Shown: positions 1-59,477, counted from the whole stretch's first letter. The stretch is 59,477 bases of DNA, filler included, from an uncultured virus (IMG/VR IMGVR_UViG_2049941000_000270) (3 parts of one record of this genome joined end to end with filler, not necessarily neighbours in it), one strand, 5' to 3'. Numbers and translations: made by a program. Notes: generated from the letters alone by a model not told the origin.

Positions 1-254
1 CATCACATTATTGAATCCTAATCTCACACATTCATTATATCAGAATGACGGATTTGATTCACCTATTGATGGTTTCATTTTCAAATTCATATCAGATGAC
101 GGAATAACCAAACCTGTATCTGCCAAACTCATTGANNNNNNNNNNAGAAAGAGGAAAAACCAGAAAAGAAGGATGACACTCCAAAGGACACTGGTGAATC
201 TGAAGAAGAGGAAAAGAATGAGGAATCATCAGATGACAATCATTGATGATGTCC

Positions 255-513
255 NNNNNNNNNNATCATTCGTTGCAGATAAGTGGAGTTATGTTGCAGC
301 AAAGTTTGCCAACAGTCTCTCTGGTCAGTCTTCAAATCCTTCATATGCACATCTTTATGAAGGTCTTGTTGATGTTCTCATTGATGAGGAGAATGTAAGA
401 CTTGCCCTTAAGGATGTTCTTCTTGAGAACTCATGGAACAATGATGCAAAGTCTCTCCTTTCAGCAATTGTTGCTGAAGAGAAGGCAGAACAGGGTGAGA
501 TCAACACCAGTAT
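255..513 (+). repeat. Variant duplicate of part of the 565-1950 gene (strain variant or assembly duplicate)
   Basis: N-flanked fragment encoding SFVADKWSYVAAKFANSLSG...EQGEINTS, nearly identical to ~879-1126 with scattered SNPs. Confidence 0.85.
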
Positions 514-564
514 NNNNNNNNNNAGATTAACAAAGACATAAACATAGTAAAAGAAACTAAAGAT

Positions 565-1950
565 ATGAAACTAACACTTGAAAAATTGCACACTCAGTCT
601 GAAAAGACTATTGCAGCACTTGAAGAAATGAAGTCTGACAACAGTCTCGGTTTCTCTGCGTCAAGCGCAAAGGGAATCATTGAGAGTGCTATGGCACAGC
701 TTCAGATTTCAAATGATGACAAGACTGTTATGGAAGAGAAGATCAAGGCCGGTTACAAGATTGATGATACACTTGTAAATCCAGTTTTGAAATATACAGT
801 AACCGAAAGTCTTTACACAGCTCTTACACAGTATGATTGGATTCAGCCTGTTGCTGATTTCAGAAAGATGATTGAAGAATCATTTGTAGCAGACAAATGG
901 AGTTATGTTACAGCAAAGTTTGCTAACAGTCTTGCTGGACAGTCTTCAAATCCTTCATATGCACATCTTTATGAAGGTCTTGTTGATGCTCTCATTGATG
1001 AGGAGAATGTAAGACTTGCTCTTAAGGATGTTCTTCTTGAGAACTCATGGAACAAAGATGCAAAGGCAATCCTTTCATCAATCGTTGCAGAGGAAAAGGC
1101 AGAACAGGGTGAAATCAACACCAGTATCTATGAAAACTCAAACTGCTCTGTAAGAAAGACTATTTCTCCTCTTATTATAGATGAGAATAAGAAAGTCTTC
1201 TTCCTCAATGGTAAGAACTACATCTTCGATGGTCAAACTCTTGAAGAGGCAACTGTTACTGACAGAAAGTACAACAATGTACTTGAAGGTCTTTCAATCC
1301 TGAAGTATGAGGCAGACAAGGACAGACTTGTTTATTATGGCAAGAACAATATGGTTCTCGAATACAACTGCCAGACTGATGAGATTTCTCTCACAGGTAT
1401 TGAGGGTGTAAATGATATGTCAATCATTGACCTCAATGAGACATTGAAGAGATGCGGTATCTTTGACAGAGAGACTATAGGTAACTGTGAGAAACTTGTC
1501 AAGTTCTTTGAATCAAAGGACATCCTTGTTGAACTTGATTCACCTATCACCACTGTTCAGAGTGATAAGTTTGCCGGTGTATTTGTAACTGTTATCAATG
1601 TACAGGAGGGTGTATATGTAAATAAGGTAAATGCTGCTCTTGGTATCAATGAAATGACTTATTACAAGACTGCAAAGGAGGCTTGTGATGCAATCAGAGA
1701 CTTTATGAAGTATGATGCAACTGCAATCCTTTCAGAGAAACTCCAGGCAGAAGGAATCCAGAATGCTGTCATTGAAGCAAAGAGAAATGAAATCAATGAA
1801 ACCCTTTCATTCCTTTCAGAGAAGAGAGCACAGCTTATTGCCGGTCTCCAGGAAACCAACAACAACCAGCAGGTAAAGGAAGCACTTGAACTTGTTGAGG
1901 GTGAAATCAGAAAGTTTGAGAAGGAACTTCAGGAAACATACGAAGAGTAA
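565..1950 (+). CDS. Phage hypothetical protein with C-terminal coiled coil, probably late/virion
   Basis: 461-aa ungapped ORF; preceded by CATAAACA (537-544), a one-mismatch variant of the late motif. Confidence 0.7.
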   Translation: MKLTLEKLHTQSEKTIAALEEMKSDNSLGFSASSAKGIIESAMAQLQISNDDKTVMEEKIKAGYKIDDTLVNPVLKYTVTESLYTALTQYDWIQPVADFRKMIEESFVADKWSYVTAKFANSLAGQSSNPSYAHLYEGLVDALIDEENVRLALKDVLLENSWNKDAKAILSSIVAEEKAEQGEINTSIYENSNCSVRKTISPLIIDENKKVFFLNGKNYIFDGQTLEEATVTDRKYNNVLEGLSILKYEADKDRLVYYGKNNMVLEYNCQTDEISLTGIEGVNDMSIIDLNETLKRCGIFDRETIGNCEKLVKFFESKDILVELDSPITTVQSDKFAGVFVTVINVQEGVYVNKVNAALGINEMTYYKTAKEACDAIRDFMKYDATAILSEKLQAEGIQNAVIEAKRNEINETLSFLSEKRAQLIAGLQETNNNQQVKEALELVEGEIRKFEKELQETYEE

Positions 1951-1956
1951 TTGGTT

Positions 1957-2201
1957 ATGGAAAGGGTCAAGAGTTTCAATGAGTTCATCAATGAAACCTA
2001 CCTTGAAAAACCTGCTGATGCAGACCTTCTGAAACACAACAAGAAAAAGATGCAGAAGAATGGTTATGCTGAAGTGACAGTGATTGAAACTGTAGATGGA
2101 TTAAAGAAAGGTGACAAGGTTTTGGTTTCAGCTACCGAATTCGGTCAGTTAGGAGAAGAGTCATTTGTTACCTGTTACAAGGATGATGAAGAATACTTCA
2201 T
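1957..2201 (+). CDS. Small protein with capsid-targeting-like N-terminus (truncated by gap)
   Basis: Starts MERVKSFNEFINE; runs into N gap at 2202. Confidence 0.6.
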
Positions 2202-2245
2202 NNNNNNNNNNAGAAAAAGAACCTACAGGCAAATCCATAATATGA

Positions 2246-2277
2246 AAAATGTGGGAAACACCCACATTTTTCTTTTT
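2246..2277 (+). terminator. Intrinsic terminator
   Basis: AAAAATGTGGG-AAACA-CCCACATTTTT hairpin followed by T-rich tract. Confidence 0.75.
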
Positions 2278-2287
2278 GTTATATTTA
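2275..2287 (+). promoter_or_regulatory. Putative middle promoter TTTGTTATATTTA
   Basis: Motif recurs upstream of several non-structural genes (15871, 36528, 42644, 50503, 51124, 55577). Confidence 0.6.
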
Positions 2288-2315
2288 TTATATACAATAT
2301 ATCCATTATATTGAA

Positions 2316-2987
2316 ATGGCCAAAAAGAAAAACTATTTAAGTAATGTAGAATTAAGGGATGAAATTCTTAAATGTATAACAGATGGATATGAGAAGGCCA
2401 TATCATATGGATTTGATCCGACACTTCCACCTTATGGGTCAGACAGTTCAGAATCTGAACTGGATATACCTGTTGATGACAAGACAATAAAAATCGGTTA
2501 TCTTTTTGAAAGTGAAGATGAAGAGGTGATAGAGAAGTATAAACTTGCTATCAGTAATGGTTATATGCCTGAAAGGTCATACTGGATAAGGGAGGTAAAG
2601 GAATATGACAAGGCAGAATCTGAAGGTGAGGTTAAATCTGATGATAATCTCAAGTATCAAATGGCAAAACCTGTAGTCAGTGACAAACTTGCATATATGT
2701 TCCAACTCATTGTAGAGAATATTGCAAAGAGTTTCTACTGGGCAAATCCTGATGATGGTGAGGATTGTAAGGCCAATGCAATCCTGGATCTGTGTTCCAA
2801 TTTCTGGAAGTATGAACCTGTTGATGTGAATGGAAGACCATATAGTGCCTTTGCATTTTGCTCACAGATTGCATATTTCGGTATTGCCGGAGCCCACAGA
2901 ATACTTCACCCGAAGAAGTACAATGGAACAATATCCATTTCCTGTTTGGATGAAAACGGAAAACCATTTGAATTATACAATCTCTAA
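2316..2987 (+). CDS. T4 gp55-like late-transcription sigma factor
   Basis: NYLSNVELRDEI start; LAYMFQLIVENIAKSF...DCKANAILDLCSNFWKYEP...SAFAFCSQIAYFG pattern parallels gp55 region 2. Confidence 0.75.
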   Translation: MAKKKNYLSNVELRDEILKCITDGYEKAISYGFDPTLPPYGSDSSESELDIPVDDKTIKIGYLFESEDEEVIEKYKLAISNGYMPERSYWIREVKEYDKAESEGEVKSDDNLKYQMAKPVVSDKLAYMFQLIVENIAKSFYWANPDDGEDCKANAILDLCSNFWKYEPVDVNGRPYSAFAFCSQIAYFGIAGAHRILHPKKYNGTISISCLDENGKPFELYNL

Positions 2988-2992
2988 TCTAC

Positions 2993-3022
2993 AAAGGAGT
3001 GACCGAAAGTCACTCCTTTTTT
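2993..3022 (+). terminator. Intrinsic terminator
   Basis: AAAGGAGTGAC-CGAAA-GTCACTCCTTTTTT. Confidence 0.85.
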
Positions 3023-3030
3023 CATAAATA
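3023..3030 (+). promoter_or_regulatory. Putative late promoter CATAAATA
   Basis: One mismatch from the T4 late consensus TATAAATA; 23 nt upstream of the ATG at 3054. Confidence 0.7.
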
Positions 3031-3053
3031 CCTTATAATAGTATATATACCTT

Positions 3054-4340
3054 ATGACAGATAATTTATTTCAGAATGACCATATAACTGGTAACTCATT
3101 AATTGGATTTGAGTTCAAAGGTCAGTTCAAGGATGATGAGAATGTACTTCTCACCAAATTGAAAGATATACTCAACAGGGAAGTATCATTTTCAAACATC
3201 AAATATAAACTCCTTGAACCAACAGACCACCAGGCAGTAATGTCACTTGACGGTAGATATTGTGAAGTAAAGACACCTCAATACAGTTACTTTGAGGCAC
3301 TCTTCATTCTTCCCAAGATTCTTGAACTTCTCAAGACTCTGAAGGATGACAAAGGTTCATATCTTTACTTCAGGATTGGATTCAACAAAGAGTTCTGTGA
3401 CATCACCAACATCAATGTGATGAAGTTCATACTTGAGTTCAAGGAAGATTATATCCTGAAACACATAACAGACCTTACTCTTGACGGTAGTTTTGAGAAA
3501 CTCACAGACATTAAACCCACAGACATTGAAGCATGTATTGATGACACAAAGAAGAGAATGGATGGTCTGAAGTACACTGATTATGAAGACATCTATGGTA
3601 TTGACTTCAGTACAATCAAACTGGGTTACATCACATTTACATATGCCAGGGAAATTAACTTCAGAAACAAATGGGAAGAACTTCTCAAATGTCTGAACCA
3701 CACAATCATCACACTCTACAACACAAGTTCATCTTATGACTTCTCTGATGATGAGAAGAATAAGATTGATGAGATTGAAAAGAAATATAAAGAGACATCC
3801 CAGGCATTTGGTTGTTATGAACTCTTCAAGGAAAAATACAAGGGTATCAAACTCACTAAAGACCTCAACAATGACAGTATGGATATTGATATTATCTTCC
3901 CTGCAATCAAGGATAAACTCTTTGACATTGTAGTAAGATGTGGTATCAAGGAAGCAGAAATCAATTATGATTCAGATATTTCCAAAATTCAAATCAAGAA
4001 TATTGAAACCAAGAAATGTTATCACCTCAATGGTGTTGACATAGTTGACAGTGAACTCACCAACTGTACATTGAGAGACTGTGACCTTTATGACACAAAG
4101 GTTGAAAAGTCATCAATTATCAAATGTAATCTCTTTGGATATGCTGACTGTAAAGACTGTAAAATTAAGGATACCTTTGTAAGCAGAAACATCAAACTGA
4201 AGGATTGCAGGGTTACCGGTGCCCTTGGTAAGATGGGTGGTATTATGAAAGGTGGATCCCTTAAAGACACAACAGTTATTACATCTATGGCAGATATTGC
4301 TGATGATGTTGATAAGAACAATGTAAATGAAATCCAGTAA
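3054..4340 (+). CDS. Amidoligase-like (degenerate) protein with C-terminal beta-helix-like repeats
   Basis: IGFEF, CEVKT, GIDFSTIKLGYITF motifs resemble phage putative amidoligases; Cys-rich short repeats at C-terminus. Confidence 0.5.
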   Translation: MTDNLFQNDHITGNSLIGFEFKGQFKDDENVLLTKLKDILNREVSFSNIKYKLLEPTDHQAVMSLDGRYCEVKTPQYSYFEALFILPKILELLKTLKDDKGSYLYFRIGFNKEFCDITNINVMKFILEFKEDYILKHITDLTLDGSFEKLTDIKPTDIEACIDDTKKRMDGLKYTDYEDIYGIDFSTIKLGYITFTYAREINFRNKWEELLKCLNHTIITLYNTSSSYDFSDDEKNKIDEIEKKYKETSQAFGCYELFKEKYKGIKLTKDLNNDSMDIDIIFPAIKDKLFDIVVRCGIKEAEINYDSDISKIQIKNIETKKCYHLNGVDIVDSELTNCTLRDCDLYDTKVEKSSIIKCNLFGYADCKDCKIKDTFVSRNIKLKDCRVTGALGKMGGIMKGGSLKDTTVITSMADIADDVDKNNVNEIQ

Positions 4341-4699
4341 TGTTAAAAGACATTTATGCAATTCCTGAAGAGGAGCCAAGATATAAGAATGATGTACTTG
4401 AAATCACCGGTGAATTGGATGAAATCATACAACAGGTTGATATGATCCTCTTCACCAATAAGGGTGATGTCTTGGGTATGCCTGATTTTGGATGTAACCT
4501 CAGTAGGTATTTGTTTGACACATCATATGATGAAAACCTCATCAAACAGATAATAATGTCACAAATAAGAAGTTTCATTTACCTTGACGGGTCATACACA
4601 GTGGATGTTGATGTGAGTTTCATCAAATGGGACTACAATGTGGCAATGGTGGTGGATTTGAATATAAACAATAAAAAGGTTGCCTCATACCTGGTTTAA
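4340..4699 (+). CDS. Baseplate wedge gp25-like protein
   Basis: ILFTNKGDVLGMPDFGCNLSRYLF is the GPW/gp25 signature; 119 aa. Confidence 0.85.
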   Translation: MLKDIYAIPEEEPRYKNDVLEITGELDEIIQQVDMILFTNKGDVLGMPDFGCNLSRYLFDTSYDENLIKQIIMSQIRSFIYLDGSYTVDVDVSFIKWDYNVAMVVDLNINNKKVASYLV

Positions 4700-4703
4700 A
4701 CAC

Positions 4704-4741
4704 AAGAGATGATGTTCTATCATCTCTTTTTTTCATAAATA
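4704..4741 (+). promoter_or_regulatory. Terminator hairpin fused to late promoter CATAAATA (4734-4741)
   Basis: AAGAGATGAT-GTTCT-ATCATCTCTTTTTTT immediately followed by CATAAATA. Confidence 0.7.
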
Positions 4742-4772
4742 CTTATATAATATACCATAGACATACATAGAT

Positions 4773-6179
4773 ATGTTTTTATCAAAAACTAGACTTAAAG
4801 CCAGTGAATTGATGGAACAGGCTGTAGTATTCCTTCATAAGAAATACAACCAGGCTGCACATGTGTTCACAGCAGCATCTCCATTCGGACAGTTACTGAC
4901 AGTCATTGCTAATATGGCTGAACTCATCTTCACATATATTGCTCATACAGCAGAGGAACTCAATATCAAGACTGCCCAGAATGTGGAGACAATATATGGT
5001 CTTGCACAGATGACCGGACATGATGCTTATAGGGGTGGAAGTGCATATGGTATGATGGCTCTCAAGATAAATACATCTTCAGATCTTATTGAGGGTAATT
5101 ATGTAACCATCAATAATTTTTCAAAGTTCACAATTGCTGAAACAGGATGTACCTACTTTATAAATCTTCCAAGTGACTACATCAAACTCAATGTGACTGC
5201 TGATGATTTTGTGAATGTCAATTTTATCCAGGGTACTCCTGAAACACAGACATTTACATCTGATGGTACACCTCTCCAATCATTCAATCCTATTATAAAG
5301 TCAATGACAGACAATGATAATGTTGCTGTCACTGTAAATGGTAAGGAATGGAAGAGAGTTGACAGTCTTTATGATATGCCTGCGGATGACGGTTATGAGA
5401 GTTCAGAATGTTTCATTGTGAAGTCTTCAGTGAATGTCGGTCTTTCAATCTTCTTCGGAAANNNNNNNNNNATATGATGACAATGTGATTTACCTTAAAA
5501 TCATACCTAATGTCAAAAAGAAACTATCAAACAGTCAGGACTTCTTTGAACTTCCTACAAAGGAATTCATATTGAGTGAGTATGAAAAGGCATCCATCAT
5601 CAATGCTCTTGACAATTCAGGAAGGATGCTTGTAAACAGTGAGGTTGAAATTGTGGATCCTACTGTAAAGAAATATGTGATCAATATCATTGTAAGATAC
5701 TTTGAAGACATTGATAAGACTCAGATAAGGGCAAGTATCAGGTCTCTTCTTAACAAATACTATCTCAACATCAACAGAAATGACATTGTTCCTCTTTCTG
5801 ACATCATATCTCTTGTGGAGGGTGTAGATGGTGTTGACACCTGTGATGTGTTCTTTGTAAATGAGGAAAATGAAAGGGCAATCCTGAATGGTTACTATTA
5901 TACCAATGAGATGTCCTGGAATGGTCTTGAATATACAGAGAATCAAAAGAAAGTATATGTGAACTATGATGAAGACCCAAGAATAGGTTTTGATGATTTC
6001 GGTAACCTGAAAGTAAATGAATATGAGGTCTTCATTCCAAAAGGTGGATGGAAGGATAGAGACGGAAACTATTATACAGAAACACCGGAAGATGGTAAAC
6101 TCGGTCCTCTCAACATATTCTTCATAGATAAGGTTGACAGTTCATCATACAACCTTGGTATGCAGAGAAAACTCAATAC
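4773..6179 (+). CDS. Baseplate wedge gp6-like protein (N- and C-terminal fragments separated by gap)
   Basis: ELNIKTAQNVETIYGLAQMTGH, QG...QTFTSDGTPLQSF, LSIFFG and EVEIVDP...LSDIISLVEGVDGVD motifs; follows gp25. Confidence 0.7.
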
Positions 6180-6856
6180 NNNNNNNNNNTTGAAACCATT
6201 GTACCCCCTACACTGGGTAGTAACTTTGAAGACCCTGAATTTACAAAGATGGTTGCACCAAAGGCAAGTAAGTCATTTGTTCTGGCAACCCCGGAAAACT
6301 ATGTAAGTTACCTTTCAAAGTACAACCAGTATTCATTCATATATGCTTATAACACAAAGGATGATGCTAATGTNNNNNNNNNNGGGAGGGTTCTATTTAT
6401 CTTCCCAAGGTAAGTGTTGGTCTTTATGCAAACACAACAATCTATGTCCTTGAGAAAATAAGTAATTCAACTGGTTTCTCATATTCAAATGAAACATTTG
6501 ATGTTATAGAAGATATAGATACATCAAATTATAACAATGAGTATTTCTTTCCAAAAGGTACAGGTAAGATAAAATTCAAATGGGATCCCCTTAATACATT
6601 TGTTGATGAGTTCTTTATGTTTAACTTTGATGAGTCTTATACTCTCAAAGAAACATCATCACTTATATACACACCAAATGATGGTCCNNNNNNNNNNGAT
6701 GGAGGATAACACAAGTAAATATCTCCAGAAGAATCCCAATATGAGACAGTTCTTTCCATATTTGAATAAGATTATGTCTCACCTCATCAACAGTGTAAAG
6801 TATTTGAGAAACTTCAATAACTATGCTGTAAGAAAAGACTACAAAAGAATTGACTA

Positions 6857-9159
6857 ATGAATATAGACAATTTACATTTTTTTGATAGTAACGGTTACGA
6901 ACTTAATTTTGAACAGAATTCTGACGGANNNNNNNNNNNNNNNNNNNNNNNNNNNNNNNNNNNNNNNNNNNNNNNNNNNNNNNNNNNNNNNNNNNNNNNN
7001 NNNNNNNNNNNNNGGCAAATGAAAATGATGATGCCACAACATACAACAGGACTCTCATAATGTCTTATGAAGGTGAGACTGTTGCAAAGATAAAGTTCTA
7101 TGCCGAGACTGTTGAAGAAGATGAAAGACTGAAGATATGGAATGACAACCTTGGATATAACATCACTCCAGAAGATGAGATGTTGTTTTACAAGAGTGAC
7201 ATCAAAGAATACAAACCTGATTATATACTCCTTAATGAAAAGAGAAAGGAACTTATGATGGAAGGTAGTAATATCTATCCTTATATAGGATCATACAAGG
7301 CCATCATAAATGCCATCAAGTTCTTTGGTTACAGTAATCTTAACATAATTGAATACTGGAGAAATGTGAATCCGGATGATGAGAATTTTGGTAAGGTATA
7401 TCACAGTTCAAAATACAGTCTCACAAATAAGGAGACATTGAATATTGGTGCAAGAACAATTACTCTTCCAAATAAGGGTTATAAGAAAATCAATTCTCTT
7501 GCCCTTGTCTATTCTATCAACAAACCTTTACAGGAAACAGATGAGATGGATCTTCCTCTTGTAAAGGAACAATTCACATACACCATTGAAGAGGCTCTCA
7601 TAAAACTCTTTGGATTAAGAAAGAAACTCAACAAGGAGTTTATGCCTGGTAGTAGCAGAATTGTTGATATTATTGGTGAGGCAAATTATTTTAGTCAGTA
7701 TGGTATTGTGAAGGTACATGACAAACAATGTACAATAAAAACTAAAAAAAGATATTCTGCTGATTTTGAAATTGTAAACAAATATGTACATATAACAGAT
7801 GATGAAAGTAGTGAATCAGAAAGTACTGAATGTTCAGCAAAAGTAATTTTGAAAAACACATCATTTGAACCTGTCACATTTGAAAATTGTGATTTGAAAT
7901 TCAATTGTATAAACAACCCATTGGGATTATTTAATAAAGAATCATCAGAGTTTAAGATNNNNNNNNNNNNNNNNNNNNNNNNNNNNNNNNNNNNNNNNNN
8001 NNNNNNNNNNNNNNNNNNNNNNNNNNNNNNNNNNNNNNNNNNNNNNNNNNNNNNNNNNNNNNNNNNNNNNNNNNNNNNNNNNNNNNNNNNNNNNNNNNNN
8101 NNNNNNNNNNNNNNNNNNNNNNNNNNNNNNNNNNNNNNNNNNNNNNNNNNNNNNNNNNNNNNNNNNNNNNNNNNNNNNNNNNNNNNNNNNNNNNNNNNNN
8201 NNNNNNNNNNNNNNNNNNNNNNNNNNNNNNNNNNNNNNNNNNNNNNNNNNNNNNNNNNNNNNNNNNNNNNNNNNNNNNNNNNNNNNNNNNNNNNNNNNNN
8301 NNNNNNNNNNNNNNNNNNNNNNNNNNNNNNNNNNNNNNNNNNNNNNNNNNNNNNNNNNNNNNNNNNNNNNNNNNNNNNNNNNNNNNNNNNNGATGTAACT
8401 TTAATGCTTAATTATAGTAATCTTCCAGAGCCAATAAAAAAGACAAAGAAAAAGTGTGTAAAGGTTGAACCTTATAATATTAATCTCCTTGGTTTCTATT
8501 ATGATGCAAGAAATCTTCCTGAATCATTACAATATGATATGGATGACAATTTAAAAAATTTTATTCAAGAACATATAGAACATCTGACAAATGAGGCAGT
8601 TGATGAAAGACAGGTATCAGATAATGGAGAATTTTCAATGCCAAAGGGTTCCAATCCTGGTCCATATTTCAATGACAACATTGATAACAACTGGATTATT
8701 GGAGATAATTTAACAGAAGATATTGTAGATCTTATACCTCATTATTATTACACAAGATTTATCAAGAGTGGTGTTGATGTAAAACCATTCACATGGTTTT
8801 TACTCACATATGACTATGGAAAAATAGTAGGTGTTAAGGATGAGGAAGATCGGAAGAGCGGTTCAGCAGGAATGCCGAGACCGATATCNNNNNNNNNNGC
8901 TGAAGAAGGTGATACAAAAACCTGGACTTGGACAGGTCAATATTTGACATTCTTACTTAAAAAGGAAGGAAACTATACAATTAAACTAACTCTTACAGAT
9001 AAACATAATAATAAGTATGAAGTATCCAGAAATATCATTGTTGTAAGTAAATCAGCAAATTATAAGTTATATCAGACATTCAAAAAAGAATATGATTATA
9101 TGATTCAGCAGGATGAATTAAATGCTCTTAATGAATATTATTTGATTGATAGAGAATAA
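6857..9159 (+). CDS. Large virion/baseplate structural protein (gapped), C-terminal PKD-like segment
   Basis: IYPYIGSYKAIINAIKFFGY resembles baseplate wedge/tail I-like motif; KEGNYTIKLTLTDKHNNKY is PKD-like; several N gaps. Confidence 0.5.
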
Positions 9160-9175
9160 ACTGAATAACTTTTAT

Positions 9176-9183
9176 CATAAATA
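9176..9183 (+). promoter_or_regulatory. Putative late promoter CATAAATA
   Basis: Exact motif in intergenic AT-rich spacer. Confidence 0.65.
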
Positions 9184-9214
9184 TATTATAATACATTCAT
9201 AAAACAAATTGATT

Positions 9215-10180
9215 ATGGAAGAAAAAGAAAAAGACATTGTTGAACCAGTAGTCGAATCTACATCAGAAGACAATGCTACACCTGTAGTTGAATCAACACA
9301 GGAGAAAGATCAAGATGAAAATGAAACAGTTGATAATAACACTGAAACAGATCCAGAACCTGTTACAACAGATGAACCAACTCCAGAACCAGAACCAGTA
9401 GCAGAACCTACTGAACCAGAATCCGGTGTTGAACCATCAGAATCAGTGACAGAACCAGTGGGAACCGAACCAATAGTTTCAGAACCTGTTGTTACTGAAC
9501 CTATTACAACTGACCCTGTTGTTACTGATGCACCAGTAGAAGACCCAACACTTGCAACAACTGATGAGGTTATTCCTGCACCTGTTGATATTCCTGCTGA
9601 ACAGACAGTAACTGATGACCCTGTAACAATAATTCCAGCAGAACCTGCACCTGTTGGTGTACCAGATGAAACCATTGGTGCAGATGCAGAAGGTGCTGAT
9701 GGTTCATGCTGTGGTTGTGATTCAGATGCTTGTGTATGTTCACCAGAATCACCTGTAACTGTTGCTCATCTGTTTGGTACACTTCAGGAGTGTGTAACTA
9801 TTATCTGGAGATTTCATCTTAAGACAAGAAAACATCATGTTCATGTTGACCTTGCTGATTTCTATGAGAGCGCTCTTGATAAGATTGACAACATCATTGA
9901 ACAATACCAGGGTATCTGTGGTATAGTTGAGGATCCTTTCGTTAACTGTATTGTAGGTGATGGTAAGGATGAGGTTTCCTATCTCCAGGAACTTAAAGCA
10001 TTTGTTGAAAATAATAAGTGTATTATTGGTGGTAGTTGTGAAATCAATTCTGCAATAGATGATTTCCTTGGTCTTATTGATACAACCCTTTATAAACTCA
10101 CATCATTTACAGAGAGTGCAGTAAAGTCATTTGAAGAGTTTATATATGAGGACTATAATGAACAGTCAGAAGAAGAGTAA
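9215..10180 (+). CDS. Acidic Pro/Glu/Thr-rich protein with C-terminal Dps/ferritin-like (DUF5856-like) domain
   Basis: Low-complexity EPV/TEP N-terminus; FHLKT...HVDLADFYESALDKIDNIIEQYQG...INSAIDDFLGLIDTTLYKL matches phage Dps-like bundle. Confidence 0.7.
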   Translation: MEEKEKDIVEPVVESTSEDNATPVVESTQEKDQDENETVDNNTETDPEPVTTDEPTPEPEPVAEPTEPESGVEPSESVTEPVGTEPIVSEPVVTEPITTDPVVTDAPVEDPTLATTDEVIPAPVDIPAEQTVTDDPVTIIPAEPAPVGVPDETIGADAEGADGSCCGCDSDACVCSPESPVTVAHLFGTLQECVTIIWRFHLKTRKHHVHVDLADFYESALDKIDNIIEQYQGICGIVEDPFVNCIVGDGKDEVSYLQELKAFVENNKCIIGGSCEINSAIDDFLGLIDTTLYKLTSFTESAVKSFEEFIYEDYNEQSEEE

Positions 10181-10197
10181 ATCAAATACCTGATAAA

Positions 10198-10231
10198 CAA
10201 AAAGAGAGAACTTGATGTTCTCTCTTTTTTT
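10198..10231. terminator. Bidirectional intrinsic terminator
   Basis: AAAAAGAGAGAAC-TTGAT-GTTCTCTCTTTTTT between convergent genes. Confidence 0.8.
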
Positions 10232-10947
10232 ATACCTTTGCTGGTTCCAGGATCACATTCACCTTGTTTGCTTTCCAATTGGTTGTCACCACTTTTTGGT
10301 CAACCTCATTAGAACTGAAATCAAATTCAAGACCACTTACACCTGTAAATAGAAGGTCATCAAATGTAATCCTGTATAATGAACGGTTATAACAGTCCAG
10401 GATTTCCATACCTGGTGTTGCCGGAATAAATTTCAGATCTGGTTCTGCTGTATAGTAATACATAAAGAGGTCTGTCAACATTGACCATATTATATATGCC
10501 GAATCCAACTGAAAGGTAATTGTCATAGATTTCTTCCATAAGAAGTCTGGAAAGAAGTCAGACCTCTTTATCCTTCCATATGGAGTTCCTCTATCCACCT
10601 GTTCAATTGGTTCATATTCAGCAGGGTTCACTTCNNNNNNNNNNTGAATCCAACTGAAAGGTAATAGTCATAGATTTCTTCCATAAGAAGTCAGGAAAGA
10701 AGTCAGACCTCTTTATCCTTCCATATGGGGTTCCTCTATCCACCTGTTCAATTGGTTCATATTCAGCAGGGTTCACTTCAAGTTCAACAGACTTGATACT
10801 GTAGTTAAGAAAATCAACAACAGTGGTACACATATTTCCCGGTATTCTGTTAAGGATTGGAGAATACTTATCTTCTATCTCCTTTGGAACAAACACCTTT
10901 GGAAAATCAAACTTGAAGTTATTATTTTTTCCGCTTAAAAAAGCCAT
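10230..10947 (-). CDS. Tail tube/baseplate-tube-like protein (two overlapping variant fragments)
   Basis: NNNFKFDFP...YSIKSVEL...MTITFQLDSAYIIW...FTGVSGLEFD resembles T4 gp19/gp3-type folds; CATAAATA motif at 10972-10979 on minus strand. Confidence 0.5.
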
Positions 10948-11033
10948 ACAATATTCAGATGATATATATTGTATTTATGAAAAAAGTGGTCATTCCAAAA
11001 GGAACAACCACTTATTCTTTTATAAATCAGTAT

Positions 11034-12311
11034 TTAAGAAATCTTCAACCTGACTGTCTTTTTGACCACATCCACATTTTCAACCGGAAGTTCTACTTCC
11101 TGACCTACTGTGAGTTTGTCAATCTCAACAACCTTTGATGAGAGGAAGAATGTGATTCCATTGAACTCCTCAGAGAGAATAACCACACCATTGTCAAAGA
11201 TGTTCTTTACAACACCCTTCAACTTATAATCAGGTGTCTTCTCAATGGTCTCCTTCAACTTATCCCAACCCTCTGACTTACTTACAGTCTGGGTAATAAT
11301 AACCTTCTCATCACTGATACTATCAATGTAGAAGTCAATAGAATCACCAACCTTAAGTTGACCACTCTTAAACTTAGCTTCTGTAACCTCATTCATTTCA
11401 GATACAGAAAGTAAAGTGGCAACACACTTGTCAATAAGGATGAATACACCAAAGTGCTTAATAGATGAAACAACACCGGTAACAACACTACCCTTGTCAA
11501 GGTTGATGAGTCTATCAAGAACACCAGGTTTGAGAGTATTGAGGTATTCCTTGTGTGATACAATGATACTGTCCTTAATCTGATTGACAGGCATTACAAA
11601 CAGTTCTTTATTAAGGAGATCATTGAAGTTGTTGAGAGGAACAATATCTGACTCGGTACCAGGCATAAAACACCTGACACCCTTGATGTCAACAATAAAT
11701 CCATTGAATACATTTGCATTATTGTACACAATCTCCTTCACAAGACCNNNNNNNNNNTGGAACAATATCTGACTCAGTACCAGGCATAAAACACCTGACA
11801 CCCTTGATGTCAACAATGAATCCATTGAATACATTTGCATTATTGTACACAATCTCCTTCACAAGACCCAGATATGCTGATGTAGGAGTCTGGATTTCAC
11901 TTATAAGTTCCTGTTTCAGTCTCTCTACCTGTGCTGCTTTTGAAGAGGCATCAGCATTGAGATGACCTCTGTTCTTTGTTACAACAACATCAATCTTGTC
12001 ACCTACATTAACCTTCTCATTGGCATTTATCTCAACAAATACTGAATGCTTCTGCGAAAGAGCAATATCAGCCGTTGATTTTTCCTCATCATATCTGGAA
12101 ATCTCACCCCTTCTGACATCTTTAAACTTTCCAAGTCTCTCATATTCAACAATAGCATCCAGAACATCACCAGAGCATGACTGTGAATATTTCTTCATTG
12201 CCTCAACTACATAAGGCTTGTTACAAAGGATTCTTTCACCTTTGTGTACAGGAATTTCAACAACTTGGGAATTCAGGGGATCTGATTCAGAAAAGATTTC
12301 AATTCTTTGAG
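11034..12311 (-). CDS. rpsA: Ribosomal protein S1 (bS1)-like multi-S1-domain protein (gapped, internal duplicate)
   Basis: GFIVDIKGVRCFMPGTESDIVP...IIVSHKEYL and KGSVVTGVVSSIKHFGVFILI...LLSVSEM align with bS1 domains 2 and 3; about four OB domains. Confidence 0.75.
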
Positions 12312-12321
12312 NNNNNNNNNN

Positions 12322-13099
12322 CATCTTCAGGAATATCATTCTCACTGCGGTTAAACTCCTCCTCTATAGTGTTGAGGTCAGTACCCAACTGACGGGTTAC
12401 AGCATTATCCTTCTGAATCTGACGGACAGCATTTGAAACTGACTGACCACAGTTTGCCCAACACTCAAGGAAAGTACGGGCTTCATAGAATCCCTTACCA
12501 TTAAAGTCCTCCATAATGAATCTCCAAAGACTCAAAACACTTGCAGAACGGAGGATGATGGTATTATCAAACTCTTTGGAATTAACCCATGCCTTGTTCT
12601 CCTCCATATTGCGGACCAGGACCATAAGGTTGACAGCAGTCTTTGCATTGAATGATACATTATGGTAGAGATATTCAAGGAGCTGCTTGAACACCTTCTT
12701 ACCCTTTGCAGGATTAATAGGTTCATCATCCTTCTCTGGTTTTGGTGCAATCTCAATATGATACTCCTTGATTGTATCATTCCTGTATGCCTCCTCAAAC
12801 TTCTTTGCCAACCCATCAAGAATGGTCTTGAGTTCAGACTGCTTGTATGAGAGTTCAGCAATCTTCTTTTCTGTCTCTTCTATTCTTGCATTTGTGGAAT
12901 CAACATGACCCTTCTGGAGTTCATACTCCTTTGAACCAACACCAAATACTGTCTCTGCATTCTTCAAGTCTTTCTGATGACCAATCAACTCTTCCTTGAT
13001 TGACTCAAGTTCAGTGCGGGTCTTCTGTAACTCTTCCACTCTCTTTACTGCATCAGCAATCTGCTCATCAGTAACAACTACTTTTACTTCTTCTACCAT
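12322..13099 (-). CDS. Hypothetical coiled-coil protein
   Basis: ORF from MVEEVKVVVT; heptad-rich N-half; variant duplicate at 13113-13176. Confidence 0.6.
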
Positions 13100-13523
13100 T
13101 TTNNNNNNNNNNTCATCAAGAATGGGCTTGAGTTCAGACTGCTTGTATGAGAGTTCAGCAATCTTCTTTTCTGTCTNNNNNNNNNNNNNNNNNNNNNNNN
13201 NNNNNNNNNNNNNNNNNNNNNNNNNNNNNNNNNNNNNNNNNNNNNNNNNNNNNNNNNNNNNNNNNNNNNNNNNNNNNNNNNNNNNNNNNNNNNNNNNNNN
13301 NNNNNNNNNNNNNNNNNNNNNNNNNNNNNNNNNNNNNNNNNNNNNNNNNNNNNNNNNNNNNNNNNNNNNNNNNNNNNNNNNNNNNNNNNNNNNNNNNNNN
13401 NNNNNNNNNNNNNNNNNNNNNNNNNNNNNNNNNNNNNNNNNNNNNNNNNNNNNNNNNNNNNNNNNNNNNNNNNNNNNNNNNNNNNNNNNNNNNNNNNNNN
13501 NNNNNNNNNNNNNNNNNNNNNNN

Positions 13524-13724
13524 ACAACTGATGGTCTTTGAACCATTCTTATATTTACTGTCCCTTACTTCAACATTATATATCTCAACACTAATAATAG
13601 TTTCATAATCCACATTACTGACATATTTTCTGTACAATATTTCAGTAATCTGTCCAGATACTACCTGGTTTTCAAACATCAACCATGCCTTATCTCCAAT
13701 ATGTTTTTCAAATTCTATTTCCAT
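13524..13724 (-). CDS. Small hypothetical protein (paralog of the adjacent 13726 gene)
   Basis: KHIGDKAWLMFEN; truncated by gap. Confidence 0.55.
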
Positions 13725-13725
13725 A

Positions 13726-13932
13726 TCACAATGATTTTAATAATTCTTCCTTTGATGTGTATAACTTATACTCATCATAATCGGTTGTTTCATGGTTTAA
13801 CTGATAGGTCACCTTGGTCTTCTGTGCATTCACAATAATTTGAACCTGTGTTATGATCCTCTCTGCTGCCTTATTTTCATAGATAAGCCAGACTTTATCT
13901 CCAATATCATATTTTGTCTTTACTTTCTGCAT
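13726..13932 (-). CDS. Small hypothetical protein
   Basis: MQKVKTKYDIGDKVWLIYEN...LYTSKEELLKSL. Confidence 0.6.
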   Translation of the reverse strand: MQKVKTKYDIGDKVWLIYENKAAERIITQVQIIVNAQKTKVTYQLNHETTDYDEYKLYTSKEELLKSL

Positions 13933-13933
13933 A

Positions 13934-14401
13934 TTAAAATAATGATTTTTCTGTTTCACTTTCCTTATTGACATTCTTGTCAACCAAAACCTTTTCCTTA
14001 TTATTAAAGAAATTGGACTTTATCAGTTTGAGTGCCTTATCCACTTCATCCTTATTGACACCATATGCCTCTTCAACTTCCCGGATACCACACTCATTAA
14101 TCTCCATATACTTATTAAGGACATCATCCTCATAATATGTCCGGATGGTCTCCTTCTTCTTTTTCTGGTCAATCCTGGTCTTCAGAAAATTTGGAAGTCC
14201 ATTATATCTCATTGCCAGCATTGCAACAATCTCTGAAGCAGCCAGAGGATCAGTATCAAGTCTGTTGATAAGTTCACACTGGATTGGGAACTGTGCAGAG
14301 AAAAGTCTTCTCAACATATATGAATACTTTCTCTTGTCTTCTTTTGATACTGCACCTGAATTTCTATTACAGTAACAATTCAATACCTCAAATAGTTCCA
14401 T
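13934..14401 (-). CDS. Hypothetical protein, possibly clamp-loader small subunit (gp62-like)
   Basis: MELFEVLN...KYSYMLRRLFS...ELINRL pattern and size resemble gp62; directly downstream of RNase H. Confidence 0.35.
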   Translation of the reverse strand: MELFEVLNCYCNRNSGAVSKEDKRKYSYMLRRLFSAQFPIQCELINRLDTDPLAASEIVAMLAMRYNGLPNFLKTRIDQKKKKETIRTYYEDDVLNKYMEINECGIREVEEAYGVNKDEVDKALKLIKSNFFNNKEKVLVDKNVNKESETEKSLF

Positions 14402-14403
14402 CT

Positions 14404-15864
14404 TTATCCCTTAATAAAACTCATATCACCATCATCCTTGATTCCCTTCATCACATTACTCCTCATCTGGATACTGGTCTTATAATCCTTAAACCTTGAC
14501 TTGGAGAAGATCACTTCCTTTGTAATCTTTGAAAGGATTGCCGGATTCTTTGCATTTTCAATCTCAATATCAGTTCCCATATTGGTGATGACATCCTCAG
14601 GAATACTCTCATCTGTCAATGATACAAGAGAGGTATTGGTCTTTATGTTCTCAAACAACATCCTCCTGGTGAACTCCTCATCATTTATCTTGGCAACATC
14701 ATAAATGACATTACACAGAAGTTTGATGGTATCTTCTTGTCCATAGATGTGATAATCAAACTCACAACCTAATTTATCCTTGAACTGATCATATATCTTT
14801 TCAACAGTCTTGGGTCCAAGACCCTTTGCCCTGGTTTCCTCTGTTGCTGCCTTGTAATAGACAGGGAATATGTTGTCTGATGTATCACCACCGACNNNNN
14901 NNNNNTAATGATACAAGAGATGTATTGGTCTTTATGTTCTCAAACAACATTCTCCTGGTAAACTCCTCATCATTTATCTTGGCAACATCATAAATGACAT
15001 TACACAGGAGTTTGATGGTGTCTTCCTGTCCATAGATGTGATAGTCAAACTCACAACCTAATTTATCCTTGAACTGGTCATATATCTTTTCAACAGTCTT
15101 GGGTCCCAGGCCTTTCGCTCTTGTCTCATCTGTGGCTGCCTTGTAATAGACAGGGAATATGTTGTCTGATGTATCACCACCGACAATTTTCATAAATCTC
15201 ACCTTCTCAGGATCAACCACTTCAACATTCACTCCCTCAACAAATCTTTCAAATGGGTCATTCTCAATTGAGATTGTAAAGAACTCATTGAAGAGATTCT
15301 CCTGGGTAATCTGTCTGTTACTCAACTTCTTTATCTCCTTGTCTGATGTTTCAGATACCCACAATTTGTTGTTTACAGGACCATACTGAATGATATGTAC
15401 ACCACCCACACACTTCACCAACTGGTTAAGGTCCCTGTCAGTGGAAAGTATAAGACTTGACTTACCTTCATTGAAAAGATATTCACTCCATGCATAAATC
15501 AAATCATCACCCTCGCTTCTTTCAACCTGACTCACCTTCACACCGACAGATCTCAATGTGTCAGCAAAATTGGATATGACTTTATTGAAATTATTCTTGT
15601 CTATGTCTTCCTGGACTTTCTTCCTGTTTCCTTTATACTCCTGCTGAAGAAGAAGATCCTTTCTCCAGGAATGACTGTCCATAATAAACANNNNNNNNNN
15701 CCCTGTTTGATAACAGAACAGAAATCAACCATCAACTTCTTTTCAAAGGTATCCATATCCTTCTGTGAAGTGAGAACCTTTGATTTACCTCCCTGTCGGA
15801 AAGTAGACCAAAGACTCCTGAAGAAGAAGTTATGTCCGTCTATAATTAATGTAAATCTTTTCAT
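14404..15864 (-). CDS. T4 RNase H-like 5'-3' exonuclease (gapped, with variant duplicate)
   Basis: IIDGHNFFFR, DSHSWRK, YKGNRK, EGDDLI, STDRDLNQL, GGDTSDNI FEN/5'-nuclease motifs. Confidence 0.9.
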
Positions 15865-15870
15865 ACAATA

Positions 15871-15883
15871 TAAATATAACAAA
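15871..15883 (-). promoter_or_regulatory. Putative middle promoter TTTGTTATATTTA
   Basis: Exact motif ending 6 nt before the RNase H ATG. Confidence 0.6.
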
Positions 15884-15884
15884 A

Positions 15885-16121
15885 TTAGTCAACATAATTG
15901 GTTAAAACTCTGATATTTGGTTTTTGTTCCCGTATCAGTTGAGGAAACAAAGCAAAATAATCATATATGTTCTTATCCAACTGGTTAAGTTCCTCCTTGT
16001 TGTTATTGAGAAACATGCTTATAAAACTGATATAGTCATCATATGCAAAATCTAAAATAAACTTTCTGTCAAGATATGAGTTGGGAATCTGACCATTACA
16101 TATGAATATCTTGTTGAGCAT
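15885..16121 (-). CDS. Hypothetical protein
   Basis: 78-aa ATG-initiated ORF co-oriented with neighbours. Confidence 0.45.
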   Translation of the reverse strand: MLNKIFICNGQIPNSYLDRKFILDFAYDDYISFISMFLNNNKEELNQLDKNIYDYFALFPQLIREQKPNIRVLTNYVD

Positions 16122-16886
16122 ATCTATTATTCTCTGTGAAAACNNNNNNNNNNCTTGAAAGTGATGTATTTGAGTTTCTTGAACATCCTCAATGAACTGA
16201 TCATTATATTCATAATATCCTTATTCACATCCAGTTTCAATGAATCCTGATATGCCTGACAACAGATAAAGACATTCAGAGCATCAATTGTCGGAACATC
16301 CTTCCATACATCATCTTCAGTCTTATACTGGGGAAGCATCAGTTCAAAAGTATTTTCAAGACCAAGAACACAAAAGTCATTCAAAGGACAGAACAGGGTA
16401 ATGGTATGTACCTGATTTATCCTTGATAATACATCATCTCTATCTCCGGTCATCAAATNNNNNNNNNNNNNNNNNNNNNNNNNNNNNNNNNNNNNNNNNN
16501 NNNNNNNNNNNNNNNNNNNNNNNNNNNNNNNNNNNNNNNNNNNNNNNNNNNNNNNNNNNNNNNNNNNNNNNNNNNNNNNNNNNNNNNNNNNNNNNNNNNN
16601 NNNNNNNNNNNNNNNNNNNNNNNNNNNNNNNNNNNNNNNNNNNNNNNNNNNNNNNNNNNNNNNNNNNNNNNNNNNNNNNNNNNNNNNNNNNNNNNNNNNN
16701 NNNNNNNNNNNNNNNNNNNNNNNNNNNNNNNNNNNNNNNNNNNNNNNNNNNNNNNNNNNNNNNNNNNNNNNNNNNNNNNNNNNNNNNNNNNNNNNNNNNN
16801 NNNNNNNNNNNNNNNNNNNNNNNNNNNNNNNNNNNNNNNNNNNNNNNNNNNNNNNNNNNNNNNNNNNNNNNNNNNNNNNNNNNNNT

Positions 16887-17261
16887 TCATGGGAGTTCAA
16901 ACTGTGTAAATGGTTTGATCTCACACCGGAAGTATTGGAATGGGCATCAGAACCTGTATCAATAAAGTACTTCTTTACCCTGGACAATAAAATGCACACT
17001 TATTATCCGGATTTCTATTTTGCCTTTCAGAAACCTGATGGTAAAATAGTGAAGTATATAGTTGAGGTAAAACCAACAGCACAACTTCAGAAACCTGAAG
17101 AACCTAAAAGGAAAACAGTCAATGCTGTAAAGAATTACAATTACTTGATGGAAGCATACATCAAGAATACTTGTAAGAGGCAATATGCAAAGAAATGGTG
17201 TTCTGAAAATGGTTATGTCTTTGTTTATGTCACAGAGAAGTCCAACTTGAATTTTTTATAA
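16887..17261 (+). CDS. Head completion nuclease gp4-like (TnsA-type PD-(D/E)XK), 5' truncated
   Basis: SWEFKLCKWFD...WASEPVSIKY...HTYYPDFY...IVEVKP...AKKWC...FVYVTE. Confidence 0.85.
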   Translation, partial: SWEFKLCKWFDLTPEVLEWASEPVSIKYFFTLDNKMHTYYPDFYFAFQKPDGKIVKYIVEVKPTAQLQKPEEPKRKTVNAVKNYNYLMEAYIKNTCKRQYAKKWCSENGYVFVYVTEKSNLNFL

Positions 17262-17296
17262 CTATTATTCTTATAATATACAAACGGGCCATTTCT

Positions 17297-17304
17297 CATA
17301 AATA
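17297..17304 (+). promoter_or_regulatory. Putative late promoter CATAAATA
   Basis: Exact motif upstream of tape-measure-like gene. Confidence 0.65.
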
Positions 17305-17328
17305 TTATACATAAGATAATTGTCTTTA

Positions 17329-19869
17329 ATGCCAGCAGATAAGAGTTTAAAGGATCTGTCTAATGCAGTCTATAGGATTGCAGAGAATTCACCAAAGATT
17401 CAGAAGGATGTCAAGGATATCAGGGATGCTGTATGTGGTACAGAAGGTATCCTTGAGTCTTTACATACCATTGGTGAAAAGATTGATGGATCCCAGAAAA
17501 AAGATGTTCTGTCAAGGACATCAGGTAGGAGGACAGATCCTGGCCTGAACACAAAGAAAATCCTCAGAAGTACAAATTCAATTACCACCCTCCTTAAGAA
17601 AATACTTGGTAGTGTTGATTCCATTTCATCAAAAGGTGGAAGAAACAGGAGATTACATGCAGAGAATTTCAGAAGGGATGATGATAGAAGAATCAGGAAT
17701 GTAAAAAGTCTTGAATCATTGTCAAAGTCTGTAGAAATTATAGAAAGACTCAAGAATATCAAACTCAAGGATTTCATCTTTGCAAAGAAAAAGATGAAAA
17801 ATTTAGGTAAGATAATGGGAAGAGCCTTGTCTATATTNNNNNNNNNNCAATTGAAAAGGTATTACTTGGAGGTAAAAAGAATCCAAATGGAGGTCTTCTT
17901 GGAATATTCAGGAAACTCAGTAAAAATGAAAGACACATAAAGAAAGGTAAGAAATCAATTAATGATATTCTCAAATCATGTGGATCATTCCTGTTGACAT
18001 CTATGATTCTTGTTGGTATTGCCGCTGTTTCAGTACCTGCTATGTTGGGAGCTCTTCTTATGAAGGGTGTTGTATGGTTACTTGTAGGAACATATAAATT
18101 CCTCAGTAAGTCTGCCAAATCTGTAACAAAGGGTTCTATTGTATTGCTGTTGATGAGTTCAAGTGTAATCACATTTGCTCTTGGACTTGGAGTTATGGCA
18201 ATAGCAACAAAACATATGAGTTGGAAACAATTTGGAATGATGATGGCAAGTATTGGTGCCCTTGGTGCAACAATGGCAGTACTTGGTATTCCTGTTGTTG
18301 CTGCCCTTGCTGCTCTTGGTAGTTCTGTATTGTTACTGATGGGAGCATCCCTTGGTATATTTGCATTGTCTCTTTTAGCATGGAGTAAGGTTGATGCAAA
18401 ACCGGCAATGAATAATATCAAGATAGCAGTCAATGGATTGAAGGAAGTATTTGGTCTTGATTCAAATAAAAATGAAGGTGAAAAGAAACCATTTCTCAAA
18501 AAACTTGCCGGAGGAGTTATGGATATTGCTATGGCAGTTCTTAACTTTGGTAAGATGTTCTTTACAATGGGAACATTACTTCTTACTGGTGCTGCATTAG
18601 GATTGTTGTATAAAGGTATAAAACCTTGGTCAAATTTTGATGGAAGAAAGGCTGCTGGAAATATCAGAACTGCAATCAATGCTTTGAAAGATGTGTTTGG
18701 TCTTAATGAAGTAAAGGGAGATAACTCTGGTAAATTAAAAGGACTGGGTGGAGGTATTCTTGATCTGGGTATTTCAATATTACAGGGTGGAAAAGCATTT
18801 GTACAACTGGGTACAATTGTTATTGCAACAGCAATGATGGATATTGTAAGACTCACTATGATTCCCTGGATAAAAGACTTTGATTCCAAGAAAGCTGCAA
18901 CAAATATGAAGACTGCCATTGATGCATTGAAAGATACCTTTGGTCTTAATGACAGAAATGGTCAGAGTATTGAAGCAAAAGCAAAGGGTGGATTGAGTGA
19001 TTTGATAGGTCTTGCATCTTCAATATTTCAGATGGGTTCAACATTTGCCAGGATGGGTACTCTTGTATTTGCAACAGCAATGATGGATGTTATAAGACTC
19101 ACATTGATTCCTTGGAATAATTATGATCCAACACCCGCCATTGGTAATATGGAAATTGCTGTAAAGGGATTGTCTGAATGTTTTGGATTGAGAGAAAACA
19201 ACCAGAGTGTAAAGGATAGTATTCTTGGTTCTATTTCAGATTTGTTTTCACTTGGTTCAGGTCTTCTTAAGATGGGTGACACATTTGTCAGGATGGGTAC
19301 ACTCCTTATTGCTACTGGAGCAATGAATAAGATTAAGGACAATCTTATGGTTTGGGAAAGTTATAAACCTACCAATGCTATAACAAATATCAGAACCACT
19401 GTTGACAGTCTTCTTGATGTATTTGGTCTTACAGGAATTCAAAGAATGGAAGATGAGATTGATAATGATACTTCCGGTAGATTTGGAAAGGTACTTGGAA
19501 AGATTGGTAATGCCCTTGCTAAACCATTTGAATTAGCAACCTCTTTAGCTGATACGGCTGTAGCTGCTGCTGAAGGAGGAAAGTCAATGTTGAAGATGTC
19601 AAGTATCCTTAATGTTACATCTACAATGGCAACCATAAAGGGTACACTTGAATCATGGGAAACATTTAATCCATCAAAGTCATTGGAACCTTTTAACAAG
19701 AGTATCCGTAGTGTTAATACATTGGATATTGAAAAGGCATCAATAATGATTGACCTCTTCAAGTCATTCACCAATATTAAGCAGAAACCATTTGACAAGT
19801 TTACAATGTCTGTAAATAAGTTCTCAGAATCTTGTGCTGAACTCATTGAAGTTCTTAACAACTTCAATG
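17329..19869 (+). CDS. Tape-measure-like protein with hydrophobic helices and ~81-aa repeats (gapped)
   Basis: Ala/Gly/Leu/Met-rich amphipathic helices, TM-like stretches, five xxxAxxxLKxxFGL repeats. Confidence 0.6.
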
Positions 19870-19980
19870 NNNNNNNNNNNNNNNNNNNNNNNNNNNNNNN
19901 NNNNNNNNNNNNNNNNNNNNNNNNNNNNNNNNNNNNNNNNNNNNNNNNNNNNNNNNNNNNNNNNNNNNNNNNNNNNNNNN

Positions 19981-20879
19981 CAAGAGTTCTATGGATTATG
20001 TAAATATTCCTCTTGATACTCTTCCAAGTGGTGGTAGATTCTATCCGGAAGGAACACGAATTCTCATTCGTGCTGCAAGAGTTGGTGAAATCAGAGAGTT
20101 CTCAATAATCAATGAGGAAGATCCAAAGGACATCAGGGATAAGATGACCTACATTGTTTCACAGTGTACAAAGGTTTATTATGGAAATACCCCTGGTCAT
20201 TACAAGGATATTCTTGAAGATGACAGGATTGTTCTTGTATTCAAGATAAGGGAACTTACCTTTACAGATGCAAGACAGAGTATAAAGATTCCAGTACCTG
20301 AAGGTTCATGCCAGACTCCAGGATGTCATCCACAGGAGACTGTTGACTTTGATTCAAGTAAACTTGAGTTCCTACAACCAAGTGAGAAACTTGAAAAGTA
20401 CTATGACCCGGTTGAAAGATGTTACAACATTCAGACTAAGAGTTTTGGTACAATCAAATTATATCCTCCTACAATTGGTGTGACATCAGTTATTGCTGAC
20501 TGGATAAGGGAACAACAGAGAGAAGATAAAAAAATTGATGCAGCCCTTGCAGATATTCTCCCTTATATTATTAAGGATTGGAGGACATTCTCATCAAAGC
20601 AGGTATTCTCAAAGATTACTGAGATGGCAGGATGGCCAACAGAGAAGTTTGCATTGGTTCTCAGACTCAANNNNNNNNNNAGAGATGGCAGGATGGCCAA
20701 CAGAGAAGTTTGCATTGGTTCTCAGACTCAAGGATGAAATCACTGTTGGAATTGAGTTTGAAATAAAAGAAAGATGTGCTCAGTGCGGAGGTGAGTTGAC
20801 TATTCCAGTTTCCTTTCCCGAAGGATTCAGATCCTTATTTGTTCCGACAATTTCTGATCTCGGAGACGAACTTCTATGA
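19981..20879 (+). CDS. Baseplate hub assembly protein gp26-like
   Basis: LPSGGRFYP...IRAA...EDDRIVLVFKIRELTF, C-terminal CAQCGGE; short internal duplicate at the 20671 gap. Confidence 0.7.
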
Positions 20880-20988
20880 TAACATTGTCATCGCTATGGA
20901 AAAACTCCATATGCAGTGGGATGTTATAATGAGTTTGAATTTCTATGATTTCCAGAATATCCTTGACAGTTATACAAGGATACTTGAA
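20839..20988 (+). CDS. Small gp51-like/tail chaperone ORF overlapping gp26-like gene (truncated)
   Basis: FYDNIVIAMEKLHMQWDVIMSLNFYDFQNILD resembles the short ORFs that follow gp26 homologs. Confidence 0.5.
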
Positions 20989-21507
20989 NNNNNNNNNNNN
21001 NNNNNNNNNNNNNNNNNNNNNNNNNNNNNNNNNNNNNNNNNNNNNNNNNNNNNNNNNNNNNNNNNNNNNNNNNNNNNNNNNNNNNNNNNNNNNNNNNNNN
21101 NNNNNNNNNNNNNNNNNNNNNNNNNNNNNNNNNNNNNNNNNNNNNNNNNNNNNNNNNNNNNNNNNNNNNNNNNNNNNNNNNNNNNNNNNNNNNNNNNNNN
21201 NNNNNNNNNNNNNNNNNNNNNNNNNNNNNNNNNNNNNNNNNNNNNNNNNNNNNNNNNNNNNNNNNNNNNNNNNNNNNNNNNNNNNNNNNNNNNNNNNNNN
21301 NNNNNNNNNNNNNNNNNNNNNNNNNNNNNNNNNNNNNNNNNNNNNNNNNNNNNNNNNNNNNNNNNNNNNNNNNNNNNNNNNNNNNNNNNNNNNNNNNNNN
21401 NNNNNNNNNNNNNNNNNNNNNNNNNNNNNNNNNNNNNNNNNNNNNNNNNNNNNNNNNNNNNNNNNNNNNNNNNNNNNNNNNNNNNNNNNNNNNGGTAGAA
21501 ACAATTT

Positions 21508-21550
21508 CGGGGTCCGCAAGACATAAGATTCTTTGGGGACCCCGTTGTTT
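21508..21550. terminator. GC-rich hairpin between convergent genes
   Basis: CGGGGTCC...GGACCCCG followed by TTGTTTT. Confidence 0.5.
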
Positions 21551-21569
21551 TATATGGTAAGTTCAGATG

Positions 21570-22673
21570 TTAATTATTATGTACATTACCAAGGTCTTTG
21601 GTGGTTTTTCTTTCTTTTTCTTCCTCACCTTCAACCTTACCTATATATTCCATAGTGTCAATATCAACAACCTTACTGTTCATAGCATTACCAAGATTCT
21701 TTGTAACAACTGTTGCCTTTTCCTTATCATTAAGGTATCCATATATATTACCTATATTCAAAGCATCTGCTGCTTTCTTTGGAGGAATACCAGTCTTATA
21801 CTGNNNNNNNNNNNNNNNNNNNNNNNNNNNNNNNNNNNNNNNNNNNNNNNNNNNNNNNNNNNNNNNNNNNNNNNNNNNNNNNNNNNNNNNNNNNNNNNNN
21901 NNNNNNNNNNNNNNNNNNNNNNNNNNNNNNNNNNTTTTCTCAATGCATCATCCATTGCTGTCAGTTCCTGATTCTTTTGGGAAACAGAACCTAATGCAAA
22001 GTTATTGACAACTGTTGTCTTATAGTGGTCATCAACAGCAACAGAAGTATCGTGTCTGATATAATCCCTGTAATCATTGTTATTTACATTACCCAGGACA
22101 CTCTTATCAAACCACCTTCTGAAGTTTCCATCAATACCAACAGTATTTTTTCTGTCAGCCCAACTGCTATTACTCAAAGAATCTTTCAGACTCTGGTAGT
22201 TACTTATTTCACCAGGTTTGATTTCATTGAAATTCTTATTAAGTACATACTTCCTCAAGTCTTCAAATGGCAGGAAGTTGATTACACAGTTACCATAAGT
22301 AAATGTAAATTTTGTTTTTCTTGCCTCATTATTTGGTAAATTTGAAACACTGTCAAACAATCCACCGGTTTCATTAGGAACAATCTCACAATCAAAGAAC
22401 TTGAACTCAATTGCTGATACATAGTTAAGGGCAAACTCTGCAATAGGAAACAAATCACCACTGTTCTCAACATTCGGGTTATTGATAGAGTTCTTGAAGT
22501 TCCTGATGTCATGTACAAAGATGGAACAATTGAATCTTCTCAAATTGATTGGAACCCTTTCTCTTCTGTATTGTCTGTCATATGCAGCATTGAAATACTT
22601 GTTAAACATTGATGTGACCCTCAAATCAAGAAACTCCATACATTCAATTGAAATCTTGTCATCTCCAGAACCC
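21570..22673 (-). CDS. Virion structural protein C-terminal region (tail-tube-like fold; gapped)
   Basis: IECMEFLDLRVTSMFNKYFNAAYD...NLRRFNCSIFVHDIR...FKFFDCEI. Confidence 0.45.
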
Positions 22674-22850
22674 NNNNNNNNNNACTATTGTTTCTTATTA
22701 CATTATTTACATCCCTGTTCTGATAATCCTCAATTGTTGAAATATTATCTTTTGTGTTCTGTAAATCATTTATTCTATACTCTTTCTTTACATAATCATC
22801 ATTTTTNNNNNNNNNNNNNNNNNNNNNNNNNNNNNNNNNNNNNNNNNNNN

Positions 22851-22862
22851 TTAATTAATTAA
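22851..22862. other. Artificial scaffold linker
   Basis: TTAATTAATTAA (stops in all frames) flanked by N runs on both sides. Confidence 0.95.
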
Positions 22863-23173
22863 NNNNNNNNNNNNNNNNNNNNNNNNNNNNNNNNNNNNNN
22901 NNNNNNCTTGTTTATATTTAACTGCATCCCCAGTGTCATAATCTTTAATATCTTCTTTTGATATTTCCTTCTGGGAATACATATTCTTGTCAAATATATC
23001 AACCCATACCCTACTGAACTTTGTNNNNNNNNNNATCTCTGTTACTACATACCATCCTGACAATGCCCTGTTGTAAATGACTTCAGGCCATTTGGTTTTC
23101 CACTGTCTTGGATTCACTGCCTCAATAATACCTTCATCTTCAAACTGAATTATGTTGTCATTCNNNNNNNNNN

Positions 23174-24210
23174 TTGTAATCATTCAATGACTGTTTGATT
23201 TCTATTTTTTCAGATTCTATGTTGTTTTTCTCATTTTCAATCTCTTCTTTTAGTTTTTTATAATCTGAATAGGCAGTCATATAATCATGATATGTATTGT
23301 TAAGTTGCTCTTGTTTTGCATCATGACCTGCTTTCAGTCCATTGAGTTCTTCCTTTTCCTTTTTAATCTGCATATCTATTGCAACCTCTTCAGAACCAAT
23401 CTTACATTTTACAACACGGTTTAGTTCTGGTTGTGGTGAGAATTGAGAGGTTTCACCTTTATAATCAGTAACAATCCTGGATGATTCAATACCATTACTG
23501 ATGAGAGTATCCCTTACCGTCTCAACTCTTCTTTTTGACAAGTCTATATTATGTTGACTGGTACCAACCTCACTTGCATAACCAGTGAGTTGTATAGCAC
23601 TGTCAGGTTGACTCTTCATTGATTCAACAAGTTCATTTATCTTTGTGTTCTCACTTGGTCTGATAAAATCCTCATCATTACCAAATAAAATATCCTGTTC
23701 ATTTTTGAAAGAGTTCAGAATATCACTGTAATTATCAAGAATACTTCTGTCAGGAGTACCATTACCCAAATCTGTAACACCAAAATCATCTGTATATGTA
23801 CCTATTGAAACCTTATCAACCATATAAATATAATCAGCAGCACCATAAAGAACATTGTCTATATAGTGTTTATCCCACAAACCATAACCAGGTCTCCTCC
23901 TGTTGTCAGTACCAAATGGATTCTTTGTATCTATTGTCAATATTTCATATGTACTTGGGTTGCCCAAAATATCAATGGCATTGACCTGATTAAGTTTATT
24001 CTCTATACTTTTTGCAATTTCTGTATTTGTTCCATCTGGTGATCTCAAACTGTCTGTAAATTCCTGTTCACAAAGAGAATAGAACAATGGAGAATGAAGT
24101 TTATCAATATCAAAGGTAAATCCGGTAAATATCGGATCCTCAATACTGTTCCTTGAATTTTGACAATACTTGGTCAAAAGATTATGTGTATTCAAAAATT
24201 TTATATCCAT
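23174..24210 (-). CDS. Virion-type protein with internal OmpA C-like (peptidoglycan-binding) domain and coiled coil
   Basis: ILFGND...IQLTGYASEVGTSQHNIDLSKRRVETVRDTL...GIESSRIVTDYKGE...NRVV. Confidence 0.8.
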
Positions 24211-24279
24211 AGTCTTTACTCTGTTACTATTATATTTTCTATGATGTTTTCTTCTTTATATTTATCTATNNNNNNNNNN

Positions 24280-25611
24280 GTTATTCACCTCTGCAAAGTA
24301 ATACTGCTTGAAAGTGTTGGATGTGTCAATATTTCCGAAGTTGTTGAATGACTCTACATTGGTCATATTGTCAACACTTGCCATATTACCATTAATATAG
24401 TTCTCATTTGTCATCTGCATCAGGTTGAGAGGTATATATGATTCCTGTGTAGGTTCATCAGGGATGGACAATATCTTCTGTGATATAACATCTCTCTTTA
24501 GATTATCAATAGGTCTTATGACAAAATCACAAGAACTGAACCCCCAGTTACCAACATTGGAATCACAATATCTTGCATGTGTCTTGTATCCATCAGATAA
24601 TGATGAACTGGTGTTTGTTATCTCCTCATATGATTCTATATAATTTGACCATCCATCAAACAGTTCATCATTTGTCAGGAAGTAATAACTCAACTTCTGA
24701 TATTGATTGTTCAAAGGATCATCACCATCCTTGAGAGGTATCTGATTCTCTGTTGTTTTCTCATCCTTGGTGGGATCAAATTCCGGAATATTATGAGGAG
24801 GATAACATTTGTATATCATAGCTGGAGTGTCTGTCTTACTTCCACCATGTGAAAGAAGTGAATGACATTCCACAAAATTCAATACATTGTACTGGTCAAT
24901 GAATGATGTGAAGAATGTGTTTGGTGAGTAACAGGCATGTGCTGTGATATCTTCCATAAAATCAAAGTAAGTACCTGTCTCATTATTTCTCCAAGTCATA
25001 TTATCCAGGGTGTTACTCTTTGTAAAGTTGGTGGCAAATCCAAGACCTGTCCATACTGCAAGATTGAACAATGACTGTATTGCTGTACATTTACCTCCAC
25101 ACCATGCTTCCTTCCTGTATCCATAAGGTATGTTCAATTTACCATTCACCCTATATCTGAATCCACTGTTTCCTACCTTTCTTATGTTTGTAAGTATGAA
25201 ATCCTGACGGATTGGTTTATAATAGAGTTCATCACCCTGACCACCTATATAAACCTTGATGATTGCACCAGGTTTAGGTACATTGGTTGACAGCATTGAA
25301 TTGGAACTGTCCATAAAATCAAATGACAAAACAGGAAGAAATCCTGTGTAGTCCAACTTGAATGCACATATATCAACCTGATTAATCAACCAGTCATTGA
25401 TTGAAATCAGAGGAATCCTGTATGCATACTTGTAAGGGATGTTATTGGAATCATGTATGAACTTCTCATTAATTATGAACTCACTTACACTTATGGCAGG
25501 TTCAACCAACTGGACTGAATTAATTTTGTCCCCAGTCAGTTCAACATACTTATTGTTATCATCTATTCCACCTATGGGAAATATTTTATTATAAAGTGTA
25601 TTTAAATCCAT
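24280..25611 (-). CDS. Baseplate hub/tail protein (gp27-like), C-terminus in gap
   Basis: FKLDYTGFLPVLSFDFMD...KPIRQDF...LGFATN...SFIDQYNVLNFVE; likely C-terminal piece LSGWYVV at ~23035-23163. Confidence 0.45.
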
Positions 25612-25615
25612 ATTC

Positions 25616-25900
25616 TTACTTTACTCTATATCTTTGACCATTGACAGTTACATAATCACCACTTCTGACATTTGTATTGGCAACAAATACTTTCAGTGTT
25701 TGTCCATTTATATCTGTTACCTGAACAATAGAACCATTCTCTGTCCTCATAACATTATCAACAAAACTTGAATTGTCAGCAGCCTGACCTTCAAAGCAGT
25801 CTTTCTCCAGGTCTTCGGTGTAATATGTGTACCAATAGAAAGCAGCATATGCACTGTCTATTTTTGTTAATATTGTTCCGACACGTTTCTGGTTCAACAT
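25616..25900 (-). CDS. Hypothetical protein (possibly C-terminus of a gapped gene)
   Basis: Open frame co-oriented with structural genes. Confidence 0.4.
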   Translation of the reverse strand: MLNQKRVGTILTKIDSAYAAFYWYTYYTEDLEKDCFEGQAADNSSFVDNVMRTENGSIVQVTDINGQTLKVFVANTNVRSGDYVTVNGQRYRVK

Positions 25901-26467
25901 ATAGACACCACCTTTCTTCTTGTGACTCTTCTTTGATGCTTTCTTGATAATCTTACTNNNNNNNNNNAATAGGAAACAGAAATGGAGACAACATTGATGA
26001 TGAATAATAAGTGTTTCCGGTATGATCCAGATTAGGATGGAAGAAATGCCAACCTATAAACTTGAGATCATTATCCATTGGTTTTCCATCAACTAAATCA
26101 GATACTGTTGTTGTCTTTCCAATTTCTTTTATTATAGGAGATTTATAAGCCACAATAACATCTCCCCTTTCATCAAGTTCATCAATCACTGCTTCAATTT
26201 TATCCCTGTCAAAATCACCGGATGCATCAGAAAGTNNNNNNNNNNGTGAGATAAGATTTCTTGCACCCTTATCTGTTGAACTCACACCCTTCAACAAACC
26301 TATGGAATCTTTTATATATCCATCTTGTTCTTTTGTAATTGACTCATTTTCAAGATATTCTTCAAGTGCTTCCAAAGTATGTTCATATTCCTCAGTATCA
26401 CTGAAATAAACAGGTGATAACATATTTGTAAGTTTTGCACTTGCCTTTTGGACATTGNNNNNNNNNN

Positions 26468-28372
26468 CATTTGAGACCAACTATATCCATAAGTTGTTTA
26501 ATTATTTCCTTCAGGTTGTTTAAACCATTTATCATCAATCTTGCAATCTTATTGATGTTGTTCATAATATCAATCACAAGGGTTATAATATCCTTGATGA
26601 ATTTAAATATAGTCTTGATATCCATCCAGAAATCAGAAATCTTATATGCAGGATTTGGAACAACAGTACCAATATCCGCCGGCATAACCATCTTGAGTGA
26701 TGAACATATCAATTGAGATCCCAAATTTTTACACAATTCCTTGATGTCATTGAAGTCCTTATTGATTGCATTACAACAATCATCAATGAACATATCACAA
26801 GAACCACCATTCTGGAAAAATCCTTTTATCTCAGCAATACAGTCTTGATATTGTTTCATCATTGACTGCCAGTCTGATTTAAGTGTGTTACTTCTGTAAC
26901 CTGCCTCTTCCCAGAACCTATCCAGTTCTTCACCAATAATATCCTTGAGTTTTGATGTCTGCTTTGCTTTCTTGACCTTATTCCTATATTTCTTCACTTC
27001 CTTTATAGCAGATCTCATCTCCCTCTTTGACAATGTACCCTGGGCAGCCTTATTGTCAATGTCAGTCCTCTTCATATAGAGTCTGATATCCTCTCTCTGT
27101 TTTTTTATCTCCTCATCAAATTCCTTCAGGAATTCTTCATAATTTTCCGCACTATAGTTCCTTTCATCTTCAGAAATTTCATCCAATTCTTCAAGTTCCC
27201 TATATGCTTCATTGGTCAAAGCATTGTATTGTTTGTACATATCTTCAGGAGTCATTTCAATATCACTCCTTATCTTATACAACATTGATTCAAAATCAAT
27301 AGGAGGAAGTTTGTCCAGTNNNNNNNNNNNNNNNNNNNNNNNNNNNNNNNNNNNNNNNNNNNNNNNNNNNNNNNNNNNNNNNNNNNNNNNNNNNNNNNNN
27401 NNNNNNNNNNNNNNNNNNNNNNNNNNNNNNNNNNNNNNNNNNNNNNNNNNNNNNNNNNNNNNNNNNNNNNNNNNNNNNNNNNNNNNNNNNNNNNNNNNNN
27501 NNNNNNNNNNNNNNNNNNNNNNNNNNNNNNNNNNNNNNNNNNNNNNNNNNNNNNNNNNNNNNNNNNNNNNNNATAATAGACTGGGTAAGAACACCTGTAA
27601 ATGCAGCAACAACTTTACCAATACTGAAATTCTTTATTACAGTATCAAGAGACTCTGCAACAGCAGTTGTAATTTCTACAGTCTTTTTGTTCTCATCCTG
27701 ATATGTGACTTCCTGAGATATTTTCTGGGCACCGGTTGAAACAGAACTCAAACCAGTAACATTCTTAAAACCACTGTCAACAATGTTGTTCAATTTTGCC
27801 ATCTTTTCACGGAGTTCCTTAATGAGTGTCTCAACCCATTTGTTTGCATCCGAAAGACCACCATTGATAGTATCTGCAACACCCTGGACAGTACCCATTG
27901 CCTGGTTCTTTTTATCTGTCACTTTCTGTTTTGCCCTGTCTGCTGAATTCAGTTGTTTGAATCCATCACCTGTCCATTCAAGTTCATCTTCACTTTCTTT
28001 TCTAAGAATAAGAGACACAGTGTCAGACAGTTCTGAAACCATATCAAGTGTGTTTTCTCCAAGACCCATTGCTTCATTGATAGTATCCTGGGAAACAGTA
28101 TTTAATCTATTGGTAATATTTGAAAGAGAACCAGTGATACTGTTCATCTGTGTCATAAGGTAGTTGGCAGGTATGTCTGCATAACTGTCCAAAAGTTTAT
28201 CCATATCATCAGACAGTTTCTGAACCAATGTTGACAGATAAACCACATCACCCACAACCCTTGTTACAAAATCTTTAGGTTTAGGCATAAGAGATATGAA
28301 CTGCATTGTCTGTGCAGTAACACACATTATCTTTATACTCTTTCTCATTCCAGAGTTAATAACATCTGCCAT
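26468..28372 (-). CDS. Large helical/coiled-coil hypothetical protein (gapped)
   Basis: MADVINSG... and LDKLPPIDF...LMDIVGLK fragments; downstream fragments at 25968-26457 may continue it. Confidence 0.5.
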
Positions 28373-28451
28373 ATTTAACTACCCCATTTATAATTTACAA
28401 GCAACTCATTCTGTGCATTATCTACAACCAGTGTGTTGTGANNNNNNNNNN

Positions 28452-30264
28452 AAGATTACCACCCTTGAGACCACAGTATCCATCAACACTGAATGTACCA
28501 AGTTCATTAGGTGTACATCCTATCTTAATAATTTCACTGTGTGAATTGTTGATGGTATCACTACCCTTCACTTCATATAACCACATATTGGACATACCTC
28601 TCTTCATTCCGAGTACACAGAAGTACCACTTGGATTCAAATGATGAGAAACCTTCAAAGTTATAGTCATAATCCTTTCCATTAAGTCTTACAACCATCCT
28701 GTCAGGCATCTGTATAATTTCAAATCCATCACCGGCATACACACAGGTATTNNNNNNNNNNNNNNNNNNNNNNNNNNNNNNNNNNNNNNNNNNNNNNNNN
28801 NNNNNNNNNNNNNNNNNNNNNNNNNNNNNNNNNNNNNNNNNNNNAGGTATTTGCCTCATGACATATAAGTTTACCACATGACTGGACTTTCATTCTCTCA
28901 TCATAAGGAACATTGATGTCCACAAACAATTTTTCTTTATCAATACCTGAAATCCTGTACCAACCTTTGAGACCAGATACCCTTGAAATTTTGATCATAT
29001 TTCCAGTGTCAAGAAGTTTATCCCAGGACTTGACCTTCAGTCTGGTCATATCTCCATTGGCAACAACAGAATCTATCATCACATTGTCTGACACATTCTT
29101 CATATTGGTAGGTCTGAAAGCGAATGTGAACATCCTTTCATCATCTGATGAGAGACCTTTGTTCCAGTATTCAACAGCAACCTCACCTCTATCAATGGTT
29201 GAAAGATTGTAATATTGTTTTGCCACAACTGTCCAGTCACTGTATATGTTCTCTTCAACAATCCTGACATTCTCATGGAGAATCCTTCTCAATGGATCCT
29301 GACCCTGTTCAATCATACCCACATCATTGAGTTGGTTGTCCTTNNNNNNNNNNACCCTGTTCAAGCATACCAACATCATTGAGTTGGTTGTCCTTCCTGT
29401 TGTCGGCAACCTCATCCTTCATCTCTTCCTCAAACTTACCTTCGGCAGAGAATATGAGACTCTCTGTGTCTTCCATAAGGTCATCATTACCAAACTGTAC
29501 AGACTTCATCTCCTGGTAAGGTACAAGACTTACTCTCCAATATGTTGCAACATATCCGAAGTCATCAGGGTCAGACACTGAATCAACCATATACATCTTA
29601 TTCATATATGTGCTGAAATAGAGGTAATCATGGGGATCAGGATGACTTCCATTACCAAATACTTTCCAGAACTCTGACTTCACAATATGTATTTCAAATT
29701 GTTGTGGGTAATCAATCATCATTGAATTGAATTGAAGTTCCCTGGTTGGTAACTGGTTGTCCGGTACTAAAATCTTCACATTCTGCTTATCAATGACCTT
29801 TTCTATACTATACTCCTTTAATACAACATCTCTACTCTTTGCATTTGGTTCAGTTTTAAAATAAAGAACACAAAAACCAAACATATTAGAAATAAGAGTA
29901 GACATCTGTTGATATATGTTATAAGACTGTCCAACTGTATATGGATTAAAGAGGTTACTTCNNNNNNNNNNACATAATCTACATCAAGGGAAATACTTTC
30001 AATATTATTCTCATTCAGTTCCCCAGGACCAACTTGGGTAAATTTATACTGTATATAAACCTTATCCTCATAAATCTTAATGGTGGAAAGATTCTTATTA
30101 GTTAAAGATTTCCAATCACTCCATAATATTTTATCAGAAGAGTATCTAAATTCTTTTTCAAAATAAGTATCTTCTGTTTCAGAAGTAACAACACAGGTAA
30201 CACCAGATATAGATTTTATACCTGTGTATTCCATAACATTGGATTCTATAACACTTTTAACCAT
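28452..30264 (-). CDS. Neck protein gp14-like with additional C-terminal beta domain (multiple gaps)
   Basis: FGFCVLYF...DVVLKEY...FEIHIVKSEF...PDPHDYLYF...MYMVDSV follows the gp14 pattern; CATAAATA at 30287-30294 on minus strand. Confidence 0.55.
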
Positions 30265-30307
30265 TTATGTATGTAAGTTATATAGTTATTTATGAAANNN
30301 NNNNNNN

Positions 30308-31058
30308 ACTCCAAACATTTATAGCAGTTTTATAGAAATTACTTGTTTTGGATTTACTTAACCAATAATTCAATTTTTTTATATCATCATTTGAGTTCTT
30401 ATCAAATGGATGAAATCCATGTGTCCAGGTACCTTGAATTTCAATATACAAATCATAATCTGGTAAATAGAAATCACAATGATATGGATAAAGTTCAGAT
30501 ATATATTGTGTTTTAAATAAGATTGACTTCTGTAAAAAGTATTCAGATAACCTATTTTCAATTTTAGATGTGTTACAANNNNNNNNNNNNNNNNNNNNNN
30601 NNNNNNNNNNNATTTTCAATTTTAGATGTGTTACAAGTATTATTTCTTTTCTTTGATTCAAACCACATTCTATTGAACTCTTTATTTTTCATAGGACTAT
30701 CAACACCATAATGTTCAATATATGTTTTCTTTCTTTTATCTTTAACATCATCACTTTGAAATACACTCTTAACTCCATATCTTTTAAGATTTGTCTGTTG
30801 GAGTTTATCAATTACATCCTCATCTGTTGTTGCACACTTTGAAGAACAATGATTCCAATATCCAAAATTGAGATTTTTGAATTTACATCTATTACCACAT
30901 ACAGGACAAACCCCCAATTTTAAACCAAGGTCATCCATAAAATAGTGATATATCTTTTGTATTAATGTGAAATCCTCTGGAAAATCAATTCTACATATAT
31001 CATCATATATGTCTGGAAATCTTTTAATGAATTGTTTCTCCTGACAGTAGAACCTGCC
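30308..31058 (-). CDS. Putative homing endonuclease (Zn-finger + KxTNLxxYGV repeats + Vsr/DUF559-like nuclease)
   Basis: CPVCG...HCSSKC; QQTNLKRYGV, KKTYIEHYGV; YPYHCDFYLPDYDLYIEIQGTWTHG; lower GC than flanks. Confidence 0.7.
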
Positions 31059-31599
31059 NNNNNNNNNNNNNNNNNNNNNNNNNNNNNNNNNNNNNNNNNN
31101 NNNNNNNNNNNNNNNNNNNNNNNNNNNNNNNNNNNNNNNNNNNNNNNNNNNNNNNNNNNNNNNNNNNNNNNNNNNNNNNNNNNNNNNNNNNNNNNNNNNN
31201 NNNNNNNNNNNNNNNNNNNNNNNNNNNNNNNNNNNNNNNNNNNNNNNNNNNNNNNNNNNNNNNNNNNNNNNNNNNNNNNNNNNNNNNNNNNNNNNNNNNN
31301 NNNNNNNNNNNNNNNNNNNNNNNNNNNNNNNNNNNNNNNNNNNNNNNNNNNNNNNNNNNNNNNNNNNNNNNNNNNNNNNNNNNNNNNNNNNNNNNNNNNN
31401 NNNNNNNNNNNNNNNNNNNNNNNNNNNNNNNNNNNNNNNNNNNNNNNNNNNNNNNNNNNNNNNNNNNNNNNNNNNNNNNNNNNNNNNNNNNNNNNNNNNN
31501 NNNNNNNNNNNNNNNNNNNNNNNNNNNNNNNNNNNNNNNNNNNNNNNNNNNNNNNNNNNNNNNNNNNNNNNNNNNNNNNNNNNNNNNNNNNNNNNNNNN

Positions 31600-32086
31600 C
31601 CACTCTCCTTATGAAAACATCCTTTTGATTGTTGAAAATGGGTTGGTTGGCAAGGAATCCTCTACTTGTGAGTTGATATAGTTTCCTGAAATGATAATTG
31701 ATAATATACTTGACAAACTTATTGTACATATCAACCAGTCCTGCCTTATCAGGAACAATGTAATTGTCTTCCAGGTAAAATGCCTTGGTGTTGAGTTTCT
31801 GGATGAGTTCACTCATACTGTTGACTGAATCCACCTCACTTTTTCTCAGCAGTGTTGTGAGATTGGCAGTCTTCAGACTCATTGACACCTTTACATTGAT
31901 AAAATGTTCTTTCAGGTAATTGACATCATTCTCCAATATCTCCCTTATCTTCACCTTGTATGTAGTCCTGTCACCCTGGGTATATTTCTCAAGGAGGACA
32001 ACCTTCACAGGAAGAAGAAATTCAGGTTCATTCGGAGAGGTCACCAGGGCATAACACTCTGTACCTATATTATATGTTCTAACCAT
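31600..32086 (-). CDS. Hypothetical protein (3' in gap)
   Basis: ORF MVRTYNIGTECY... open until N run. Confidence 0.55.
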
Positions 32087-32088
32087 TA

Positions 32089-32811
32089 CTTATCTTCTTT
32101 ATCTGAAACCTTTCTGATTAGTCTCATCAAATCCTTCTGACTGCTTGATTTGAATCCGGATGAAATCTCNNNNNNNNNNCTGTGCCTTGACCAGATCAAT
32201 GAATGTACCCTGGAGTTTACCAAGTACCTCAAAGAGTTTGGGATTGATGTCACCAAGTTCAATATTGTCCATAAGGATTTCTATTGCCCTCTGACTAACT
32301 TCCATCTGGTTCATAATATTACCCAGGGTCATTGCATCCAAGTTCACCTTTGCCTTGACATATTCATTCTTTGAAATGAAGTTGTCTGAAAGATAAACCC
32401 TCAAAAGGGATTCCATAACATCCTTGGCCTTCTGTCTTGACTGTTCCAGGGTNNNNNNNNNNTTGTGCCTTGACCAGATCAATAAATGTACCCTGGAGTT
32501 TACCAAGTACTTCAAACAGTTTCGGATTGATGTCACCAAGTTCAATATTGTCCATAAGGATTTCTATCGCCCTCTGACTGACTTCCAGTACCAATATCCG
32601 CCGNNNNNNNNNNTAAAAGGGATTCCATAACATCCTTGGCCTTCTGTCTTGACTGTTCCAGGGTCATCATATCCTTTTTGGAAACAGTAGATGGAACCCT
32701 ATTGAAACTCAATGTCTGGGAATCAATGTCATCTGTCAGGTTGATGTCATTATCTGTCAGTAAATCAGCAATGCTGTTCCTGATTATGTCTTTGTTATCT
32801 GATGTATCCAT
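32089..32811 (-). CDS. Terminase small subunit gp16-like (three overlapping variant fragments)
   Basis: Helical protein with GDINPKLFEVLGKLQ, matching the gp16 PRxxEV motif. Confidence 0.55.
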
Positions 32812-32972
32812 TTATATAGTTTTAATCAAAATACTGCCTAATACCTTTCATCATATTATCTATTTCCTCAAACTCTCTTTTTATGAAAGTTCCGGTTACA
32901 GGTTGAGTCATCTCCTCTATTTCCTCATCAGTTANNNNNNNNNNAGGATGGTATCAACCATCCTTTCAATCA

Positions 32973-33547
32973 ATTAAGTTTTTTATGATATACTGTTCAT
33001 AAGGTTCTATGACACCTTTTCTCATCAAATCCTCATATTGTTCATCAGTCCACATCTTGAGGTTTTCAGGCCATTCCTCATCAAGTATCTGTTTGAAGAG
33101 GGGAATGTATTTGAGTTTGGCACCATCCACAAATCTTTCATCACCAATTGCAACNNNNNNNNNNCTTGAAGAGTGGGATGTATTTGAGTTTGGCACCATC
33201 CACAAATCTTTCATCACCAATTGCAACAGTCTTTGCAATTTCAGGAAAAGACCTGTAGAAGTTCATCCATTCCCTGTCTGAACGCTTGAGTGAAGGGACT
33301 CTCACCTTCTGGTGACCTCTTCCTTTTGCCTGCCAGGTATTCCTGTATTTACTGTCATCAACAGATAATTTCTGTCTTATGGTATCACAGTCTTCCGGTG
33401 CCCAGTGTTGTTTCTTATATTTCTTCTGGTCATTAGGAACACTGTAAGGATACTCTTCTGCCTCAACAATCCAATAAGGAGTCCTCCAATAATCCCTCTC
33501 CTTTCTAATTGCTTTGCGGATAGTCTCTTCGAGAGGTGTGGAGTTAT
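32973..33547 (-). CDS. Hypothetical protein (gapped, internal duplicate)
   Basis: Basic/Trp-rich frame with duplicate VAIGDERFVDGAKLKYIPLFK. Confidence 0.5.
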
Positions 33548-33611
33548 NNNNNNNNNNATCTGTGATTAGGATCATGATGTGGATTAGGTTTTTTCATAAT
33601 GATGTTTTGTT

Positions 33612-34475
33612 TTATTCAGCACAAGCTGCTCTGCAATACTTCTTAAGTTTCTCAAATGCATCCTTATATATCTTGTTTGCTGTATTGACAGGAACTTCCA
33701 GTTCATCAGCAATATCCTGCATTGAGTTATTGTACTTCCATACTATCTTATCTTTATCTGGGTTAGGAAGTCTTTCTGAATACTTACCAAGATGAAGTTT
33801 CATTTCCATAGCAATCCTTCCATTAACATCAAGAGTCTTTAATCCTTCCTTGAGGATTTCCTCCCTGTCAACATCAAAGACTGGATCATCCACTTCTCCA
33901 AGTGTATCATAGTTGTTTGCATCAATTGAACAATATTCTATCTTTGAGTCTTCAATCCTCTCCTGTCCTTTCTTGAAACCTTTCATATGGTTTGCNNNNN
34001 NNNNNNNNNNNNNNNNNNNNNNNNNNNNNNNNNNNNNNNNNNNNNNNNNNNNNNNNNNNNNNNNNNNNNNNNNNNNNNNNNNNNNNNNNNNNNNNNNNNN
34101 NNNNNNNNNNNNNNNNNNNNNNNNNNNNNNNNNNNNNNNNNNNNNNNNNNNNNNNNNNNNNNNNNNNNNNNNNNNNNNNNNNNGAATATGAACCAATGAA
34201 TCTTGTCTGTTCAAATAGTTCAACATATATCCTCTGACTGACATTGCTGATGATTTCACAAAACTGTCATTCTTTGCAGGGTCATATTTCTTTTCTGCTT
34301 CTTTCATACCTATCACTCCTTCAACCAGAAGTGTTTCAAAATCGGCACCGGTTTTATTTGCAAGGTCAGTGGCAACTTTCACCACATAAAGAAGGTTTTG
34401 ATCTGTGAGTGAGGCATTATTCTTTTTTGCGATTTCCACAGCCTTTCCAAATTCATTGTACAATTTACTATCCAT
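33612..34475 (-). CDS. Sigma70-family RNA polymerase sigma factor
   Basis: Region 2 NLLYVVKVA...LLVEGVIGMKEAEKKYDP...SFV; region 4 SMQDIADELEVPVNTANKIYKDAFEKLK. Confidence 0.85.
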   Translation of the reverse strand: MDSKLYNEFGKAVEIAKKNNASLTDQNLLYVVKVATDLANKTGADFETLLVEGVIGMKEAEKKYDPAKNDSFVKSSAMSVRGYMLNYLNRQDSLVHIXXXXXXXXXXXXXXXXXXXXXXXXXXXXXXXXXXXXXXXXXXXXXXXXXXXXXXXXXXXXXXXANHMKGFKKGQERIEDSKIEYCSIDANNYDTLGEVDDPVFDVDREEILKEGLKTLDVNGRIAMEMKLHLGKYSERLPNPDKDKIVWKYNNSMQDIADELEVPVNTANKIYKDAFEKLKKYCRAACAE

Positions 34476-34531
34476 ANNNNNNNNNNAATTAAACTGATTT
34501 ACTTGTATAACTGAATCATTATACTGTACTA

Positions 34532-34563
34532 CAAATATAATGAAACTTTACCAAAAATCCAAA
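34532..34563 (-). promoter_or_regulatory. Bacteroidota housekeeping-type promoter TTTG-N20-TATATTTG
   Basis: Exact match to the -33 TTTG / -7 TAnnTTTG consensus with 20-nt spacer, in an intergenic region pointing at the sigma70 gene (10-N gap between). Confidence 0.7.
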
Positions 34564-34584
34564 TTTGGCAAAAATATTTAACAG

Positions 34585-34619
34585 ATTAAGACATCTTGTT
34601 TTCACAAGATGTCCAATCA
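34585..34619 (-). terminator. Hairpin after phosphoesterase-like gene
   Basis: GACATCTTG-TTTTCA-CAAGATGTC inverted repeat. Confidence 0.5.
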
Positions 34620-35215
34620 TTAAAGGTTATCTTTGAATGTCTCAATGTTTTTCTGGACATTAGATATGTTTACAGGTAGGAATTTCCATTCCTTTGCCTC
34701 GCATGATATATTGTGTTCTTCAATATCCATCATATCATCCAGACCATGAAAACAATATGTACCAGTTGATTTACCGGGCCAGTCTGAAAGAGGAAGATAA
34801 GTGAGTACAGAATCCAGTTCATTGACTGTCATAATTTGTTTATTCTCAAAATATATCTTCTTCTTGAATTCCGGGTCACTACATTTCTCAACAGCATCCT
34901 TCATATTGATAATAAAGTTCTTCTCATCATCATTGAAATAATTATTGAGAAAATGTATTTCTCCATTCAGTCTAACCAGGATGTGATACAGGTCACCTAT
35001 NNNNNNNNNNAATGTATTTCTCCATTCAGTCTGACCAGGATGTGATACAGGTCACCTATACCAAATCCTCCCAGAACATAAACAATATCATCTTTATTCA
35101 CTGTCTCATTCCAACAGTTGATGATATGGTCATTGTTATCGATAACATTCTCATTTGGATCATCCACCAAAAGGCGGTTGAACCAAGTGTCACTAATAGC
35201 AAAAATGCTTGGCAT
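34620..35215 (-). CDS. Calcineurin-like metallophosphoesterase homolog with degenerate metal ligands
   Basis: IFAISDTWF, WNETVNKDDIVYVLGGFG, LNGEIHFL, PLSDWPG, FHG, WKFLPV; joined across a duplicated overlap at the 35001 gap. Confidence 0.7.
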
Positions 35216-35290
35216 GCTTTTTAGATTAAAAGGTGGTGGAAGATGTTCCACCACCTGGATTAAAGAATTTAACTATTCAANNNNNNNNNN

Positions 35291-36462
35291 CCAAAACCGG
35301 GTATATCATCATCTGCCGGTATTGTGGTTTCTGGAGCAACAGCAGGTTCAACCTTCTTGGTTGTGGTTGTGGTTGCTTCCTTGACTGCTTCCTGGGCAGC
35401 AGCTGTGGTTGTGCGTGGTGCCTTATAACCAGAAGTGTAGGTTGCAAGGTTTGCATTTACCTTTGCTTCAGTCTCACTGTCCCACTCCTTCCAGAAGTAG
35501 TCCTTAATCTTTGGAGCCTCCTTCTCCAACCAGTTGAAGAATGCCTTCTGTGACTCCTTGTCATCTGATGTAAGAGTCATCTTCACTGCCTCATCACCAT
35601 TACCTACAGTGAAATGAATAGGTGCTGTCTTCTCAATGAAACGGCATGCATCATAGTTGGCAACAGCCTTGTTGCTGTTATCCATCTTCTTGGATGCATC
35701 CTTGGTCATGTTAATCTCAAAAAGACGACCATCATAAAGAGCAAAAGGATTGAAACCTTCAGTGAACTCTGAACTCTTCATTGCATTCTCAAGTTTGTCA
35801 TTGATCTTCTGACCGAACTGGTAGATGAACACCTTACCATCATATTCANNNNNNNNNNNNNNNNNNNNNNNNNNNNNNNNNNNNNNNNNNNNNNNNNNNN
35901 NNNNNNNNNNNNNNNNNNNNNNNNNNNNNNNNNNNNNNNNNNNNNNNNNNNNNNNNNNNNNNNNNNNNNNNNNNNNNNNNNNNNNNNNNNNNNNNNNNNN
36001 NNNNNNNNNNNNNNNNNNNNNNNNNNNNNNNNNNNNNNNNNNNNNNNNNNNCTTTACTACCTCAACAAGAGCATAGTACTGCTGGTAAACCTGGATCTTC
36101 TTGGAATTCTCTTTGTCGATTGCACTGTCACTTGTGTAGAGCTTATAAGAAAGGGCTCTCATAGGACATTTCTTGTTGTCTGTCTTTGGTGATACAACGA
36201 AGATACCGTTCTCACCATTTACATCCTTAAGGAAACATTCCCAACGACAGACTGTGGTGCGCCACTTTCCTTCATGGAAGAAGGGAATGAATCGTACAAG
36301 TGCACGATAATTCTGGTCAGTACACTTTTCATCCTTGATGGATGGTTTGTAGAGATCAGCTCTTCCAGAAAAACTGGATGTGTTGTTGGTCTCTGTTGCT
36401 GCAAGAGCATCTGCTGCGGTAAAATTACCAAACAGCTCATTGAAATTTACTTCATTTGCCAT
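35291..36462 (-). CDS. Single-stranded DNA-binding protein gp32-like
   Basis: YRALVRFIP, KCPM, YYALVEVVK, GKVFIYQFGQKINDK, FNPF...G, NYDACRF, acidic tail. Confidence 0.85.
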
Positions 36463-36527
36463 AACTAAAACTTTATTAAACTTATATTAACTGTGTCCAA
36501 TTGGACAACATTTTAACTAACACAAAC

Positions 36528-36540
36528 TAAATATAACAAA
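36528..36540 (-). promoter_or_regulatory. Putative middle promoter TTTGTTATATTTA
   Basis: Exact motif 65 nt upstream of the gp32 ATG. Confidence 0.6.
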
Positions 36541-36558
36541 ATTATCACAAATATTCTA

Positions 36559-37320
36559 TTATTTCTGAAGATTTTCTTGTAATGTTTTTATTGAATTTGA
36601 CATTCCCTCTTCAGTGTATTGCTCACTGGTTGATGAATATGAAATAGTTGCATTGGTATCAAGGATTGTACCATCATATTCATTACCTGATTCATATATG
36701 GCAAGTCTTGTTTCAAGTTCACTTATATATGAATTAAGTTTATCTATTTCCTCCTGAAGGGTTGTAACTTGGGATGTCAACTCTGTATTCTGTTTGAGAA
36801 GATCAGTATTAGAGTCCTGGAGTTTTTTTATCTGTTCATTCTTATCATTGATTAAACTCATCATACTTTTCACCTGTGAAGTGTAATTTTCCACAGTATT
36901 TGAAGTTTCATCCTTGAATTTACCGGTATAAAGTACCTCCTCTTCAGATGAAGTCACCTTCTGACCAGTTGAATCCATAATATCATAAACCCTGGTGATA
37001 TAGAATATATCAGTATCCATAGCAAGGATATCAATGGCATTCTTCTTTGAGATCTTAAATAAAACCTGACCATTCACCTTATCAACAGTATAGTTACTAT
37101 CTACCAAATCATATTCAGGTATTCTTATCTCACTCTTCTTTGATTTGAATATAAGATATAATTTCTGTCCATTTGAAAGGTCAAGTGGTTTGCGGTCATC
37201 GTTTCGCCAGTCATCATACAATGTAAACAGTCTGAAATTGTCAAATGGATTGAGTTTAAGACATATATCCCCCTTTCCATATACAACATTGCTTGTATTT
37301 CCTTTTACAGATATTGCCAT
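36559..37320 (-). CDS. Hypothetical protein with beta domain and coiled coil, probably virion
   Basis: 253-aa ungapped ORF. Confidence 0.6.
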   Translation of the reverse strand: MAISVKGNTSNVVYGKGDICLKLNPFDNFRLFTLYDDWRNDDRKPLDLSNGQKLYLIFKSKKSEIRIPEYDLVDSNYTVDKVNGQVLFKISKKNAIDILAMDTDIFYITRVYDIMDSTGQKVTSSEEEVLYTGKFKDETSNTVENYTSQVKSMMSLINDKNEQIKKLQDSNTDLLKQNTELTSQVTTLQEEIDKLNSYISELETRLAIYESGNEYDGTILDTNATISYSSTSEQYTEEGMSNSIKTLQENLQK

Positions 37321-37326
37321 AACTTA

Positions 37327-39173
37327 TTACTTGATTAAATATTCAAATGTATTTTCACCAACACATATCACCTCAATAAGGTTGTTTCCTTCAAACTCAC
37401 CACCCATTATACTTAATGATGTTCCTGATTTTGGATTTATGATTACACCATTAGTTTCAGCGGATGCAAATGACAATGGAACACTTCCACTGTTATAGAC
37501 AAACATAATCTTTAATGACTGACCAATATGCCATTCACTACCTTCAGATTCAACAATATTGATTGTAAAATCATCCTGACATTCATTAACTGCATCAATA
37601 TATATTACAGCAAAGTTCTCACCAACCTTCAATGGTATCCTACATNNNNNNNNNNTTGATGTTTCAGGATTTATAGGTCTATCTTTGGTTACTTCAGTTG
37701 TACCTTCATTGCCACTGTATACAGTGTTGATGGCATATTTCTGTTCTGAATTGATGATTACCTTATTCTTACTCTTCTCAAGACCAATTCCTATACCAGC
37801 CTGGAGTACATCTGTGTCATACTGAAGTTGTATGTCCTTTCCTCCAGTCATAAGATTTGAAATTCTCTTGGAATTGTTATCTATAAGACCAAGAAGTGTT
37901 GATGTATCAACAACAGAATTTTCATCACAGCGGTTCCATAATCTCTGAATGTCTTCCTTTATGGTAGAAATTGAATCAATACCCATTATGAGATTCTCAA
38001 GATATGCCACCCTTTCAGTCAGATTGACAATCTGTTTTTTCTGTGTGTAGAATATGTCAATACATTTCTGGAGTTGTTCCAGGGCATTTATATATAAAGA
38101 CATAGATTCAAGACTATCTTCACTAGGAACTTTAACATCAATAGTATTGTCACTAAAGGTTTTTACTCTCAGGTCAAGTTTAAGGGCATAACTGTTACCA
38201 CCTCCATAAACAGTTTCCTTTTTCTTTGGATACCTTTGTATATATATTTCTTCATTTTCTATTTTAACTTGGTCAAGAAACAAAACACCATAGAGGTTTG
38301 TTGCAACTTTTTTTACACCTGGTGTCTTTGTCTTTTCATATATATCATAATAAATGAGAACAGCATTGAACTCAAAATCATCAATACTCTTACCATTCAT
38401 AGTACTTATACCATCACCACCATCATAAGATGAATCCCTGAAGTCAATGGTGTGACCCATATCAGCAATATATACATTACCACCATTATCATCATCAACA
38501 AATGATTTTATACACAAGTTATAAGGATGTGTATCTTCTGATGTCCATCCCATAATATATTCACCATCATTTATACTGTAACTCTTATTGGGAATATAAT
38601 TCTTGTTGTCTGTCATATCACCAGCTCTGAAATAGATGTTTGTACTGGCACCTACAGAACTTGGGATATGTATATATAGTTCCTCATAAACATCATCATC
38701 TATCTCAACAGTGTTTATCATATCAATATTACCAATATACTGAACAGTTCTTTCAGAAATGGATGAAGTATCTTCCATTATACCATTGTCTGTAAATTTG
38801 ATTGCACCCACCTTCTGTAACCAATTCCAGAATATCTTTTCAGAAACTGTTGTCAAAATCTCCGGATCATAACCATTATCATCTCCTTCACCATTAAGGA
38901 TTGCTGTCTCAAAGTTCATAACATAATTCTGGAGATTTTCTGCTATAGCCTTACCTATAATTTCTCCAGTCAATGTACCTGATGGTGCATCCTCACCCAT
39001 CAATGTTGAAATATATAATCCCTTTTGACTTTCTGATGTATATCCACCTTTATATATATTAGGAATGTTCAAACATGCAAAATGACTGAATTTGAACTCA
39101 TAATCATTACCTACAAATGTTTTAGTGAGATCTCTACTTACAGATGGAAATACATACAATGTTCCACCTTCTG
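37327..39173 (-). CDS. Virion structural protein (5' truncated), not a true DnaK fusion
   Basis: GGTLYVFPS...FSHFACLNIP...NLYGVLFLD...GNSYALKLDLR; separated from DnaK by an N gap. Confidence 0.5.
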
Positions 39174-39183
39174 NNNNNNNNNN

Positions 39184-40899
39184 ATCCTTCTGCTCAAATG
39201 CATCCTTCAATGCATTCAAACCATTCTCAAGTTCAGATTTCTGCTCATCAGTAATCTTGTCACCAAATTCCTCAATCTGTTTCTCTGTCTTGAATATGGT
39301 TGCCTCAGCCGCATTGAGAGTCTGAACCTTTTCAAATTCCTTCTTGTCTGCCTCTGCATTTTCCTCTGCCTCTCTCTTCATCCTCTCAATCTCCTCACTG
39401 CTCAAACCGGAACTGCCCTCAATCCTGATTGACTGTTTCTTGTCTGTTCCCTTATCCTTTGCAGATACAGAAAGGATACCGTTTGCATCAATGTCAAATG
39501 TAACCTCAATCTGGGGAACACCCTTCTTAGCAGGAAGAATACCATCAAGGTGGAAGATACCAAGCTGCTTGTTATCCTTTGCCATTGGTCTCTCACCCTG
39601 GAGGACTTTAATCTCAACAGTTGGCTGATTATCTTCAGCAGTAGTGAACACCTGTGTCTTGGTGATAGGAATTGTTGTATTTGAATCAACAAGTTTTGTG
39701 AATACACCACCAAGAGTCTCAATACCAAGTGAAAGAGGAGTTACATCCAACAGAAGGAGATCAGAGTTCTCACCACCAAGGATAGAACCCTGTACAGCCG
39801 CACCAAGAGCAACAACCTCATCAGCATTTACATTCTTGATAAGAGGTCTGCCAAATGCTTTTGTCAATTCATCCTGGACCTTAGGAATACGGGTTGAACC
39901 ACCAACAAGGAGAATACCATCCAGGTCCTCAGCCTTGATACCGGACTTCTTTATTGCTTCCTTACCAAGATTGATAATCTTCTTGATCTCACCATCTATA
40001 ATCTGCTCAAACTTTGCCTTTGACAACTGGATGTTCAAGTGCTTAGGACCAGAACTATCAGCAGTGATATAAGGAAGATTGATATCTGTTGATGAAACAT
40101 TTGAAAGATCCTTCTTTGCCTTTTCAGCCTCTTCAAGGATTCTACTCATTGCCATTGCATCCTTTGACAAATCAATACCATCTGTTTTCTTGAACTCATT
40201 TACAATATAGTCTGCAACAAGTTTGTCAAGGTCACTACCACCACAATACACATCACCATTAGATGCAAGAATTTCCACAACATTGTCAGAGATGTCTGCA
40301 ATTGAGAAATCAAGAGTAGAACCACCATAGTCAACAACCATATACTTACCACCCTTACTCATATCAATGTTGGATGCCAAGATGGCTGCTGTGGGTTCTG
40401 CAACAATTCTCTTTACATTGAAACCTGCGATTTCACCCGCAGTCTTTGTTGCGCTTCTCTGACTGTCATTGAACCAGGCAGGTACTGTGATGACTGCATC
40501 AGTAACAGTCTCACCAAGATAATCCTCTGCACACTTCTTCAGTTTTGAGAGGATCATTGCTGACAGTTCCTCAGGTTTGTACTCCTTTCCAAGAATAGAA
40601 ACAACAGGATAACCATTCTTATTCTTGACATCATACTGGATATGAGAGATGTTATCCTTCACCTCATCATATGTTCCACCCATAAACCTCTTGATGAGTA
40701 CAACAGTGTCTTTCGGGTTGGTTACCTGTTGACGCTTGGCTGCATCACCAACCTTTCTCTCACCCTCCTTTGTAAATGATATGACGGAAGGTGTTGTTCT
40801 CTTACCTTCCTCATTGACAATAATGGTAGGTTTGCCACCTTCCATTACTGCAACTTCACTTAAAGTTGATCCTAAATCAATACCAATAATTTTACTCAT
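39184..40899 (-). CDS. dnaK: Hsp70 chaperone DnaK (3' truncated)
   Basis: IIGIDLGST, EGKRTTPSV, DAVITVPAWFNDSQR, LLVGGSTRIP, DVTPLSLGIETLGG, PQIEVTFDIDANGIL. Confidence 0.97.
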
Positions 40900-41284
40900 A
40901 ATATATTTTATTGTTTAACTTTATGTTTNNNNNNNNNNNNNNNNNNNNNNNNNNNNNNNNNNNNNNNNNNNNNNNNNNNNNNNNNNNNNNNNNNNNNNNN
41001 NNNNNNNNNNNNNNNNNNNNNNNNNNNNNNNNNNNNNNNNNNNNNNNNNNNNNNNNNNNNNNNNNNNNNNNNNNNNNNNNNNNNNNNNNNNNNNNNNNNN
41101 NNNNNNNNNNNNNNNNNNNNNNNNNNNNNNNNNNNNNNNNNNNNNNNNNNNNNNNNNNNNNNNNNNNNNNNNNNNNNNNNNNNNNNNNNNNNNNNNNNNN
41201 NNNNNNNNNNNNNNNNNNNNNNNNNNNNNNNNNNNNNNNNNNNNNNNNNNNNNNNNNNNNNNNNNNNNNNNNNNNNNNNNNNNN

Positions 41285-41477
41285 ATTCTTCCTTTTCAAT
41301 TGGTTTGGTATGAGGTTTAGGTGTAGATGATGTAACAGGTTCAAGGTTGACAATCTTTATGAAAGAGTATGACCTAAAACTTCTCCATCCTTCCTTGTCA
41401 AGATCATAATATACCATCTGTCTTTCCGGTCTGGGTGCTCCACCTTTTAACTTGGGAAGATAATCCGGATGTAGTGT
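41285..41477 (-). CDS. SH3/WYL_2 (DUF2693-like) domain fragment
   Basis: TLHPDYLPK...VYYDLDKEGWRSFR. Confidence 0.6.
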
Positions 41478-41487
41478 NNNNNNNNNN

Positions 41488-42600
41488 CAACATCAAAATA
41501 AAATGTTGATGGTCTAGATTCACTACCCACAGGTGTAAAGAAATCTATATTAGTTACAAGATTTGAAGCACAGTTGGCTGTTGTTATATATTTTTTTGCA
41601 CTTTGTTTATTGCTTTCACCGGTGGCTACACAATACATATTATTTCCAAAGGAATGAGTTGTTACATTAGGATAATATGATACCCCCAAACCTGGATATG
41701 TGCCCCCAAAACTATATGAGATGCTTCCATTCTTTGTTGCACCATTTGTATATGTGATTGTCTGTGTTGAACCATAACCTGAAAAATATGAATTCAAACT
41801 ATTAGTAGCCCATGCAGGAAGTGTTGCTTTTTGACTAACTGATGGTGTTGTAGGAGTACCATATGAAGATAATGCAACGGCTGTAACCTTTATTTGTGGT
41901 AATGTTTTACTATATGACATACTCTGATAAGTACCTGAACCTGAAGCTTTAGATGGAGATGAAAAATATATAGTACCTGGAGAATATGTACTTACAGCTA
42001 AACCATTTGATGCATACAGATATTGTGCATTGGAAGTTTGAAAAAACCTATTATAATAATTAGTATAACTTATACTAACCGATTGACCAGATGCACATCT
42101 CACAGGATTATCAGCAACAGAACATGCCGGATTTCCGGTTGTGGTTGTTGCTGATGCTGCCGCTGTAGTACAATACAAAGTCCTGGGACCAGTCAATGTA
42201 TTGTATGAAATGGTATTTCCCCAGTGGGCAAAATAACTAATAACATTACTTCCCTCTCCCAACAATATCTTATCTGTATTATCTGATACATATTTTCCTT
42301 GTGTATTCAAAAGTTGTGTACCACCACCATAACCAGTTGATGCAAAGAATCCAAGAAATGTATATGGTATACTGTTTTGACCAATTCTTGTTGGGGGTGT
42401 TACAACTACACCAGTATTAATGGAGTATGGCATAAAATTCTGATATACACCAGACCCGCTGTTATTTGGATCAATATACACTTTTGCTTTCTGTACAATC
42501 CTTATATAAGCATAACGCATACCATAATAATTGGCCTGTTCTGTTGTTCTGAAATAGAAATGAAGAGTTGTAGTTGAGTTTGGAGCATATGTGAAAGTCT
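41488..42600 (-). CDS. Ser/Thr/Gly-rich repeat protein fragment, possibly fibre/adhesin with InlB-B-like repeat
   Basis: PPTRIG...YTFLGFF...GGGTQ...YFAHW resembles the Listeria-Bacteroides repeat. Confidence 0.4.
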
Positions 42601-42643
42601 NNNNNNNNNNTATTTTATAGTATTTCTCAAAAATACATTTCTT

Positions 42644-42656
42644 TTTGTTATTTTTA
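42644..42656 (+). promoter_or_regulatory. Putative middle promoter TTTGTTATTTTTA
   Basis: Motif ends 4 nt before the ATG at 42661. Confidence 0.55.
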
Positions 42657-43404
42657 AGGCATGAATAATATTCCGATAGAAATGAAAAACGGTTACATTC
42701 TTATACAAGATATAANNNNNNNNNNNNNNNNNNNNNNNNNNNNNNNNNNNNNNNNNNNNNNNNNNNNNNNNNNNNNNNNNNNNNNNNNNNNNNNNNNNNN
42801 NNNNNNNNNNNNNNNNNNNNNNNNNNNNNNNNNNNNNNNNNNNNNNNNNNNNNNNNNNNNNNNNNNNNNNNNNNNNNNNNNNNNNNNNNNNNNNNNNNNN
42901 NNNNNNNNNNNNNNNNNNNNNNNNNNNNNNNNNNNNNNNNNNNNNNNNNNNNNNNNNNNNNNNNNNNNNNNNNNNNNNNNNNNNNNNNNNNNNNNNNNNN
43001 NNNNNNNNNNNNNNNNNNNNNNNNNNNNNNNNNNNNNNNNNNNNNNNNNNNNNNNNNNNNNNNNNNNNNNNNNNNNNNNNNNNNNNNNNNNNNNNNNNNN
43101 NNNNNNNNNNNNNNNNNNNNNNNNNNNNNNNNNNNNNNNNNNNNNNNNNNNNNNNNNNNNNNNNNNNNNNNNNNNNNNNNNNNNNNNNNNNNNNNNNNNN
43201 NNNNNNNNNNNNNNNNNNNNNNNNNNNNNNNNNNNNNNNNNNNNNNNNNNNNNNNNNNNNNNNNNNNNNNNNNNNNNNNNNNNNNNNNNNNNNNNNNNNN
43301 NNNNNNNNNNNNNNNNNNNNNNNNNNNNNNNNNNNNNNNNNNNNNNNNNNNNNNNNNNNNNNNNNNNNNNNNNNNNNNNNNNNNNNNNNNNNNNNNNNNN
43401 NNNN

Positions 43405-43475
43405 AAAGTATCCTTAATGAAACCCTCTTCAACAGTGTTCTGAAGATATTCATTTCTACTCATTAAATTTTTCAT
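43405..43475 (-). CDS. N-terminus of a late gene with capsid-targeting-like leader
   Basis: MKNLMSRNEYLQNTVEEGFIKDT; CATAAATA at 43498-43505 on minus strand. Confidence 0.5.
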
Positions 43476-43509
43476 ACTCAAAACTTTAATATATAATTAT
43501 TTATGTTGT

Positions 43510-44689
43510 TTATCCATTATTCTTTACTATTTCAGAGTTGATGAAGATAAGTCTTCCTTTTTTGATTTCCTTCTTCCATTCCTCTTTATGTGATTCTGAT
43601 GCATCATATATCATCCAGAATGTATTTTCCGGTGCCTTATTTGCGACATCATTTCTCTTTATTATTCTCATAAGAGCATGTGAAATCCTGTCCTCTACAT
43701 TCTGATAATCAAAATAACCGTCAGTTATGACAATATGGATATCATCCTTCTCCTCCTTATCAGGATTAGAAAGTGACTCTTCAACAGCATCAAGCATTGC
43801 TGCAATGACTGCATCTGCATCTGTTCCACCACCACACTCGCCTTCACCTGTGGATATGATTTCAAGAATCTCCTTTGTTATATCACTCTCACTTTTGTTG
43901 TAGAATTCCTCAACCTTATGAACACCATTGCTTCTTGATGCCCAAGGACATATATTCAAACCAGAATATTCCCACTGTTGGGTGAATATGACAAGAGATT
44001 TACTTATGATTTCAAGAAGTCCCAAGTCCATTGAACCAGATACATCAACATACACATTCACATCCTGGGGATCCTGGGATGTCTTTTGACGGTGAATACC
44101 ATACTCACCTCTGGCAATTGTCTTCTTGTTTATCCAGTCATTCTTTCCGTTTGGCAAATCCCTACCTGCCCTTCTGGTCTTCTTTGACATAAAATCCTCA
44201 AGCATATCTTTCCACAGATTCTTATACTTGTTGGATTCTATCTCTATTGCATCAAGAGTTCTCCTTATTATATCACCCTTTGGGAGATCTCTTTTCATCC
44301 TGTCTATCTGTTTCTGGATGTTTGCCTTTGAGTTGTTGGTCTCATTTGACTTTCTTATCTTGTTGATTTCAGCAATATCATTATCATCATATCCTGCATC
44401 CTTGAGGTCTTCATCGGATAATCCTTTTTCCTGGAATGAACCTGTTCCACCAACACCAGCATATTCAATATCCTGGTGTGATTTAATTGTCTTATCTCCT
44501 CCATCTGTTCTTCTATCAAGGTCATCAGAAAGTTTATTGGCATTACCTTCAGATGATCCATTGTCTTTTCCCTGACCATTTCCTCCATGTACATTACTGG
44601 AATTTTCTTTCTCTTCAGTATCACCTTCCTGGTTTTCAGATTTAGGAAAATCAATATTATCAAGATCCTCATCCTTCAAATATGACCAA
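43510..44689 (-). CDS. VWA-like domain protein (C-terminal part)
   Basis: MIDAS VYVDVSGSM, GGGTD, IVITDGY. Confidence 0.85.
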
Positions 44690-44751
44690 NNNNNNNNNNA
44701 AATATACTTGATTTTGACAATTACATTCTTGAATCCAATAGTGTATTCCTG

Positions 44752-45864
44752 ATGGATCCAGAAACCAAATCCAAACTTCTTGTATTGGATGAGAAGTATC
44801 ATAAACTCATTGAGAAGTTCAGGACCAAATATGTGGCCCAGACTGTAAGTAACACAAAGGAGGAATTTGAGAAGTTTATGAATGCCAAGAACCTTGGTCA
44901 GAAATACTATCCACAACTTGAAATAAAGAATTCTGATGTGGATATGAAGATTTATGATGGTATGGGTAAACTTATTGATGAGTTTGAAAAGATAAAGGAC
45001 AAATGTTATGTTGCCAAGTTCTATCTTGAAAAACTCCATTCAATGAGATTGAGTCTTGAACAGAGGAAGAAGATTGAAGATGGTGAGTATGAACCAGGTG
45101 AAAATCCTGTTAACAAGGACTTGTACAAGGAAGCACTCCAGGTGATAAAGGACAATCCCTACAAGAAACCTGACTATGAGGAAGACAGAACAAAGGACAG
45201 TGATGACACTTTTGAAGCAATTGAGGATGCACTTGATGAACTGGGATATGACTTTGATGTAAAGATTGACACTGGTATGTTCCCAAGAATGAATGTAAAG
45301 ATGGGAAAAGTGAACATCAATAAACACGCAAGATTTTCTGATGAGGATATTGAAGGACTCATTGCCCATGAAATAAAAGGGCATTGTTCCAGAAGACATT
45401 ATGGTATGAAAACTGGTCTCTGGTTATTTGCATATGGAACACAGTCTAGTTCAACTTTTGATGAGGGTTTGGCAGTTTGGAATAGTTTAAACTTGGTAAA
45501 ACACAAGAAGGATAACATAATGTTCAACATTGCAATGAAAACCTGTGTCTCTTATCTTATGTTTGAAATGGACTTCTGTGATTTGTTTGACTGGGTAAAA
45601 AAGAAAGCACCAGAAATGACAGACTACACTGCATTTAGAACAATTATGAGACCAAGAAGAAGGAATAAAGATTGCTCAATTATGTCAGGTGAACCTATGA
45701 CAACCTATTTTTCTGGTTATCAATTAGTTAATAAAATGGATGACAAAATGAGAGATGATATTACACATTATAACATTGGTCCAGATCAATTATTTGAACT
45801 TGAAAATATTAAAGAATTCTTAAAAGTAAATCATTTTAAACCAGTAACAATAAAGGGAGATTAA
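44752..45864 (+). CDS. DUF1704/MATCAP-family zinc metallopeptidase
   Basis: LIAHEIKGH (HExxxH) and DEGLAV motifs, later YFSGY. Confidence 0.75.
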   Translation: MDPETKSKLLVLDEKYHKLIEKFRTKYVAQTVSNTKEEFEKFMNAKNLGQKYYPQLEIKNSDVDMKIYDGMGKLIDEFEKIKDKCYVAKFYLEKLHSMRLSLEQRKKIEDGEYEPGENPVNKDLYKEALQVIKDNPYKKPDYEEDRTKDSDDTFEAIEDALDELGYDFDVKIDTGMFPRMNVKMGKVNINKHARFSDEDIEGLIAHEIKGHCSRRHYGMKTGLWLFAYGTQSSSTFDEGLAVWNSLNLVKHKKDNIMFNIAMKTCVSYLMFEMDFCDLFDWVKKKAPEMTDYTAFRTIMRPRRRNKDCSIMSGEPMTTYFSGYQLVNKMDDKMRDDITHYNIGPDQLFELENIKEFLKVNHFKPVTIKGD

Positions 45865-45885
45865 AAAATCTCCCCTTTTCTTTTT
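45852..45885. terminator. Intrinsic terminator
   Basis: AAAGGGAGATT-AAAA-AATCTCCCCTTTTCTTTTT. Confidence 0.7.
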
Positions 45886-46448
45886 AAAATATCACTAACT
45901 TCTTTAATANNNNNNNNNNTCTTTTTTCAACATCCCTCTTTGTCCAAACTTCTATTGCATTATCATAATATTTTGTATTTTTTGATGTCCATTTATGTAA
46001 TATCTTTATATCATCTTCATTATTTTTATTAAATGGATGACCACCATGTGTCCAACATCCCTGTATTTCTATGAATAAATCATATTTTGGTAAATAAAAA
46101 TCACACATATATGGATATCTATCACATTTATACTGTGTTAATATATCAATATTATTATCTTTAAACCATTTAGTTAATTCAATTTCTACACAAGATGTAT
46201 TAAATGTATGATGTTTTCTTTTTGTATCATATACTTTTTCTCTTATATCTTCTGATTGCATATTATATTCACAATTATATAACCTTATATTTGTTTGCTT
46301 TATCCTTTCTTTTATAATCTCTGATTGAAATGGATTATCCACACCATACACTTTTCTAATAGTTTCTTGTGCTTTATTTCTAACACTTTCATTTGAAAAA
46401 ACAATTTCATAACCATATCTTTGAATATTGGTTTCTTTCATTTTTTCA
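45884..46448 (-). CDS. Putative homing endonuclease, paralog of 30308-31058
   Basis: KETNIQRYG/KQTNIRLY repeats; YPYMCDFYLPKYDLFIEIQGCWTHGGHPF. Confidence 0.7.
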
Positions 46449-46458
46449 NNNNNNNNNN

Positions 46459-47905
46459 CTTCTCTTCAAACTTTATGAGTCTCTTGAATGCTGACTCCCA
46501 TCTACGTGGGTTGATAGGTTCTACCTGTTTTGAATCACCGGCACCCTTTCTGACCATACTGTGCCATCTTGGATATTCATCTCCCACCATTGAGTCCTTC
46601 TCAAATATGAAGTCAAGAAGAAGTTCATCAACATGCTTTGTCCTAATCCATGCTTTCCACTGGTCTGGGTCAGGAACCAACTGGAACATCCTTTCCATAC
46701 GGTCTTTTGATGCAGGAGAATCATTCCAATCCTTCCATACCCTTTCTACCTGACCATCATCACAAGGTCTGTTTGAGCAGGCGATGACTGTCCATTTTGA
46801 ACCAAGTTTCCAGTCATAAAGTTTTCTCTCAAGGAAGAAGTTCATAAGCTGACTGAACACTCCGGGATTTGCCCTCAGGAACTCATCAAAGAGAATTATA
46901 CCTCCACTACCTGTCTTACAAGTGAAACCATCTGCATCTTCATAAACACCACCATTAGCATATGCATCAAGAAGTATATCTATGTTTTTATCACCTGTTG
47001 GTTTATATGAAGGAAGCCAGGATTTAGGAGCATCTGTTGCCTTAAACTGACCACTTGCTGAAATGGTCTGTGCAATCTTTTCATTATCCTCATCATTAAG
47101 TCCAGAAAGGAATTCATTGGCCTGTGGAAATGTCTTTGAAAATCTTTCAACAGATTTCATTATATCTGTTTCTTTTGGCATTGTAGGCATCATAAAACTT
47201 CCTTCTTCAAGCAATGCACAGTTAATTGATATGAGTGTTATCTGTTTTGATGGGTCATCACCTACATTCTCATTATACTTTCTGATTACAGCGTTAGGAA
47301 TTGTTGACTTACCAATACCTGGGGCACCGAATATCAGAAGGTTTCTTGATGGTTCTATTGACCTGCCTGTTGAGGTGATTCTTGTCTTACCTCCTTCCTT
47401 TGATCTCTCCTCAACCATTTCATTAAGTATCTCCTCAAACTGATCATAGTTGATTTCAGCAAGACCTGACAGTTCATTCCTATCAACATATTTTACCCTA
47501 TTCTTGGTGATACCATCCCAACTCTCACCAATCATCATATACTCAAAGATTTCATGTGCTTCCTCATCTGTGCAGTCATAATGTTCCTTGATGATTGAAG
47601 GAATTGAAAGGAAGTTCTGGTATTCATTACTGTTCTTGTAATCATCATCACCATTCCAACTCTCATCATCATAAGTTTCATCATCCTTGATGAGAGGTGC
47701 TTTCATTTCACAACCTATACCTCCTGCTGAAATGATAGTGTTGTTGAGTGCGGCAGGTGAAAAAGCATCCACAAAATCCATATGTGAGATAAGGTCAATT
47801 GTGGCCTGTGGGGAAACAACAGGAAAAACATTGCCCTCATTGTCAAAGATTGCTATGAAGTTCTTTACCTTCATCATACCAACCTTGAAAAGAGACTTGA
47901 TTTTT
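46459..47905 (-). CDS. MoxR-like AAA+ ATPase (fragment)
   Basis: Walker A GAPGIGKS, Walker B IILFDEF, ACSNR, PASKDRM, NPRRWE. Confidence 0.85.
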
Positions 47906-47915
47906 NNNNNNNNNN

Positions 47916-48669
47916 GCGAAGAAATTTGAAAGAAAAATATCTGGGTCACAGGCATCAATGTCAATGACTCTCCTGGATAAACTGGCAATACCCAAGGACA
48001 TTCTGTTCAAACAACTGGGAATCACATCACCATACAGGGATGGAACAGCATCTGCTTACCTGAAATCAAGGAAGATAGACATAAGGGACTGGAAGTATTT
48101 TGCATACAATCCCCTCACAATGGAACTCTATATCCTCAATCTGTCACCATCTGGTAGGGTAATTGGTTATCAAATAAGACAGCTTGACCCGAAGTCAAAC
48201 AAACAGAGATATCTGTCAAGCAGAATGACCAAGATATATTCCGATGTGTTCAATAAAGATATAGGAGGTATTGTGGAAAGACTTCTCTTGAAAGAACCTC
48301 TTGGTCAGAAGTATATTGAGGAAGAGGATGGTATTGAGAATATTGTTGCACATCTTGACAGGTTGTCAGGAATTTTCAACATTATGAATGTCAATATGGG
48401 TCAACCCCTCACTATTATGGAAGGTCCCATTGATTCACTTGCAATACCTAACTCCATAGCACTTCAAAGTGCAGCCAAACATCTTGACGGATTCTTTGAT
48501 GATGTGGAGAATGTAAGATACCTGTTTGACAATGACAAGACAGGAAGGGAGATGTCATTGAAGAAACTGAAGGCAGGAAAGACCATATTCCTTTGGAGTC
48601 AATATCTTTCCAAAATAAAGACAAAGGAAGTTGTGAAAGACCTGAATGACCTCCAGAAGAAGAATCTGT
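47916..48669 (+). CDS. DNA primase (gp61-like) C-terminal TOPRIM fragment
   Basis: YLKSR, GYQIR, IMEGPIDSL, YLFDNDKTG, KDLND. Confidence 0.85.
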
Positions 48670-48815
48670 NNNNNNNNNNGAGTTCAAGAAAACATCAGTA
48701 TCCTAAAGTTGGAACACTCAAGTTCTGGGAAATAGGAAAGGAGGATGAAGTCTTTGAAATTTATTTTGGAGAATGACAAAAAAGAAGAGAGAACTTTTGG
48801 TCCTCTCTTTTCTTT

Positions 48816-49394
48816 TTATTCAACTGAAAGGTCATCAAAGAATTTAATCTTGTCACCATCAATTCTCCAAGGGAAGTATTTGTTCATCAGGTCTTTGATG
48901 ATCTCCATACTGTTCTCTTCCCAACCATCCCTTTCAATCTCTTTCTGGACAACCTCTTCAATATCCCTTTCAGGATATGCTGCGAAGAGTGTCTGCATTG
49001 TCTTTATGTAGTTGTTGATCTTGTATTCAGAATTGTTCTTGAAGATATTCTTGATGATTTCCTCCATAAAGTTTTGGACAGCCACCATATCCTCCTTATA
49101 GTTGATTCCCAACCAGGTGATGATGTTTGCAAGCTGCTTGTCTGAACAATCTCCAGGATTCTCCTTATATCTGCTCTCAAAGTCCTTAAGAAGGTTCTGG
49201 ATAAGTATAAGTGCCTTTGCAGGGTCATTCACAAACTTCTTTGGAAGATATACTGATTCCGGATCCTCCATAATACCATCAAGGTCAATCTTATCCATAT
49301 GGTCTCTCAACCAACTTGTTATCTCGGCAACAAAGTCAGTGTCAAACAAACCACTCAAGCAGTTGGCAATTTCCTCATCAGTCATCTGTGAAAT
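48816..49394 (-). CDS. Helical fragment, possibly the C-terminus of the AAA+ ATPase
   Basis: Open to the gap at 5' end; ends at terminator-like hairpin ~48779-48818. Confidence 0.4.
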   Translation of the reverse strand: MSQMTDEEIANCLSGLFDTDFVAEITSWLRDHMDKIDLDGIMEDPESVYLPKKFVNDPAKALILIQNLLKDFESRYKENPGDCSDKQLANIITWLGINYKEDMVAVQNFMEEIIKNIFKNNSEYKINNYIKTMQTLFAAYPERDIEEVVQKEIERDGWEENSMEIIKDLMNKYFPWRIDGDKIKFFDDLSVE

Positions 49395-49438
49395 NNNNNN
49401 NNNNNNNNNNNNNNNNNNNNNNNNNNNNNNNNNNNNNN

Positions 49439-49450
49439 TTAATTAATTAA
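49439..49450. other. Artificial scaffold linker
   Basis: TTAATTAATTAA flanked by N runs. Confidence 0.95.
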
Positions 49451-49504
49451 NNNNNNNNNNNNNNNNNNNNNNNNNNNNNNNNNNNNNNNNNNNNTTTAAC
49501 TTAC

Positions 49505-50260
49505 TCATATCTCAAATTCAAAAGGATAATATGTTTCTTGATATTGTTCATTCTTGAAAGACACATTGACCAGTTTCTTACCATCTATTTCAACAGGATT
49601 GTGTTGACCGGAATGGACATGTCCGCAGAGTGCATACTTAAAGTTCCTGTCTTTCAATNNNNNNNNNNATTCAGGAGAACCATAATCTGCACCTGTATTG
49701 TAACATCCACCCTGGAGTACACCACCAAGACCTTCAATCTTTGGAGGCATATGTGTAATGATTACATCACACTTTTCAGGAATCTTATTGAACTTCTCCT
49801 TGAGTGAATCATTATCAAGATAAAATGCCCATCTTTTTAAATCCCTTATCCAAGGAGTACCATAGAACCTGTGACCTTCATACTCATAAGAAGAATCACA
49901 AAGATATACCAACTTGTTATACTTACCTTTCAAGTTACCAGGAAGGAGTTTCTTCATAACATCAGATGCACTCCTCCAGGTATATCTCCTGTATCCATCA
50001 GATTCATCTATCAATCTCCTGTGGATATTCTGCAAGAAGAAGTCATGATTACCTGAGATCATCACAAACTTTTTACAAGGAAGAGACTCAACCCAAGGTA
50101 AAAACACAAGACAAAACCAGGACACCATAGATGTCTGGTCAGACTGAATTTCCAATGGACTGATGTCACCGGCACAGCAGACAACATCACACTTTGGAAT
50201 ATCAGGCAATGAACCATGAATATCACTTATTCCAACTATTTTCAATTTCTTTTTTTCCAT
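49505..50260 (-). CDS. Calcineurin-like metallophosphoesterase (intact motifs)
   Basis: SDIHG, AGD, GNHD, THMPP, GHVH. Confidence 0.9.
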   Translation of the reverse strand: MEKKKLKIVGISDIHGSLPDIPKCDVVCCAGDISPLEIQSDQTSMVSWFCLVFLPWVESLPCKKFVMISGNHDFFLQNIHRRLIDESDGYRRYTWRSASDVMKKLLPGNLKGKYNKLVYLCDSSYEYEGHRFYGTPWIRDLKRWAFYLDNDSLKEKFNKIPEKCDVIITHMPPKIEGLGGVLQGGCYNTGADYGSPEXXXXLKDRNFKYALCGHVHSGQHNPVEIDGKKLVNVSFKNEQYQETYYPFEFEI

Positions 50261-50527
50261 ATTATAAAGTCCAAATATTTAAAAACCAATCTCCATATGA
50301 ACCCATCAAGTCTTCCCTACCATTTAACAGNNNNNNNNNNTATATTCAGAAGTTCACCAATCTCTTTACATAATTCAGGTGTTCTGAACCAGATCTCACT
50401 TCTCACATAATCATAATGTGCCTTACCTGTATCATCCTGATAATTATTGATGATGTGGTGAAGTATATAGTCTAATTTCATAACAAACAATATTTTACTT
50501 TATAAAAATAACAAAAGAGGAAGACTT

Positions 50528-50878
50528 TTACCTGTTTTCCTCTTCTTTTTTTATTCTATCCTCTATTATCTTGTAATAATCCTCATTGAGTTCAAACCCT
50601 ATGAAGTTCCTTTTTGTCCTGATAGCTGCTATCGCAGTCGTACCTGAACCCATACAATTATCCAATATTGTATCACCTTCATTAGAGTAAGTCCTTATCA
50701 ACCACTNNNNNNNNNNNNNNNNNNNNNNNNNNNNNNNNNNNNNNNNNNCATCCCAGGAACAGGAGGATGTACCATAAGGAAGGTCACAGATGATACAGTC
50801 AATGGACTTGTCAGGAATTTCCTTCATTCCTTCAAGACAGTCCATATTATATACCTTATTAAAGTCCATAATACTCAT
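50528..50878 (-). CDS. N4/N6 DNA methyltransferase (gapped)
   Basis: [39 protein letters not shown]...FIGFEL. Confidence 0.85.
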   Translation of the reverse strand: MSIMDFNKVYNMDCLEGMKEIPDKSIDCIICDLPYGTSSCSWDXXXXXXXXXXXXXXXWLIRTYSNEGDTILDNCMGSGTTAIAAIRTKRNFIGFELNEDYYKIIEDRIKKEEENR

Positions 50879-51119
50879 CCTTACTCATCCAACCTTCTGG
50901 TTTAACAGTACTGATATGTACATAGTTCCCATATTCATGTGCATAGAGGTTTACACAGTCAAACAACTCATCTTTGTCAACTTCCTGTTCCACATAGTAT
51001 AATGGGTTGTGTTCATCACAAAGGTCACAGGCCTTTGACCTACAAGTAAATTTTACATCTCCATCACCAAGACCACACTGATAATGGAGAATATAAATCT
51101 TAATCTTCTTATTGTTCAT
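50859..51119 (-). CDS. Small Cys-rich hypothetical protein
   Basis: 86 aa; ATG 4 nt after TTTGTTATTTTTA (51124-51136). Confidence 0.55.
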   Translation of the reverse strand: MNNKKIKIYILHYQCGLGDGDVKFTCRSKACDLCDEHNPLYYVEQEVDKDELFDCVNLYAHEYGNYVHISTVKPEGWMSKDEYYGL

Positions 51120-51133
51120 ACAATAAAAATAAC

Positions 51134-51161
51134 AAAGGGTGAGAAATTATCTCACCCTTTT
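51134..51161 (-). terminator. Intrinsic terminator
   Basis: AAAGGGTGAGA-AATTA-TCTCACCCTTTT. Confidence 0.8.
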
Positions 51162-51163
51162 CA

Positions 51164-51417
51164 TTATAATTCAATTTCTTTTTTGGTTTTCAAATCAATT
51201 ATCCGTTGGTTGGAACTTCCTCTGAAAGCAAGTGATGTGTCTCTCTTTGTACAATCAAACATTCCATCTACAAGGATATTTGCCAGATCCAGGATCTCCT
51301 TGAAATGTTCCTGACAATACTCGAATGTGTAACCTGTATAAATCCACACATCCTTTGTATCACCAAACCTTTCCCTGAAATGTTGCAGGAGTTCAAGTAT
51401 GCCATCAGGACTGTCAA
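51164..51417 (-). CDS. nrdG: Anaerobic RNR activase, C-terminal fragment
   Basis: KDVWIYTGYTFE, LVDGMF, LAFRGSSNQRII. Confidence 0.9.
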
Positions 51418-51454
51418 NNNNNNNNNNNNNNNNNNNNNNNNNNNNNNNNNNNNN

Positions 51455-51833
51455 AGTCTGGGAAAAGGTTACTCCTTTTGAGAAGATTGATATTGAATCA
51501 CAACTCACCTGTTACAGTTCTGCCGGTTGTATTACTTATGTTGAACTTCCTTCAACTGTACTACATAACACAGAAGCACTTGAGACTATTGTCAATTATG
51601 CAATGGATCATGACATTCCTTACTTTGCAGTCAATACACCTAATGACTTGTGTAATGATTGTGGTTACCAGGGAGAACTTGGTGAGACATGTCCACAGTG
51701 TGGAGGTAAGAACATCAGCAGACTCCGCCGCGTGACCGGATACCTTACTGGCGATTTTCGTACTGCTTTCAATCTAGGTAAGCAGGATGAGACAGAAGAT
51801 AGAGTTAAACACCAAAAAGAAATTGTGATTTAA
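51455..51833 (+). CDS. nrdD: Anaerobic RNR, C-terminal fragment (inverted in scaffold)
   Basis: CNDCGY...CPQCG zinc site and RRVTGYL glycyl radical motif. Confidence 0.95.
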
Positions 51834-51835
51834 TT

Positions 51836-52013
51836 ATGAAGTATGAGAGTATTACAACATCAGATGTGAATAATGGTTTAGGTTGTAGGGTGACTTTGTG
51901 GGTTTCTGGTTGTACTCATCATTGTAAGGGTTGTCACAATAAGAAGACCTGGAAGTTTACATCAGGAAGAGATTACACCCAGGAGGTTGAGAAGGTACTC
52001 TTTGATGAGATTG
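51836..52013 (+). CDS. nrdG: Anaerobic RNR activase, N-terminal fragment
   Basis: NGLGCRVTLWVSGCTHHCKGCHN radical SAM CxxxCxxC. Confidence 0.9.
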
Positions 52014-52024
52014 ANNNNNNNNNN

Positions 52025-54171
52025 GAGTACAGTTGAAGGAAGTTCCACATAGGTAATACAACCTGCTGAACTGTAACAGGTGAGTTGTGATTCAATGTCA
52101 ATCTTCTCAAATGGAGTAACCTTTTCCCAGACAGGAACATGCATTGAGTTAGTGAAGTACTCTCTGTCAGATACATTCTCAATCACACCATACTTGTCAC
52201 GGAATTTCTTGAGAGCTGTATAACAGAGATTCTCTGCCGGTGTGTAATAGACACCAAAGTTCAGACTGTACTCCTTCTTATATTCAGCACATCTGTCCTT
52301 GAAGAGTTGTTCAATCCTCTTTGCAAGTGCCATTCCCTCATCTGTGAGATGGTTCTTACCTATAAGAAGTTGAAGTGTTTCAGCCAGACCAAGTTGACCA
52401 ATAACTATTGTACCATGTTTCAGGGCTGACCTGATACCTTCTTCTGGGACATAACCTGCCATTGTATGGTTGGTGTACATAAAGTCTGCTGACTTTGGTG
52501 ACTGTGAGCAGATCCACTCGAATCTCTCAATAAGCATATCCTTTGCCTCACCAATCTTCTTGTCAAGGAGTTTCATAAATTTCTCGACATCTCTGTCCGC
52601 TTCCATTGCAAGTGTAGGCATAATGATTGTAACAGGACATATATTTCCTCTACCATCCTTCAACTGACCAAGACCATTCACATCCCAACCATTTGCTGTT
52701 CTACAACCCATTGTACTGAAATAAGTTCTTGGATCATTGATGTCATAACCTGCATTACCTGACCAGTCAACATTTGCATAGTTAGGATAAAGTCTCTTTG
52801 CTGTTGACTTCAATGCCAACTGATAAAGGTCATAGTTAGGAGTGCCTGGTTTGTCATTGACACCCTTCATATACTGGAATATACCACAAGGGAAGATAGG
52901 TGTCTTATGGAACTTACCCAGACCGGCAATAGATACCTCAAGGATTTTCTGTGTAACCATCCTTCCTTCCGGTGATGTACATGTACCATAGTTGATTGAT
53001 GTAAAAGGAAGCTGGTTACCTGACCTGGATTNNNNNNNNNNATAAAGTCTCTTTGCTGTTGACTTGAGCGCCAACTGATAGAGGTCATAGTTAGGAGTAC
53101 CTGGTTTGTCATTGACACCCTTCATATACTGGAAGATACCACAAGGGAAGATAGGTGTCTTATGGAACTTACCAAGACCGGCAATTGATACCTCAAGGAT
53201 TTTCTGTGTAACCATCCTTCCTTCTGGTGAAGTACATGTACCATAGTTGATTGATGTNNNNNNNNNNACATTCCCTCAACTGCCTGGTAAGTCTCTGCCT
53301 CTGTCTGACCATAGGCATAGTTATAAACCTTTTCATATTTATTCTTGAATTCCTCATTGTCAAAACAGAGTTCACCAACCTCATCTTCAATCTGTTTTGT
53401 TATCTTCTCAGCATCATCCTTTGTCATACCCTGTACAAATCTGTACCAACCCTTCACATGTTTCCTGAAAGATTTCTTTACATAAGGTACCATTGTCCAG
53501 TCAAGGTGTGTGGCACTTACACCTCCGAACTGCTGGAGTGACTGTAACTGGAAGATAACTGCAACCAGCTGCATTGCTGTGTTGATTGAGTTTGCAGGAC
53601 GGACATCAGTCTGTCTTGTATTGAATCCCTTTGCAAGAAGATCATCAAAAGGTATTGAGAGACAGTTGTGCATGCCTGCTGCATATGAATCTAAATCATG
53701 TATATATATTTCATTATTAAGATGGTTGTTCTTTGACTTCTTACTCATACAATACTTAAGAGCATAATCCTTTGTCACTACTCTGGTGACCTCGCCCATT
53801 CTTCCACCGAATGAATATTCATCTACATTGGCATTCTGGTTTTCTACATTCTTTGCGAGGAGTTTCTTTTCCACATCCTTTGTGAGCTGATTCTTTTCCT
53901 CTCTCATTGCTTTGTGTTCTGCCCTGTAAATGATGAAGTTCTTAGCAACACATGGGTAATACTTCATAAGGTACTTCTCAATCTTGTCCTGAATGTCCTC
54001 AACATTGATTGATTCTTCCCCATACTTGTCTACCCATTCCTTGATGAAGTCATATACCTCAACAGGAGTCTCCATCTCCTTTGAGGCAAATGCCTTGTCA
54101 AGTACATTGTAGATCTTCTCAATACGGAAGTGGGCACTGGTGCCATCTCTTTTTATTACCGTTTTGATCAT
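52025..54171 (-). CDS. nrdD: Class III anaerobic ribonucleoside-triphosphate reductase (gapped, with variant duplicates)
   Basis: ATP-cone VIKRDG, IYIHDLD, HNC, QFGG, TMGCR, GRGN, TPAENL, YFTNS. Confidence 0.95.
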
Positions 54172-54196
54172 ACAAATTTATTTTGATTATATTATA

Positions 54197-54862
54197 TTAT
54201 TCACCACAGTTGAGCTGATTGACTATGGTGTTTGTGTTCTCATCAACAGTGAAGTAGTTGTGATAAATGGCAACAGTACCATTATAAACATTCTCCTTCT
54301 TATCCAGGGTTCTTACATTTTCAACAGTCTTGAATACATAATTGTCTGAAGATGTACATACCTTACTGAGTTTAATATTATAGAGGTCCGCCTCATATCC
54401 TTCCCTGGTGCAGACCTCTCTCTCATCCCAGATACACTCAAACTCCTCTCCTGACACTTCACACTTCTTTATGATAGTACCCTTCTTTGTTCCTGTGTAT
54501 TCTGTAAATTGTTTGTCCTCCTCATCAATATCAGATGGGAGGGCAACATTATTCTTAATTGTCACAAGTTTATATCCCTCATATAAATCTCCGGCATACA
54601 CATAACCCTCATCTGTGAGAAACATATGATTGGGAGTTGCCTTTAATATTGTTCCATCCTCAAATGTTATTTCCATAATTGTCATATCATATCCTGACAA
54701 CCTGGGATGAAACATCTTTGACATCTTTATGTTTCCTTCATCATCAAGGCAATACACATCAACATCATCTCCGACATCCGCCAGTTCCTTGAAGGACTTG
54801 AGTCCTTCAACAGTCCACAACTTGGTATCTCCTGTTACACAAGGATTTAACATTTTCATCAT
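54197..54862 (-). CDS. Free-standing intein (Hint domain) with RNR-type extein stubs NP and CGE
   Basis: MMKMLNP|CVTGDT (block A), ATPNH (block B), VYNGTVAIYHNY (block F), QLN|CGE-stop (block G); no gaps. Confidence 0.9.
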   Translation of the reverse strand: MMKMLNPCVTGDTKLWTVEGLKSFKELADVGDDVDVYCLDDEGNIKMSKMFHPRLSGYDMTIMEITFEDGTILKATPNHMFLTDEGYVYAGDLYEGYKLVTIKNNVALPSDIDEEDKQFTEYTGTKKGTIIKKCEVSGEEFECIWDEREVCTREGYEADLYNIKLSKVCTSSDNYVFKTVENVRTLDKKENVYNGTVAIYHNYFTVDENTNTIVNQLNCGE

Positions 54863-54884
54863 TAAATTTTGATTAAAATTAAAC

Positions 54885-55415
54885 TTAATTTTTCATTTTT
54901 GGCGGTAAGTTATTTATGTATTCATCCACCAATTTTTCACTCTCCAACCTTAAGTTCCAGATACTGAAATCCTTAAAGTCTTTTGCATCATTTTTGAGGC
55001 GGACTTCATTGTCATCACCCACCTTATTTGTGTATCTACTGTTCAGTCTCTGTCTCCTTACTTCCTCTGGAATGTCAAGATAAATGATTGTAAATCTGTC
55101 TCTTAACTCTGGAAACTGTGTGAACACATCCCTCACATTGGCTGGTGAGAGGATTGCCACATCAGAGTTAATGAATTCATCATAAGACACACCATACCAA
55201 CCGATCCTGTAGAAGTTTACAGATATGAAACTACCTTTATTTTCCATATCCTTAAATACAGGTTCAGAGACAAAATGATACTCATCTCCAGTCTCATTTT
55301 CTCTCTTCTCCCTGGTGGTGTATTGCTTCATTGGATGATAGCCTTTTTCCTCCATTTTCTTGATGAGCCAGTCTTTTCCGGAAGCACCTGGACCCACAAT
55401 GATATATTTACTCAT
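54885..55415 (-). CDS. gmk: Guanylate kinase-like protein
   Basis: IIVGPGASGKD, YTTREKRENE, YHFVS, WYG. Confidence 0.85.
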   Translation of the reverse strand: MSKYIIVGPGASGKDWLIKKMEEKGYHPMKQYTTREKRENETGDEYHFVSEPVFKDMENKGSFISVNFYRIGWYGVSYDEFINSDVAILSPANVRDVFTQFPELRDRFTIIYLDIPEEVRRQRLNSRYTNKVGDDNEVRLKNDAKDFKDFSIWNLRLESEKLVDEYINNLPPKMKN

Positions 55416-55572
55416 TCAAATACTTTTTAAAGTTCTCAATGAGGTTACCTTTGAGATTGGTGTTCCATTCATCCTGTGACATTGGTATCTGTTTGACACT
55501 GTCATCATCAAGATGGATCTCAGCAACCTCCTTACCTACATTATATGTTACTCTATAAATCTCTCCTTTCAT
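55408..55572 (-). CDS. Small hypothetical protein
   Basis: MKGEIYRVTY...; ATG 4 nt after TTTGTTATCTTTC, preceded by terminator hairpin ~55586-55612. Confidence 0.55.
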   Translation of the reverse strand: MKGEIYRVTYNVGKEVAEIHLDDDSVKQIPMSQDEWNTNLKGNLIENFKKYLNE

Positions 55573-55747
55573 ATAAGAAAGATAACAAAAAAGGAGATGA
55601 TTTCTCATCTCCANNNNNNNNNNAAGGAGTTTCTTTTCCACATCCTTTGTGAGTTGATTCTTTTCCTCTCTCATTGCTTTGTGTTCCGCCCTGTAAATGA
55701 TGAAGTTCTTAGCAACACATGGGTAATACTTCATAAGNNNNNNNNNN

Positions 55748-56327
55748 AACATGAGAACATCAGTATCTTTTCCAAGAATGGTAAGAAGACTGTCTATAAC
55801 CCACAGATGATAAAGGGTGAACCATACAAGAGGACACACAAAATATCAGAGGTTGACATCAATAATCATAACATAGGTTTTAACAGAAGGGAGGTTGTCA
55901 GTGTCAATGAAGGTTTCAGATACCCTGACAGTGTGTTGGAGTTCCAACAGAAGTGGAGAAGACAGGACCAGGTTCATCCCACACAGAAACCGGTTGAACT
56001 GATTGAGTGGTTGATAAGGACTTACTCTAATGAAGGTGANNNNNNNNNNGATGGTGGTGCAATAGTCCTGTTTGGTACAGAACCATTCAGTAGTATGTTG
56101 AGGATGAGTAATCTGAAATGGTATAAGTATGATCTGATATGGAAGAAATCAAAGAGTGGTTCTGCTTTCTGTGCCAAGTATAGACCGATATATCAGATAT
56201 TTCCATTATCTNNNNNNNNNNTATTGACTGTATCATCTGTGATCTTCCTTATGGATCCAGCGGTTGCTCCTGGGATATACTCATACCCTTTGACAAACTA
56301 TGGGAACAATATGAGAGAATCATCAAG
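55748..56327. CDS. Scattered N4/N6 DNA methyltransferase fragments
   Basis: HENISIF...YNPQM...[34 protein letters not shown]...KYDLIWKK; minus-strand [10 protein letters not shown] duplicate. Confidence 0.75.
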
Positions 56328-58629
56328 NNNNNNNNNNTACATCTTCCAAGATATGAACATATTGCTGCTTCAGATGAGAATAACCCCAGAGGTATAGTAG
56401 ACAAAGATGATATAGACCTTATAAAAGGGGATAATAATATTTTCTTTAAATTGGATGTTAGTGGTGTTTATGGTGTTAGTAGTCCATCTGAATACAATAA
56501 CAATAATATGGTATTGGATGTTAGTAATCTTAATTCATTTAATAATTATATATATTATACAGGTAAAATTACAGGAGGGTTCACTAAAGANNNNNNNNNN
56601 NNNNNNNNNNNNNNNNNNNNNNNNNNNNNNNNNNNNNNNNNNNNNNNNNNNNNNNNNNNNNNNNNNNNNNNNNNNNNNNNNNNNNNNNNNNNNNNNNNNN
56701 NNNNNNNNNNNNNNNNNNNNNNNNNNNNNNNNNNNNNNNNNNNNNNNNNNNNNNNNNNNNNNNNNNNNNNNNNNNNNNNNNNNNNNNNNNNNNNNNNNNN
56801 NNNNNNNNNNNNNNNNNNNNNNNNNNNNNNNNNAATATTTCAAGTAATGCAATATATGTCAAAGCAGAGGGTGGTGGTTCAAAATCATCCACAAGTTATA
56901 TTTCATCAGTCACATATGCATCAAATGATGTTAGTTTACAAATATATCTAGTAGATAGTACACTTCTATCTCTTAGTGTAATATCTATGAGTGTTGATGA
57001 ATATTTTGATATGTGTATTCTTGCAAAATATACTTCAGGCANNNNNNNNNNNNNNNNNNNNNNNNNNNNNNNNNNNNNNNNNNNNNNNNNNNNNNNNNNN
57101 NNNNNNNNNNNNNNNNNNNNNNNNNNNNNNNNNNNNNNNNNNNNNNNNNNNNNNNNNNNNNNNNNNNNNNNNNNNNNNNNNNNNNNNNNNNNNNNNNNNN
57201 NNNNNNNNNNNNNNNNNNNNNNNNNNNNNNNNNNNNNNNNNNNNNNNNNNNNNNNNNNNNNNNNNNNNNNNNNNNNNNNNNNNNNNNNNNNNNNNNNNNN
57301 NNNNNNNNNNNNNNNNNNNNNNNNNNNNNNNNNNNNNNNNNNNNNNNNNNNNNNNNNNNNNNNNNNNNNNNNNNNNNNNNNNNNNNNNNNNNNNNNNNNN
57401 NNNNNNNNNNNNNNNNNNNNNNNNNNNNNNNNNNNNNNNNNNNNNNNNNNNNNNNNNNNNNNNNNNNNNNNNNNNNNNNNNNNNNNNNNNNNNNNNNNNN
57501 NNNNNNNNNNNNNNNNNNNNNNNNNNNNNNNNNNNNNNNNNNNNNNNNNNNNNNNNNNNNNNNNNNNNNNNNNNNNNNNNNNNNNNNNNNNNNNNNNNNN
57601 NNNNNNNNNNNNNNTCCTGGATCTCCTTCGCCTTATCCTGGTGAGCATAAAGTTCCTTTGAGACATTCCTGTATTCCTCAATGATACCTATGATGTCCTT
57701 TATTTCCTTTTCTGTGAAATTAATCTTCATCTTTTACCAGTTTTGCAAATATGAAACCTTCCTTGATACAGTCATACTTGACTCCACCAATGTTCAATGG
57801 AGTGGTTCTGCCCAGTGGTTTGATGATTATATCACCCTCTTTGAGTATTGAACCCTCATAGGGTTTTCAACNNNNNNNNNNNNNNNNNNNNNNNNNNNNN
57901 NNNNNNNNNNNNNNNNNNNNNNNNNNNNNNNNNNNNNNNNNNNNNNNNNNNNNNNNNNNNNNNNNNNNNNNNNNNNNNNNNNNNNNNNNNNNNNNNNNNN
58001 NNNNNNNNNNNNNNNNNNNNNNNNNNNNNNNNNNNNNNNNNNNNNNNNNNNNNNNNNNNNNNNNNNNNNNNNNNNNNNNNNNNNNNNNNNNNNNNNNNNN
58101 NNNNNNNNNNNNNNNNNNNNNNNNNNNNNNNNNNNNNNNNNNNNNNNNNNNNNNNNNNNNNNNNNNNNNNNNNNNNNNNNNNNNNNNNNNNNNNNNNNNN
58201 NNNNNNNNNNNNNNNNNNNNNNNNNNNNNNNNNNNNNNNNNNNNNNNNNNNNNNNNNNNNNNNNNNNNNNNNNNNNNNNNNNNNNNNNNNNNNNNNNNNN
58301 NNNNNNNNNNNNNNNNNNNNNNNNNNNNNNNNNNNNNNNNNNNNNNNNNNNNNNNNNNNNNNNNNNNNNNNNNNNNNNNNNNNNNNNNNNNNNNNNNNNN
58401 NNNNNNNNNNNNNNNNNNNNNNNNNNNNNNNNNNNNNNNNNNNNNNNNNNNNNNNNNNNNNNNNNNNNNNNNNNNNNNNNNNNNNNNNNNNNNNNNNNNN
58501 NNNNNNNNNNNNNNNNNNNNNNNNNNNNNNNNNNNNNNNNNNNNNNNNNNNNNNNNNNNNNNNNNNNNNNNNNNNNNNNNNNNNNNNNNNNNNNNNNNNN
58601 NNNNNNNNNNNNNNNNNNNNNNNNNTGAA

Positions 58630-58819
58630 GATGAGGGAGAGATATAAGGATTTCAATCTTGAAAATGAAATCCATTACAGGATTTCCCAGGGTATTGCGG
58701 AAGAGATAATGAAACTATATGGTGACCAGATAAATGTTGAGTATAAAGTGGATATGGATACACAAGTGTATAGTCTGGATGTATATGTCTGCAAACCACA
58801 AAAGAAAGAGAGACTTTAA
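58630..58819 (+). CDS. Hypothetical protein fragment
   Basis: Open frame ending at terminator hairpin AAAGAGAGAC-TTTAAG-GTCTCTCTTTT. Confidence 0.4.
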
Positions 58820-59220
58820 GGTCTCTCTTTTATTTCATATCCTAATCTCAATGTCCATACATCATCAGGACAGTCATTGACCAGATCAATCACCCAGGAT
58901 CCAGGAACACTTCTCATCAGTTCATTCAGATAGTCTGTGTAATCAACCCAAGAACCAGGACCATTGTCACCACCATGTATATATGCGATATAATATCCTC
59001 CTTCTGCCTTGTACACATCCATAATACCTGGTTTTCTGTCACCTCTGTATTCAGGTAACCTTTCCTGGATATAAATATATCCTTCATCTTCCTTCGGGAG
59101 TTTTTCCCAATGTTCATCAAAATCAATACCAGGGTCATCATCAAACATATGATCCATAAATGATTCCCTTATATAGTTTTTGAACTTTATATAATCCTTA
59201 AATTCAAGTATGTTTTTCAT
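58816..59220 (-). CDS. Late hypothetical protein with capsid-targeting-like N-terminus
   Basis: MKNILEFKDYIKFKNYIRES; CATAAATA at 59247-59254 on minus strand. Confidence 0.65.
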   Translation of the reverse strand: MKNILEFKDYIKFKNYIRESFMDHMFDDDPGIDFDEHWEKLPKEDEGYIYIQERLPEYRGDRKPGIMDVYKAEGGYYIAYIHGGDNGPGSWVDYTDYLNELMRSVPGSWVIDLVNDCPDDVWTLRLGYEIKERP

Positions 59221-59246
59221 ATTAATTTAATGGTTTGAATTTATAA

Positions 59247-59291
59247 TATTTATGTAACTGATTGATTTTTATTTTAATATTTTCATAAATA
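59247..59291. promoter_or_regulatory. Divergent pair of putative late promoters
   Basis: CATAAATA on minus strand (59247-59254) and plus strand (59284-59291). Confidence 0.65.
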
Positions 59292-59477
59292 TAGTAAGAG
59301 CAGATGGATNNNNNNNNNNCAGTGCCTTTGCATTTTGCTCACAGATTGCATATTTCGGTATTGCCGGAGCNNNNNNNNNNAAAGTCAAGGTCAAAATAAG
59401 GTTTGTCATTACCCTCATCATCAGTTTCTACGATAGAACCCATAATAGATGAAATGAAGTCTGCCTTCTTCTGGAGA

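Follow-up and report, generated by a model that had tools for sequence, protein, structure and literature searches.

A gene of 221 amino acids in an uncultured virus encodes an intein with only a few residues on either side, and we conclude, with a probability of roughly 70%, that it is an exapted ("domesticated") NrdJ intein without exteins, inherited vertically as a free-standing gene under purifying selection and not a relic. Inteins are usually viewed as selfish elements, tolerated only on account of their clean excision from essential proteins. With the host protein lost, no reason for preserving the intein should be left, and the one orphan that has been described, Arth_1007, is a dead pseudogene according to the available part of its description. 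In the present case the host enzyme has disappeared, and still the intein was kept with all its catalytic motifs intact, and its constraint matches that of the neighbouring enzymes. A clade of giant rumen phages has kept this gene under purifying selection, so the stand-alone intein probably gained a function of its own.

If this is true, inteins can be exapted after the host gene disappears, and the gene would be an independent parallel, in bacterial viruses, to Hedgehog and HO. With about 220 amino acids it is an easily expressed natural test case of whether an intein can acquire its own function in prokaryotic viruses, and it also bears on what a free Hint domain can do. In annotation, automatic labels such as "intein/homing endonuclease" mask this class of stand-alone inteins.

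The gene and its locus

The window, which is the whole stretch of DNA that was analysed, has 59,477 nucleotides (filler included) and belongs to the IMG/VR record IMGVR_UViG_2049941000_000270. The gene (Hint ORF) and its surroundings are as follows, with a slash at each splice junction.

54197..54862, minus strand: stand-alone intein ORF, precursor of 221 aa from ATG to TAA (N stub, intein, C stub and TAA), reading MMKMLNP/CVTGDT...TPNH...VYNGTVAIYHNYF...VNQLN/CGE-stop
54842..54862, minus strand: N-extein stub MMKMLNP, 7 aa
54209..54841, minus strand: the intein itself, 211 aa, Cys1 through terminal Asn
54410..54490, minus strand: most conserved stretch of the insert, TKKGT..K.CE..G..FE..W.EREVC, with invariant columns among relatives
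54200..54208, minus strand: C-extein stub Cys-Gly-Glu (TGTGGTGAA), 3 aa, with TAA directly after it
54197-54199, minus strand: stop codon TAA of the Hint ORF
54863..54884, minus strand: spacer between the stop of the guanylate-kinase-like gene and the start of the Hint ORF, with the motif TAAGTTTAATTTTAAT that is conserved across related loci
54885..55415, minus strand: guanylate-kinase-like gene (gmk-like; PF00625, 32.5 bits against a cut-off of 25.2; phrog_1815), the constant upstream neighbour
54172..54196, minus strand: spacer of 25 nt between the Hint ORF and nrdD, beginning TATAAT
53268..54171, minus strand: 5' part of nrdD (class III reductase, ATP-cone and NRDD domains by Pfam), cut by a run of N at 53258-53267

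A previous reading of this DNA, made from the sequence only, had noted a gap-free ORF with its own ATG and TAA, the intein at 54841-54209 and a 3-aa C-extein, and both the ORF and these limits were recovered, with the C stub at 54208-54200. Since relatives begin with M(K/N)KLNP, translation may in fact start at the second ATG (54859). The codons of K-L-N-P vary synonymously among loci, with the residues K-L-N-P and C-G-E being kept. The phages encode the class III reductase NrdD together with its activase NrdG; the complete nrdD has 733 aa and is followed by nrdG in two related loci (L001 and L007). Promoter and terminator scans around the Hint ORF gave nothing above shuffled sequences, and no terminator-like site was found in the 25-nt spacer before nrdD. 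The upstream motif TAAGTTTAATTTTAAT had one further occurrence in the window, no more than expected by chance.

Intein motifs and predicted fold

The ORF passed the curated cut-offs of two intein models, Pfam Intein_splicing PF14890 (43.1 bits against 35.8, E 4.9e-11) and NCBIfam intein_Nterm TIGR01445 (42.4 bits against 24.5), so the HMM check that had been proposed for it came out positive. PT-HINT PF07591 stayed below its cut-off (26.0 bits against 27.7), and so did the Hedgehog-Hint model of Pfam. The residues expected from the previous reading are all in the ORF: Cys1 (C8), block B (ATPNH, with T76-P-N-H79), the VYNGTV..YHNYF block and a terminal Asn (N218) preceded by Leu, followed by Cys+1 (C219). 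In an alignment of 60 relatives, Cys1, block B, the terminal Asn and Cys+1 vary little or not at all. The ORF lacks the penultimate His, and so do the embedded relatives. The position in block F is usually Asp in inteins; Asn at this position is a family trait common to the embedded members.

A profile of the 60 relatives matched by sequence the solved DnaE inteins and the NrdJ-1 intein. The AlphaFold2 model of the intein had a mean pLDDT of 82.9 and a pTM of 0.81, and its best Foldseek matches were the DnaE, DnaB, RecA and NrdJ-1 mini-inteins, with target TM scores of 0.76-0.85. Judged from its motifs and profile matches the ORF is a genuine intein, and its predicted fold is that of a mini-intein. 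Both halves of the intein are contiguous in one ORF, unlike those of a split intein or a fractured gene, and the flanks are 7 and 3 residues, whereas a canonical intein is an in-frame insertion in a host protein.

Pfam reported no endonuclease family in the ORF, as had been noted before, and the insert between the splicing regions is about 70 aa. What had been described as a decayed Cys-containing linker is a family-typical insert of the FCS-type zinc ribbon, found in embedded relatives too, and the window copy is a remnant in which the second Cys is replaced by Ser. Four ligands are retained in the lineage of the L026-L028 type. The pattern CxxC...RE(V/I)xFCSxxC was found in 17 of 69 inteins, at the corresponding position in embedded relatives; 15 of the 17 are embedded (HNH-bearing inteins and mini-inteins) and two are stand-alone (P0135 and P0137). 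In the embedded relative P0124 the zf-FCS match was below threshold (18 bits against 22.4), as was a zf-FLZ match in Pfam. A DNA-binding role for the insert was considered and dropped in view of the strong acidity of the stand-alone proteins, whose pI is 4.5-4.9 and whose net charge is -14 to -18.

Conservation and neighbourhood

With a word-indexed search, 222 homologues of nearly the same length were detected. Those listed, 120 in number, have 212-243 aa, are 67-99% identical to the ORF with 96-100% query coverage, and some of them lie on contigs of 357-412 kb. Among these 120, NP/C was found within the first 12 residues in 116, the NCGE end in 116, and both NP/C and NCGE-stop in 114; [TS]xNH and VYNGTV were kept in all 120. 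Even at 43-48% identity there are stand-alone relatives whose ends and neighbours are unchanged, and an exhaustive search added P0135 (48% identity) and P0137 (44%), whose ends are as in the window ORF.

For the analysis of coding sequences we used the window and 21 distinct complete sequences from viral and metagenome contigs, 22 in total. Repeat copies of contigs already counted (L003, L004, L008, L022) were left out, as were L002, which looks like a duplicate, the two ORFs truncated at contig ends (L019, L024) and L029, a fragment of 31 residues. An upstream ORF of at least 100 aa that ends within 120 nt was present in 20 of the 22 loci, window included, and in all 19 of the non-window loci it was gmk-like, with 46-95% identity to that of the window. 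A downstream ORF starting within 120 nt was present in 21 of the 22 loci and was nrdD-like at 40-95% identity in 18 of them. In L017 and L025 the downstream ORF is a second nrdD type (23-25% identity; that of L025 was confirmed as NRDD by Pfam), which also occurs in L066, a relative described below. The nrdD gene is interrupted in L026 and L027, and an Rfam scan of both for introns gave no match.

The ORF had been claimed to be a stand-alone gene, and a search of relatives for the same free-standing ORF between gmk and nrdD had been suggested. It is indeed recurrent, with 222 homologues, and independent assemblies repeat the order gmk-like gene, Hint ORF and nrdD on viral contigs that reach 412 kb. 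The deposited phage genomes of INPHARED had no full-length match to the Hint ORF; partial matches were found there only in terminase inteins and in a 735-kb metagenomic phage, and the neighbouring 770-aa protein had no match in the same set. The phage clade thus has no relative in INPHARED at the sensitivity used.

Relatives without Cys+1 or without the gene

One sub-lineage (L007, L023, L020, L021 and probably P0138) has no Cys+1. Its N stub is 14 aa long (..SISILDAC/C), and a 1-nt insertion has put TGA (TAA in L021) where the Cys+1 codon would be, with TGGTGAA still following. In L023 the terminal residue is Asp and not Asn. Recoding of the TGA was ruled out, since L021 has TAA and long neighbouring ORFs are normal under code 11; a +1 frameshift at this place would give Asp or Asn, not a nucleophile. 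As far as the motifs tell, these proteins should be unable to splice, because they have no +1 nucleophile. The dN/dS of internal pairs of the sub-lineage was 0.063 and 0.142. It is still constrained, and therefore neither splicing nor the ligated peptide can be the common selected function. Alternatively, the loss of Cys+1 might mark the beginning of decay.

In L066, which was recognised as a relative by a 52%-identical neighbouring 794-aa protein, the Hint ORF is missing, and 63 nt separate gmk from the nrdD behind it. At least this lineage can do without the gene. L066 adjoins the Hint-bearing L025 in the gmk tree (SH-aLRT 81, with the root unsure), and from this position a secondary loss is the simpler reading.

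In most lineages the sequence GGTGAAT(A/G)A makes up the G-E-stop codons. The sub-lineage lacking Cys+1 has it behind the stop, and in L066 it directly follows the stop of gmk, so that it occurs in three contexts and may represent a cis element or a footprint. As a DNA element it could partly explain the exact conservation of CGE-stop, and it leaves room for an origin by ectopic homing, which is discussed below.

Origin from a reductase intein

All 14 of the longer homologues are reductase large subunits (PF02867) with an intein at NP/C. We examined 163 proteins (P0121-P0283) and placed both junctions by BLAST in 69, of which 3 are stand-alone and 66 embedded; the other 94 are partial matches only and were left out of the count. 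In the embedded relatives the intein is followed by CGE in 66 of 66 and preceded by NP in 65 of 66, with NA in the other, and the hosts carry the ribonucleotide reductase (RNR) barrel domain. The closest host, P0121, scores as an adenosylcobalamin-dependent NrdJ, with 433 bits where 399.95 is the cut-off. The nearest embedded inteins (P0121-P0124) are 54-57% identical to that of the window over the N-terminal splicing region.

In a maximum likelihood tree of 89 inteins, built on their first 100 and last 42 residues with a bootstrap that was not fully settled, all 24 stand-alone forms fell in one clade (UFBoot 100, SH-aLRT 95). This clade has a long stem and is sister to five HNH-bearing inteins of 474-480 aa, including that of the NrdJ P0121 (99/93). 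These results support the assignment of the ORF to the intein family of the NP/CGE thiyl-radical loop of class I/II RNR, with a B12-dependent NrdJ as the closest host. The same origin had been proposed in the previous reading, and the junction counts above bear it out.

The host enzyme was also sought elsewhere in these genomes, as had been advised. The class I/II barrel-domain model was found in none of five related viral records (completeness 56, 62, 67, 94 and 94%), as against 12 of 14 control genomes, and reductase queries matched the window through their intein parts only, with no reductase extein anywhere in it. Relatives of the closest host in viral contigs are 34-55% identical to P0121. 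In the one context examined (L039) such a relative lies with thymidine kinase, exonuclease and helicase genes and not with gmk or nrdD, and no relative with the ancestral order gmk, nrdJ (with intein), nrdD was found. We infer that an ancestral nrdJ may have been deleted at the spot between gmk and nrdD.

For this step of origin only, the best surviving alternative, which we consider unlikely, is that an HNH-bearing NrdJ intein was copied by ectopic homing into the gmk-nrdD spacer at a short site resembling its target (..GGTGAA). The tiny "exteins" would then have been created directly by the insertion, and exaptation would have followed afterwards. Such an event would explain the flush junctions without two precise deletions, and it is consistent with the presence of GGTGAAT(A/G)A in the L066 spacer and, in the sub-lineage lacking Cys+1, behind the stop. 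Mis-homing has also been proposed, in the available text, as the origin of HO and WHO (PMC7282813). However, the similarity involved is 6-7 nt only, and a match to the left half of the site (AAYCCN) was not seen in L066. Moreover, L066 stands beside the Hint-bearing L025 inside the Hint-bearing set (support 81 in the gmk tree, root unsure), which favours loss of the gene in L066 over a site that never received it.

Proposed history and function

We propose that, in the ancestor of a clade of ruminant-gut phages of about 350-410 kb, the intein lost its exteins and probably its HNH nuclease in a single event, and that it has since been inherited vertically as a free-standing gene between the guanylate-kinase-like gene and nrdD-nrdG. 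The precursor would fold as a mini-intein and process itself. In the lineage of the window this would happen by splicing, shedding a leader of 6-7 aa and CGE, the predicted splicing competence following from the motifs shared with the embedded relatives; in the sub-lineage without Cys+1 only the N-terminal reaction (cleavage) would occur. By either route the same mature protein would result, strongly acidic, about 24 kDa in size and bounded by Cys1 and the terminal Asn. The function under selection would reside in this mature body, or in Cys1 thioester or N-terminal-Cys chemistry, and not in the ligated peptide of 9-10 aa. The mature body might serve the gmk/nrdDG nucleotide module with which it is co-inherited.

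A bolder form of this proposal, to which we give somewhat less than even odds, is that the gene would be the first case, in a prokaryotic virus, of a canonical intein without exteins that is shown to be maintained for itself, and that its product is a self-processing Hint protein which acts on another molecule of the phage nucleotide-metabolism module (guanylate kinase, class III reductase) through Cys1 thioester or N-terminal-Cys chemistry or through its acidic body.

The conserved flanks could instead mean that the ligated mini-extein M(K/N)KLNP-CGE is itself the selected product, a mimic of the reductase active-site loop, with the intein kept only as its maker. The residues K-L-N-P and C-G-E are preserved despite synonymous codon changes, and the exact CGE end is found in 116 of the 120 listed proteins, as this reading would predict. 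We consider it very improbable: the sub-lineage with a stop at +1 cannot ligate, yet it is constrained. The peptides of other lineages would differ (N stub MKKNVNA; tail CGESYIRK), and the most invariant stretch of the protein is the insert, which is dispensable for splicing. Efficient self-processing, where it is required, would itself conserve the flanks, so that their conservation is expected anyway.

Selection and descent

The pairwise Nei-Gojobori dN/dS of the Hint ORF had a median of 0.128 (interquartile range 0.108-0.183) in the 116 of 231 pairs of the 22 sequences with 0.05<dS<2. The neighbours at the same loci gave 0.120 for gmk and 0.101 for nrdD (first 300 codons). By region dN/dS was 0.17 and 0.15 in the N- and C-terminal splicing parts, respectively, and 0.14 in the insert, from NG86 pairs that are non-independent and in many cases near saturation (median dS about 1.2-1.3 per region; whole-ORF dS from the window up to about 3). 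These values support purifying selection on the Hint ORF as strong as that on gmk and nrdD. A comparison of dN/dS across relatives had been recommended, and the result of about 0.13 is not near 1. The previous reading had argued from the precise retention of both junctions for selection rather than decay; the selection is borne out by a dN/dS like that of the neighbouring enzymes, while the retention of the junctions turned out not to be universal.

Between loci, the dN values of the ORF and of gmk are closely correlated (Pearson 0.95, Spearman 0.85, in 190 non-independent pairs), with similar means of 0.269 for the Hint ORF and 0.277 for gmk. Together with the monophyly of the clade, this co-divergence indicates one origin and a long vertical inheritance and argues against re-seeding from embedded inteins.

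Two further readings, slightly less credible than the peptide product, deny any selected function of the ORF. In the first, the nrdJ surrounding the intein was deleted, leaving a pseudogene whose decay is still to come. It has a precedent in Arth_1007, which has 66 aa of exteins, is inactive and is called a pseudogene in the available text (PMC3196547); in addition the gene is absent from one relative (L066), Cys+1 was lost in one sub-lineage, and no function is known for the Hint ORF. A neutral ORF is hard to reconcile with a dN/dS of about 0.13 that equals that of gmk and nrdD while synonymous sites are near saturation. The catalytic motifs are all invariant in the 120 listed homologues, and the stand-alone forms persist to 43-48% identity with ends and neighbours unchanged, which also makes this reading improbable to a high degree.

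In the second, which has marginally less credit again, the copy is not kept by selection on the phage but by repeated gene conversion or homing from embedded inteins in the reductases of the hosts or of co-infecting phages. The sister inteins do bear HNH nucleases, phage genomes are mosaic, and the adjoining nrdD was swapped for the second type in L017, L025 and L066. Against such a supply, the stand-alone forms are monophyletic with a long stem and have co-diverged with the adjacent gmk, the ORF has no nuclease, the extein homology available for recombination is only 2-6 and 3 codons, and a class I/II reductase was not found in the related records. The reading that best fits these data is still an exapted intein under selection in the phage.

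Integrity of the assembly

The window is a poor scaffold with 83 runs of N (6810 N), in which pieces of nrdD are duplicated or inverted, and one might suspect that the ORF is a collapsed piece of a full nrdA or nrdJ; we give this next to no credence, since the Hint ORF and both neighbour junctions share a single N-free block (53268-55613), contigs of three other DNA studies, all of bovine gut metagenomes, span both boundaries, and the identical order of gmk-like gene, Hint ORF, nrdD and nrdG recurs on clean viral contigs (155-412 kb) and in many contigs from metagenomes. The boundary between nrdD and the ORF is bridged by X5 record 7 (53762-54393) and X8 record 21 (53581-54272), and that between the ORF and gmk by X5 record 9 (54804-55063) and X6 record 17 (54579-55061). 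The contiguity that had been called into question is thereby confirmed, and misassembly of the locus is excluded for practical purposes. In an RNA library (run X15) one contig of 181 nt lies inside the ORF at 54485-54665, with the remaining ORF uncovered; this is a slight hint of transcription, and such libraries can contain DNA.

Comparison with known systems

The NP/CGE inteins of NrdJ and of class I large subunits belong to the same Hint family and have the same junction residues as the window ORF. They also share with it the NQLN end without the penultimate His, the VYNGTV..YHNYF block and the FCS-type insert. They occur with an HNH nuclease or as mini-inteins, whereas the window ORF has no HNH, no host enzyme and only 7 and 3 flanking residues, with its own start and stop, and the zinc ligands of its insert are partly replaced. 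The stand-alone forms also carry more negative charge than most embedded mini-inteins do (net charge -14 to -18, compared with -2.5 to -16).

BIL and PT-HINT domains are Hint domains for self-cleavage and not for restoring a host protein, and they reside in large secreted or toxin proteins with something to release. The sub-lineage without Cys+1 resembles this logic. In contrast, the window ORF has 221 aa in all, is below the cut-off of PF07591 and nests among true reductase inteins.

A full-text literature search for orphan or extein-less inteins returned only the work on HO and WHO and unrelated papers. Other non-canonical architectures are described in the available part of a 2025 preprint on actinophage inteins. 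Dassa et al. 2009 reported, in the text available, split inteins in "fractured genes" for reductase and replication proteins from phage-rich metagenomes (PMC2677866). These are likewise non-canonical genomic arrangements of inteins; in them the host gene is split, with an intein half on each part, while the intein of the window is whole and its host gene absent.

Arth_1007 of Arthrobacter sp. FB24 (Tori and Perler 2011; PMC3196547) is, as the available text describes it, an intein of phage origin with exteins of 52 and 14 aa that are unrelated to any host protein. It is a single decayed copy, which lacks catalytic residues and is inactive. By comparison with that account, the window ORF keeps every motif, is represented by more than 200 sequences and is under purifying selection.

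The yeast genes HO and WHO are stand-alone, intein-derived genes without exteins that are under selection (PMC7282813). According to the available text they kept the LAGLIDADG nuclease, added a C-terminal zinc finger, lost motif G and do not splice. The window ORF is likewise stand-alone, but it is found in phages and not in yeasts, has no LAGLIDADG domain, and keeps motif G and the terminal Asn, with Cys+1 in most lineages. By analogy, and as far as that text describes them, HO and WHO are the closest analogues of the gene in logic.

Spacers around the Hint ORF

The spacer between the gmk-like gene and the stand-alone intein gene (Hint ORF) carries an AT-rich motif, and a second short element lies near nrdD, the class III reductase gene, in related contigs:
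Window 54863-54884: T[AT][AG][GT]TTTAA[CT]TTTT, between gmk stop and Hint start
L007 5670-5680, also in L020, L021 and L023: GGTGAA(T/C)(A/G)A, after the stop codon that replaces the Cys+1 codon in this sub-lineage
L066 8085-8099, minus strand: GGTGAA(T/C)(A/G)A, directly after the gmk stop, Hint ORF absent

The AT-rich motif was conserved in the same spacer of 18 related loci, and no repeats of it above chance were found elsewhere in the window. It could serve as a promoter of the phage or as some other kind of signal. GGTGAA(T/C)(A/G)A was kept in the sub-lineage without Cys+1 despite saturation of synonymous sites between the two branches of that sub-lineage. Possible readings of it are a cis element lying upstream of nrdD and the footprint of a deletion or insertion.

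Exchange of nrdD

A second type of nrdD was found next to the Hint-ORF position in three related contigs:
L017
L025 4699-5319
L066 5826-8036

Over the first 300 codons it shared only 23-25% identity with the usual nrdD. The spacer between the Hint ORF and nrdD seems to be the site of a recombination boundary. In the exchange, nrdD is swapped for the second type, and gmk and Hint are retained.

Scaffold quality and neighbouring genes

The scaffold is poorly joined at window 51164-53267 and 55614-55747, with nrdD fragments duplicated on either side of 10-N gaps:
Window 51399-52036, plus (opposite) strand: nrdD 3' end and the activase gene nrdG
Window 55624-55737: nrdD piece of 38 residues between two N runs, distant from the nrdD gene

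The related contig L001 has the following neighbours:
L001 2557-4872 and 396-2528 (minus strand): 771-aa protein with HExxH motif and 710-aa ATPase (phrog_1297), in that order, both conserved
L001 9666-11891: three successive N6/N4 DNA methyltransferase genes, 3' of nrdG

Fragments of the third methyltransferase gene are detectable in the window in the 55846-56400 region, between N gaps. The C-terminal region of the HExxH protein was retained across the clade, and no relative of this protein or of the ATPase was found in the deposited phage collection (INPHARED).

The most divergent lineage

In L027, a contig of the most divergent lineage, nrdD (4710-7245) is split into at least three ORF pieces, separated by gaps of 667 and 234 nt:
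L027 4710-5672
L027 6339-6731
L027 6965-end

An Rfam scan of the broken gene matched no intron family; the breaks could stem from an intron that escaped recognition, from some other insertion or from errors. This contig is phage-like, and about 1.5 kb upstream of gmk it carries a TnpB gene:
L027 753-1883: IS605-type TnpB gene (OrfB_IS605, Cas12f1-like TNB, HTH_OrfB)
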